A stretch of DNA of 53,949 nucleotides, taken from Neophaeotheca triangularis. Its lineage: Eukaryota. The stretch's first letter is position 1. Each line of letters opens with the position of its first letter. The translations under genes were made by a program, and so were the position numbers. Shown here piece after piece: positions 1 through 53,949 of this stretch. The stretch spans positions 186,001 through 239,949 of the forward strand of contig BAAIJX010000036.1 in assembly GCA_054600435.1 (NCBI GenBank), given 5' to 3'. The notes beneath the pieces were generated by a model. That model was not told where the DNA came from. It made no database searches and worked only from the letters and a program-made list of their open reading frames with translations.

Positions 1-2740
1 GGCTAGAACCCAGACCGAGCTCCTTCTCCACGTCCTCGAGGACTTTGCGCTGCAAGCCCATGGCGCAGAGGAGCGCTTGCTGCACGCCGGAGAGCTTGAC
101 GCCGTTGGCGTTGCGGATGCGGCCGGTGAAGTAGAGCGAGGCAAGGGTCGGGATGAGGTCGAGGATGACGTGGTAGTCGAGCATGTTGTTTGCGTAACTG
201 TCGAGGCGCTTGAGGTCAAAAGGGGTGAGGTGTTCGTCTAGCTCGGGTTTGGTCAGGGGTTTAGGGGACTCCGAGGTGGGGAGTAGGGCGATTCCCGCGG
301 CGGCAGATTCGTCGAGTGCGAGCGCTTGTACGCTTGGGAAGGCGCGGAATTGGTAGGAGAGCAGGGAGAGGAAGCGGCGGTGGAAGTCTTTGGCGTAGGC
401 ACCGAGCCAGCTGGGGTCTTGGCGGCCTGAGCTGAGGGTCCGCAGCATGATGCATGTGTGCTCGCCCGTGAGTTCGTTGGCCGTCTGGCGGAGGTATACG
501 GGGACGAAGCCGCCGCGTTTCCAGAATTTGTGTAGCGGGGCCGTCAGGCCGTAGGAGACGCCGAGGTAGTCGAGCGAGGCGGGTCTGCGTTCCGACAGGC
601 GTGCGAAGAGGGGTGGCATGGCTTTTGGCTCGCGTACTCGGACGTTGTCGCTGAGGAGGGAAGACTGTTCCAGCTCGGCGTCGGTCACTCGGACCATGCC
701 TTCCTCGTGCACGTCGCTCGTGCCGTTTTCGCTCTCGTCGAGGTTGATATGCTTGCCCTCGTAGAATTCAGTGAGAAGCTGCAGTGCGCGCGAACCGTAC
801 CCCATGCTGCCGTAGTCGGGGTTTGTAGCGATGCGCACCACACGGGCGCCAGAAAGGCCGGCAAACTCCGAGTCCTGGAATTGCTGGCTTACCAACCAAG
901 GGATGAGATCGCCTCCCGCGCGTTGTCCTCTTGACAGGCTATTGAGGACGCTTTCCTTGCTGATCTGACCTTCAAGTGCAATCTGTACCACGCACAAAAT
1001 CTCGGGCAGGCGGTCTGCGTTTTCCTGCACGGGTGGAACCAGCACAAAAAGCTGATGCGCTGGTGCGTCGGACATGAGCTGAAGGTCGTTGGGGGAGTTT
1101 TTGTAGTGGCTGGCGACGTATAGGCCCATCATATTTTGGAGGAACTTTTCGGAGAGAGGGTGGAATGAGAAGAGGGTATCGCGGTTGACTTGTAGGAGCT
1201 GGCATTGCGAAGGGTGCGGTGTGCCGATCTTGCCGGAAGAGCGAGGTATTGTGGCGTCTAGGCAGAGGAGGCGGTTCATCCACTTTTCCACCGGGTCGCC
1301 CTGTGCGTAACGAATGGGTTCAGAGAGTGTGATTTCGCGCAGTGACCGGGATGAAACGCCAGAAGAAGCACCGTCGAGCGCTTTGGACCCGTTTGCACGG
1401 TCGACTGTCTTTTCATCATTGAATTTTGGCAGGCCTCTGGATTGCTCCCGAAGCTGCTGTATCAGTTTCAAGGACAGCGACCGACCAGTACCCTCATAGC
1501 CATTGATTGTGGAAGCCATGAAGACCAAATAAGGTCCCATCAGTTTTCGTACCAATGGCAACGGTATCGCGGCCGCCTCATCGATGACGAGTAGCTCAGC
1601 TTGGCCGAGAGTGTACGCATCTTGGGGCTGGATGTACTGAATAGTCTGACGGTGCTGCTTGTGAACATTGACTCGGACGATAGCCTTGTTGAAGTCAGGA
1701 TTAGTGGATTGGATGATGGTGTAGTCGAGGTGGTCTTGGTAGCCCAGCGCATCAAAACCCTTGAAGACGAACTCGAATAGCGTCTTCAAGTTCTCTGGCG
1801 ATGGTGATGTGATGAAAATATTGCTGTACCCGTGGGCTATCGCAGCAGCCATCGCCACACCAAGTGCGGCAGATTTTCCTCGTCCACGAGCAGCGGTCAG
1901 AGCGACTGTGCTCGCCAAAGTCTTCTCTGAGATTGCTTCGACAAACGTGAGAAGTGCCTTTGCTTGGTCCACAGTCTTTGCAAGCGTTACGAGGGAGCCA
2001 ACTGGTTGTGTGTCCGCGAGGCTCTCTTTGATGTTCCTCAATTCTTGTGCCTGGGGGGTTTCGTCTTCGCTCTTTGGCTCCTTGTTCTGCACTACAGATT
2101 TCCCACCTGATATAGGTAATACGTTCATCTCATCGTCGATCACCAAGCAAGTCTCACAACTACCGAGCGAGAGGATAAACCTTTCGTTGAACCGTGCCGT
2201 CACGTCGTCATGCGCCTCTGTCCGATACCGCGAATGGATGTCCATGGAAAGAGAGTAGAGCTGCTTCAAACTGTTCATGCCTTTGAGCAACATTATCACC
2301 AGTCCACCGCCTTCGACCGTCTCCATCGTCCGGGCGAGCAGATTCGGCGTGATGGCTTCAAAGTCTTGCAGGATACACATGCCGTATGTATTTCCCAATA
2401 TCCGGTCCGTCTCCTTGTAGTAGACATATCTTATGTTCTGAGTGCTGACGAAGAGCTCGAATGGGTCCTCGGCATTTGCCTCTCTTATGCCTCGCTTGAC
2501 ATCCTTTTTGATCTTCTTCTCGCGCTTGGCACGATGCGATGTGAAGCCCAACAGCTTGTTTTTGTAGGCCCATAGAACGTTCTTGTTCAGCTTGATATCA
2601 AGCTGGAGTAGCAAGTGGTACAGGTTCACAATGACATCCTTTTGCCTGTCTCCAACGACGACGAAGAAGGATCGCTTCTTGTCGCGGATACCATTGTGGA
2701 GCAGCGCAGGAATGCGCGAATCGATCTGTTTCTTAACCAT
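1..2740 (-). CDS. KRE33: RNA cytidine acetyltransferase (Kre33/NAT10); 3' end runs off the window
   Basis: Manual translation from ATG at 2740: MVKKQIDSRIPALLHNGIRDKKRSFFVVVGDRQKDVI..., then ILQDFEAITPNLLARTMETVEGGG and the Walker A-like TAARGRGKSAALG. Missing from the ORF track because no stop lies in the window. Confidence 0.97.
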   Translation of the reverse strand, partial: MVKKQIDSRIPALLHNGIRDKKRSFFVVVGDRQKDVIVNLYHLLLQLDIKLNKNVLWAYKNKLLGFTSHRAKREKKIKKDVKRGIREANAEDPFELFVSTQNIRYVYYKETDRILGNTYGMCILQDFEAITPNLLARTMETVEGGGLVIMLLKGMNSLKQLYSLSMDIHSRYRTEAHDDVTARFNERFILSLGSCETCLVIDDEMNVLPISGGKSVVQNKEPKSEDETPQAQELRNIKESLADTQPVGSLVTLAKTVDQAKALLTFVEAISEKTLASTVALTAARGRGKSAALGVAMAAAIAHGYSNIFITSPSPENLKTLFEFVFKGFDALGYQDHLDYTIIQSTNPDFNKAIVRVNVHKQHRQTIQYIQPQDAYTLGQAELLVIDEAAAIPLPLVRKLMGPYLVFMASTINGYEGTGRSLSLKLIQQLREQSRGLPKFNDEKTVDRANGSKALDGASSGVSSRSLREITLSEPIRYAQGDPVEKWMNRLLCLDATIPRSSGKIGTPHPSQCQLLQVNRDTLFSFHPLSEKFLQNMMGLYVASHYKNSPNDLQLMSDAPAHQLFVLVPPVQENADRLPEILCVVQIALEGQISKESVLNSLSRGQRAGGDLIPWLVSQQFQDSEFAGLSGARVVRIATNPDYGSMGYGSRALQLLTEFYEGKHINLDESENGTSDVHEEGMVRVTDAELEQSSLLSDNVRVREPKAMPPLFARLSERRPASLDYLGVSYGLTAPLHKFWKRGGFVPVYLRQTANELTGEHTCIMLRTLSSGRQDPSWLGAYAKDFHRRFLSLLSYQFRAFPSVQALALDESAAAGIALLPTSESPKPLTKPELDEHLTPFDLKRLDSYANNMLDYHVILDLIPTLASLYFTGRIRNANGVKLSGVQQALLCAMGLQRKVLEDVEKELGLGSS

Positions 2741-3278
2741 GTTCGTCTTTCTGTGCTAGATGGTCGAGACCGTCTCGCAACTTTGTCGCAGCCAAGTCGA
2801 GATTTAGCTTGACAGCCGTGGCATTTGCTGGATTCCTCGATCAAGGTAGACGCCGGCCCAGAGAGAAAAGATTTGACGGTGTCGCCCGGGAAGTCTGTCA
2901 CTTTGCCTCGGGCTACTATTGAGCCTACGCGCTCTTGGAAGTGGATGATAGATGTGAGTGTTGGAAATGTCCTGGAAAGAGAAGCTCGAAAAGTTCATCT
3001 GCAGTTGATCTGAGCACACACATGGCGCTACTGCACCCCGCCAAAGCGGCCCGCTCGCGTGGCACCCGCGTCGCTCTCTCCCGAGCCCCGAGCCAGCCTC
3101 GATACTACTAGAGGGGCCTGTAAGCTGGCCATTGGTTTACAGCTACAAGCATAAGCACATTCTGGTGTTTCAGTGACTACGACGACGACGATGACTTGCT
3201 GAGCTCAATATGCTATACCGATACTGATCTACCAGAGCAACACGACTAAACGCGATCATGCGATAGCATCGCAATGCC

Positions 3279-6200
3279 ATGGAAAAGACAAAGTGGGCTG
3301 CGCTCAGCGGCCTCGTCTGCACCACCATCCTCCTTTCTCGAAACGCAGGCTCCTCTTTCGCCTTCGACAAGCCTTACCACACGAGCATCGTACTACTGGC
3401 CAGCGGAGGCGTCGCAACTCTAGCCTTAAGTAGGCTCTTGTCCGGGGACGGCAGGTCGACCAAAAGCTCCCACTACGACGCGGTACCCCTTGAGGACATA
3501 GGCCAGCCGCACGCTTCTCGCGCACCTTCTCCAGATGGAACAGATGCGCGGTATCCCTCAAGTCTGCGGAAATTGCGGACACTGTTCGCTGTGCTGGTAG
3601 TTGCGCTGTGTTTGCGAGTGGAGACCCTTCGGCTGGTATTGAACGATGTCCAGTGCGCGACTACAACTTATGCGCCGCTCATTCCCTTAGCTTTCGCGCT
3701 ATGGGACTATCTTACTGTGCAGCGAAAGAGGAGATATATACTTGAGGAGGAGGATGATGCTGGGAGCGGAGCGTACGACATGCTGCAACAAAACCTCACC
3801 CGAACGCCATACCGGTACATTATATGTGCTGGCTTGGTAAGCTTTTCTAGCGTGTTGGCCCTACGGACGACTACGAACCCTGCATCCACGCACATATGCG
3901 CAACGTCGCTACCTTACATACATGCCGTTCCAAGTATGCAGCATATTGGAACTTTTCTGGACATTCTCATCTTGTACTGCATCACGCAACTCTTGGGTTC
4001 AGATGCCACCACTGGAGCGAGGAGTTTACCTTTAGGATTTGGATCTGTTGGTTGGGCGTTTCTTGTGAGTATATGCTTGAAAATATGAGTCTTCCTAGAG
4101 CTGACTGATGGCAGTCTTCTGGAGTGGTGATGCTCGTAGTTGGCAACATGATCTATTGGCTGCATCGTGAGACTCGGCGTTGGATTTTGAGTATACCCAG
4201 CATGTACATTTGGAGTACAGTGCGCTTTGACTTGATGTTTTGTTGCACGCTATTGTGCTTCCTACTCAGTGTAAGGGGTGCCCTCCCTCCCCTGGCGAAG
4301 CCGCTAACACCTATGTTCAGATACACCATACGGGTCCGACCACGACAACTCTAATCACCACCTTCACCTCCATCTCGACAGTCACGCTTAGCTTCGCATG
4401 GGCTAACTCACATCCCTTCCCGCCCGTATCCTATGGCACCGGGTTTCTAGCAGCCCTGCTCCTCACAATAGCTTTCTTGGCCTACTTTTACGCTGATACG
4501 GGCTCAGTGGAACGCTCAAAATCAACTACTAAGCCCACGTTCAAGGACGTTCCCACGTGGCTTTACCTGGTCTTGCTTGCCCTTTTGATCACTCGTACCT
4601 GTCTGTGGATGTATCGTACAACATCAGTTGCCTATCATCCAATAGATCTGCTCATGTACGAGGCGGGCATTAGTCACGAAACTTACTTGAACGAATCTTC
4701 CGACAGCACAACGCTGAAACAGGCAGTGATGAATTACCGCAACCGCTACGTGCAGCATCCTCCTCCGGGATTTGATCGATGGTACGAGTACGCAACTGCG
4801 AGAGACTCTGCCATCATTGATCGCTTCGACAGCATTCACAACGATTTAATGCCGTTCTATGCGCTCTCGCCAGAGCAAATTAGGCAGCGGACGTGGAAGC
4901 TGGTCTCGAATCCGTGGAATGATGTAGCCGGTTTGAGCGTGAGGGACGGCAAAATTGAAATCAGCCCAAATGTCGTGCCAACCCACCGATGGATGCTTGA
5001 TGGTATAGTCGAGATGATTGGCAAATTTGCTAAACATTTACCTGATATGGACTTAGCGTTCAATCTCAACGACGAATGTCGAGTCGCTGCTCCATTCGAA
5101 GCTGCCGAGCCAATGCGACAAGTGGGTAGAGACTTTGGGCGGAACCAGAATATCCAAGCAAGCAGCTTCAGCGCCGGCCGAGCTGAACAGTGGCCGCCCA
5201 TACCGGAAGAGCCAATTGACGAAAGACCGTTGAGAGAAATATCGTGGCAACGCACCTTTTACGAAACTGGAAACGTCGCCTGCCCTCCATCCTCCCCAGC
5301 CCGCACCGAGCGAAAGTGGGACACTGCCCGCCTCTGCACTTCTTGCAGTGGCCCTCATTCTCTAGGTGCATACTTGGCCAACTGGACGCTTGCGGGAAAT
5401 GTTTGCCACCAGCCAGATCTCGCAAACTTGCACGGCGTCTTCCTCTCCCCGGCAGCTTTCAAGGCTACCAACGAGCTTTATCCCATCTTCTCGCAGAGCA
5501 AGACTTACGGTTTCAACGACATTCTCTATCCGAGCGCCTGGAACTACATGGACAAGGCCAAATACGACCCTTCACCCGAGCACCCCGACCCGCCCTTCGC
5601 CCAGAAGAAGAACAGCGTCTTCTGGCGCGGTGCAACTTCCGAAGGCGTGAGTCCAGGCTCGGTAACCAGTGGGGGAGCCTGGAAAGGCATGACCCGACAA
5701 CGTTTTGTGCACCTAGCCAACAACATGAACGCCACCGCCTTTGCCCAACCCATCCTCCTCCAAAACCCACCCACCAACACCACCAACAAATACACCTACA
5801 CGACCCTCCCCATCTCCACACTCGCGCAAACAATCAATACAGACGTCCACATTGTCGAGTCTATCGCGCGCTGTGGCGGCCGCGACTGCCCCGACCAAGC
5901 CGCCGAATTCGCCCCCTTGGTCCAGCCTACAGACTTCCAAGACCACTGGCGGTACGCTTACCTGCTCGACCTCGACGGCGCCGGGTTCTCTGGCCGCTTT
6001 CTCCCCTTCCTCCGCAGCAACAGCCTCCCCTTCAAAGCCGCCGTGTTCCGAGAATGGTGGGACGATCGACTGACGCCCTGGCTGCATTTCGTGCCTTTGG
6101 ACGTACGCGGACATGGGTTCTGGGCTACGCTGGCGTATTTTGCGGGTTTAAAGGGGGAGGTTGCGGGGGTGCAATGGGATGTCGAGGGCCACGGGGCGGA

Positions 6201-6348
6201 GGCTGAGAGGATCGCTACAAGGGGGAAGGAGTGGGCCGAGGTGGCGCTGAGGAAGGAGGACGCCGAGATTTACTTTTTTAGGCTGCTTTTGGAGTGGGGG
6301 CGGTTGACGGATGATAGGAGGGACGAGTTGGGTTTTGAAGTTGGGTAG
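3279..6348 (+). CDS. Glycosyltransferase family 90 (CAP10/CXT1-like) with N-terminal membrane region; exons 3279-4064, 4115-4270, 4321-6348
   Basis: GT90 motifs PPPGFDRWY, FWRGATS, DLDGAGFSGRF, EWWDDRLTPWLHF, YFFRLLLEWGR. Two GT-AG introns with branch sites join ORFs 3279, 4124 and 4240 in frame. Confidence 0.9.
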
Positions 6349-6730
6349 GGAGCTTTGAGTCTGTTTCGTGTGTACTTTTGAAATGTTTAAAGCCTTTATG
6401 TTCTGTGGCTGTCGAGTATAAGGTCACGCTGTATTTTGTTCAAATCTCCCAAACGTTTCGAGCAACATTTAACATTGGGTAGCCCGATAAGGCTTCCGCG
6501 ATTCACTGGATAACAATGTTATTGCATGCCAAATCGGGAACAATTCGATGGACAGTATCGTTCAGATCGCCCACAACACTTCGACCTGCGATTTGGTTGC
6601 ATATCCCAAGACACTGAGCGGACTCCAAAAGCATTGAAGTTGGTAAACCCTAACCCTACCGCATTTCAACGTCAGACATAGCTGTTCTACCCTCGCGACG
6701 ACGATCGAACTCGTATCGCAATAAAACAAC

Positions 6731-8065
6731 ATGAGCTCTTCGAACCAGCTCGCTCAAAGTCTTCAATCCCTGTCCGAGTCACTGAAGACGACCAATACCC
6801 TCATCCTCCGCCTGGCCAAGCTCACTTTTCAGCCAGGAACTGAAGGCTTAGACGAGCCAAACACAGTCCGGGTAGAGCTGTCCCAGGACATCCACGAGAG
6901 TCTGAAGCAACACGAAGAAGACCTCGAGCTAGTCAAGCAAGAAGTCGCAGACTTAACCACTACAACCGGACCACAAGCCCATAACCCTAGAAGAAGAGAC
7001 AGCGAAAGAGACCGTGAGAGGAATAGAGAAACAGCCCGGCTCGAAAGCCAGGTGGTCAGACTAGGCGAAGACCTCACCAGAACCCGCAATCAATTCCGCC
7101 GCGCCCAAATCACGGCCAAACGAGCCAGCGAAGCGGCCAAGCTCAGAGAGCGCGAACTCCTATTCCAAAGCCTTCAGAAAGAGCCCCCAACCAGCACCGA
7201 CGATCTAGCCCAAAATCCTCGCGACCTCCTCTTCGCCGGCCGTCGTCTAGCAAGCAAACACCAGCAATCCCTTAACAAAGACGAACTCGCAGCCCAAGCC
7301 TCCAGCGACGTCACCTCCTCGCTCCGCCGCACCCACGATCTCCTATCCACCGAGCTCAGCCGCTCGCGCTTCGCCCAAGAAACCTTCGACCAGTCCACCG
7401 CCGCCCTCGCGCAGCTGGGCGAAAGCTACAACAGCCTCGATAACATCCTCAGCACCAGCCGAAATCTGCTCGGAACTCTCCTGCGCAGCCAAAAGAGCGA
7501 TACTTGGTACCTAGAGACCGCATTCCGGATTCTCCTAGCAACCTTCCTGTGGCTAGTTTTCCGGCGTCTGCTCTTCGGCCCCTTCATCAAACTCCCACTT
7601 TTCTTGTACAAAGTCGGCTGGTTCCTGACCTACTGGATACTGCTCAAACCCTTCCTACTCTTCCTCACAGTCTCAGGAGTTATCACCACAGAGACCAAAA
7701 CCCTCAGCCCGCCGGATTTCGGCCCCACTAGCTCTCGAGCGCCCTTGATCGTGAAACCGAGCGCGCAGGGCGGGATTCCGACGCTCCCAGCCATGCCCGA
7801 GGGGATGCAGAACCCGGGTCAGCCCGCCGGTGCAGGAGGCAGTGGGGCAAAATTGGGGAAGGGTGCATATGCCGGGGGCGAGCAGAAGTTGAGCGAGGAG
7901 ATTGGGAAGATGGCGGAGCAAAGTGCGCAGGGCGAGAAGGTGCAGAGGAGGGGCGATGGCACTATACTCGAGGAGAGAGGCGATACGCCGAAGAACCCGA
8001 AGAAGAAGATGTTTGAGGCCGGGGCCGAGGAAGGGGGTCAGAGAAGGAAGAGGGATGAGTTGTGA
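6731..8065 (+). CDS. SEC20: Sec20-domain ER SNARE
   Basis: Coiled coil, Sec20-type DVTSSLRRTHDLLSTELSRSRFA...LLRSQKSDTWYL, a transmembrane segment, and C-terminal RDEL ER-retrieval signal (yeast Sec20 ends in HDEL). Confidence 0.85.
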   Translation: MSSSNQLAQSLQSLSESLKTTNTLILRLAKLTFQPGTEGLDEPNTVRVELSQDIHESLKQHEEDLELVKQEVADLTTTTGPQAHNPRRRDSERDRERNRETARLESQVVRLGEDLTRTRNQFRRAQITAKRASEAAKLRERELLFQSLQKEPPTSTDDLAQNPRDLLFAGRRLASKHQQSLNKDELAAQASSDVTSSLRRTHDLLSTELSRSRFAQETFDQSTAALAQLGESYNSLDNILSTSRNLLGTLLRSQKSDTWYLETAFRILLATFLWLVFRRLLFGPFIKLPLFLYKVGWFLTYWILLKPFLLFLTVSGVITTETKTLSPPDFGPTSSRAPLIVKPSAQGGIPTLPAMPEGMQNPGQPAGAGGSGAKLGKGAYAGGEQKLSEEIGKMAEQSAQGEKVQRRGDGTILEERGDTPKNPKKKMFEAGAEEGGQRRKRDEL

Positions 8066-8542
8066 AGCCTTCCTAGATTTACGAGAGACACGATTGGTGC
8101 GTGCAATTGCTTTACAGGGCTATGATGCTCTACGTGCTATCAGTATAATTTACAATTATCACAAGTCCGATCGAGACTAGGCCGCGGAACGGCTTGAATC
8201 TTCGACGGGGATATTAGGTCGGTAGTATGCCCCGGTAGCATTGGCACGCGAGCGGCAGCTTAAATTTCGTCAAGTGCGCTGAGCTCGGCTTCGCGAGATT
8301 GTCTTTGACGTTTGCGCTACAGAGACGCCCCAAGACTCAGCCGCTTTCCTCCCGACCCATTTGAGGAGCTCTGTATTTGTGGCAGTGGGATGGTAGACAG
8401 TGTGTTGGCCCCAAGACATTCTTACTTTGCCGAGTTGGCCTTCAGCGTCATGAACCGCACTCTCGAATCTCTGCCAGCTTGGCATGCTTCTCCTCTTGGA
8501 GCCCTTTGTTCAAACGCCTGGGATTCGACCGCGCTTCGGCAC

Positions 8543-11500
8543 TCACCCCCCAGCAGCCACAGCAGCATCAACAGACTGTTTAACAACAGAATGACCCGCG
8601 CTAGTCCGTCCTCGCAGATCATCCAGAACCTCGCCAGCAACCGCAATAGCATCCTCGGGCATACCCGCCAACCTTGCCACCTTCAAGGCATGCGATCGCC
8701 TATTAACCCCTCTCCCCAACTTATGCACATACGCCCAAGACCCATCCGCCTCCTCGACAACATCGGTACAATAACATCCCAACCGGTCGAAATGGCTAGT
8801 CATATCCGCCAACTGGTGGAAATGCGTGGCAAACAGCGTGCGACTCTTATTAACAAGGTGCAAACGGTGCAAGCAAGCATAGCCCACGGCGATGCCATCC
8901 TCGGGCGTCGTGCCCCGGCCCACTTCGTCCATGATCACAAAGGAGCGCGGCGTGGCTTGTTTGAGAATCTCCGCCGTCTCGAGCATCTCCACCATGAACG
9001 TGCTCTGGTCGTGGAAGAGATTGTCCGCCGAGCCCACGCGGCTGAAGATCTTGTCCACGAGCCCGAGCTCGGCGTAGTCAGCGGGGACGAAGCAGCCGGT
9101 TTGCGCGAGAATGGTTATCAGCGCGTTTTGCCGCAAGTAGGTGGACTTGCCGGCCATGTTGGGGCCTGTGATGAGGTAGATGGATTCCGAGTCGCCGACG
9201 GAGCAGTCGTTGGAAGTGAAGAGGCGCCCGCTGTCTTTGAGGCCTACGTCGACCATTGGGTGTCGGCCGCCGACGATTCTGTGTGAGGTTCCGCTGTTGA
9301 GGACGGGGCGGATGAGGTTCCTTTCTTTCGCTACGGTTGCGGAGGAGCAGCCCACATCTAGCTCGTCTAGCACGGCTGCGTTTCGGCGGAGACGAGCGAG
9401 GTTCTCTATCACCAAGCCGCGTAGGGTTTTGAAAACTCGCTCCTCTTCGGCTCGGATGCGTCGCTTGCTGTCCTCGATACGTACACCTAGGTGGGTCCAG
9501 TCAGAGATGTAGAAAGAGCGAGTGCTTTTTGTCGAGCCTATGCTGCGAGCGCCTTCGAGAGCTCCCAGATTTGTTCTTGCGTCTTTGCCTTTGACGTGGC
9601 AGAAGTGACCAAGCTGGGCAGACCACTTAAGGGTAAGCGACTCCGCTTGCAATTCGCTCCGTAGATGACTCGCAAGCTCGACTCTTGCTGTCGAGAGATT
9701 ATCGAGGTCGCCATGAGCACGCTCCAGCGTCTTGCTAGCATTCCGCCGCATGATCCATATGTCCTCCGGCTTCTCGTCCACAGGACCGGATGGTGCTGTC
9801 TTTTTCTTGGACGCTCGGCGTGACACTTTAGGTGTCTCCTCTCCAGCGAGGTCTGCTGCAACTACATCCTCGGACATTTTCGCAGCCTCATCCGCGCTTT
9901 CCTGCTCAGCGCTGTGTTGCTGGTCAAGGCTGGCTTCGTCAATTGCATTTTGTATACGTTTGGCAAGCTTCGTGGGCTCTTTCAGCTCCATGCGGCCCAG
10001 GATGTCCCACAAGAATAGCAATTCAGAGGGCTTCGCATCTACTGACTCCTCGCTAGCCGGAGCCTTCAGTGCTCGGTCCTGGGTAGCCAGGATGTGGTCG
10101 TGCAAGACTGTGGCGAGTTGCTCCATGACTTCGATTGTTTTGGCCAACCCAAGCAGACCGTCAGCGTCACCTCTGCCTATCGAGAACATTTGCAGTAGCC
10201 GAAGCGTATCAAAAGTCCTGCGCAACAGTGCTACTACGTCTTCGCGCAACGCATCTTCGCTCTTCAGCTCTTGAACCAGGTCGAGGCGGTTGTTAATCAC
10301 AGACAATGACATTGAAGGCGATACTAATCGCTGGCTTAGCAACCGAGCACCGCTTTTAGTAACAGTGTGTCTTATCGCATGCAAAAGACTCCCTTCATGA
10401 AGGCCATCACGCAATGTACTGCGTATTTCAAGGCCTCTCAAGCTCTGCTTGTCAATAGCCATGTACTCATCCGCGGACCTTCTCATGGGTGGTTGCAGCC
10501 GGATGTTTGTTTCAACCAGCCGCTCACGAATATATCCCAAGATGAGATTGCCAGCTTTAAGCTCAAAGGACGTGTAAGCATCAATGTCTTTCTCCTTCAC
10601 AGGTCGTTCGAGCATTGGACTCCAATCTGAGACTGTAGTGAACCCCTCGTCTCCACTGTGATAGTGCAGAGAATACCCACCGTCTCCAAACAATGTTTGC
10701 AGCCTTGATTGGTCGATACTCTGCATTGAGGCATGCAAGACTATCTCCCTTGGCCCAACCCTCGCAACCGTCGAAGGCAAAGAAGCGAGGTCGCTGGTCT
10801 GGACGAAGAAATCACCACTGGATAGATCAATCCAGCTCAGTCCGATCTTGGTAGATCGCTTATTCCTCTCGTACGCGCTTCGATCGCCACCAGCACTGGG
10901 CTCAGCTGTAACGGCTTCCTCAGCATGCACAGCGAGCAAGTAGTTGTTCTCATAAGGATCAACAAAAGTTTCATCGATAAGTGTACCCGCCGTAACAATT
11001 CTTGTAACTTTCCGCTCATACAAAGGACCGCCTTTCCTCTCCCTGTCACCCTCGGGCAAGGGGATTTGCTCAGAAATTGCGACCTGCTTCCCCAGGTCTT
11101 GGACGAACATCTTGAGGTATCGATCAAGCTGCGTGCGCTGGAATCCTGCCATGGCCACGTAGCCCAGGTTGGTCAATTTCTTCGCCTGCTTGAGATTGAC
11201 GAGTGGTGCGAATTGCTCCACTTGATCAAAGTAGAGTTCGTAGAAGTCGCCCACGCGGGTGAGGATAACACAGTCGCGGAACTTGCGCATATTGTTCAAA
11301 TGCTGCTGTAGGACGGCTGGGTACGTCTTTGACGGCGAGTCTTCTTCGTTGTCCACGGGTAGTGGAGGGAGAGAGCCTTGCGGAAGGTCCTTGGCTTGCA
11401 AGACAGTCTTGGTTTTTACGCCACGTACAGAGGTTCCAGGGCCGTATATAGTATCCAGAGTAGCGTCCCAGGCCGTGAGCGCCTTCATCGGCCTTTTCAG

Positions 11501-11578
11501 TTCTAAGATTGGCCATGATGGTGGTACCTTTACTCGAGAGGAGGCTCGAGCGACCTGTTGGAAGCCCCTGAGGCTCAT
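8543..11578 (-). CDS. MSH1: Mitochondrial MutS homolog Msh1
   Basis: RVGDFYELY mismatch-binding motif, ITGPNMAGKSTYLRQ, STFMVEM, DEVGRGT, FATHFH; basic presequence-like N-terminus. Confidence 0.95.
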   Translation of the reverse strand: MSLRGFQQVARASSRVKVPPSWPILELKRPMKALTAWDATLDTIYGPGTSVRGVKTKTVLQAKDLPQGSLPPLPVDNEEDSPSKTYPAVLQQHLNNMRKFRDCVILTRVGDFYELYFDQVEQFAPLVNLKQAKKLTNLGYVAMAGFQRTQLDRYLKMFVQDLGKQVAISEQIPLPEGDRERKGGPLYERKVTRIVTAGTLIDETFVDPYENNYLLAVHAEEAVTAEPSAGGDRSAYERNKRSTKIGLSWIDLSSGDFFVQTSDLASLPSTVARVGPREIVLHASMQSIDQSRLQTLFGDGGYSLHYHSGDEGFTTVSDWSPMLERPVKEKDIDAYTSFELKAGNLILGYIRERLVETNIRLQPPMRRSADEYMAIDKQSLRGLEIRSTLRDGLHEGSLLHAIRHTVTKSGARLLSQRLVSPSMSLSVINNRLDLVQELKSEDALREDVVALLRRTFDTLRLLQMFSIGRGDADGLLGLAKTIEVMEQLATVLHDHILATQDRALKAPASEESVDAKPSELLFLWDILGRMELKEPTKLAKRIQNAIDEASLDQQHSAEQESADEAAKMSEDVVAADLAGEETPKVSRRASKKKTAPSGPVDEKPEDIWIMRRNASKTLERAHGDLDNLSTARVELASHLRSELQAESLTLKWSAQLGHFCHVKGKDARTNLGALEGARSIGSTKSTRSFYISDWTHLGVRIEDSKRRIRAEEERVFKTLRGLVIENLARLRRNAAVLDELDVGCSSATVAKERNLIRPVLNSGTSHRIVGGRHPMVDVGLKDSGRLFTSNDCSVGDSESIYLITGPNMAGKSTYLRQNALITILAQTGCFVPADYAELGLVDKIFSRVGSADNLFHDQSTFMVEMLETAEILKQATPRSFVIMDEVGRGTTPEDGIAVGYACLHRLHLVNKSRTLFATHFHQLADMTSHFDRLGCYCTDVVEEADGSWAYVHKLGRGVNRRSHALKVARLAGMPEDAIAVAGEVLDDLRGRTSAGHSVVKQSVDAAVAAGG

Positions 11579-11733
11579 CTTCAGGACTAGCTGCCGGGTA
11601 TCATGTTCGGGAGGACAGACGGTCGGGCTATCCGAATCAATAATAGGGTGTCGAGGCCATCCTGGACTTGATCCAGTCCAGCAGTGATGGGTCGCTTGAA
11701 AACCAATCGTCTCGCTACTTTTGGTTTTGCGAA

Positions 11734-11766
11734 ACGCGTGTAGACGCGACCTTGCGAACGCGCGTA
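11734..11766. promoter_or_regulatory. Cluster of MCB-like elements in the MSH1/HEM12 divergent promoter
   Basis: ACGCGT at 11734, ACGCGA at 11744, ACGCGCGT at 11758. ACGCGT is the established MBF site upstream of fungal DNA replication and repair genes. Confidence 0.45.
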
Positions 11767-11989
11767 ATCGGCTTATTACTTGATTAGGTTAAGATGTGTG
11801 TATAATCAATGGATTGCTACCTCCAAAATGGCGTCAGGCAGACTCGGTACCCCGCGGCCGAGGCAAGAGCATTAACTTAAAGTTCCAGGTTGTTTGGTGA
11901 CCAAAGGTCAGTACGTCCCTCTGGATATCTTCCAACTCGCCTCAACGACTCGGCACACTCTTGTTATGACCATCTCAAAACCGCACACC

Positions 11990-13160
11990 ATGTCCAACGG
12001 AACCGACGGCGCGATGAAATCTTTCCCACCGCTCAAAAATGACCTTCTCATACGTACCGCTCGTGGTCAGAAAGTCGAACGCCCTCCATGCTGGGTGATG
12101 AGGCAAGCAGGCCGCTACCTTCCAGAGTACCACAAAGAAAAGGATGGAAGGGACTTTTTCGAATGTTGTCGCTCGCCCGAAATCGCTTCGAACCTGACCC
12201 TCCAGCCCATAGACCGCTATGAGGGCCTCATCGACGCCGCCATCATTTTCAGCGACATCTTGGTCATACCGCAAGCCATGGGTATGGAGGTTGTGATGCT
12301 TGACGGCAAGGGCCCGCATTTCCCAAATCCACTGAGCTCCCCCGAGGACGAGCAATATGGCGAGGTCATGCAGAAGGAAGTCAATGTGAAGAACGAGCTG
12401 GGGTACGTCTTTGACGCCATCACCATGACACGGAGAAAACTGGACGGCAGGGTGCCCTTGTATGGCTTCTGTGGTGCGCCTTTCACCTTGCTTTGCTACA
12501 TGGTCGAAGGAGGCGGCAGCAAGATCTTCAAGCAGACCAAGACTTGGGTATTCAAGCACCCTGCCGAAAGCAAGAAGTTATTGCAGAAAATCGCCGAGCT
12601 CTGTGTGGAATACCTAGCCCAGCAGGTCGCAGCTGGCGCCCAGATCGTGCAGGTCTTCGACTCTTGGGCCGGTGAACTGAGCCCAGCCACTTTCAGGGAG
12701 TTTGGACTGCCCTACCTGACCTACATTTGTGACCATCTGCCCAAAAGACTACAAGAGTTGAACCAAGAGCCCGTGCCCATGGTAGTCTTCGCCAAGGGAG
12801 CATGGTACGCTATAGAAGACCTTTGCATGACCAAGTATGAGATCATTGGCCTGGACTGGCTCCACGATCCTGCCGAAGCCTACGCTGTTGCCCAAAAGCA
12901 TGGCAAGGTACTCCAAGGCAACGCGGACCCCGGCGTACTCTACGGTGGGCATGAGGCCATCACCAAGGTTGTCGAGACAATGGTAAATGGCTTCGGGGGT
13001 GGCAAGCAAGGGTGGATCGCCAATCTTGGCCACGGTAAGTCGAGCACGTTGAGATTTCAATTCGTCAGTGCTAACATATTCGTCAGGAGTGACTCCTTTC
13101 GTCAAACCAGACGAGCTCAAGTTTTTCTTCCAGGAAATCCACAGACTGTCAGGTAGTTGA
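11990..13160 (+). CDS. HEM12: Uroporphyrinogen decarboxylase; exons 11990-13034, 13087-13160
   Basis: [29 protein letters not shown]. Removing intron GTAAGT...GCTAAC...CAG gives [20 protein letters not shown]. Confidence 0.96.
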
Positions 13161-13314
13161 CTCCGTGCGGAACCCATCACGGAACGCTTGCCAACCAAAA
13201 TCTAGACTCCTATCAGAAGACGAAGATCCCCAACATCAATGGCCTCGCCGCGGCCGAGGAGAAGATGCATGAGCGGAACATGCTGCAGAGCGACTGGTAG
13301 TGCAGACCTAGACA

Positions 13315-13892
13315 CTACTCTTCGCCAATATCCTCGTTCCTATGTTCGGTCAGCTGGGGAAGCTTGTTGGCTTTTTCAAACAGTGACCTACCAGTCATCC
13401 GGATGCTTCTTGATGAAGTCCCGCATCAATGCTTCGCACTCTTCGCTCTTCAAATTCATGACCTCGACGCCTCGAGATCGAAGGTAGTCGTCACCGCCCA
13501 CGAAGGTGTTGTTCTCCCCCACGACGACCCGAGAAATCTTGTACAAGATGCAGGCGCCTGTGCACATATCACAAGGCGAAAGAGTGGTATACATGGTTGC
13601 CCCTTTGTAGGCGGACGCTGGGAGACGTCCTGCAACCTCGAGTGCTGAGATCTCGGCCTTGAAAGAGTCAATGACTGGAAAACAGTGTAGCAAAAGCGGC
13701 AGATGACGAGCCATATCAACGGTGACATACGTGTATAGTCGCACTATCCTTCTGCACTCGCATGTTGTGTCCTCGACCCAAGATCTTGCCTTCAGCACTC
13801 ACGAGGCATGCGCCGATGGGCACGCCCCCTTCGCTTGCGCCTTGTTTCGCTTCCTCCAACGCGGCCTTGAAGCCGGGATCGTTGATAGACAT
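13315..13892 (-). CDS. FCY1: Cytosine deaminase; 3 exons (introns 13658-13730 and 13340-13391)
   Basis: Spliced protein MSINDPGFKAALEEAKQGASEGGVPIGACLV...SATIH|AEISALE...TTLSPCDMCTGAC...DW|NEDIGEE*, containing the HAE and PCxxC zinc motifs. Confidence 0.95.
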
Positions 13893-14484
13893 GATGGCGA
13901 AAATCTACAGTAACGTTGTCAGGTTTGAGTATCACAATGAAGTAGAAAGGGATCGGAGCTAAACATTGATTCTTGGTTTATGTGGACCTGAATGCCATGC
14001 ATGCGTCTTTATCCCCTCGATATATACATACATACCCGACTGATAAGCAGATGGAGAAGCCTTATCGCGCCTCGGCGGGCTAATGTGGATGACGTTCCGC
14101 GCAGGCGGAGGCGGTGAGCCCGTTTTGGCTTTCCCCCTGCGCAGCAACTAACTCGCTCGGCGCAATCCAATTGACTGCTGTCGCCCAGCTGTAGAGAGTG
14201 GTATCAAACCCAGAGTCCATCGACGAATACCTCGTAGTAGTATCCATCTTACCCAAGGCTTTCATTATGATCGCACGGACAAGCACCAGACACTGAAGCC
14301 CGGCGAGTATCGATCCAGAGACGGCCAGCACCCGAGACACCAGCAAGACGCGAAACCAAGCGAGCTCGAGAGCTTTCGCGACCAGACAGAGAGCTTGCGA
14401 AAAGAGCAACAACAGCGAAGGAACCGTCGAGAGAGCTATAGTCAGTAGATACGCGTTGAGAAGAGCGGCGACAATTGAAGCGAC

Positions 14485-17400
14485 ATGGACCCTGGACACC
14501 GTGGATGGGCGTCAGGGCCGGCAGGGCAGCATGGTCAGAACGCGGAACAAGGACAGCCACAAAATCACAGACATGGCGGCAATAGCTTTGGGTACGTTTG
14601 ACAATAAGTCTTTTCCTATGGGCCCTATTTCTATCCTTGCTATTGTCAAGTTCAATTCTGTCCTTCACTTGCGACGCCTTCACTGCGGCGTTAGTGCGGA
14701 CTGGTCTCTGCAGCATTCTGCGAGCTCCAATACCCCTTCACTTGGAGTTCTACTTGAGATGACTTTCAACTAACATCTCTTCCTCCCACAGACCGAATAC
14801 CCAGCAACATCAGAACCAACAATCACCACATACCGGACACGCGGGGCTTCCGCCATCAGGTGGTGAGTAGCGAATCACGCCAATCATATCCTACAAACCG
14901 TCACTAACCACATAAACAGCACCGTTCCCTCAGTTCCACCAAGCACCCCACAGCCTTGCGAATTTGGCTGGTATCAGTCAACAATCACCGCGACAGCCTG
15001 CCGGGCCGCGTCAAGAAGGCACAATCGCCTCACAGCAGCAGGGCCATAACCAAGGCTTTTCGCTACCTGGAGTGGGTCAAGCGACAGGACAGCAAGGCGC
15101 GTTAGAAAGAGATCGCGAGCGTGCGCGGGAGGAACACATCCACATCAAAGCAGAGCAAGACAGAAGAGAGCAGGAGCTTGAGAGGGCGAGAATGGAGCAA
15201 CTTCCGCAACATCAGGCCCAGCATGGTCCACCAATGATCCACCAACCAATCGCCGTGGGCCCAAGGACTGCTCACGGACCGAATGGTATCTTGAACAACG
15301 CGAGCATTCAAGGTCCTCACGGCCAGCCTCAGCTTCCACTTGGCGCACCCAACGGTGCCGCAAACGCCTTCGCCGGCGGCCCAATGCAGTCAGCCGCTCA
15401 AGCGCAAGGTCCTGGTGGTCCCCAAGTACAGGCAGGTCTACTGGCGCCCTTTGGTCCCGGCGCGCAAGGCCAGCCAGGGCAGCAAGCACCTCAGGGCCAG
15501 CAAGCTCAGGGCCAAGGCCAAGGCCAAGGACAAGGCCAAGGACAGCAACCAATCCTCAACGATGCACTCAGTTACCTCGACCAAGTGAAGGTTCAGTTTG
15601 CAGACCACCCCGACGTTTACAACAGATTCCTCGACATCATGAAAGACTTTAAATCTGGCGCCATCGACACGCCAGGTGTTATCGGCCGAGTCAGTACCCT
15701 CTTTGCTGGCAACCCTGATCTCATCCAAGGCTTCAACACCTTCCTCCCACCTGGTTACCGCATTGAGTGCGGCTCCGACGGCGATCCAAACGCTATCCGT
15801 GTGACAACACCCATGGGAACCACCGTTCAGTCTATGCCACCGGTGCGACCTTTGAGTCGCCAAGAAGGTGGTGAGAACTTTCGCCCAGCCAACGGAACTT
15901 TCACTCCACAACCAGGTCAGAGTCAGACGATGTTCAGCCCAGGCGGTAGGCCTGCGCCGACGAGTGGCCAACAACAGTCCGGTCTCTCCCCTCTCGAGAT
16001 AGCTGCCGCTCGTCATCAAGAGCAACAAGCGATGCATCAGCAAGAGCAGCGCGGCGTCAACTCACTTCAGACTGCGGTCTCCGTCGCTGCAGGCGCGTCG
16101 GGCATGCGGGCAGGTATGTCGCCAGGACCACGAGGCAGTCCAGTCCCTGGCCAGGATGCGAATGGCATGACAATAGACGGCCAGCAGGCGCAAGGCGGTA
16201 TGGAGAAGCGCGGCCCAGTGGAATTCAACCACGCCATCAGCTATGTCAACAAGATCAAGAACCGCTTCTCCGCACACCCAGACATCTACAAGCAATTTCT
16301 GGAGATTCTGCAGACCTATCAACGGGAGTCGAAGCCGATTCAAGACGTCTATGGACAGGTCACTCGCTTGTTCAACGGCGCACCAGACCTCCTCGAAGAC
16401 TTCAAGCAGTTCTTGCCCGAGTCCGCCGCTGCTGCCAAGGCTGCCGCCATGCAACGCCAGCAGGCCGAGGCCAATGCAATGCTATCCAGCGCCCGTGACG
16501 AGCCAATCTACAACAGCCCAGTCATGTCGCGCGAGGGACCAACGAGCACGCCCAACCACAGAGCTCATCTACCGCCTGTCGGCAACTTTGCGCCGACGCC
16601 ATTGGCCAAGGACAACAACAAGCGCAAGCGGGGCGGTGCCACAGGTACCGGCGAGAGGAACGAAAGGCAGGGGACAGCCGGAGCCGGAAGTGTTCTTGAA
16701 GGAGTTGCAGGGCCTAGCGCTGGAAAGCAGTATGGCGCAGGTCAGCCCGGCAAGCGTGCAAAGCATACCCATGCCATGGCCGGCAAGCCGAGCGACCAGC
16801 CTCCTCCATCACCGACTTTGATCCCAGCTTTGCCCCAACCGATCCCACCTACCACGACCTCGACTGCTACAAGCGATGAGCTGGGCTTCTTCGACAAGGC
16901 CAAGAAGCTCATCGGCAACAAGAACACTATGAACGAATTCCTCAAGCTCTGCAATCTCTTCAGCCAGGACCTCATCGACCGGGTGGTTCTCATCCACCGA
17001 GCTCGCATGTTCATCGGCGGCAATGCAGAATTGATGAAGTGGTTCACCGACTTTGTTGGTTACGACGACAGGGATGTCATCATCGAAAATCGAGCCCGAG
17101 TGCTCCCTGGAGGAAGAGTGAGCCTCAGCAACTGCAGAGGCATGGGTCCGAGTTACAGGCTTTTGCCGAAAAGGGTACGTGCATTCCTATTTCTTTCTGT
17201 CTATTGTGTTTATTGCTATTGTGTTATTGTCTGCGTGCTTTTTTCCTATTGTCGAGTGCAGCAAATGAAGCTCAGCTGGGGTCCGAATGGTTGCTATTGT
17301 CAGCCTTCACTCAGAGGAGATCAAAAACTTCTTGACCTGCCTTTCTCCGTCCTTCCTGGAACCAGAACACAACAACATACCGGATCCTATCATCGCACAA

Positions 17401-20400
17401 TCAAGCAAACACATCCACATACACGCCGTCAGCGAACCGAATATCCAATCAATTCCACCGCAAAAGGATTCTCCGCCACAATGAAGACTCGTGGTAGAGC
17501 TTACGGTTCGCCAACGCCAGCGGAAGTCAACAGCAAGGCTGAGGCTTCCAGAGAACGTGCTGCAAATTCACCTAGCCTTGAGATCCACAAGGTCCAAACC
17601 AACGTCACGGCTTCCAAGGTTTCCAAAGCCGCCAAACCAAAGACGACCACCGCTTTCGAGACCCCCAAGACCACCGCCACGGCGTCCAACGCTTCCAAAC
17701 CCACCAAACCCAAGATGGCTACCGCCTCTGAGACCACCGAAACCACCGCCACGGCGTCCAAAGCTTCCAAACCCACCATACCCAAGACGACCACCGCTTC
17801 TGAGACCCCCGAAACCACCGTCACGGCGTCTAAAGCTCCAGAGGCGACCAAGGCTAAGGAAGCCACCGCTTCCAAGACTCCGAAGACCACCGTCACTGCG
17901 ACCAAAGCTTCAAAAGCGACCAGAGGCAAGACAGCCACCGCTTCCGAGGCCCCGAAGACCACCAAAGCCAAGACTCCTGCCCCTAAAGCTCCCAAGGCCA
18001 CCAACCCCCCAGCCACCACCGCCAAAGCTTCCAAAGTCACCAAACCAAAAACAATCGCCAGCAAGGCTGCCAAAGTCACCAAACCTGAGAAAGCTACTCC
18101 GAAGAAAGCGCCAGCCAAATCCGTTGCTGCAGAAAAGAAGCAGGCGGCGAAGCAGAAGGTGCCTGCCCGCGAAGAGCCTGTGATGATGGCTGCCTGGATA
18201 TTCAGACGCGGCGGCGAGCCAACAGAACACGAGAGAATGTCGTTCCGTGCGAACGAAGCCATGCGCCCCCAACCGAAGACGTTCCCCGATTTGTTCCCTG
18301 AGAGCAACGTCCGAGGCCAATCTCCAGTGGTGCCGCGTGTTACCCTACCGATGCCACCTCAGTTGCGCCCCGCCAGCCCTCAGTGATATGAACCCGCATA
18401 TCTCTGGCTTGGCTTTGGTAGCCTTCGTAGCATGCCGCCTCAAACCTGAGGTAGATGAGTGAGTAGGCGTCTATGCCGAAAGCTGTCCACCGTTGGGCAC
18501 GGTCGGCTGCTGCAAGGTGCCCATTGGCTTCATTCTCTGTTTCAATTGCACTTTGAATGCTTGTGTCTCTTTCAACTGGATGTCTTGGACCGTTTCAAGT
18601 TTGCCCTGGCCGGGCTGGACTTCTTCCTTGCTACTTGCTGCTGCTTGCTGTTTTCCTGTTTTCCTGTTCTATTATCCTGGTGCTTTTTTCACGACGTTAC
18701 CTAGAGAGGGCGTTCACTAATGTACGAACTTCGTCAACAGGAGCGTCAAAAGCCTTGCAGTGGCCGCGATGAGCTCTGCAATTCTGTTCTCAACGATGAG
18801 TGGGCTTCCCACCCGACCTGGGCTTCTGAGGACTCCGGATTCATCGCCCACAAGAAGAACGTCAACGAGGAAGGTCTTCACCGTATCGAAGAAGAACGCC
18901 ACGACTACGACTTCAACATTGAGGCTTGCAATCGCACCATTCAACTCCTCGAGCCCATCGCTCAGCAACTCAGGCGCATGTCCGACGCCGATCAGGAGAT
19001 GTACAAGCTTCCACCTGGTCTAGGTGGCCAGAGTGAAGCAATCTACAAGCGGGTCATCATGAAGCTGTACGGTCGTGACAGAGGCCAGACTGTCATTGAG
19101 AGATTGGAGGAGTCGCCGTACCTCGTCATACCGGTGCTTCTCAACCGTCTCAAGGAGCGCCTCGAGACATGGAAGATGGCGCAGAGAGAATGGGAGAAAG
19201 TCTGGCGTGATCAGACCTCCAAGATGTTTTACAAGAGTCTCGACCACCAGTCAGCGAGCTTCAAGAACAACCTTGGCAAGACATTCCAGCAGAAAGCGCT
19301 GCAGTCTGAGATTGCTGTCAAGTACGAGGACATGAAACGTCAAGAGCCGAACGCGCCCGGACTCCTGAGAAAGCCTCAGATGATATTCGACATCCAGGAC
19401 CACGACGTCCTCATCGACGCTACTCACCTGGTTCTTGCCTACATCGATCAGAACCAAAGCACCGAGCAACCGCGCCTTCTGGTCTTTATCCGCGAGTTCA
19501 TGCCCGTTTTCTTTGGGCTTGACGTCTCTGACTTCAACACCAAGATCAAAGAGAGGCTGGGCGAGACCCCCCCTACTGGAGAGCTTAATGACGACTCTGC
19601 GTCAGGTGCCGAAGACGGTGCATCTAAGATCCGCAAAGGGAACAGCAAGAATGGCAGCCTACTCCGTGCCACTTTGTCCAAGGGCAAAGGGCGCGGTGCT
19701 CGCGAAGACAGCAATACTCCAGCCAGTCGCGCCTCGACTCCAGGGATGGATACCGCTTCGAACGCTGCCGAAGACGAGGTCATGGCCGAGACGGCAGACG
19801 AGGCGGACGACAAAGCAGAGACCGCCTCAACACGCTGGATCGACCCTGCCGCCATTGGCGCGTCAGAGAACAGGAAGCCTGTGCCCAATGTCAACGCCAA
19901 CGACCCTCACAAGCGTGACACCTACCGCATGTACGCGAACCCAGCCATTTACTGCTTCGTCCGCATGGTTGTGGTGCTGTACGAACGCCTGCACAAGCTC
20001 AAGCTCGCTGAATCCGACGCCAAAGAGACCGTCAAAAACGCGAAGAAGTTCAAACCGGCCAGCGAGCTCGGCATCTCCGATAAGGGGACTGACGAGTTCT
20101 TCGAAGACACCAGCGAGAACGCCAACTACTACCGCCAAATGCTTCGTAAGCTCGAGGATGTCGCAAGAGGCGAAATCGAGTTCACACCGGATGTCGAAGA
20201 GACTCTTCGCCGTTTCTACCTACAGACTGGCTATCCTCTTTACGCCTTCGAGAAGATCTTGCAGGCTCTGTCGAAATTCGCGACGGTTATCTGCAGCTCA
20301 GATGGCAAGGACAAGACGCCAGATATCTACCAGCTCTTCAAACGCGACCGCGTTAAGGAGACGACGACCGCCACTCAGCAGATGGACTACAGAAGAGCGG

Positions 20401-21116
20401 TTGAGAAGCTTGTCAAGGACGGCGAATTGTACCGCATTGAGATGGTGAGCCCTAATAAGCATTCACATTTGATGAGACCACCCGCTAACTCAAACGCTGC
20501 ACAGAACTCGCCAGCCACCTCCATCAATATGCGTATCATGAAGAAGGACGACCCCACCCTCGCCTCCGACCTTTCGCCGCTCGATCAAGAGAACCGCTGG
20601 CGCTACTACATCGGCTCTTACACCTCGGTGGACCCGACCGAAGGCGTCGACCACAAGGCTCTCAGGCTTCCACTACTGCCACGCAACCTTCGTGCTTTCG
20701 GTGCCGACCCCAGCAGCGTTTCCTACCCACCATCTCCTCGCCCCGACGACCCAATCGCGAACGAGCGTCTTATGAGACGTTTCGACCACCAGAAAGGCGA
20801 AGAGAGCCTAGTAATGCGCATCGCCGTTGACTCCTACTTCCGCATCTTCGAGCCGAACACTTTCGAAGGCTGGTTCGAGAGCATGAGCGAGAGGCAAGGT
20901 GGCAAAGAGGGTGTCGATGAAGCTATCGAGGCCGCAGCTCAGCGCAAAGAGACTGTCAACGAGGGTTTCGAGCTGATGAACGCGGGCATGAAGGGTTTGA
21001 GCAAGAGCGAGGTCGAGGCGAAGAATGAGAATTTCACTAAGATGGTGCAGGAAGGGGTTCACACGGCTGAAGCGGAGGATGACGAGGAGCAGGGCAATGC
21101 TATGGAGGTCGACTAG
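14485..21116 (+). CDS. SIN3: Sin3 corepressor; exons 14485-14591, 14792-14862, 14920-17174, 18741-20444, 20505-21116
   Basis: PAH1 (LNDALSYLDQVKVQF), PAH2 (VEFNHAISYVNKIKNRF) and PAH3. The HDAC-interaction domain GPSYRLLPKR|ERQKPCSGRDELCNSVLNDEWASHPTWASEDSGF spans a 1566-nt GT-AG intron. The two 5' exons are inferred from splice signals and frame. Confidence 0.93.
17481..18386 (+). CDS. Putative intron-nested ORF or alternative SIN3 3' end; 301 aa, Lys/Ala/Thr/Pro-rich repeats
   Basis: ATG in cacaATG context, open frame to TGA 18386, in frame with SIN3 exon 3. Confidence 0.5.
   Translation: MKTRGRAYGSPTPAEVNSKAEASRERAANSPSLEIHKVQTNVTASKVSKAAKPKTTTAFETPKTTATASNASKPTKPKMATASETTETTATASKASKPTIPKTTTASETPETTVTASKAPEATKAKEATASKTPKTTVTATKASKATRGKTATASEAPKTTKAKTPAPKAPKATNPPATTAKASKVTKPKTIASKAAKVTKPEKATPKKAPAKSVAAEKKQAAKQKVPAREEPVMMAAWIFRRGGEPTEHERMSFRANEAMRPQPKTFPDLFPESNVRGQSPVVPRVTLPMPPQLRPASPQ
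17604..17963 (+). repeat. Five imperfect 72-bp (24-aa) tandem coding repeats
   Basis: VTASKVSKAAKPKTTTAFETPKTT / ATASNASKPTKPKMATASETTETT / ATASKASKPTIPKTTTASETPETT / VTASKAPEATKAKEATASKTPKTT / VTATKASKATRGKTATASEAPKTT. Confidence 0.9.
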
Positions 21117-21497
21117 ACCGTGTTGATGATTGTGCGGGAGGAGATATTGATATGCGGCGTTCTTGGCAGATGCGATGAGTATCATGGGCCATCCGGGTGG
21201 AATTGCGTGTTGACGGCGTTTCGTGTGCAAGACGTTTGTTGCTGCGGACGCAAAATCTATTGTACCATTTCTTGCACCATTAGCTCTGTGTATCACTCGA
21301 GAACTCACACGTTTCACACATATATGCTCTCGGTGATTGTGTAAGCATGCAAGGCACACCGGAGGCGCTGGCGTCCATGGATGTTGGTCTGTCCGCGCCT
21401 GTGTAACGTGAGCTTGGAAAGCCTTCCGATTCCCACGCCTTCCCCAGACTTCGCGCTTGAAGCTCTGAGACTACCAATCTCGAACTTCATATACAAT

Positions 21498-22554
21498 ATG
21501 AACACCCAAAAAGTACTAAAAAGAGCGCCCTTGGCTGCCAGAGCTCTAAGAGATGCTCCTGCGCGGCGATGGACATGCTCGACATGCCTGTAAGTCTAGT
21601 AACACCCGAACCATTTACAACAGACTCCGCTAACACGGGCGTCTCAGATCCCAATGGCAAAACGGCCCTAGGATAACACCACGCCTCCAACCCGTGAACA
21701 GCTCCCCCTCGAGCTCCCCATCGCACACCCGCGCGTTCACAACCACACCCGCCCTCCTTAAAAAAGGCAACAAAGCCGCCCGTGACGAATCCAAAGCCGC
21801 TTCCAAAACCTCCACCCCCTCCTCCTCCTCCTCCTCCTCCTCGGGCGCAGCCGACGATCCTTTCGACTACAGTGATCTAGAGTCAGAGATTGAGCGTGCC
21901 ATCACCCGTCTCAAAGAAGATTTGTCCAAATTACGTGCCGGAGGCCGTTTTAATCCCGAAGTGCTCGAGAATTTGCGTCTGCAGCCGGAAAAAGGGAGTA
22001 AGGAGAAGGTTAAGATTGGGGATTTGGCGCAGGTGGTGCCGCAGGGACGGACGGTTAGAGTTATGGTTGGGGAGGTGGATGTAAGTTCAATTTTGCCCTA
22101 TCTCGGAGGAGGGGTGGGATATTGGGGTGTGGCTTGACGACACGAGAAGGGCTGGGGGTTTGATTGTGTTTGTGGATGCTAATGGTGAGTTTTGCGACAG
22201 CAAGTCAAACCGATTTCTTCAGCGATCCAGGGTTCGAACCTCTCGCTCACGCCCCAGCCGGACCCGACAGGTCAGAACCCCTTGCTTCTTGTAATTAACA
22301 TACCCCCTCCGACGGCGGATTCGCGGCGCGCGGCTGTCGCTGAGGCTACGAAGGCGGAGGGCAAGGCTGCCACGGCTGTCAGGGATGCGAGGGGCAAGAT
22401 GCAGAAGAAGCTGAATGGGATGAAGAACAACAAGGCTGTGAGGCCGGATGATTTGAAGAAGGCGGGGACGGGGATGGAGAAGGTTGTTGAGAAGGGGCAG
22501 GGGGAGGTTAAAAGGGTTGCTGATGGGAGCCGGAAGATGTTGGAGAGTGGTTGA
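21498..22554 (+). CDS. RRF1: Mitochondrial ribosome recycling factor; exons 21498-21589, 21648-22080, 22201-22554
   Basis: LKEDLSKLRAGGRFNPEVLE, IGDLAQVVPQGR, INIPPPTADSRR; presequence-like N-terminus; canonical introns keep the frame. Confidence 0.88.
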
Positions 22555-23297
22555 AGGGGGACGTTTCTGTGCTGGTCACGGGTTCGGGAGTTTTGGAGGC
22601 CCAGGCATGCACGATTGCTGGTGATCACAGTGGAAATATGGGTCACGCTGGCTAGTGTTGGACATGCCTTGACGCTCTGAATTTCGTACTGAGACTCCTG
22701 ATTTTCTGATCTATAGGTCCTATTGCTGTCACACTTTGACGAGCGGCCATCCGGTGGTCTTGGGCGAGCACCTACCGTAGTCATGAAATGGAGCGACCCT
22801 AGCAAAGAAGGGGTCCAAGCAGTCTATGTACGTGTTACATCCTGTTTAGGTGGGTTGTGTCCCTGAGCTTCCACCGGACCACCACTGGTATAGCGATCAA
22901 GTAGACTGCTGGCGTTGGTAATGCGATGTGAGTGTAACATGCATATAATGTACTTGCACGTTCGATTGCATCCGCCTCACTGCAGCATCTCCGTCCCTAC
23001 CTTAGCGTGGTTTCTATCCCAGCAAATCGGAACCAACACGCACTCGGCCCGCGGTGTGTGGCATCCCGGTCCCGACGCCGGCTGATCCCGGCTTGAACTC
23101 TTAGGGCAGAATGTCCAGACCTTACCTCCGGGTAGTTTGATGAGCATGTATTTGTACGCAACATGACTGGCCTCTCCCTCTCCCTTTACATCCTCCGCAC
23201 GCTGCTAAAATTCCAGCTGTAAAAAGCGAGGGATAGCGATGCTGCGCCGGCTCAAGACCGTTGAGCGCGCGACGACTGACCCCTGTAACCTTCGAAG

Positions 23298-24767
23298 ATG
23301 ACACCCGACGATGAGGCTCTTGAGAGTGAGGAATACAAGTCTAGATGAGCACAATGGCTGCGCAACCGCTGACTTGACCCGTCAGATCTCTCCGAGCTTT
23401 CTACCAAAGCACTCTACGCAGAATTGGCAAGACGCAAGGATGAAGACCCTTCCACTCGACCCGCCTGCGGCACTTCCGGCCCCAAGCACAGCTACAATAC
23501 CAGCCTGCATGTCTTCGCCCTCGTCCTCATCCTCGTCCTATCTACCTTCGCATGCTCCTTCCCGGTAATAGTGCGCCGCTTTCCGAAGCTTCCTGTCCCG
23601 AACCAAGCCCTGTTCATTAGCAGGCACTTCGGTACTGGCGTACTCATAGCTACGGCTTTTGTGCATCTGCTACCTACTGCATACATAAGTTTGACGGATG
23701 AGTGCCTACCACCGTTCTGGAACGATATATACCCTGAGATGGCCGGTTTCGTTGCCATGTGCAGCGTTTTGGTTGTCGTGGCTGTGGAGATGGTGTTCGC
23801 AATCCGGGGAGGGGTGAAGCACGACCACTCGGGCGGGGAGTTTGGGGGACATGCTGGACATTCCGGTGTTGGCGGGGATAATGCGGAAGAGAGGCGACCG
23901 ACACTGGGCAATGCAAGAATGGACAGCTTCAACTCGTTCAAGGCTGTCCCGGGCAGCGTACTGGACGGCCAAAGGGACAGTGAAGACGTGCCGTTGAGGG
24001 ACGCAGACGGCCGCTACACAGATACAGATGCTCAGGAAAACATCAATAAACCCTTGCCTCCGCCACCTCAGCGCTCGCACTCTGACGATGACGACGACAG
24101 CGATCTCGATCTCGACGAGCTAGAAGCCGAAGATGAGCAGCCGCTGAATGGCTCGGCGGTTCCCATGTCAAACGGGAATAATCGACCAAAAGGCAAACGC
24201 CAGGTTTCCTTTGCCGATCTACCCCCCACGCCATCCTCGCCTTCCGGATCCCTAACACCTCCAGACGCCAACGAGCAGCGTCTGATACTGCAATGCTTGC
24301 TACTAGAAGCGGGCATTCTCTTCCACAGCGTCTTTATCGGCATTGCGTTATCCGTTTCCACCGGCCCGTCCTTTGTAGTCTTGCTAATAGCAATATCCTT
24401 CCACCAGACATTTGAGGGTCTGGCGTTGGGAAGCCGCATAGCCGCCATCTCATCCTTCGGTCCGGGATCTTTCAAGCCCTGGGCCATGAGCGTAATGTAC
24501 GGCATCACGACACCGATTGGGCAAGCTATCGGGTTGGGCGTGCATGGCTTGTACGATCCAGAGGGCAAAGTGGGGTTACTAATGGTGGGCAGCGTCAACG
24601 CCGTGAGCGCCGGTTTGCTTTTATACGCTGGGTTGGTGCAATTATTGGCCGAGGACTTTCTGAGCGAAACTTCCTACGAAGAGCTCAAGGGCAAGAGACG
24701 GTTACACGCTTGTCTCTCGGTCGTGGGAGGGAGCATGCTAATGGCGTTGGTTGGTGTTTGGGCGTGA
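23298..24767 (+). CDS. ZIP-family zinc transporter (Zrt2-like); exons 23298-23325, 23386-24767
   Basis: HFGTGVLIATAFVHLLP, LEAGILFHSVFIG, FHQTFEGLALG, His-containing loop. The first exon is inferred from GTGAGG...GCTGAC...CAG. Confidence 0.9.
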
Positions 24768-25026
24768 TTCTTGGTGCGCGTCCAGGTGTTGAAGACCATT
24801 TTTCACGCGACACTAGAGAAGCTGATCTATAGACCATGTATTGGCTTTTTAACAGTTCCACGCCGATTCCGTTGAAGCCCATCTCACAGCGCGTGGAGCC
24901 CTCGTCCACGACAACTCCATACCCAGTAAAGCCACCAACACCTCGCTAAGACCGCGCAAAAAACCAACCCCATTCGCCAGAGCCCTTCTCCACACCACAC
25001 CGCACCCTTACCTCCACACTCCCCTC

Positions 25027-25551
25027 TCAAGGCCTCCTCCTGACAAACTCCTCCAAATCCCCCCTCGTAGCGACCCCAAGCACAAACCTCCTCGCCGCAT
25101 CCGTCACAACCGCAAACTCCTGCGTCTGGCCGCCCGCAACGCCCTCCCCACTAAAAAACCCCTGCAGCTCCTCCAAAGGCGTCTCCATACTAATAACCCT
25201 ATACCTCCGTCCCCTGCGCCGGAAACCGGTCATAGCAGCTTCGACGGTATCATTTTCCGTCACGGTTTTGGTCTCGAGTTTCGACCGTAAAGTGGGGACG
25301 GAGAGGTAGCCGAGGAGGGTTTTGTGCTCGGGGTCCAGGACGGTGAGGTGGGTGAAGTCGCGTTCCAGGGCTGTGAGGAGGGCCGAGTGGATTGGGGTCG
25401 TGGGGGTTACCGAGAGGGCTGGCGGCGGGTCGAGGTCTTCGACTGTGGCGCCGCGGTATTTGGAGGCCCAGGGGTTAGAAGGGAGAGCAGTGGTGGTGGT
25501 AATGGGGTCGGTGCCGTTGGGTGTGGGTTGGGGAGGGTGGTTTGCTGCCAT
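25027..25551 (-). CDS. Small CBS-domain protein
   Basis: YRGATVEDLDPPPALSV, ERDFTHLTV, FAVVTDAARRFVLGVATRGDLEEFVRRRP resemble a stand-alone CBS (Bateman) pair. Confidence 0.75.
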   Translation of the reverse strand: MAANHPPQPTPNGTDPITTTTALPSNPWASKYRGATVEDLDPPPALSVTPTTPIHSALLTALERDFTHLTVLDPEHKTLLGYLSVPTLRSKLETKTVTENDTVEAAMTGFRRRGRRYRVISMETPLEELQGFFSGEGVAGGQTQEFAVVTDAARRFVLGVATRGDLEEFVRRRP

Positions 25552-26143
25552 GGTGGACTAGGCGGATGGTCTGGTTGTCGTTGCTAGGTTGGAATTTTCT
25601 TAACTAAATCGCGTGGACTTCTTTCTGTCAAGGGCTAGTAGGGATCTTTAGCGAGGTATCCAAGTACTGGTAAAGTGCTGTACCTAACTGCAAATGTTGA
25701 TGGTTCTGCGTCATATTGCATTGACAACCTAACGTCGAGTGTCCAGCACGTGAAGGCAAGCGTGTGCCAAGAAAGGTAGCCCCTCGGCTCGGGAGGATCC
25801 AAAGCTCCACTTCCACCTTTCCTAGCGCTGGCTAGCTTCGAGGTTAAGGAACGTCCTAACCCCAAACCCCGAGCGACGACGAACTTGTTTCGCGATCGTT
25901 GTCGTATAAGGAGCCGCACGAGGTTTTTGAGAATCCATTTCAACGGGTGGAATCGGTACGTTTGGACACTGCTGCTCGTGACTGTTGCGGGATTATCGGA
26001 CGCATCGTGCCAACTTTTAAAGCTACAGACTTGATCTCTAGGTTCTGTAGTAAAGCATTGAGTCAATCCACTGTAGTAAGCTGACAGTCACTACCAGCAA
26101 ACGCAGCTGCAACAACAAAAACACACGCAATAGCGTCGCGACA

Positions 26144-27639
26144 ATGCCTGGTCTCTTTCCCACTGCCAGCGCCTTGAGCGCCAACTTCACCTCCCCCATC
26201 AACGGCTCTCGCCAGTCGAGCGCTTCGTCTCACCGAGCTCGCACCGAGCTTTATCAATCTTGGAACATCACCGAAGATGCAAAGCAAAAGACTGCGGAGC
26301 TCAGCAACGCTGCCAAAGCGGAGCTCAACAAGGCCTCTGAAAAGGTCGGCGCAAAGACTGGACGGTTGGAGCTCTACTCCAAAGAGTTCTACGCGTCAGC
26401 CACTTTCGGCGGCATGATGGCGTGCGGCTTGACACATTGGGCTGTGACGGTGGGTTGACAATGCCTGAACAAACATCGGTTGTCGCATCTCATCAAATTC
26501 CAGCCTCTCGACCTCGTGAAATGCCGTCGCCAAGTCGATAGCAAAATGTATACCGGCAACATGCAAGCATGGCGCAAAATCGCCAGCGAAGCCGGTATTC
26601 GTGGCATCTACACCGGTGGCTCGCCAACGTTCTTCGGCTACTCGATCCAGGGCGCCTTCAAGTACGGCTGGTACGAGTACTTCAAGAAGACATACTCCGA
26701 TTTAGTCGGCCCGGAGAATGCGTACAAGTACAAGACATATGTTTACTTGGCTGGGTCTGCGTCCGCTGAATTCCTCGCTGATATCGGTCTCTGTCCATTA
26801 GAAGCTGTTAAAGTGAGGATGCAGACGACGATGCCACCGTTTGCGACAGGAAAGTCTCGGCAAGCTGACATAGAAGTTACACTTACCTAACTTGATCGTG
26901 AACAGGGACATTCGACGGCATCTCAAAGATCATGAAGTCAGAGGGAATCGGAGGGTAGGCACTCACTGAGAAAACCATTTCTCTTGGCCCGCTTCAATAC
27001 TGACCTGCCTTTCCGCAGCCTCTACAAGGGAATTGTGCCCTTGTGGTCGAGGTAAACGTCTTCCGACAGCCCGAATGACCAAGATTGAAAACTTACGCAT
27101 AGACAAGGCAAATTCCCTACACCATGATCAAGTTCAGCACTTTCGAAACGATCGTTGAACAAATCTACCACCAGCTCCCAGGACAGAAGAATGATTACAG
27201 CAGCGTCGCGCAGACCGGTGTCGCCTTCACCGGTGGTTACCTGGCAGGTATCCTGTGCGCCGTTGGCTCTCACCCAGCTGATGTTATGGTCTCGAAACTC
27301 AATGCTAACAAGATGCCCGGAGAGGGCACCGGTGCCGCGCTCTCTCGCATCTACAAGGAGATTGGCTTTGGGGGACTCTGGAACGGATTGCCTGTCCGGT
27401 AGGTTTGCCTGGAATGGTCTGGAGACTCGACCAGAAGTAGCTGACAGTTGAGGTAGTATCGTCATGATTGGAACTCTCACGGGTTTGCAGTGTGAGTTGA
27501 AACCCTTCAAGAAGACAGTCAATGCTTCGGTGCTAATCTTTATTGTTCAGGGATGATTTACGACTCCTTCAAGATCTGGATGGGGTTCCCGGCCACGGGT
27601 GGCGCTGCTCCACCTCCCGGCATGGAAGAGAAGAAGTAG
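26144..27639 (+). CDS. PIC2: Mitochondrial phosphate carrier (Pic2/Mir1 family); exons 26144-26449, 26504-26849, 26906-26954, 27019-27051, 27108-27398, 27457-27491, 27551-27639
   Basis: Carrier motifs [61 protein letters not shown]. Confidence 0.9.
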
Positions 27640-28654
27640 ATGGCCAGGTCCGCAACTTGATAATGGATACCAGGTATCCAAGTGCTGATGACACTGATGC
27701 GCGGAGATGGAGGGATGAGGAGGGAGAGCTCGGTGATCGGGAAGGAAGGCCGAGCCTTGGATTGTTGGTCATGTTTCGGTACGCAGTGGTAGTCGCTCCA
27801 GGTCCAGTTCTTTCATGTATACCGGTTAAGGCTCCACGGTTATAATTTCGTTGTCAACAAGGTATTTGCAGCGCCGGGAGTGGCATGTAATAGTCAGAAA
27901 TGCTGCCAGAATGGCAGGCCAGAATGGCAGGAAGTCGTGCAGTCATCCCGGTAAACTTCTAAGTGGAGGCTTTGCGGCAGGATAACGCGCTTTGCGAGTG
28001 GTCTCCCATGTCGTGGCCCTGGCAGGGTGAGATATTGAAAGTCGGTACCCAAGTTGGCGCTGACTTCGAGCGGCCAATTCTTCGTGTCTTGGCCTCGGAG
28101 TGCACGCCACTACCTCTCGCCGGCGCACAGCATATCCCACGTGGATTACAAACATGTGCCTACCGTACATCCGGGGTGCGAGGATTCTTTTGGTTAAAAT
28201 GTAAAGTGATTGTAACGGTTTTAAAATCCATCGCCAACCGATATCCACCGATAAGAGCTTTATCTTATCTCGATAGCCATACCTTGGCAACCTGACGTCT
28301 TACCTCACCCCTTTACTCACGTCCACGGGTTGTAGGTAATGTTTGCTTATTTGCAACGACAATTAGCAACCGTACATGGTGGTACTATGTCTGATGATAA
28401 CCTACGCTGCGGCTGACTGCAGCTGCCCGACGTCAATCATGAATCGTTCCACAGCGACCATGTGACGCATTTTAGGTAGGCGTAGGCTGGTCTTGTTTCG
28501 ATACCACCCTTTGCTTTCCCTTTCTTCCACTCTCGCATTATTTAGGATCTTGCTCGGAGCTTAAGTAGTGGTCGACTACGACGAAGCAGCAAAATCACCT
28601 CCTCGCCATCCCAGAACCCTTCCTTGCTCCAGAACCTGATCAAAGCAAGCAACC

Positions 28655-29160
28655 ATGCCCGAAGTCCACTCGACCGGCCGCGGAGGTACGCCCACTCACC
28701 CAGCACAGCACAGCACAGCCCAAACCCCCCAACACCCACCCACAAGCCACAGCAACAGAACTAACACCCACACCCAGGTGCCGGAAACATCGGCAAAGAC
28801 GAAGCAACCTACACCGACGCCAACATCGTCCGCGAAGGCATCGCGGGCGAGAGCAACCGAGCCGAGTACTCGAGCGGCCGCGGCGGCGCCGGCAACATGG
28901 TAAACTCGCCCGCACCTCCGGCCAACTCAACGGGAGCTTTTCAAGCGCCCCCGCCCGGCTCGGAAGAAGTCGTGCCCGAGCCTGCGACTCGCGAACACCG
29001 GCCGGGCGAGGACTATGCCGATTTTCACACCGGCAGGGGAGGCGGGGGCAACGTGCACAGGGAGAAGTATGGGGGGCATAGTAAGCCGCAGAAGGAGGCG
29101 GGGGAGAAGAAGGAGGGGTTGGGGGAGAAGATTAAGGAGAAGATTGGGTTGGGGCATTAG
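28655..29160 (+). CDS. Small GRGGAGN-repeat protein (DUF3602/Par32-like); exons 28655-28685, 28778-29160
   Basis: HSTGRG|GAGNIG, YSSGRGGAGNM, FHTGRGGGGNV after removing intron GTACGC...ACTAAC...CAG. Confidence 0.8.
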
Positions 29161-29713
29161 GTGGGATTGATCGATTGGACGGACGGGTTTCTTGATGAAG
29201 GCTTACGATTCAACGGCTGAGTTGCTCTGAGATATAGTGCTATATCTTGCCTTCTGTCGAGACCTTGTTGGAGAAAGCAGTACTTTCATTGGTCTTCAGC
29301 TCCATCGTTCCGGCGTACCAATGGTTCACTGCCAGTGTCGCTGTTCTTCGTTTGCCGTGAGACTGTGCGCATCGGGGGCAACGGTTACGAGTCTATTCAC
29401 GTGAAACATTCTCATTCCACAGCCGCCTCTCCTCTCTCCCGATTTGCATGCTTTTGATACTCAACAAAACCCACACTTTGATATTCATTAATCATGATTC
29501 CATTCGAACGGGGCATATGCTTCTGGGATTAGGGCTGCGACTCAACCCTCAGATTTCGCCAAGGATTTCTTTTGATCACATTGATGGTTGGTTGTGGCTA
29601 TGTACATGCAGCCCATTCCATGATACAAAACTCTTTCTCATGCTATCAATCGTTCCGTCTATCTTTCCTCGCGTCTACATCCTATATCTTTCGTAGTCCC
29701 ATGATTGACATAT

Positions 29714-32342
29714 TTACAACTGGAATTGCAGCACGTTAATAGACCAGCGAGGAACCTCCCACTGGAAAACGCCAGCCTCGCCCCTGACGGCATCCTGGTC
29801 GATCTCGATAGGCGCGGGCACAACCTCAGTCTGGTTGTTGATGAAGTTGTACGCGTTCAGGTCCGAAGCGGTAATAATGGTACCGTTGACGTTGTGCCAG
29901 CTGCAGTCAAAGTCCACGCTCAGCGGGACCGAGGAGTTGAGCGTGTTGATGACCTTGAGGTAGACGCTGTTGCTGGGCTCGTCGATGGTGGCGACCCAGA
30001 ACATGGGGTTGAAGTCGCCCTCAGAGTTGGTAACTGGGAGGACTTGCGTGCCCCTGTAGGATGCAAAGAGTTGCTGTTGGTAATAGGACGCCGAGAGGAT
30101 GGTATTGGCTGGGTCGGCATCGTATGCGATCATGTTCGGGACCCAGTTGAAGCTACGCGGTGTGTTAGCTATCGAGTACCAGTATTCGAGCTTCTGCGCA
30201 AGAAGTCCCTTGGATTCTCATCAAGTTTTGACTTACTAGTTGAGGTTCTGCAGGCTTGGTGCGTAGGCACCGAACTTAGCGACGTTGGGATTCCTCTCCA
30301 AACCAAGAGCATACACTCCCTCGGCCAGGGCGGAAAATAGGCGAGGGTAGTTGACATGGAGGTTCTCGGGGTAGGGTTGGTTGAAGACAACGTTTCCTTC
30401 CGGCGTATCGATCTGGAGCACACTGTACTCTCCGACAAAGATGCCCACGTCTGTCAGGTTCTCACGCTCCTGCCAGTTGTCGTAGTAGTCAAAGTTGCGT
30501 ACAAAGTACGAAGGCTCCTCATAGTGGTGCGTGTCCCAGAGGGTGCCTTCGGGAAGATCGATGCGCCAGTTCGGGTTTTCGTTGTAGGCGGAGGCGATGT
30601 ATGTGATGTCGGGGTAACGAGCCTTCAGGCCCTCATACATGATGGGCCATCGGTAAGGGTAGGTCTCGCTGAACCAGTCCTCGTTACCAATCTCGACGAA
30701 GTGAACAGGGAAGGGCTCCGGGTGTCCGTTGGCTGCGCGCACAGATCCCCAGTACGTCTCGTTTGGATCGCCCATGCAGTACTCCAGCTCGTCCAGGGCC
30801 TCCTGGACAATTTCGCCCATTCGGTCTTCAGAGTAGGAGGGTCCATTTTGGTCATAAATATCGAGACTATCGAATGTTAGCATCCCAGGAATGCGGCTTG
30901 TTTCTGCGCATCGATGACTTACGAGAAACCCGAGTAAACATCCAGTAGCGGCTCGATTTCCATGTCCTCACACCACATCAAGTATTCGTCTGCGTTTCGG
31001 ATTAGCCAATTTCGGGTAACGGGGAACAATTGTCAGACTTACGGAGACCTAGACCTTGAGTGTTGTAGTACTGCCAGTCACCAGGGCGACCAGGGCGATC
31101 AATGAGAGGGCCAAGGGTCTCGTTCCACTTCCATCGAGCCTGTGGCGATTTGCCCTCTGATGTTTCGTTAGAATGAGTAGCTAGAGAGCTGCCGTCGGGA
31201 CCACCTAACAAGGTTGTTGCCGCCTGGGAAGCGGAGGAAGGTAGGGTTGAGGCCTTTGAGTAAATTAGCCGGAGAACCGTGTAACACCGAATTCTCGCAA
31301 TCTTACCGTAGAACGCTTCGGCGATGTCACGGCGGAGACCATTCTCGGTGCCTCTAAAGGTCTCGGGGAACAAACTGAACAAGGTGAAGTAGTAAGTGTG
31401 ACCGGCAACTTGCTCTCCGTCCATAGTGACGCAGAAAGTGTTGTTCGAGTTCGGAGCAGATCTGTTGGGCTGAAGAGTCGTCTCGTATCGGGCAAAGTCG
31501 ATCTCGGGTACATCCTGATCCCTGAGCGTCGAGGAAGCGTAAACCTCGCCGGTTTCATTTGAACGAAGGCTGAAAGTGAAGTCGGTAAGGTCATCCCAAT
31601 TCCTGGGACGGTTACCCAGCGCATGGAAAAAGGTCTTGTAAGTCTGAGGCGATACATCCATTCCCCACCAGCCTTAAGAAGCCATTTGTTAGCTTTCCGA
31701 CCCATTTGAGTTAATCGATATTCAATCGTATCTTACCAGTGTTGCAGACGCCGACCTCGCCTGAAGAAAACTGTCAGTGAATGCGACTTAAAGACACCGT
31801 ACCTGTGCGAACAAACCTGTTGCGTTGAAGGGAATATCAAGTTGAATGCCGTTCTGCAAAGCATCCGAGATTGGGTGCAGGCGATCGAGATTCAGGCGAA
31901 CGTTGTCACCGACAGACTCCCATGCCGTGATGACGGGACCGATGGGCTCGATTGGGTTCTCCGCATTGAAGATGAAGCTGCCATTGAAGCCCTCAATGTT
32001 CGTTACTCGCCAGTCACTTCCTTGGAAAGCACGGTTGGAGAGCATCTCAGCATAGATGCCGCCGTCACCGCTGTGGCTGATGTCTTCGTGCATGAGGCCA
32101 TACAGATACGGGGCCGTCTGGTTGCGCTTGCCCGTGTCACGGGTGTTTATGTGCAACGCCACAGGGGAGTTATCGTCCCGGGTGGCGTTGATGGCCGGCG
32201 AGTACGAGAGGATGTCGGTGATGGAGCCATTCTCAACGACATGCCAACTGTCTCTGGTGTATATGATCGGGGCTGCTGCCGGTTCTTGGGCTTGTGTGGC
32301 CGCTGACAGTAGGGCTGCTACAATGGCAAAACGGGAGGCCAT
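29714..32342 (-). CDS. Secreted GH51 alpha-L-arabinofuranosidase (AbfA-like), about 8 exons including a 24-nt microexon (31737-31760)
   Basis: Signal peptide, YGLMHEDISHSGDGGIYAEM, RFPGGNNL, WKWNETLGPLIDRPGR, VEIGNED, DTHHY, FVGEY, LGLERN. Confidence 0.92.
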
Positions 32343-33414
32343 GTTGGACGAGAGAGATGAGAAGGGATTGATTGGCTTTGAACCACTTTTGCTGACCCAG
32401 GATGCCCTCCAGGCGGGCGGGCATGGCGACTTTATGTCTCAAGTCTTCTTCTACCCATTGTTTACCTTGATCTCCACTAACCATGTGCCCAGCCTGCTAG
32501 CTACGGCTTGGGCATACGTACTACTCGTACTTGATATTGGCCATCCAACAGCCGTAGAGCAAATGCGTCGATGTGGATGATGAGACAAGACGAGAAAGGC
32601 GGGCTTCAATGGTGGATTATTCGAAAGCACTGGACGACCAAGCCTACCATGACACGATCCCCACAGACGCGGTCGGTGCCAAGTGGGGGGGATCGGAACG
32701 CGGGAGGCGCCGTACACGGGGTCTGGGGTTCTCAATTGGCTACATTGGCGTGCCGAGTGGAAAAGAGCAGGCAAGAGCAGGCTAAGAGCAGGTTCCGAGC
32801 CTGCTGTTCGACATCACCGCCATGCTCAACCTGCTCAAGGTAAGATTCGCTTAGGTACAGATTGCAGATTGCAATCTTCGGACCTTGACCACCTTGACGT
32901 CGTCGTTGACCGGGAGACCGGCGGAGCTCTTGGCTCTCAATCCGCGTGCAAGGCCAAGAACCCGGTCGACATGTGGTCCGCCAATGAAGACCTCGCTCAC
33001 ATATACCTCATTAGAGGATGCGCCCTCGCACCATAGCATCACCGCCTAAGACAACGAGTTACCATCACCTCACCTCGTACGCCTAAGACGAAGTTAAACC
33101 GACTCTGATAGCAGACCCTTTCACTTGCACACCTGCACAACCCCTTGATGCGCAGTGGCCTGGCAAGAGCATCCCTCGAAACATTCCCTTGTTCTGCCGG
33201 TGCTTTCATTGCCTTTACGCATCACAGCTCGGAGAGGGGGGATGCCCTGAAACTGGCCGGCCCTTGGGCCGACGGAAGTGGCGAATGCGATCGATACAGG
33301 ATGCAGGTTGAGAAAAGAATCAAGAGACGCTACACCGTTGTACATAAGCAAGATATAGCGGTCACAACACCTCCCAATTCCTCGTCAGATTCTTCAAATA
33401 CCACCCTTGCTACC

Positions 33415-35994
33415 TTATTTCTTCCCCTTCCGCATCCTCTTCTCCCGCTCATACTGCTTCGACTCGGCGCCTTCCTCATTCTGCACCTCAGCAATGAGCT
33501 TCCTGTACTTCTTCTCATACGCCGCATCCGCCTCCCTCTTCTCGCCCAGCTTCTGGCGCGCAATAAAGTTGGCATCCTTGCGCAGCTCGCGTAGCGCCCC
33601 TTTGCGCTCGCGCTTGTACTCCTTCTGCAGCTTGTTGGCCTCCGTGCGCTCCTTGTCAGGGTCGTAGTGCTTGTCTGGGTTGAAGGATTCTTCGAACTTG
33701 GGGATCGAGGTGCGGATTGGTTGGGCACGGTGGTGGTGGAGTTGAAGGGGCTGCAGGGGGTGAGGGGGGTTGGCGAGCATGATTTGTAGGTTGCGTGATT
33801 CTTTCTTTGGGAGGAGAGATGTGAAGGTTTGAAAGAGTTCGTGGAAGGATGGTATGTCTTTCCAGAGATTCGCGAGTGTGATGATGTTGTTGGCGTGGTC
33901 TTTTTGATGGGTTTGCGGTTGAGCTGCCAGGGCACGCTGCGTGAAACGGAGGGTTTCGGGAACGAAGCGCTTGCTCAGTTGTTGGTAGCTGGCGGAAAGG
34001 CGTACGAGGAGAATGCCGGTGGCATGGACCTCTGGTGTTGTGGGCGCAGTCATTTCTAACCATCGTGCCATGAGTGTGATGGCCGGGGTGACAACTTGAT
34101 GAAAATGGTCACTCGTCGGATAGATAGATCCAATGGCAGTCAGTACAATCAAGTCCCCAGCTTCCGGCTGACCACGCTCGTGGAAAGCTTGCAGATGCTT
34201 CCTGAACGCATTGGCGATGGTCTCTGGGTATGTACGCGATAGCGAGTGAAGATGTCGTATGAGTTGCTCGATAATAGGAAGCGGCTGCTTCTTATATGCC
34301 ATGTATGCAACGTGATCCACGAGTACTGCTGAGAAATCCGACATGCTCTCTTTGTTCGAAGAAGAAAGAGAAGGGTGGTGTAGAGCCCTGATACGCTGAA
34401 CGATCGTTGGCAGCTCCGAAGGCTTAACCTTGGCTGTGATCTCGAGCATCTCGGAGTGAGTGCGAGGGCACGGGTAGGTAAATGCCAGTCCAGTGCTGTC
34501 GGCCACCTTCGCGGGCTTCTCCCCCAGTTTGAGGTCGTTGGCACCTGTTGGGCCTTCGTCACCCAAAATACCTTTTATGAATTCGTCATCCTCATCGGCG
34601 TCGCGCTGATCTTCTGGATCAGCTTCTGCCTCGCTTTCTTCGCCCTCCGACTCTTCACTCATATCGACATCCACATCCGAGCCGCTTGCTATGAGGTCAC
34701 CATCGAGCGCAAACTCGTCTTCATCCTCAAGAACGAGTTGCTCTCCCTTGTTAGGTTTCTGGGGTGGAGCTGAGCTTGTGAAACCAAATTCCGCAGCTTC
34801 ATCTGGAATCTCTTCCTCGTCTTTCTTGTCCACTTCTCCTTCATCCTCTGCGTCGTGTCGTCTCCGGGCGGGCTCTTCGTCGTCCGATACGTCCTCCCCT
34901 CGCATTCTCTTTGTTCTCTTCTCCTCCAATTCTTTCAACCTAGCAGCCTCTTTCTCGGCCTTCTCCTCAGCTGTGAGGGTTTTGTCTGAAGGTTGAGCTC
35001 TCGTGTCTTGCGCGAGCTGACGCAATTTCGTGTCATACTCCTTGTCGGCATCCTTCCTGTCCATACCATCGAGTAGGCGCTGCCTATCCGGATTCATGGT
35101 AGGGCCATCGCCGTTACTTTTCGCTTCCAGGTTGTTCGAGGCGGGTGTCGGAACTTTGTGGCCTTGCAGCAGGGCCATCATCTCTTGCATTCCCAAGTCG
35201 AGCTCGTCTCGCAAATCATCGTCGTCCTCTTTGGCTTTCTGCCGCTCGTACTTGTGTAGCTTAGACTTTGCAATAACCTCCTTCATTACCTCTTGTTTCG
35301 TCTTTTTACGTTGCGGCTGGTCGCCATCTTCTTGGTCGGCAAGCTCGTCCTCTACCCCATCCTCCTCGACATTAGATTCAGGCCGCTTTCGCTTCAGGAA
35401 GCCTCCATCATCGCCCTCGCTCTCCGATCCAGCCGAGACGTCCTCCCCAAAGTCATCAGCCGCCAGATCCTCAAGCCGACGACCACCGTGAGTCAAACCA
35501 GCCCCAGCCCCTTCATCATCACTGCCCTCGAGATCGAACATGCCCCCCTTCTTAGCCTTCCCGCTCTTTTCCATTGCGAACCTCTGCGCCGCCCGTTCCT
35601 CAGGCGTCATATCCGTATCTCCTTCTCCAATTCTCCGGTCGACCAGTCCACCAACCTTGTTCCTCTTCTGCATTTCTGGCAGCAACGTGGCACGTCTGCT
35701 CTGCTCGCCCATACTCTTGGAGACACCAGGTCGGTGAAGCACCTGCTTGTACTTGCCACCAGCATCGTCGCGGGAAGTTGATTGAAATTTCGCTGGGCGC
35801 GAAGAGACTGCCTTGTACTCGAAAGGATTGAAGCTCTCGCGTATAGACTGGAGAGCTACATTGCGCTGGACTCTGTCGTTGTTGCCGTTTTTGCCATGAG
35901 CGGCGGCTTTCTTTTGCTTTTTCGATTTTTGACCGCCGGTGACGCCTTGTTCCCGGAGCGAACTTTTCAGTCGCTTGAGCTGTGAGGGCGGCAT
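33415..35994 (-). CDS. NOP14: Nucleolar SSU-processome protein Nop14
   Basis: MPPSQLKRLK, NPFE, KVGGLVDRRIGE, KTKQEVMKEVIAKSK, IYPTSDHFHQVVTP, ERKGALRELRKDANF. Confidence 0.95.
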   Translation of the reverse strand: MPPSQLKRLKSSLREQGVTGGQKSKKQKKAAAHGKNGNNDRVQRNVALQSIRESFNPFEYKAVSSRPAKFQSTSRDDAGGKYKQVLHRPGVSKSMGEQSRRATLLPEMQKRNKVGGLVDRRIGEGDTDMTPEERAAQRFAMEKSGKAKKGGMFDLEGSDDEGAGAGLTHGGRRLEDLAADDFGEDVSAGSESEGDDGGFLKRKRPESNVEEDGVEDELADQEDGDQPQRKKTKQEVMKEVIAKSKLHKYERQKAKEDDDDLRDELDLGMQEMMALLQGHKVPTPASNNLEAKSNGDGPTMNPDRQRLLDGMDRKDADKEYDTKLRQLAQDTRAQPSDKTLTAEEKAEKEAARLKELEEKRTKRMRGEDVSDDEEPARRRHDAEDEGEVDKKDEEEIPDEAAEFGFTSSAPPQKPNKGEQLVLEDEDEFALDGDLIASGSDVDVDMSEESEGEESEAEADPEDQRDADEDDEFIKGILGDEGPTGANDLKLGEKPAKVADSTGLAFTYPCPRTHSEMLEITAKVKPSELPTIVQRIRALHHPSLSSSNKESMSDFSAVLVDHVAYMAYKKQPLPIIEQLIRHLHSLSRTYPETIANAFRKHLQAFHERGQPEAGDLIVLTAIGSIYPTSDHFHQVVTPAITLMARWLEMTAPTTPEVHATGILLVRLSASYQQLSKRFVPETLRFTQRALAAQPQTHQKDHANNIITLANLWKDIPSFHELFQTFTSLLPKKESRNLQIMLANPPHPLQPLQLHHHRAQPIRTSIPKFEESFNPDKHYDPDKERTEANKLQKEYKRERKGALRELRKDANFIARQKLGEKREADAAYEKKYRKLIAEVQNEEGAESKQYEREKRMRKGKK

Positions 35995-36327
35995 AGTTGC
36001 AACGTCGACGCACAAATTAAAGACGATTTTCAAGAATGATACATGGAAAGATTAAAAACCTACCGCGGAAAGTGCTGCAGTCCGAACTTTTTTGAAGCTC
36101 GAGCCGACGAAACGCGGGGGCGGGCCGAACCATTAGCTCGCAGAGCCGCAATGCACGTTTCCGCTACATGCCTTCCCGATCCGGTCATTGTTGGAACTTC
36201 ACTCAAGTGAGCTCACGTCTTCACTTCACCAACACTAGCAGTCCTCGTGATGCTGTCGAAATGACACCCACAATACCGCCTTTCATTCCAGGCTGTCGAG
36301 CCATATCGACAACCAACCGACACCATC

Positions 36328-37065
36328 ATGGCCTCTCAGATACCTGACCGGTACATCTGGCTCGGCCTCGGCGTCTTCATGATCGGGGCCGCCTACGCCG
36401 TCCGTTACGCCATGCGCGACATCAACGAGCTCACAGCCTTACCCGACGACTGGGACAGAGAAGAAGAGCCCGCAAAGGGCAAAGAACCCAGCGATGGTGA
36501 GTCGTGGACAAACGTCGCCGAACCTTCCGAACTCCACTTTAACAATGTCGAAGAGCTCAGTGTCGAAACCTTGCGCGCGCTCGTCACCCACCACAACCCC
36601 AACATCGCCAACTCCGCCATCTCCATCGTCTTGCAGCGTTTCGCCGCCCTGCCCAATATCAGCGAGGAGATGTACGAAGAGTACAACTCTTCCGACCCTG
36701 TTGTCCGTCACCGCGCTCGCACGATCATGAAGTTTCTTGAAAACTATCCTCTGCCGCCGGAGATGGATCGTATCTTGCCTATTCGACCAGCTGATGCCGA
36801 CGCTGTCATGGACTCGCTACGTCGGAGTCAGTCGCCTAGCCCCTTTGTCTACAATGCGTCCGGCAACGACTCGGTTCCACAGCACGTGAGAGAACACGGT
36901 TCGCAGGTACCGGGACTCACGGAGGAAATGATGGAGGCGAGGAACCGTAGGATTAGGAGAGAGGCGGTTGTGCTGCATGAGGGCGACGGAGAGATTGTGG
37001 AAGATGATATCTATCGTGGCAACGAAGATGGGGAGCATGCCGGGTCTGATGGTCTCGATTACTAG
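36328..37065 (+). CDS. Hypothetical protein with N-terminal transmembrane helix; probable in-frame 57-nt intron 36497-36553
   Basis: 245-aa ORF with hydrophobic YIWLGLGVFMIGAAYAV; intron signals GTGAGT...TTTAAC...AAG. Confidence 0.7.
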   Translation: MASQIPDRYIWLGLGVFMIGAAYAVRYAMRDINELTALPDDWDREEEPAKGKEPSDGESWTNVAEPSELHFNNVEELSVETLRALVTHHNPNIANSAISIVLQRFAALPNISEEMYEEYNSSDPVVRHRARTIMKFLENYPLPPEMDRILPIRPADADAVMDSLRRSQSPSPFVYNASGNDSVPQHVREHGSQVPGLTEEMMEARNRRIRREAVVLHEGDGEIVEDDIYRGNEDGEHAGSDGLDY

Positions 37066-37286
37066 GCAAAGATCTGCACAAACACGCCGAGACCATGCGC
37101 ATGGCCTCGAGCCCATGACATCTGGCTGCTGCATTCGAGGCTAAGCTCCTGATCCAATAGCAAAAATCAAGCCTTACGTTCATTGAGGCAGACCAAATTA
37201 TTCTATATCGTGCAATCATCCCTTTCAACTCCCTATCCAAGACACAAGAAACCGAGAGCCAAAAAGAGCCAATAAAAAGCAAAAAA

Positions 37287-37553
37287 GACTGCGGCCGTCC
37301 ACGACCCTCCAATGCTGAGACCCGGCACACGCTTTCGCGTGGCACAACCCCGATCCCACTAGAAGTCCAAACTCTAGTGCTCAGTAGTAATTAATTGAAT
37401 AAATCCAATTAAACCCATTGAAGGTGTTTACGGCGTCGAGACTCGAACGCGCAGCTTTAATGTTTTCTCTTTGTTGGGAGGTAACTAAAGACCCGTGACC
37501 CTCGGCGAGTGAAACGAAAGACCAACTTGACCACTTGACTAGAAGTCAATGGG
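37287..37553 (-). ncRNA. Putative Pol III / tRNA-derived structured non-coding element
   Basis: A-box-like TAGTCAAGTGG (37541-37531), B-box GTTCGAGTC (37448-37440), 8-bp closing stem, a GAAA-tetraloop hairpin, and T-runs below about 37287. It does not fold into an intact cloverleaf. Confidence 0.35.
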
Positions 37554-37875
37554 AGGATTCTGTACGTTTGTTTTATATACTCTTGTACCATTAATTCGAG
37601 GGGCGCGCGGTGAGGTGAGTGAGGATAAGGGGTATCGAGGCTTGGCTTCGGTTTGCCTTCACTTTGCCTTCACCTCACCTTCACTTTAGCAGTGTGTTGA
37701 AGGTGGTGTCACTCTAAGCTATGACGAAAGAATACTTTGCAATGCACATCGCCCTACCCGGCTACAGCATGTTGCATAGAAAGTTGAAAGAGAGAGCGAA
37801 TCGAATCGTATCGTGAGCAATACCTAATTCAAGCAAACGATTCCATTTCAACTCATCAATTCGCTGAACGACCGA

Positions 37876-40020
37876 TCAGAGCCAATCCTTTATTGCACGA
37901 AACCAACAAGGCGACGCATCCCCATCGGTAGCGGAGAGAACGCTCTTCTTCGACTCGCCATCCTCATTCAACTCCCTGCGTTCCGCCTGCGACCTCTCGA
38001 TAACTTCCATATCCACCCTCCTCTCCGCGCGCGTGCGAGCAATGTTCAGCCTCGCCAACTCATCAGTGATGTTCAAGCGAGCAAAAACCTCTGGCAGTTC
38101 TGGATCAGCATCCACGGCCTCCACAAGCATATCGGCAAGACTTTTGATTTTCAAAGGTGGATATTGAGGGTTCGCTTCCGCAGTCGCCGCTTCCCTGCGT
38201 GCCATGTTCCCCCTTTCGATTTGCGCGTCGACTACTATGGCGTTCTCGCGCCTTTTTTGCTGCTCGAGGGGTGAAGGGTTTTCGCGTGTCCACCGCTTGG
38301 CGAGTCTTAACTGTCGTACCTCTTTCTTTGCCTGCTTGACGATCCTTGTGGCAGTGTTGTGGCACAATTTCTCCAGGTTCTCATTAAGGTCTCTGGGCAG
38401 AGGGGGTAGTTGTTCTGGAGGATGACGGTACGCACATGACTCCGGCACAACACATGGGGGCAACAAGGCTAGCTTTGAGGACCGCACGTTTGGAGCCTGA
38501 TCACGGAAACTTGCATCCCCTTCGAAGAGGTTCGTTGCTTGTCGATCGATATTGGTATCTCGATCAGGCCTGGGTTTGGTGGATTTCCGAGCGAGAAATC
38601 GTTCAGCGACTAGTGCAGCCTGCAGCGCCTCGCGAGCAGTCGAGACCCGATCTTGTTGCGCTTCTAATTCTACAGCGCCAGTTCCTCGGATTTGCTCTGC
38701 AAATTGTTGGTTCTCCAGCGCAGCGTGCAATATTTCTTGGGCTGCCATTGTCCGATCGCGTTGCACTTCCAATTCATGAAGCGCTCGATCTTCCTCACCA
38801 CTGGTGATATCTGCAGGTTCGATGTCCGTGGCCCAGGCTCTGATATGCTCGAATCTGTCGTACTCGCGATCTAGCTCGGTCCATTCATCGGGAGGTTGCT
38901 CGCGGCGCTTGTCATTGACTTCTTGCCGCAGAGCCAGCCACTCTCCGTCTGACAAGAGATAGGCCCTTCCAAAGTAAATCTCGTCGGTGAAGTGTTGCTC
39001 GATTGGTTCCTAGACTGGCGCGCGAATACTTGTCAAGCGAGGCGCAAGGCGTTCCTTCATAGCGTGCGCATGCCTACAGCGGCGATCATATTGGGCTCGA
39101 AGGTGAACGAGGTCATGCATGTCTTCCAATTGCCGAACATCTGCCTAGAACGTGATGCGGAAGCGCTCAATATTGTCAAGATCGAATTGCCGAGCTGCAG
39201 CAACGGTTTTGAGAGTTTTGGTAGCGTCATCGAACGTCCACGAGCCAGATGGCCGCTTTTCTCGCAAGCTGGACACTGCAATTTCGGCATAGATAGAGCC
39301 ATGGGCTATGCCGGCACTGATGCTAACGTCGGACGACGTTTTAGGCTGGTCGAAGTGTGCTTCAAACATTGACGTATGTAGTGGCCCAAGTTTGCTGAAA
39401 GAAGGTTCGCGCATAGACACCGTGTACGTGAAGGAATAAAAGCGAGCGAAGCGCCACGATGATTTGTGAAGTAGTGATCGATACATGCGCACTGGGAGTA
39501 CGCTGCTTTTGTCTTGGTGGCGAAACACTTCGTCCATCGCATCCCGCCAAAAGGCTCGACCCCCGTTATTTTCGAGTGCAAGAGACTCAGCCTCGACTGC
39601 GCTGATAAATTGTGCTGTTAGCGCTCCATGGATGTTGAGAAGCTTTCGCTTCTGGAATGGCACATTCCACCAAATTGGTATCGCGCTCGCCAGCCGTGAG
39701 CGTAGCATGTGCAAAAAGAGCTTGTCGCGGTCGGTGTTGCCATCAGCGAAGACGCGGATTTGCAAAGGCGGCTTTCTCGTGTCTGAGCACGATTCGTTGA
39801 ACAAGCGTTGGACCACGGAAACGAAGCGGTCAATGTTCTTTGACTGTGAGCGAATCCAGCTGATGTCAAACTTGGCCTCGTTGATCTGAGCGTCGACACC
39901 TTCTTCGCCCTCGAAAGGATCGGGTTGGCAAGTGATTGCACCGATAGAACTCATGTTTGGGTCCCATATCTCGTACTTGACAGCGAAGTGGAAGAGGTCC
40001 CGTTGTTTAACGAATGCCAT
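37876..40020 (-). pseudogene. Orphan 2145-nt reading frame interrupted by two in-frame TAG codons (pseudogene or recoded gene)
   Basis: ORFs 39145-40020 and 37876-38955 share one frame. The linker is open except for TAG at 39147-39145 and 39012-39010. Confidence 0.55.
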
Positions 40021-40278
40021 GACGGAGCCTTTTTCTCTTAGCGGATGACAATTGCGAGCTATGAATGCAAACGTATGAAGGTACTAGTAAGGTAATGGCT
40101 GGATGCCGTGGACTCCGGATTCACGGTAGCGGAACTGTTGACAACATCGAAAGACGAACGTCCTTGTTCCCGGTGGCTGATGCCACACATGGACTGAAGC
40201 AAGTGCAAAGAGAGCTGTTCGATGGAGAAGGCGCTGGTTTAACGAGCTGCGACTGCTTCGGCAGACTGTCGAGTGTGC

Positions 40279-41008
40279 CTACGATCCCGTCTTCATCTTC
40301 TCCATGGCCTCCGCACTCGGCCTCACGTTGCAGACCGTCCCACAGTTGTGACACTTCCTCGCCTCTTCGTCCTTCTCAAATTCTTGTACCGCAGCTTTGA
40401 TCTGAGTACCCAAGTCTTTGCAGATGAAAGACCTTTCTGCGACCTTCTCTCCGCAACCCTGGCAATACCACCGCAAGACATCTTCTGCCGCTTCAGGTCT
40501 CGGCTGCTCTACCACGACGCCTACCGTATCGGCGAAACGCACCGGGTTGTGTGGTACATTGGCCGGTAGAAGAAAAAGCTCGCCTTCGTCAATGTAGATG
40601 TCCTCGAATTTGTCATTGTTCACAGTCTTGAGCAGCATGCGACCCTTGTGCTGGTAGAAGAACTCGGGGGTAGAATTTATGTGGTAGTCGCTGCGAGCAT
40701 TGGGCCCGCCAACAATCATTACTGTTAGAGGGTCATTGTGGACACAAAAGTTGTTGATCGGAGGTTTGAGGAGATGTGAGTTCTCTTTCACCCTACTGCT
40801 GTCAGTTCCGGCAAGGACAGTGCATCGTAGTAGGGACGTACCATTTCGGGATGTTGAGAGGCGCTGCAAGAGCGCCCGGCTTCACTGCTGTGGTCGTAGA
40901 AGCATACCAACGGATTTTTCCTACTGCCCGGAATGCTGGCGGCGCACGAGTTGCTCGTCGAGTTGCTTGTCTGGTCGTCGCCGCGACTGGGATCTTTAGG
41001 CTCTGCAT
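40279..41008 (-). CDS. BNA1: 3-hydroxyanthranilate 3,4-dioxygenase; exons 41008-40842, 40792-40279
   Basis: PLNIPKW|VKENSHLLKPPINN, VMIVGGPNARSDYHIN, PHNPVRF, WYCQGC...CHNC rubredoxin-like cysteines. Confidence 0.95.
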
Positions 41009-41651
41009 GTCGATGGGCACGAGAGATGGCGACTCTGCCCGCTATGGAAACGATCGCCTAGGATGGAGCGCAAGATATTACGCCCATGTAAACCGATATT
41101 GTGATCGCGACTGCACGTTCCTACCTCTTCATGGCTCGTATTTTACCTGGGACCTCCATCTCCATTACAAAGACGACTCCGAGCTGTCATAGCGAGGTCG
41201 GTCGTCACTTCAGGGACGGATCTATCCGCTGCTAGCTGACCTCACCCGGCAGTATCCAAGTAACTCCCGTTTCCTTCGAATATGCTGCCCATTTAACTTG
41301 AGGCCTTCTGCATCCTTCAAGGAGAGGGTTGAAGGAAGGAAACTTTTCTCAAAGGCATACATGGACAGTACCTAGGTACCTAGATACCACAGACTCAGGG
41401 ACATTTAAGCTGGGATGCTCCTGCATTCAAGACCCTTTTGATTTTGCGGTAACGTTAGGTAGGTGCTATTCTATCAAGTCGTGTTAGAATACACTATTCC
41501 GAATCAGGCATATCGCCAACCAACCGTCTCATGACCATTTGGCTTGCCAACCATTATAACGTTACTACACTCATTACCTCATTACCTGAGGGTTTAACTT
41601 CCTTCTGAAAGTACCCGGCGGTATTCTCCTCGTCCCTAGCACGCCGTTACC

Positions 41652-42447
41652 ATGGCAAACCCAGTCTACGACCACGACCACAGCCACATGATGGGCCACG
41701 ACCACAGCGGTATGGACATGGGGGGCGACCAACCCATGTGCAGCATGAACGTAAGACGACAAACCTAACACCCTGAAACCAACCAGGATCTAACACTTCC
41801 GATCCCCCAGATGATCTTCACCTGGGACACGGAAAATCTCTGCATCATCTTCTCCTCCTGGCGCATCACGTCGACCTTTTCTCTGATTCTCTCGCTCGCT
41901 GCCGTAGTAGCGCTTACAGCAGGCTACGAAGCTGTCCGCGAGCTGTCAAGGCGATACGAGGAAAGGCAAGTGGCTTCCATGGAGAATATGCCTCGTAAGT
42001 CTCTTCCCCTCCGCCGCCCTTCCCTCAGCCTCTTGTGTGGCGAAAGCTGCCCTTGACACCGTGCTTGGGCTTGATGAGCGCCGGCTTATATGGCTTGGTT
42101 TGTAAACAAGGCTCCCCCCCTCAACGAGTGCATCGTGATGGTGACAATGATGACGCAAATGAACGCCGCTCACTGCTATGGAATCTTGCAGGGAGCTCGG
42201 CGCTTGCGGAAGAGAAGAAGGGTAAATTGGTCAAGAGTGTGTTGTACGGGGTACAGGTTTTTTACTCGTTCTTTATCATGTGAGTATCTTGCATCGATCT
42301 CGCTGGTGTGACGAGCCGCTGACGATGTTCAGGCTGCTGTTCATGACCTATAATGGCTGGATTATGATTGCGGTGGGCGTCGGCGCGGCGTTGGGGTTTG
42401 CCCTGTTTAGTGGCGGGACAGTCACAAAGACTGCGGCGTGTCATTGA
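41652..42447 (+). CDS. CTR2: Ctr-family copper transporter (Ctr2-like), 4 exons
   Basis: His/Met-rich N-terminus, CSMN|MIFTWDTENLCIIF, YSFFIM|LLFMTYNG (MxxxM motif), C-terminal ACH*. Confidence 0.92.
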
Positions 42448-42505
42448 GTACTACTTGCTCGATCTGCTAACTTTTACTTAATTAATACCTGAATGGCAAT
42501 ATAAG

Positions 42506-44585
42506 CTAGAGACCTCTCCACGCAACTTTGCCTACGTGACCCGTCTTCTTTCTTGTGCTCTTCATTAAACCCAAGTACCTCATCTCAGCTAGACCACGCT
42601 GGAACAAAGCCACAGCCTCCTCTTCATCCGCAGCACCATTGCCCAGAACAGCTGAGAATGCTTGCCACAGATCGTGAACGTTGATAAGGCTCCCAGACTC
42701 AAGGTACAGCTGATACAGCACTGCCGTAGCCGGCTGAGTAGCACTCAAGGATCCTTCTTCCCCAGCCTCCTCAGCTTCGATCCCAGGTTTACAGCACTGA
42801 CAAGCGAGGTAGTCGTGCGGGCTTGCTAGCGCTCTCTCGATGGCATTTCTCGGTCGAGGCGTGAAGACACCCCGATGCGGCCACTCCAGATCGTAGATGA
42901 AGATCTCATGGAAAGGTAGTGTTTTCGGATCAATCAATCGTTGGTCAAAGTGCTCTGACAAAGCGTCTGTGAACTTGCGGAGAATCGCCGTGTAGGCTGC
43001 GTCCTGCTTTGAGAGCGTAGACTTTTGCTTGCTGAGCTCGACTTTCTGCGAGACAACCGTGGTGCGCAAGGTGCTGTTCGAAACGTCTTCGGCTGATTTT
43101 AAAGGCTGACTAGCCGTGAGCTCCTCGGCAGATAAGAGCTCGCTCAGTTCTTCGGACAGATTCGCACATGTCTCATGTAATAGCTTTGCGGTCTCAGACT
43201 TGAGGTGGGAAACTCCATTTAGTAGGCCTATCGCCACTTCTGAGGTTGATTTGCGGATAGACAGCAGCAAATTCCGCAGCAAAGCTGAGCCGTGAAGTTT
43301 GCCTGACATTGCTTGCACATACATGGCCGGTTCAGTCGACACAACGCTTCCCGGGAGCAAGGTCTGAATGTGTGTAATTATCTCGATTTCATCGAGAAGT
43401 CCCACCAGAAAGCCTTGTCCTGCGGATACATGGCGCCTTACGTGCTTGTCCAAAACTTTGTCGTCTTCCAGCAAATCACGAACGTAGTCAGTGTGGCCCT
43501 GATTCAGTAATGACTTTGCATGTTCCTGAAAAGAAGGGACGTTCCTCGCTGCCTCGTAGTGCTCAGAAGAAACCGTCTCAAACGGGACGTCTGCGACGAA
43601 AACGCTCAACGCATTCGCGTAGTAGTGAGCCATGTGTGCGTATTTTGCTGCTGAGGCGAAGGTCTCGACACTTTGGACGTAGTCGCTCTGGCGCTCCAAT
43701 TGATCTGCTACTAGCTCGGGGCCTATCCAAACCTTGTTTTCGCGCGTAATGGTCGTATGGAAGACACGCTGCAGCGTATTCTTGGAACCAGGTGCACCGA
43801 ACGCATTACCCTTCAGACACCTGATGGCAGATTGAGCTAGCCGTTGCTCGAGAAACTCGACAGATGTTGCGAGGCCAAGTACTAAGACGAATGGTATTCG
43901 GTCTCGCCAGCAGCTGAGGAGCTCTATCGCATCGGATAGTAGGTCACTGTCAAAAGCTTCCGTGTCAGGCAACACTAGCGCAACTTGCCGTAACTTCTGC
44001 TCGCGAACAAAGTTGCTAAGGGTGCGCAAATCGTAGCTGAGGAGCCTCGGCCCTTTGCGAGCTGCTCCACGACTCTCTTCGTGATCGTCCTCATCCTCGT
44101 CCTGGAAGTCGGCGCTGTTAGACATCGCACCTGAGATCAGCGTCTTGAGCAAAGATTTGAGGTTCGTAGCGGCGTTTGAGGGCACATTTGCAACAACAGA
44201 TCGAGGCTGGGCAGCAATACTGGCCGAGATTCTATCGAAAATCGGTCCATGAGTGGTTCCCGGAGAAGCTGTGACGAGGGCCGTAGGTATGGCGAGGGAA
44301 CCTCCATCCTCACAGGCCGCGTCTAGAAAGGTCTCGAGCTCCTGAACCGTGTTGTTGTTAACCTCACGTAGTGTCGCCTATGCATGTCAGTGGAAGCCTT
44401 TATGATATGAGATCGATGCGATACGCTCCACGTACCTCGATTCGTTCATGGTGTTGTTGCCATTGCTTCTGATATGCCTCCTTTCTCAGCCCCCAAGAAG
44501 CCTGCAATCCTTGGGGTTCTGTCCTGCGACGCTTTGCTGAACGCCCATCTTCCGGTTCAAAAACATAGCACTTTTCGTACTCCAT
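42506..44585 (-). CDS. ORC3: Origin recognition complex subunit 3; exons 44585-44436, 44377-42506
   Basis: MEYEKCYVF, DTEAFDSDLLSD, RIPFVLVLGLATS, PRPRNAIERALASPHDYLAC, LYLESGSLINVHDLW. Confidence 0.9.
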
Positions 44586-44883
44586 CAGCGCAAATGTGGG
44601 ATGGATCAGAGTCACACGCTCAGATTGTCATGTTATTGCAGCATCTTCATCCGGAAAACGCAGCAATGCTTGAAATCGAAGATCTAGGAGGTCTCACTTC
44701 CTACACTCCTGAAGAGGCAGGCAAAGGCGATGTAACGCGTGCAGGCCCCGGCCATACCCGGCGTGTTTCAAACATTTGGGAGGCTTAGTAAGCAGCACAT
44801 CACCCTGAAATGGAAATGTCGTTTCGTCTTATCTTCTGCAAATCTTTTGACTGCTACTTATCCCTCACACCTTGATGTACCAT

Positions 44884-47427
44884 ATGCTACCGCTCTATAT
44901 CAGGAGGACGGGGATCTCGCCACGAGTCTTTCAGCAAACATGCCGTACCGCAACGACACAAGCGATCAACCAGCCCGATGATAGCTCCCGAGGCGGTCGA
45001 CGTCGAATACGTGCAGCCCGAACCACCTCCCCTCCGTCGAGAGCTCAGGATGCGCCACAAAGATTGATTAGTCAAACAAAGACACAGGCTTTCGGGAGTG
45101 AAGATGGGATTAACTATTTCGACCAAGATCCGGAGACTGGTGAGCGGAGGAGAGTCGACAAAGACCCGGACGAAATGGAGGCTGAGTACATGAGGAAACG
45201 CATCAAAGAGATGGATGCCGAGCTTAAGACGTATGAGAGCGGTCAACATGGCGGACTGGACGAGTCTATTCTCAGTGTACTCTCTCCCGCCGAGCGTGCA
45301 AAGGTCACGAAAGCCTATGAAGAGCAGCAGAAGAGATTGTCGGCTGTTCTTGCGGATTTGACCGTTCAGCCTTTGGCTTGGTTCTCACAGAGAGAGGCCA
45401 ATGCGGTTACAAAACTCAACCAGGATCTCCAAGAAGTAGCGCTCCACCCTGAGAGTGCTCAAAAACTAGGCGATCTGAGGAAGAGGTACAAACGAGCATT
45501 GCTTTGCCTGCCCAGTATCATTAGCATTCTACCTGCGAAGGCTGAATCGCTAGTATGGCAAGCATTTGGAGCAGGACCTCATCGAGACGGCGACCTTGCA
45601 GGACTGGCGCACCAGAAGCAGCAAGCTGGGATTCCACTCAGCGTTGATCAATCAATAACCGCTATCGAGGCCAATTGGAAGAACGGAAACCGGGGAGAAG
45701 CTCTCAATTTGCTGCAGAGTCTTGAAACAGGCCCGCAACGTAACGACCTTTCTGTGCTGCGCTTGAAGGTATTCCTTTTCACTGACAGTAGGCGCTATGA
45801 CGACTGCCTTCAAACGCTGAAAACCATATTCGAATTGTCTCCACGTCACGACCCACGTGTTGTAATGCACCTTATTATCGGCGCGAGCGAAGGCGGGAGG
45901 ACGCATCTTTCGTTTGCAATGTACATTTGGATGCGCCAGCGCCTTGGGAACGACATGACGATGCAGGACTATGATGCCCTTTCACTACATTATCTCGTAT
46001 CAGGCAAGAAGGACCTCGCGCTCGCAGTCTTTCGCGATCTGATGTTCAGCATGATGCCGGCCGATGCGGTTGAGACGAAACCCGCTCAAGGTCGCGAAGA
46101 GATGAAAGGTCTGTACGATGTAGTGCTGGGCCGCCTGGAATTGTTACGGAGTAGCAGTAGCTCTGCGGAGGAGGCCAACAATCTGTCAATGAAAGCTCTC
46201 ACTGCTCTCCCAGCATCCTGGCAGAACAAGTTCTTTTACGCTTCGTGGTTGAAGAAGCTGATTGGTGGTGGACACATCGACCAGGCCGTGATGGTCGTCG
46301 AGCTGATGTTCGAGCGAGCTATCAGACCTGATGCCAAACATCTCAATGGACTCATAGGTGCTCTGTTCCGCACTGGCCTCGAAGCAGATAAAGCGCAGGC
46401 GAAGACACTTGGCTGGACGATGATACAAAGGCGGCTTGACTTTGTTCAAGAACAAGACAAGAATGGACAGCTCTCTGAAGCCATAATATCTGCTCGAAAG
46501 GAAACCTTGATAAGCGGACCGCGATCTGACCCAGCTTGGAAATTGCGCAAGATGCCACGAGCCAATATCGAGACTTTCTGCGTACTAGCCGAACACTATG
46601 CAGTCGACCAGAGCATGGACCAGTTACCCCAGCTGGAGCGTCTACTGGAAGCGGCAAGGATATCAATGAACACTTACTTCATGAACCAACGCCTAGTAGC
46701 CATGGAAAACGCATCAGCACACGACTTATGGGACAAAGTGTCTAACCAGTTCTCCAGAGTACAGCGAGACATGCAGACGTTTGGCATCCTCTGGAACCGG
46801 CAGATCGAGCTCTTGGTCCAGGTGCACCGCAAAAAGGCCGAGCCTGGTGGCTTCCCAACACCGCGACAGCTTCTCGCAAAAACGATCCGCTGGTCCCGCC
46901 ACCCAGGATCTGCAAACGTCGAGTATAAGGAACTTGAGCGACCATGGTACGAGACAATTATCCGATGCTTCTGCTTCCGCCGCGATGTCTCTGGAGTCCT
47001 GGTAGCCATGCACGCGCTTAGAGAGCAATTCGGAGTCTTCCCCGATGACGAAACCCGCAGACTTCTTATTGTGACGGTCGCGAGCCTCAAAAACGACGCC
47101 GAGGCCGACGGGTCGCAACGCACGGGCCGTGTGAGACTTCTAGGAGGCCGACGCTTCAAGCCCATCGAACACACCTTGGACAGAGTTGGAGCGGAGTTGG
47201 ACACGTTGATGAGACAGCGGGTGGCGCGTGGTGCGCTGGATGCTGATCAGGGATTGAACGATATCAACCTTTTGTCTGAGTTCTTGAAGCAGCACATGCA
47301 GAGGGCCTCCGGTGGCAAGAACGCGAGGGAGGGGATTCTGAAGGCCAAGCATGAAATAGGGGTCGAGGACATCACGACGGGAGATGTTTCCGTGCTGGAT
47401 GCTTGGGGCAAGGATTCAGCGCAGTGA
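44884..47427 (+). CDS. Probable mitochondrial pentatricopeptide-repeat (PPR)-like protein
   Basis: About 850-aa helical ORF with an Arg-rich N-terminus and PPR-like segments (VELMFERAIRPDAKHLNGLIGALF; RANIETFCVL). The start codon is uncertain (44875 or 44884). Confidence 0.65.
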   Translation: MLPLYIRRTGISPRVFQQTCRTATTQAINQPDDSSRGGRRRIRAARTTSPPSRAQDAPQRLISQTKTQAFGSEDGINYFDQDPETGERRRVDKDPDEMEAEYMRKRIKEMDAELKTYESGQHGGLDESILSVLSPAERAKVTKAYEEQQKRLSAVLADLTVQPLAWFSQREANAVTKLNQDLQEVALHPESAQKLGDLRKRYKRALLCLPSIISILPAKAESLVWQAFGAGPHRDGDLAGLAHQKQQAGIPLSVDQSITAIEANWKNGNRGEALNLLQSLETGPQRNDLSVLRLKVFLFTDSRRYDDCLQTLKTIFELSPRHDPRVVMHLIIGASEGGRTHLSFAMYIWMRQRLGNDMTMQDYDALSLHYLVSGKKDLALAVFRDLMFSMMPADAVETKPAQGREEMKGLYDVVLGRLELLRSSSSSAEEANNLSMKALTALPASWQNKFFYASWLKKLIGGGHIDQAVMVVELMFERAIRPDAKHLNGLIGALFRTGLEADKAQAKTLGWTMIQRRLDFVQEQDKNGQLSEAIISARKETLISGPRSDPAWKLRKMPRANIETFCVLAEHYAVDQSMDQLPQLERLLEAARISMNTYFMNQRLVAMENASAHDLWDKVSNQFSRVQRDMQTFGILWNRQIELLVQVHRKKAEPGGFPTPRQLLAKTIRWSRHPGSANVEYKELERPWYETIIRCFCFRRDVSGVLVAMHALREQFGVFPDDETRRLLIVTVASLKNDAEADGSQRTGRVRLLGGRRFKPIEHTLDRVGAELDTLMRQRVARGALDADQGLNDINLLSEFLKQHMQRASGGKNAREGILKAKHEIGVEDITTGDVSVLDAWGKDSAQ

Positions 47428-47996
47428 GTGAGTGAGTGAAACTTGTACCGTGTAATCTATCTCTCTGTACTCTCTGTACTATCTGTATCATACTGTATCA
47501 ATACAACAGCTTTGCTCAAGTCGATACCACTGCATCCGCCCGTCACTTCACAATGGCATCCACGCACGAGCCTGCCTCATCACGAGCCCGCTTCCCGCTA
47601 TCAAGCAGCGCAGTCATTCCGAGTGGGAACCCCAGCTGTTGTACAACATCTTATTGCGCCTTTCATTCTTGGTTTTGAGAACAACCCCCACCTCGACAGG
47701 CCGCAGGGGTACGTTCGACTTCGCTCAGGGCAGTGGTGGGTGGAGGGAAGAGTCCTCGGCGATGCGAGGGCGTTTGGCTTGCTTCCGGTGCAAAGCCCGA
47801 GAATGTCGAGATTCGATTTGTCCAGCCCTCTGTGCCGTCGTGCCGGGCGTCCTGGATTGCTAGCTTGCTAGTTCGGGTGGTCGGGGGGCACTTTTTTGTC
47901 ATCTGCCGTAGTAGTCGCTAGTGCTGGCTTTGATGTGGAAAGAAAAGGATATGCGGACTTGACAATGGAAATAGCATTGGTATTGGAAGTTTTTTT

Positions 47997-48077
47997 TTAA
48001 GCTACAGTGCACTTGAACGGCAAACCACACGGGCCCTCGCTCTTGTTTTCATCCCTCTCCTGCGGCTGTGTAGAAGT

Positions 48078-48121
<44 letters not shown>

Positions 48122-48260
48122 GCTGCTGCTGACCTTGCTCTTTCTTAGGCTCCTGCTTGGATTCCTGGCCGGCACCAGCAGTCGCAGCAGTGACGGCGTC
48201 GTCGTCTTGCTGCCTAACCTCTTCCTGAGGGGCCTGCCTTCCGGCGGCGCTGCCATCTAG
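47997..48260 (-). CDS. Predicted stop-codon readthrough extension (87 codons, Q18, C-terminal CaaX CTVA) of the PST2/YCP4-family gene
   Basis: TGA-CTA-G context; frame stays open to TAA at 47999-47997. Confidence 0.75.
48078..48131 (-). repeat. (CAG)3(CAA)15 trinucleotide repeat
   Basis: Seen directly; reads as Q18 in the readthrough frame. Confidence 0.95.
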
Positions 48261-49119
48261 TCACGCGTTGAAGTTGACCTTGTTCACGGCGCCGAAGAAG
48301 GCCTTGCCGTGCTCCTGGGCGAGCTCGAGCTCCTTGCCCGTGGGCTGGCGCGATCCGTCACCGGCCTGAATGTAGTACATTAGCAACTCTTCGGGGATGA
48401 GAATATTCGAAAGGTTAGATGGTCTTACGGCAAAGGTTCCAGCACCCCAGGCGCTTCCACCGCGGACCTCGCTGAGGTCCGTCATGAGGGAGAAGACGGT
48501 CTTGTAGCCGAGCGGCACGTAGATGATACCGTGGTGAGCAAGAGTGCTCATGGCATTCATGGCGGTGCTCTCCTGGCCACCTCCTTGCGAGGCGGTGGAG
48601 ACGAAGATACCAGCGTACTTGCCCCAGTAGCCACCTGTCTGCCATTGCTTGCCTATCACACAAGGACATTAGAAACCGAGTCGGACCTAGGAATGCTAAG
48701 GGGGCTTGGATTACCAGTCTTGTCCCAAAAGGCCTTCCACTGGGCCGGGAAGTTACCGTAACGGGTCGGGATACCGAAGAGGAAAGCATCGTACTGCTCG
48801 AGCGTGGCGGGGTCCTCGAGGACAGGGATGCCGGTGGGCTTGGGCGGGGCGTACATCTTCTCGAGAACCTCTTGCGGGAGGGTCTCAGCAACCTGGTACA
48901 GGTCGCAAGTGCCGCCGGCGGCCTCGATACCCTTCTTCTCGGCCTCGGCGAGCTGCTGGATGTGGCCGTACATCGAGTACTAGATGAAGCATTGTTGTCG
49001 ATCAGCAATGCTGTCGCGGTTGGATCTTGCAGCGGGGCAATGAGAGCGAGACAAAGCAAAGATGGTTCTGATTCGGTGGGGGATGGACTTACAAAAACAA
49101 TGGCGATCTTAGGAGCCAT
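48261..49119 (-). CDS. PST2: Flavodoxin-like NAD(P)H:quinone oxidoreductase (WrbA/Pst2/Ycp4 family), 206 aa; exons 49119-49093, 48979-48715, 48652-48429, 48365-48261
   Basis: [69 protein letters not shown]. Confidence 0.95.
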
Positions 49120-49975
49120 TTTGGATGGTATATTGCGGGGTGATGGATGTGGATTAAAGGAAAGATATGGTCGATGGAATAATGATGAGGAGGAAATGAA
49201 GGGCCAGCAGGTTGTTTATGTAGGTACTACGTAGGTATATGTATCTGTATCTACTACTACTACCTATCTTTGCCTTTCAATCCACCGCCAAACGTTAAAA
49301 TGATCAAATCTAGATTTCCCGATGCGGTAATTAACCTGGAATCTTCGACGCGGCCGAAGCTTGCCGAAGCTGCTGGAGCTGGAGCGATTTCTAAGTCAAG
49401 CGTGGTCGAGCGCGTCGAGGTTAGAAAGATGATTAATTAACTATAAGTTCACAAAGCTTACAAAGTGAGCTAAGGTATTGTAACTCACTGTACCTTACCT
49501 ATCTAGTGGAGGTAGTCTGTAACTTGCCTCTCCTACAAACCTACTAGTATAGGTAAGCAAAAAAGTATGTATACGCAGAACAGGACAGTAGTCGGTGTAC
49601 CCAACCCACTCCTTGTCAAGTTGTATATAAGTGCAGAGTGTGGAGTCCAAGTCCCGAGAAATTCATCGTACCTGCATGCCCGGCTTGACTCGTAAGCTAC
49701 CATACCTTTTCCCTACCTTACTAACTTACAGAAAGACTGGAAGCAGCTACAAGTACATCCTATGTTTCACTTATTAGTAGCCTCCCTTCTACTGCACTAT
49801 ACATCAATATATGCGTCAGGTCCCTAATCCGTGACTTACTTGCAAGCCAATTACGACTTAAAAGACTGTCAACTGGAAGCCAGATGAGGACCTAGACAGC
49901 TCCGCAAACCGCCCTCGCATGGGTATTGCGACCAAGAAACGCCCCCTTCAATCGAGAAGCTAGCACCATACCCCC

Positions 49976-50989
49976 TCAAAAGCAATGTACAGCCTTCTTC
50001 TCAAACCCCAACTCCCCCATCAACAAACCCTTCTTGCCAGCAATCCCCTCCTGCATCCCCGGCGGTCCGCAGAAAAACACCTGTGTCCCCTGAACATCGC
50101 CCCAGCCACTCCGATCCCCCATCCTCTTCAAACTCTTCTGCACAACGCTCGTGTCGATATACCCCTTGATGAACTTGTCCTCATCGCCCAGACTCGGCGC
50201 CTCCGCCTTGCCTTCCGGCCCGGAAACCACATACGTCACCTTCAACCTCTCCGGGTGTCTCTGCTGCAGCGCCTCCAGCTCAGTTCTCAGTGTAATGTCC
50301 GTTGTCCCATTGACTCCCCACAGAAGCTGCATCTTCGTCTGGTCGTCCGGGTTCGCGAGAATGCCCTTGGCAAGCGAGTAGATGGGTGTGATGCCCGCGC
50401 CGCCCGCTACTAGGAGCACATTCTGCGGTTTGGGTGAAGGTTTCCAGGTGTACGAGGGGATGGGGCCGCGGACCGTGAGCTCGTCGCCGGGAGCTAGCGA
50501 GTGCATGTGGCCCGATGCTCGGCCGTTGGGGTATTTCTTCACGAGGAGCTGCAGGACGCCTCGCTCGTCGAGGTCGTGGACGGGAGTGTAAGGGCGGAAG
50601 ACCGGGAACCAGGCGTTGGGAGGGGTGTGCTGGGTTAAGATGGCGCCTGGAGGCTCCGATATCAGCGACATCGGCGTTGTTGGGATGCTGGGAATAGCAT
50701 CGTTCTAGGGGTAGCCATTACCTCCTGGCGCCACGCCGCTGACTTCATCCATGCCCCCGGGCAAGGCAAAGGTTATGCGTCTAGTGTCGTGGTTGACTTG
50801 CTCAGTCGCTGTGACCTTTAGCTGCTTCGAGAGGGGCATGTTCTTGGGAAACGTGAGTGTCCGGCTCGGAGGAGCGCCTGAGTCGAGTGTCACGGGCTGC
50901 GATCTGGCGTATGCGATTCCGCCTACAATGCCTGCCGCAGCGCCGCCGGCGAAGAAGCGTGCGTATGGCCGCGAGAAGAGAGACGCCAT
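49976..50989 (-). CDS. NADH-cytochrome b5 reductase-like protein (Mcr1-like); exons 50989-50722, 50646-49976
   Basis: QVNHDTRRITFAL, RPYTP, LLVKKYPNGRASGHMH, VAGGAGITP, FCGPPGM; N-terminal anchor-like segment. Confidence 0.88.
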
Positions 50990-51852
50990 GTTGACCGTGG
51001 ATGATGGCAAACGAGCGCAGACAGAGAGGGAGAGAGAGATAGAGAGAGAAAGGTCGACCGGAAGGATTGAATGAATCAACAACAAGGGAGAGGTACTTCT
51101 CTATTAAACTTCCAAACTCAATGTCGATAGGACATGCATGGGACCGGAACAATAATATATCACCAACCTTCTGCTGCAGCTACGGAGCTATGTTGAACAA
51201 CTACATAATAGCACGCGCCCGGCCTTTGCGGACTATGCGAGTGTGGGCTGACCTCGCTGATGTCGACATGCAGGTGTCGATTGGGGAGCCGTTCAACAGC
51301 GAATCCCATCACGTACAGTAGGTGTAGCTGCGTGTCGGCCCGGCTCGCTGGTTAATTCTCCGATTGCCGCCTTTGGCATCTGGCTAGCCGCTAGTACGCG
51401 AACGCATTTTACCACTTCCGGCGTGTGCTTGAAGCGAAAGACATCCTCCCCCCTCCCCCACGCCATCCATGCCGCGGAGCCCGACTGTTCAAAAGCTGGC
51501 TCGAGAGGCAGTGGTAGATCCTTCTTGCGAGCACTTCCAGGTTCTTACCCGCACCAGCACAACAGATTCCGTCCATCGGCTAGCGCCCAATCTACTCTAC
51601 AAACCCAAGGCATTTACCTACTTACCCTCCCGCTATCTCAAAACGGATACTGGCGATGTAAAGTTTCACTCGCTCGCGCACCAGCCTCGACAGGTATGTG
51701 ACAAGCTACAATCGACCGAGATGTTACCGAAACATCATCTCATCAATCGTACTCAATAAGGTACGGTCTGTACATACGAACCTTTCATGATTTCGTCGTA
51801 ACCGCATCTTCCCCAAAACCCGACCAATACCTAACCCCCGTCCTCGAACCCC

Positions 51853-53664
51853 TCAAATAGCAAAATCATTAACATGCTCGCGCAAGTACTCATACGAACC
51901 CCGTCTAAAATCATCCTGAATGATACGATTGCTCAAAACCCGGAAATTGAGCAGATTCGGCGAACTCGTAGACCAATTGGGCCAATCGATGAGCGGACGC
52001 GGCGTAGCACCATCATTGGGGTCGAGATTGTTGACGAAATTGATGTAGTAAGTCTGTATCGAGGTCGTGGGGACATTGTTATCGCCGAGGAGAGCGTAAG
52101 CGTAGAGGAGGTCGCTTCCGTGGAAAGTGCCCAAGATCGGGGTGCCGTAGAAGTAGGTGCTGAGGTAGGACCAGGCGGGGACTTGGTCGGCGATGAGGTC
52201 GAGGTAGACGCGACGGGTGAGGGTGAAGACGATGTCGCCGAGGATGGCGGCGAGGCGTTTGTAAGAGCCGAGGCGGATTTCGTTGGCGGGGCCGGTGCGG
52301 AAGGGTGAGCCGGCGGAGATTAGGGGGGAGTACGTGTCCACGAGGTCTTGGACTTGCGAGGCGGATTCGGGGAAGTATTCGGTGAAGTATTCGACAATGT
52401 CGGCGCCGCTGGTGACGTTGAGTTGGACGAGGGAGAAGAGGGTGCCTTCGTCTTCTTGGTCGCCGATGATGACGGGGACTTTGGTGAAAGCACCGCGTTG
52501 GACTGAGAGTTCGGGGCTTTCTGAGAAGAAGTTGTCGCCGGGGTCGGGGCGTGGCAGGTAGGAGAGGTCGAGGGAGCTGTAGCTGAAGATGCCGGGGACA
52601 GAGTTTGCCGCGTTCTGGAACTCGTTGTAAGGGAGATTCCGCAGGCACTCGAGGGAGGAAGAGCCAGAGCAGCCGGCTGTTGTCACGACTTGATCGTAGA
52701 TGCGTTGGGCTTTGTCGCCAGTCACGGTTTTGGCGGGCACAATGGAGCCAGAGTTCATTATTACACCGCGGAAGAGGGCGTTTCCGTTGTAGGTATTGTC
52801 GCCCCCATTGATGATGGTCTGGTCGAAGGCGGAGATTGCACCTGCAGATTCCCCCCATAGAGTGACGCGGGACGGGTCGCCTCCGAAAGCAGCGATGTTG
52901 TCTTGAACCCACTCGAGAGCCAAACGCTGGTCTCGAAGTCCTAGGTTCGTGTTGCCTTCGTCTGCTAGATCCTGGCCGGCGAGAAAACCAAAACCTCCTA
53001 CTCTGTAATTCACGGAGACGTACTGTCGAAATGATCAGTGCACGAAGACACGACGGTGCAGGCAACAAAGGGTTACTCACGATCATGGGTTGATCCAGAT
53101 CAATAGACCGCTCAACAAAGCTCGACCCATCATACATCGACGTCGAACCCAGTAAGAACCCACCACCGAAGATCCAGAACATGACCGGCAGGTTTGAATC
53201 CGCAGTGGCCGTGGCCGGACGTTGCACGTTGACGGTCAGGCAGTCTTCGCCCATCGGCGCAATGGCCTGGAAGAGCGGCGATTGTGTCACCAAGTCGATG
53301 GCATCGCCTGTGAGCTCCGCGAGAGGAATACTCGAATCGACCAGAAGCGCTGGACATGCTGTCGGTACACCTGTCGCTTGAATGGTGCCAAACGGCTCGG
53401 CCAGTGGCGAGGGTACGCGGAGGCGGTTGGTACCTGTTGGGGGTTCCGCGTAGGGGATGCCTTTGTTCGGAACAATGTCAGCGCGGTTGCTATAGACGTG
53501 ATACATTCGTACAAAAGGATACCTCGGAAGCTGTCGACACCGCCACTAGTCGACCCCACGACTGTCCCATCGTCAATCTCAACACTCGGTCCCGACTGGC
53601 GTTCTTCAAGAGGCACGGCGTAGACGACCGTGGCCAAGAGAGGGAGAGCAAACCAGGAGAGCAT
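51853..53664 (-). CDS. Secreted type-B carboxylesterase/lipase; exons 53664-53523, 53460-53081, 53022-51853
   Basis: Signal peptide, FRG|IPYAEPP, EDCLTVNV, WIFGGGF, NYRVG, catalytic GESAG, DQEDEG, FHGSD. Confidence 0.93.
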
Positions 53665-53872
53665 TGTGATGGTCTACTGGTCGCACGGGACGATTTGATA
53701 GGAGTGTGATACTGATCAGAGGCCTGAGAGTAGCACAGACAAACCAGGGCATCCCATCCCTCTTATAGATGCAAGTTTGCCCACAGCACGAGAAATGTCC
53801 ATTTTTCGTACTTTGAGCTATCGACAACCTTACGGTAGTAGAGTTGTTGATCGTCCATGTTACTTCCATGTT

Positions 53873-53873
<1 letters not shown>

Positions 53874-53903
<30 letters not shown>
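53874..53903 (+). repeat. G30 homopolymer followed by an A-rich tail
   Basis: Seen directly at the end of the window. Confidence 0.9.
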
Positions 53904-53904
<1 letters not shown>

Positions 53905-53949
53905 GTAAAAAAAACAACAAAATAAAAAAAACAAAGCGGATATAAAATA

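What the first reader, a model, noticed from the sequence alone, without database searches (positions are those of the whole stretch)
47997..48263. Stop-codon readthrough (UGA-CUAG) may add a polyQ linker and CaaX lipid anchor to the Pst2/Ycp4-family quinone reductase
Seen in sequence: the 206-aa ORF ends ...VNFNA-TGA CTA G. The same frame stays open for 87 codons: LDGSAAGRQAPQEEVRQQDDDAVTAATAGAGQESKQEPKKEQG-Q18-TSTQPQERDENKSEGPCGLPFKCTVA-TAA. It ends in a CaaX box (CTVA) with a second Cys six residues upstream. Established: UGA-CUA(G) is the high-efficiency readthrough context, known in fungi mainly for making cryptic peroxisomal PTS1 isoforms. In S. cerevisiae the paralog Ycp4 differs from Pst2 by a low-complexity tail ending in a Cys-containing CaaX-type lipidation motif. 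Inference: one gene here makes both a Pst2-like 206-aa form and a Ycp4-like 294-aa prenylated/palmitoylated form. The minor anchored subunit could tether the oligomer to the plasma membrane. I do not know of a described case of readthrough creating a CaaX anchor, and standard annotation would miss it.
Basis: partly seen in the sequence, partly recalled or inferred. Interest (0 to 1): 0.92.

Follow-up and report, generated by a model that had tools for sequence, protein, structure and literature searches.

The report
Leaky stop adds lipid-anchor tail
A fungal quinone-detoxifying enzyme gene ends in a known "leaky" stop signal followed in frame by a tail carrying a lipid-anchor motif. The same arrangement is kept in many distant relatives, so one gene probably makes both a soluble and a membrane-tethered form.

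Summary
A minus-strand, four-exon gene for a 206-aa WrbA/Pst2-type NAD(P)H:quinone oxidoreductase ends in TGA CTAG. The frame then stays open for 87 codons, ending GPCGLPFKCTVA-TAA.

Spliced RNA contigs from three runs carry the TGA and run on past it unspliced, so it is not an assembly error. No joint removing the stop was seen.

Among 80 related metagenome loci:
- 14 have exactly TGA-CTAGAT after the core, and 2 have TGA-CTGCA.
- TGACTAGATGG is an island of 88-100% identity in poorly conserved flanks.
- The base before TGA varies, so it is not a splice donor.
- No tail-less family locus with a fungal-type core end has TGA-CT.

Two Sordariomycete-like loci reach the same tail through a last intron whose donor carries the stop. 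Yeasts use a separate YCP4 paralog with a similar Cys-x-K-Cys-aaX end.

Best reading (about 0.78): conserved programmed UGA-CUAG readthrough makes a minor Ycp4-like, lipid-anchored isoform. Translation of the tail and its lipidation are not shown. My six literature searches found no report of this.

The parts
49093..49119 (-). Exon 1 (ATG at 49119-49117; MAPKIAIVF)
   Evidence: Sequence. RNA contig joint 48979/49093 in runs X1, X4 and X3.
48715..48979 (-). Exon 2, the flavodoxin-like core
   Evidence: Pfam Flavodoxin_1 30.2 bits and FMN_red 26.8 bits, both above cutoff. Joints.
48429..48652 (-). Exon 3
   Evidence: Joints 48651/48714 and 48364/48428, each in 4 runs.
48264..48365 (-). Exon 4 ([34 protein letters not shown]), the end of the 206-aa form
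   Evidence: P0002 ends at the same residue.
48253..48263 (-). Leaky stop and its context, TGA CTA GAT GG
   Evidence: Identical in 13 of the 14 TGA-CTAGAT loci; L002 differs at one base (GATGA). Per-base identity is 0.88-1.00 here against 0.31-0.75 in the flanks across 16 sequences. Matches the UGA CUA(G) readthrough motif (PMC4207609).
48000..48260 (-). 87-codon in-frame readthrough extension (low-complexity spacer plus anchor motif)
   Evidence: Homologous extensions sit in the same frame in 17 loci.
48078..48131 (-). Q18 tract (CAG/CAA repeat) inside the spacer
   Evidence: Absent from the closest relative, L041.
48000..48035 (-). GPCGLPFKCTVA: conserved upstream Cys plus CaaX box (CTVA)
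   Evidence: GPCG[LM]Px(K/G)Cxxx ends 17 related loci and the annotated long forms. Compare yeast YCP4 ends such as ...SGCAKCIIM.
47997..47999 (-). TAA, the stop of the extended form

Best explanation
The gene encodes a WrbA/Pst2-type flavodoxin-like NAD(P)H:quinone oxidoreductase. Most ribosomes stop at UGA and make the 206-aa soluble enzyme. The stop sits in the known weak-termination context UGA-CUA-G, which here is conserved as far as TGACTAGATGG. A fraction of ribosomes therefore insert an amino acid and continue for 87 codons.

The extension is a disordered, fast-evolving spacer. It ends in a conserved Cys and a CaaX box (GPCGLPFKC-TVA). The extended 294-aa form would then be prenylated at the CaaX Cys and probably palmitoylated at the upstream Cys, which would tether it to the plasma membrane like yeast Ycp4.

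The same short/long pair is reached in three ways:
- an alternatively spliced last intron in Sordariomycete-like relatives;
- gene duplication (PST2 versus YCP4) in budding yeasts;
- readthrough in this gene and its relatives.

Shown: the sequence arrangement, its presence in spliced mRNA, its conservation, and homology of the tail. Inferred: readthrough itself, lipidation, and membrane location.
For: 1. Family. NF002999 174 bits and TIGR01755 168 bits for P0002, both above cutoff. Pfam hits on exon 2. Ortholog P0020 matches solved yeast Pst2, 5mp4, at E 3e-78.

2. mRNA. Contigs with intron 3 removed run unbroken from 48364 to 48131 (X1, X2) or 48150 (X3) with 0 differences. X1 and X2 extend 28 and 25 letters further. 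No joint removes the TGA.

3. Conservation. Of 80 loci, 14 have TGA CTAGAT (13 distinct sequences, since L003 equals L005) and 2 have TGA CTGCA. Every one has an in-frame extension of 50-85 codons opening at the stop and ending in CaaX. All 17 tail-motif loci found have the tail in the core's frame.

4. Identity island at TGACTAGATGG. All 14 use CTA for Leu and GAT for Asp, so the conservation is at nucleotide level. The base before TGA is G, C, T or A, so there is no conserved GT donor.

5. Specificity. No other locus has TGA CT, except bacterial-like L045, which has a 4-codon extension.

6. Intron scan. Canonical introns that would bypass the stop and keep the frame were found in 1 of 17 readthrough-type sequences (L007). 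They were found in 2 of 2 Sordariomycete-like controls.

7. Substitutions. Third-position differences are about twice those at positions 1 and 2 in aligned tails, for example 7/7/14, 13/7/25 and 25/22/41.

8. Known biology.
- UGA CU(A)(G) drives readthrough in Ustilago and human cells (PMC4207609, passages and section 6).
- C. albicans Ycp4 has a roughly 90-aa extension ending in CAAX, and FLPs sit at the plasma membrane (PMC4556627, passages).
- S. cerevisiae Ycp4 is listed as a substrate of the Ras palmitoyltransferase Erf2 (PMC5364179, Table 4 passage).
- Named YCP4 proteins end ...C-x-K-C-I-I-M.
Against: - There is no protein-level or ribosome-footprint evidence. Nothing here shows that the tail is translated or lipidated.
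- RNA evidence is from assembled contigs, which drop rare variants, so a minor spliced isoform cannot be excluded.
- I did not lay the region 3' of 48131, so it is not shown that the mRNA reaches the CaaX codons.
- Each extension alone is only modestly unlikely to be open: 121-826 of 5000 shuffles reach the observed length. In 3 loci one other frame also has no stop.
- The third-position excess comes from protein-guided alignments, which favour it.
- The loci are unnamed metagenome contigs. I saw no DNA of a named genome other than the window.
- Named protein models outside Sordariomycetes bridge the stop with predicted introns. If any of those introns is real, that would favour splicing.
- CTVA, with X = A, is not among the most typical CaaX ends.
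Confidence: 0.78

Rival explanations
1. The tail is joined by alternative splicing of a cryptic last intron, as in Sordariomycetes, not by readthrough. The short form would be the unspliced or retained-intron product.
For: Sordariomycete-like loci L010 and L015 have ...GGT GCG TAA with a GTGCGT donor, a GCTAAT branch and 54-75-nt introns that lead to the same tail. P0027 (205 aa, ends AFGA) and P0028 (250 aa) are identical up to AKAFG, after which P0028 carries the tail. Named models in Alternaria, Penicillium and Botrytis bridge the stop with introns. The window has a possible in-frame 51-nt GTGACT...TTAG stretch at 48264-48214 (read).
Against: Spliced RNA contigs of 3 runs keep 48131/48150-48364 intact, and no joint was seen there. 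The base before TGA is not conserved, so there is no GT in 5 of 14 TGA-CTAGAT loci. The relaxed intron scan found candidates in only 1 of 17 sequences, against 2 of 2 controls. Splicing would not require TGA-CTAGATGG, nor an extension that opens exactly at the stop in all 16. The bridging points of the named models differ between species, as predictor artefacts would.
Confidence: 0.09
2. The UGA is recoded at the RNA level: A-to-I editing to UGG, as in stop-loss editing of filamentous ascomycetes. The long form would then come from edited transcripts.
For: Stop-loss A-to-I editing exists in Fusarium (PMC13123824; title and start of abstract only). It would also need an in-frame tail.
Against: RNA contigs of 3 runs show A at that place, although contigs drop rare variants. 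It would not explain the strict conservation of CTAGATGG after the stop. From recall, not tested here: fungal editing prefers U before the edited A, as in UAG, whereas here it is G.
Confidence: 0.04
3. The tail is an untranslated remnant, or an RNA-level 3'UTR element, left from an ancestral Ycp4-like gene. Only the 206-aa protein is made.
For: No translation evidence. Single extensions are only 2-17% unlikely to be open by shuffling. Most annotations call only the roughly 205-aa form.
Against: 16 diverged loci keep the frame, the openness from the stop onward, and the peptide-level GPCGLPxKCaaX end, while the spacer DNA is unalignable. A relic would decay. An RNA element would be conserved as nucleotides, not as a frame plus a peptide motif.
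Confidence: 0.04
4. The TGA is a sequencing or assembly error, or a private nonsense mutation of this strain.
For: None found.
Against: The TGA is present in RNA contigs of three studies, in the annotated protein end, and at the homologous place in 16 other loci.
Confidence: 0.01

Closest known systems
Ycp4 of budding yeasts (S. cerevisiae, Candida albicans): flavodoxin-like quinone reductase with a lipidated C-terminal tail
   Same: Same enzyme family. A low-complexity C-terminal extension of about 50-90 aa ends in two Cys and a CaaX box: named YCP4 proteins end ...SGCAKCIIM or ...SFCSKCIIM, and the window ends ...GPCGLPFKCTVA. For C. albicans Ycp4 the authors note the CAAX and a plasma-membrane location (PMC4556627). 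S. cerevisiae Ycp4 is listed as an Erf2 substrate (PMC5364179).
   Different: In yeasts the tail is part of the ordinary reading frame of a separate paralog, so it is constitutive. Here a stop codon separates core and tail in a single gene. The GPCGLP spacing between the two Cys differs.
Cryptic peroxisomal (PTS1) isoforms made by UGA CU(A)(G) readthrough in fungi and animals (Stiebler et al. 2014, PMC4207609; Freitag et al. 2012, recalled and not read)
   Same: Same stop context (UGA CUA G). Same logic of a minor, differently localised isoform from one mRNA. The same alternation between readthrough, alternative splicing and a constitutive signal occurs in different lineages (the paper's Fig. 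2C legend notes species where the PTS1 is in the main frame).
   Different: The signal added here is a lipid-anchor (CaaX plus Cys) motif on a 50-87-aa spacer, not a PTS1 on a short extension. The target would be the plasma membrane, not the peroxisome. The conserved context is longer (TGACTAGATGG).
Predicted prenylation signals in readthrough extensions of Drosophila (one extension, PMC3840789) and Arabidopsis MT1C (bioRxiv 10.1101/2021.11.09.467898)
   Same: A CaaX-type signal beyond a stop codon, suggested to move the protein to membranes (passages).
   Different: Those are single in-silico predictions from genome-wide lists. The passages I read showed no conservation and no link to a paralog with a proven lipid tail. 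Here the arrangement is kept in 16 diverged loci and matches a known lipidated relative.
Sordariomycete orthologs with an alternatively spliced last intron (P0027/P0028; L010, L015)
   Same: Same gene, same tail (…EGPCGLPxKCVIL), same short/long pair.
   Different: The stop (TAA) lies inside a GTGCGT splice donor, and a canonical 54-75-nt intron joins the tail. There is no TGA-CTA context.

Membership tests
WrbA / type IV NAD(P)H:quinone oxidoreductase (fungal Pst2/Ycp4 flavodoxin-like proteins) | Match to the family HMMs above the curated cutoff | tested here: met
   P0002, which is the window's product with intron 3 retained: NF002999 174.3 bits (cutoff 141) and TIGR01755 168.1 bits (cutoff 132.5). 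Exon 2: Flavodoxin_1 and FMN_red above cutoff.
WrbA / type IV NAD(P)H:quinone oxidoreductase (fungal Pst2/Ycp4 flavodoxin-like proteins) | Full-length similarity to a solved family member | tested here: met
   Ortholog P0020 (83% identical to the window over exon 2) matches 5mp4 (yeast Pst2) at E 3.3e-78 over residues 3-201, and E. coli WrbA at 1.8e-49. I queried P0020, not the window protein itself.
WrbA / type IV NAD(P)H:quinone oxidoreductase (fungal Pst2/Ycp4 flavodoxin-like proteins) | FMN binding and quinone reductase activity | not testable with these tools
   Needs biochemistry.
Ycp4-type (tailed) flavodoxin-like protein | Low-complexity C-terminal extension ending in Cys...Cys-a-a-X | tested here: met
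   The 87-aa extension ends GPCGLPFKCTVA. Named YCP4 ends are C-x-K-C-I-I-M or CC-x-x-M.
Ycp4-type (tailed) flavodoxin-like protein | Tail encoded within the main open reading frame | tested here: not met
   TGA at 48263-48261 separates core and tail, in DNA and in RNA contigs. It therefore works like Ycp4 only if the stop is bypassed.
Functional translational readthrough at UGA CUA(G) | UGA stop followed by CUA G | tested here: met
   TGA CTA G at 48263-48257. Motif as defined in PMC4207609.
Functional translational readthrough at UGA CUA(G) | Stop context and in-frame extension conserved among orthologs | tested here: met
   14 loci TGA CTAGAT and 2 loci TGA CTGCA, all with in-frame CaaX-ending extensions. 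Identity island.
Functional translational readthrough at UGA CUA(G) | Mature mRNA contains the stop and the extension | tested here: inconclusive
   Spliced contigs of 3 runs contain the stop and at least 130-158 nt beyond it.
Functional translational readthrough at UGA CUA(G) | Extended protein or ribosome footprints detected; reporter readthrough above background | not testable with these tools
   No Ribo-seq, proteomics or reporter data were available.
CaaX prenylation substrates | Cys at -4 with an aliphatic residue at -2, at the very C-terminus | tested here: met
   The window ends CTVA. The 16 related TGA-CT loci end CVIL, CSIL (three), CDIM (four), CTIL, CTVI, CEIL, CTVA, CEIM, CTIS or CSVS, always with I or V at -2.
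CaaX prenylation substrates | Actual farnesylation or geranylgeranylation, and palmitoylation of the upstream Cys | not testable with these tools
   Needs labelling or mass spectrometry.
Alternatively spliced last intron (Sordariomycete mode) | Canonical donor at the stop, branch site and acceptor restoring the tail frame | tested here: not met
   0 candidates in the window under relaxed rules, against 3-4 in each of L010 and L015. No joint in RNA contigs.

The most novel reading that the evidence does not exclude
A programmed UGA-CUAG readthrough, conserved as TGACTAGATGG, may be ancient and widespread in Pezizomycotina flavodoxin-like quinone reductases. Tail-bearing relatives are nearest to named proteins of Dothideomycetes, Eurotiomycetes, Leotiomycetes and Lecanoromycetes, including the Alt a 7 allergen group. 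It would make a minor prenylated and palmitoylated isoform that tethers this tetrameric antioxidant enzyme to the plasma membrane. Evolution would have swapped three mechanisms for the same soluble/anchored pair: readthrough, an alternatively spliced stop-containing intron (Sordariomycetes) and gene duplication (yeast PST2/YCP4). This would be the first conserved case of readthrough creating a lipid anchor.
Probability: 0.65. Interest if true: 0.85.

Novelty: new variant of a known kind. Interest (0 to 1): 0.8.

Why it matters
Functional stop-codon readthrough in fungi is known mainly for hidden peroxisomal signals. A conserved readthrough that adds a lipid anchor would be a new use of the mechanism.

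It would also explain how single-copy Pst2-like enzymes of filamentous fungi reach the plasma membrane. In yeasts these enzymes protect lipids by reducing ubiquinone and matter for virulence (PMC4556627).

It has a practical side. Genome annotations either miss the long form (about 205-aa models) or invent differing introns to reach it. Metagenome gene callers write a W at the stop.

The three routes to one isoform pair (readthrough, splicing, duplication) make a clean natural experiment on how isoform ratios evolve.

Tried and rejected
- **Own genome:** none is held, so paralogs in the same genome could not be searched.
- **Earlier findings of this scan:** three look-ups gave nothing on this gene. 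The readthrough notes shown were on phages.
- **RNA 3' end:** I laid only 48131-49250, because the tool says it turns away long repeats. The CAA/CAG tract and everything 3' of it were left out. The poly(A) site and coverage of the CaaX codons are therefore untested.
- **Run X4** covered exon 4 only down to 48321. It says nothing about the stop.
- **Strict intron scan:** found 0 of 17 candidates, but recovered only 1 of 2 positive controls. I replaced it with the relaxed scan.
- **Pfam on the extension alone:** no family, as expected for low complexity.
- **Selenocysteine at UGA:** rejected. Fungi lack the machinery according to PMC4207609; I ran no SECIS search.
- **A 19-26-nt 'intron' ending at CTAG**, and a 105-nt in-frame intron from GTGACG at 48361: considered and rejected. 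The first is too short. The second would delete the last helix, and it is absent from the RNA contigs.
- **Downstream RNA structure:** not tested.
- **Structure prediction, complex prediction and the representative-protein search:** not used. They would not bear on readthrough.
- **Literature:** searches for readthrough with CAAX, prenylation, flavodoxin-like plus quinone, Alt a 7, Pst2 and Ycp4 gave no report of this case. The PMC papers' supplements (e.g. S1 Fig of PMC4556627, Tab. S1 of PMC4207609) I did not request.
Full report
**1. What is in the window**

The feature lies on the minus strand. A four-exon gene encodes a 206-aa protein:
- exon 1, 49119-49093
- exon 2, 48979-48715
- exon 3, 48652-48429
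- exon 4, 48365-48264

The exon borders are fixed by RNA contig joints. The protein ends ...KVNFNA. It is followed by TGA (48263-48261) and then CTA GAT GG.

The frame stays open for 87 codons (48260-48000). The extension has a low-complexity stretch, a run of 18 Gln (48131-48078), and the end ...DENKSEGPCGLPFKCTVA. TAA follows at 47999-47997.

An NCBI protein from Neophaeotheca triangularis (P0002, 227 aa) is identical to the window's translation. It keeps intron 3 in frame and stops at NFNA.

**2. The enzyme**

Exon 2 matches Flavodoxin_1 and FMN_red above cutoff. P0002 matches NF002999 and TIGR01755 (NAD(P)H:quinone oxidoreductase type IV, WrbA) above cutoff. A close ortholog, P0020, matches solved yeast Pst2 (5mp4) at E 3e-78. 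The gene is therefore a Pst2/Ycp4-family flavodoxin-like quinone reductase.

**3. Is the stop real, and is it spliced out?**

Sixteen runs hold part of the stretch. I laid four of them on 48131-49250. I left out the CAA/CAG repeat and the 3' part, because the tool turns away long repeats.

- Contigs of X1, X2 and X3 (three studies) have intron 3 removed. They run unbroken from 48364 to 48131 (X3 to 48150) with no differing letter.
- X1 and X2 go on for 28 and 25 letters more.
- The only joints in the gene are the three known introns. A fourth listed joint, in one X2 contig laid with 4-6 other letters, has 118 letters replaced rather than cut out.

So the TGA is in mature mRNA, and the main transcript does not splice it out. 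Contigs cannot exclude a rare spliced form. I have no evidence that the mRNA reaches the CaaX codons.

**4. The tail is a real protein tail elsewhere**

Searching with exon 2 gave many orthologs of about 205 aa, and also Sordariomycete proteins of 244-266 aa. The longer proteins have C-terminal extensions ending EGPCGLPxKCVIL or GPCGLPSKCVVQ.

P0027 (205 aa, ends ...AKAFGA) and P0028 (250 aa) are identical up to AKAFG. After that point P0028 carries the tail. This is the signature of a retained versus spliced last intron.

**5. The decisive comparison**

I scanned metagenome contigs with an alignment of C-terminal parts. 494 of 598 pattern matches encode relatives, and the best 80 loci were kept. 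I examined all 80.

| Arrangement after the core | Loci | Count |
|---|---|---|
| TGA CTAGAT | L001-5, 7, 9, 11, 13, 14, 17, 26, 30, 53 (L003 and L005 have identical sequence there) | 14 |
| TGA CTGCA | L019, L041 | 2 |
| TAG ACC | L025 | 1 |
| ...GGT GCG TAA, with the tail reachable only or best through a canonical intron | L010, L015 | 2 |
| Contiguous tail (a yeast YCP4 ortholog) | L023 | 1 |
| No CaaX extension | the rest | 60 |

In all 16 TGA-CT loci the extension opens at the stop and lies in the core's frame. It runs 50-85 codons and ends in a CaaX box. The end is GPCGLPx(K/G)Caax in 14 of them, GSCLPKGCTVI in L007 and GPCGCTVA in L011. L025 also has a 114-codon in-frame tail. The closest tail to the window's is L041 (...STQPQPRDENKSEGPCGLPFKCSVS).

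None of the remaining 60 loci has TGA CT, apart from bacterial-like L045, which has a 4-codon extension.

**6. Pattern of conservation**

I anchored 16 sequences (the window plus 15 loci) at the stop. TGACTAGATGG shows 0.88-1.00 identity per base. Flanking positions show 0.31-0.75.

All 14 TGA-CTAGAT loci use CTA for Leu and GAT for Asp, so the constraint is on nucleotides. The base before TGA is G, C, T or A, so there is no conserved GT donor.

The spacer is essentially unalignable, yet it is always stop-free in frame. Each extension alone is open in 121-826 of 5000 shuffles. The other two frames mostly carry 1-6 stops, although three loci have one other frame with none.

In aligned tails, third-position differences are about double those at positions 1 and 2. 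That alignment was guided by protein, which favours this result.

A relaxed search for canonical introns that bypass the stop and keep the CaaX frame found candidates in 1 of 17 readthrough-type sequences (L007) and in both Sordariomycete-like controls. A stricter version recovered only one of the two controls.

**7. Breadth**

A profile of the read-through C-terminal parts (TGA read as X) found 73 longer proteins. I read 22 of them. Named ones come from:
- Aspergillus, Penicillium, Paecilomyces
- Alternaria, Pyrenophora, Phyllosticta, Teratosphaeria, Aureobasidium
- Botrytis, Sclerotinia, Lachnellula
- Letharia, Flavoplaca, Agyrium
- Fusarium

Outside Sordariomycetes, none of the named models contains the x-LDG junction. 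Most skip the stop at points that differ between species. Two (P0142, P0135) may run on in the main frame; I saw no DNA for them. Three unnamed metagenome-called proteins read W-LDG or W-IHG at the stop, and one of these (P0124) also has W at the final stop. That indicates a TGA=W caller.

By best BLAST hit, the loci sit nearest to the following (identities are only 40-62% over the piece):
- Alternaria/Pyrenophora: L003, L014, L030, L053 (for L014 and L053 as the second hit)
- Leotiomycetes: L017, L026
- Letharia: L009
- Teratosphaeria/Aureobasidium: L041, L019

I saw no DNA of these named genomes, so taxon statements are approximate.

**8. Link to Ycp4**

L023's relatives are named YCP4 in Candida and allied yeasts. 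Their tails end ...SGCAKCIIM...SFCSKCIIM or ...GCCVMM. This is the same design: spacer, Cys, Lys, Cys-a-a-X.

- For C. albicans Ycp4, the authors note a roughly 90-aa extension ending in a CAAX box, and plasma-membrane FLPs that probably reduce ubiquinone (PMC4556627, passages).
- S. cerevisiae Ycp4 is listed as a substrate of the Ras palmitoyltransferase Erf2 (PMC5364179, Table 4 passage).

**9. Mechanism**

UGA followed by CU is sufficient for efficient readthrough in Ustilago maydis. A at +3 stimulates it in HeLa cells, and the authors suggest that G at +4 strengthens it further. UAA or UAG work less well. Selenocysteine is excluded in fungi (PMC4207609, passages and section 6).

The window and 14 loci carry exactly this motif. 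I therefore read the locus as programmed readthrough giving a minor 294-aa isoform with a Ras-like double lipid signal. Confidence is about 0.78.

| Reading | Confidence |
|---|---|
| Programmed readthrough | about 0.78 |
| Cryptic alternative splicing | 0.09 |
| A-to-I editing of the stop (PMC13123824; title and abstract start only) | 0.04 |
| Untranslated relic | 0.04 |
| Error | 0.01 |

The idea that anchored subunits tether mixed tetramers is inference only.

**10. Novelty**

Readthrough at UGA CUAG and CaaX-tailed Ycp4 are both known. Predicted prenylation signals in readthrough extensions have been listed once each for Drosophila and Arabidopsis, with no conservation shown in the passages I read (PMC3840789, PMC4973966, bioRxiv 10.1101/2021.11.09.467898; passages).

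Six searches found no report of readthrough in this enzyme family:
- readthrough with CAAX
- readthrough with prenylation
- readthrough with flavodoxin-like and quinone
- readthrough with Alt a 7
- readthrough with Pst2
- read-through with Ycp4

The library lacks most subscription journals. I rate this a new variant of a known kind, with interest 0.8.

Noticed in passing
window 48366-48428 (minus strand): The public protein model identical to this gene (P0002, 227 aa) keeps intron 3 in frame ([21 protein letters not shown]). RNA contigs of four runs splice it out, giving 206 aa.
   Followed up: yes
window 48078-48131: The Q18 tract (CAG/CAA repeat) in the tail is absent from the closest related tail (L041) and from all other loci. 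It looks like a recent in-frame microsatellite expansion inside the spacer.
   Followed up: partly
L010:1283-1357 and L015:1815-1883; proteins P0027/P0028: Sordariomycete-like relatives carry the stop (TAA) inside a GTGCGT splice donor and reach the same CaaX tail through a 54-75-nt intron with a GCTAAT branch. The short/long pair there is made by intron retention versus splicing.
   Followed up: partly
proteins P0123, P0126-P0128, P0131, P0133, P0134, P0138, P0139, P0158, P0170, P0176: Named long-form models in Alternaria, Penicillium, Aspergillus, Botrytis and others join core and tail at different points and never contain the x-LDG junction. These look like predictor introns placed to skip the stop.
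   Followed up: no
proteins P0121, P0122, P0124: Metagenome-called proteins read W at the leaky stop (W-LDG or W-IHG). P0124 also reads W at the terminal stop, which indicates a TGA=W gene caller rather than a sense codon.
   Followed up: no
L025:722-1067: One relative has TAG ACC instead of TGA CTA, followed by a 114-codon in-frame Thr/Ala-rich tail ending GPCGMPAKCMIQ. The way this stop is bypassed is unclear.
   Followed up: no
L019:1550 and L041:563: The two loci whose nearest named proteins include Teratosphaeria (both), Aureobasidium (both) and Penicillium (L041) have TGA CTG CA rather than TGA CTA GAT. They still have the UGA-CU core of the motif.
   Followed up: partly
L006 and L008 (same contig); also L018, L029, L067: Family members with ordinary stops (TAA or TAG) and no tail. 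L006 and L008 are two copies on one contig. L018 has the Alternaria-type core end (AKAHP) but TAA and no tail, so tail-less paralogs coexist.
   Followed up: no
window 47422-47441 (plus strand): The convergent upstream gene (ORF 44851-47427) ends in a short GTGA repeat (cagTGAgtgagtgagtga). Only about 570 nt separate its stop from the TAA of the extended form.
   Followed up: no
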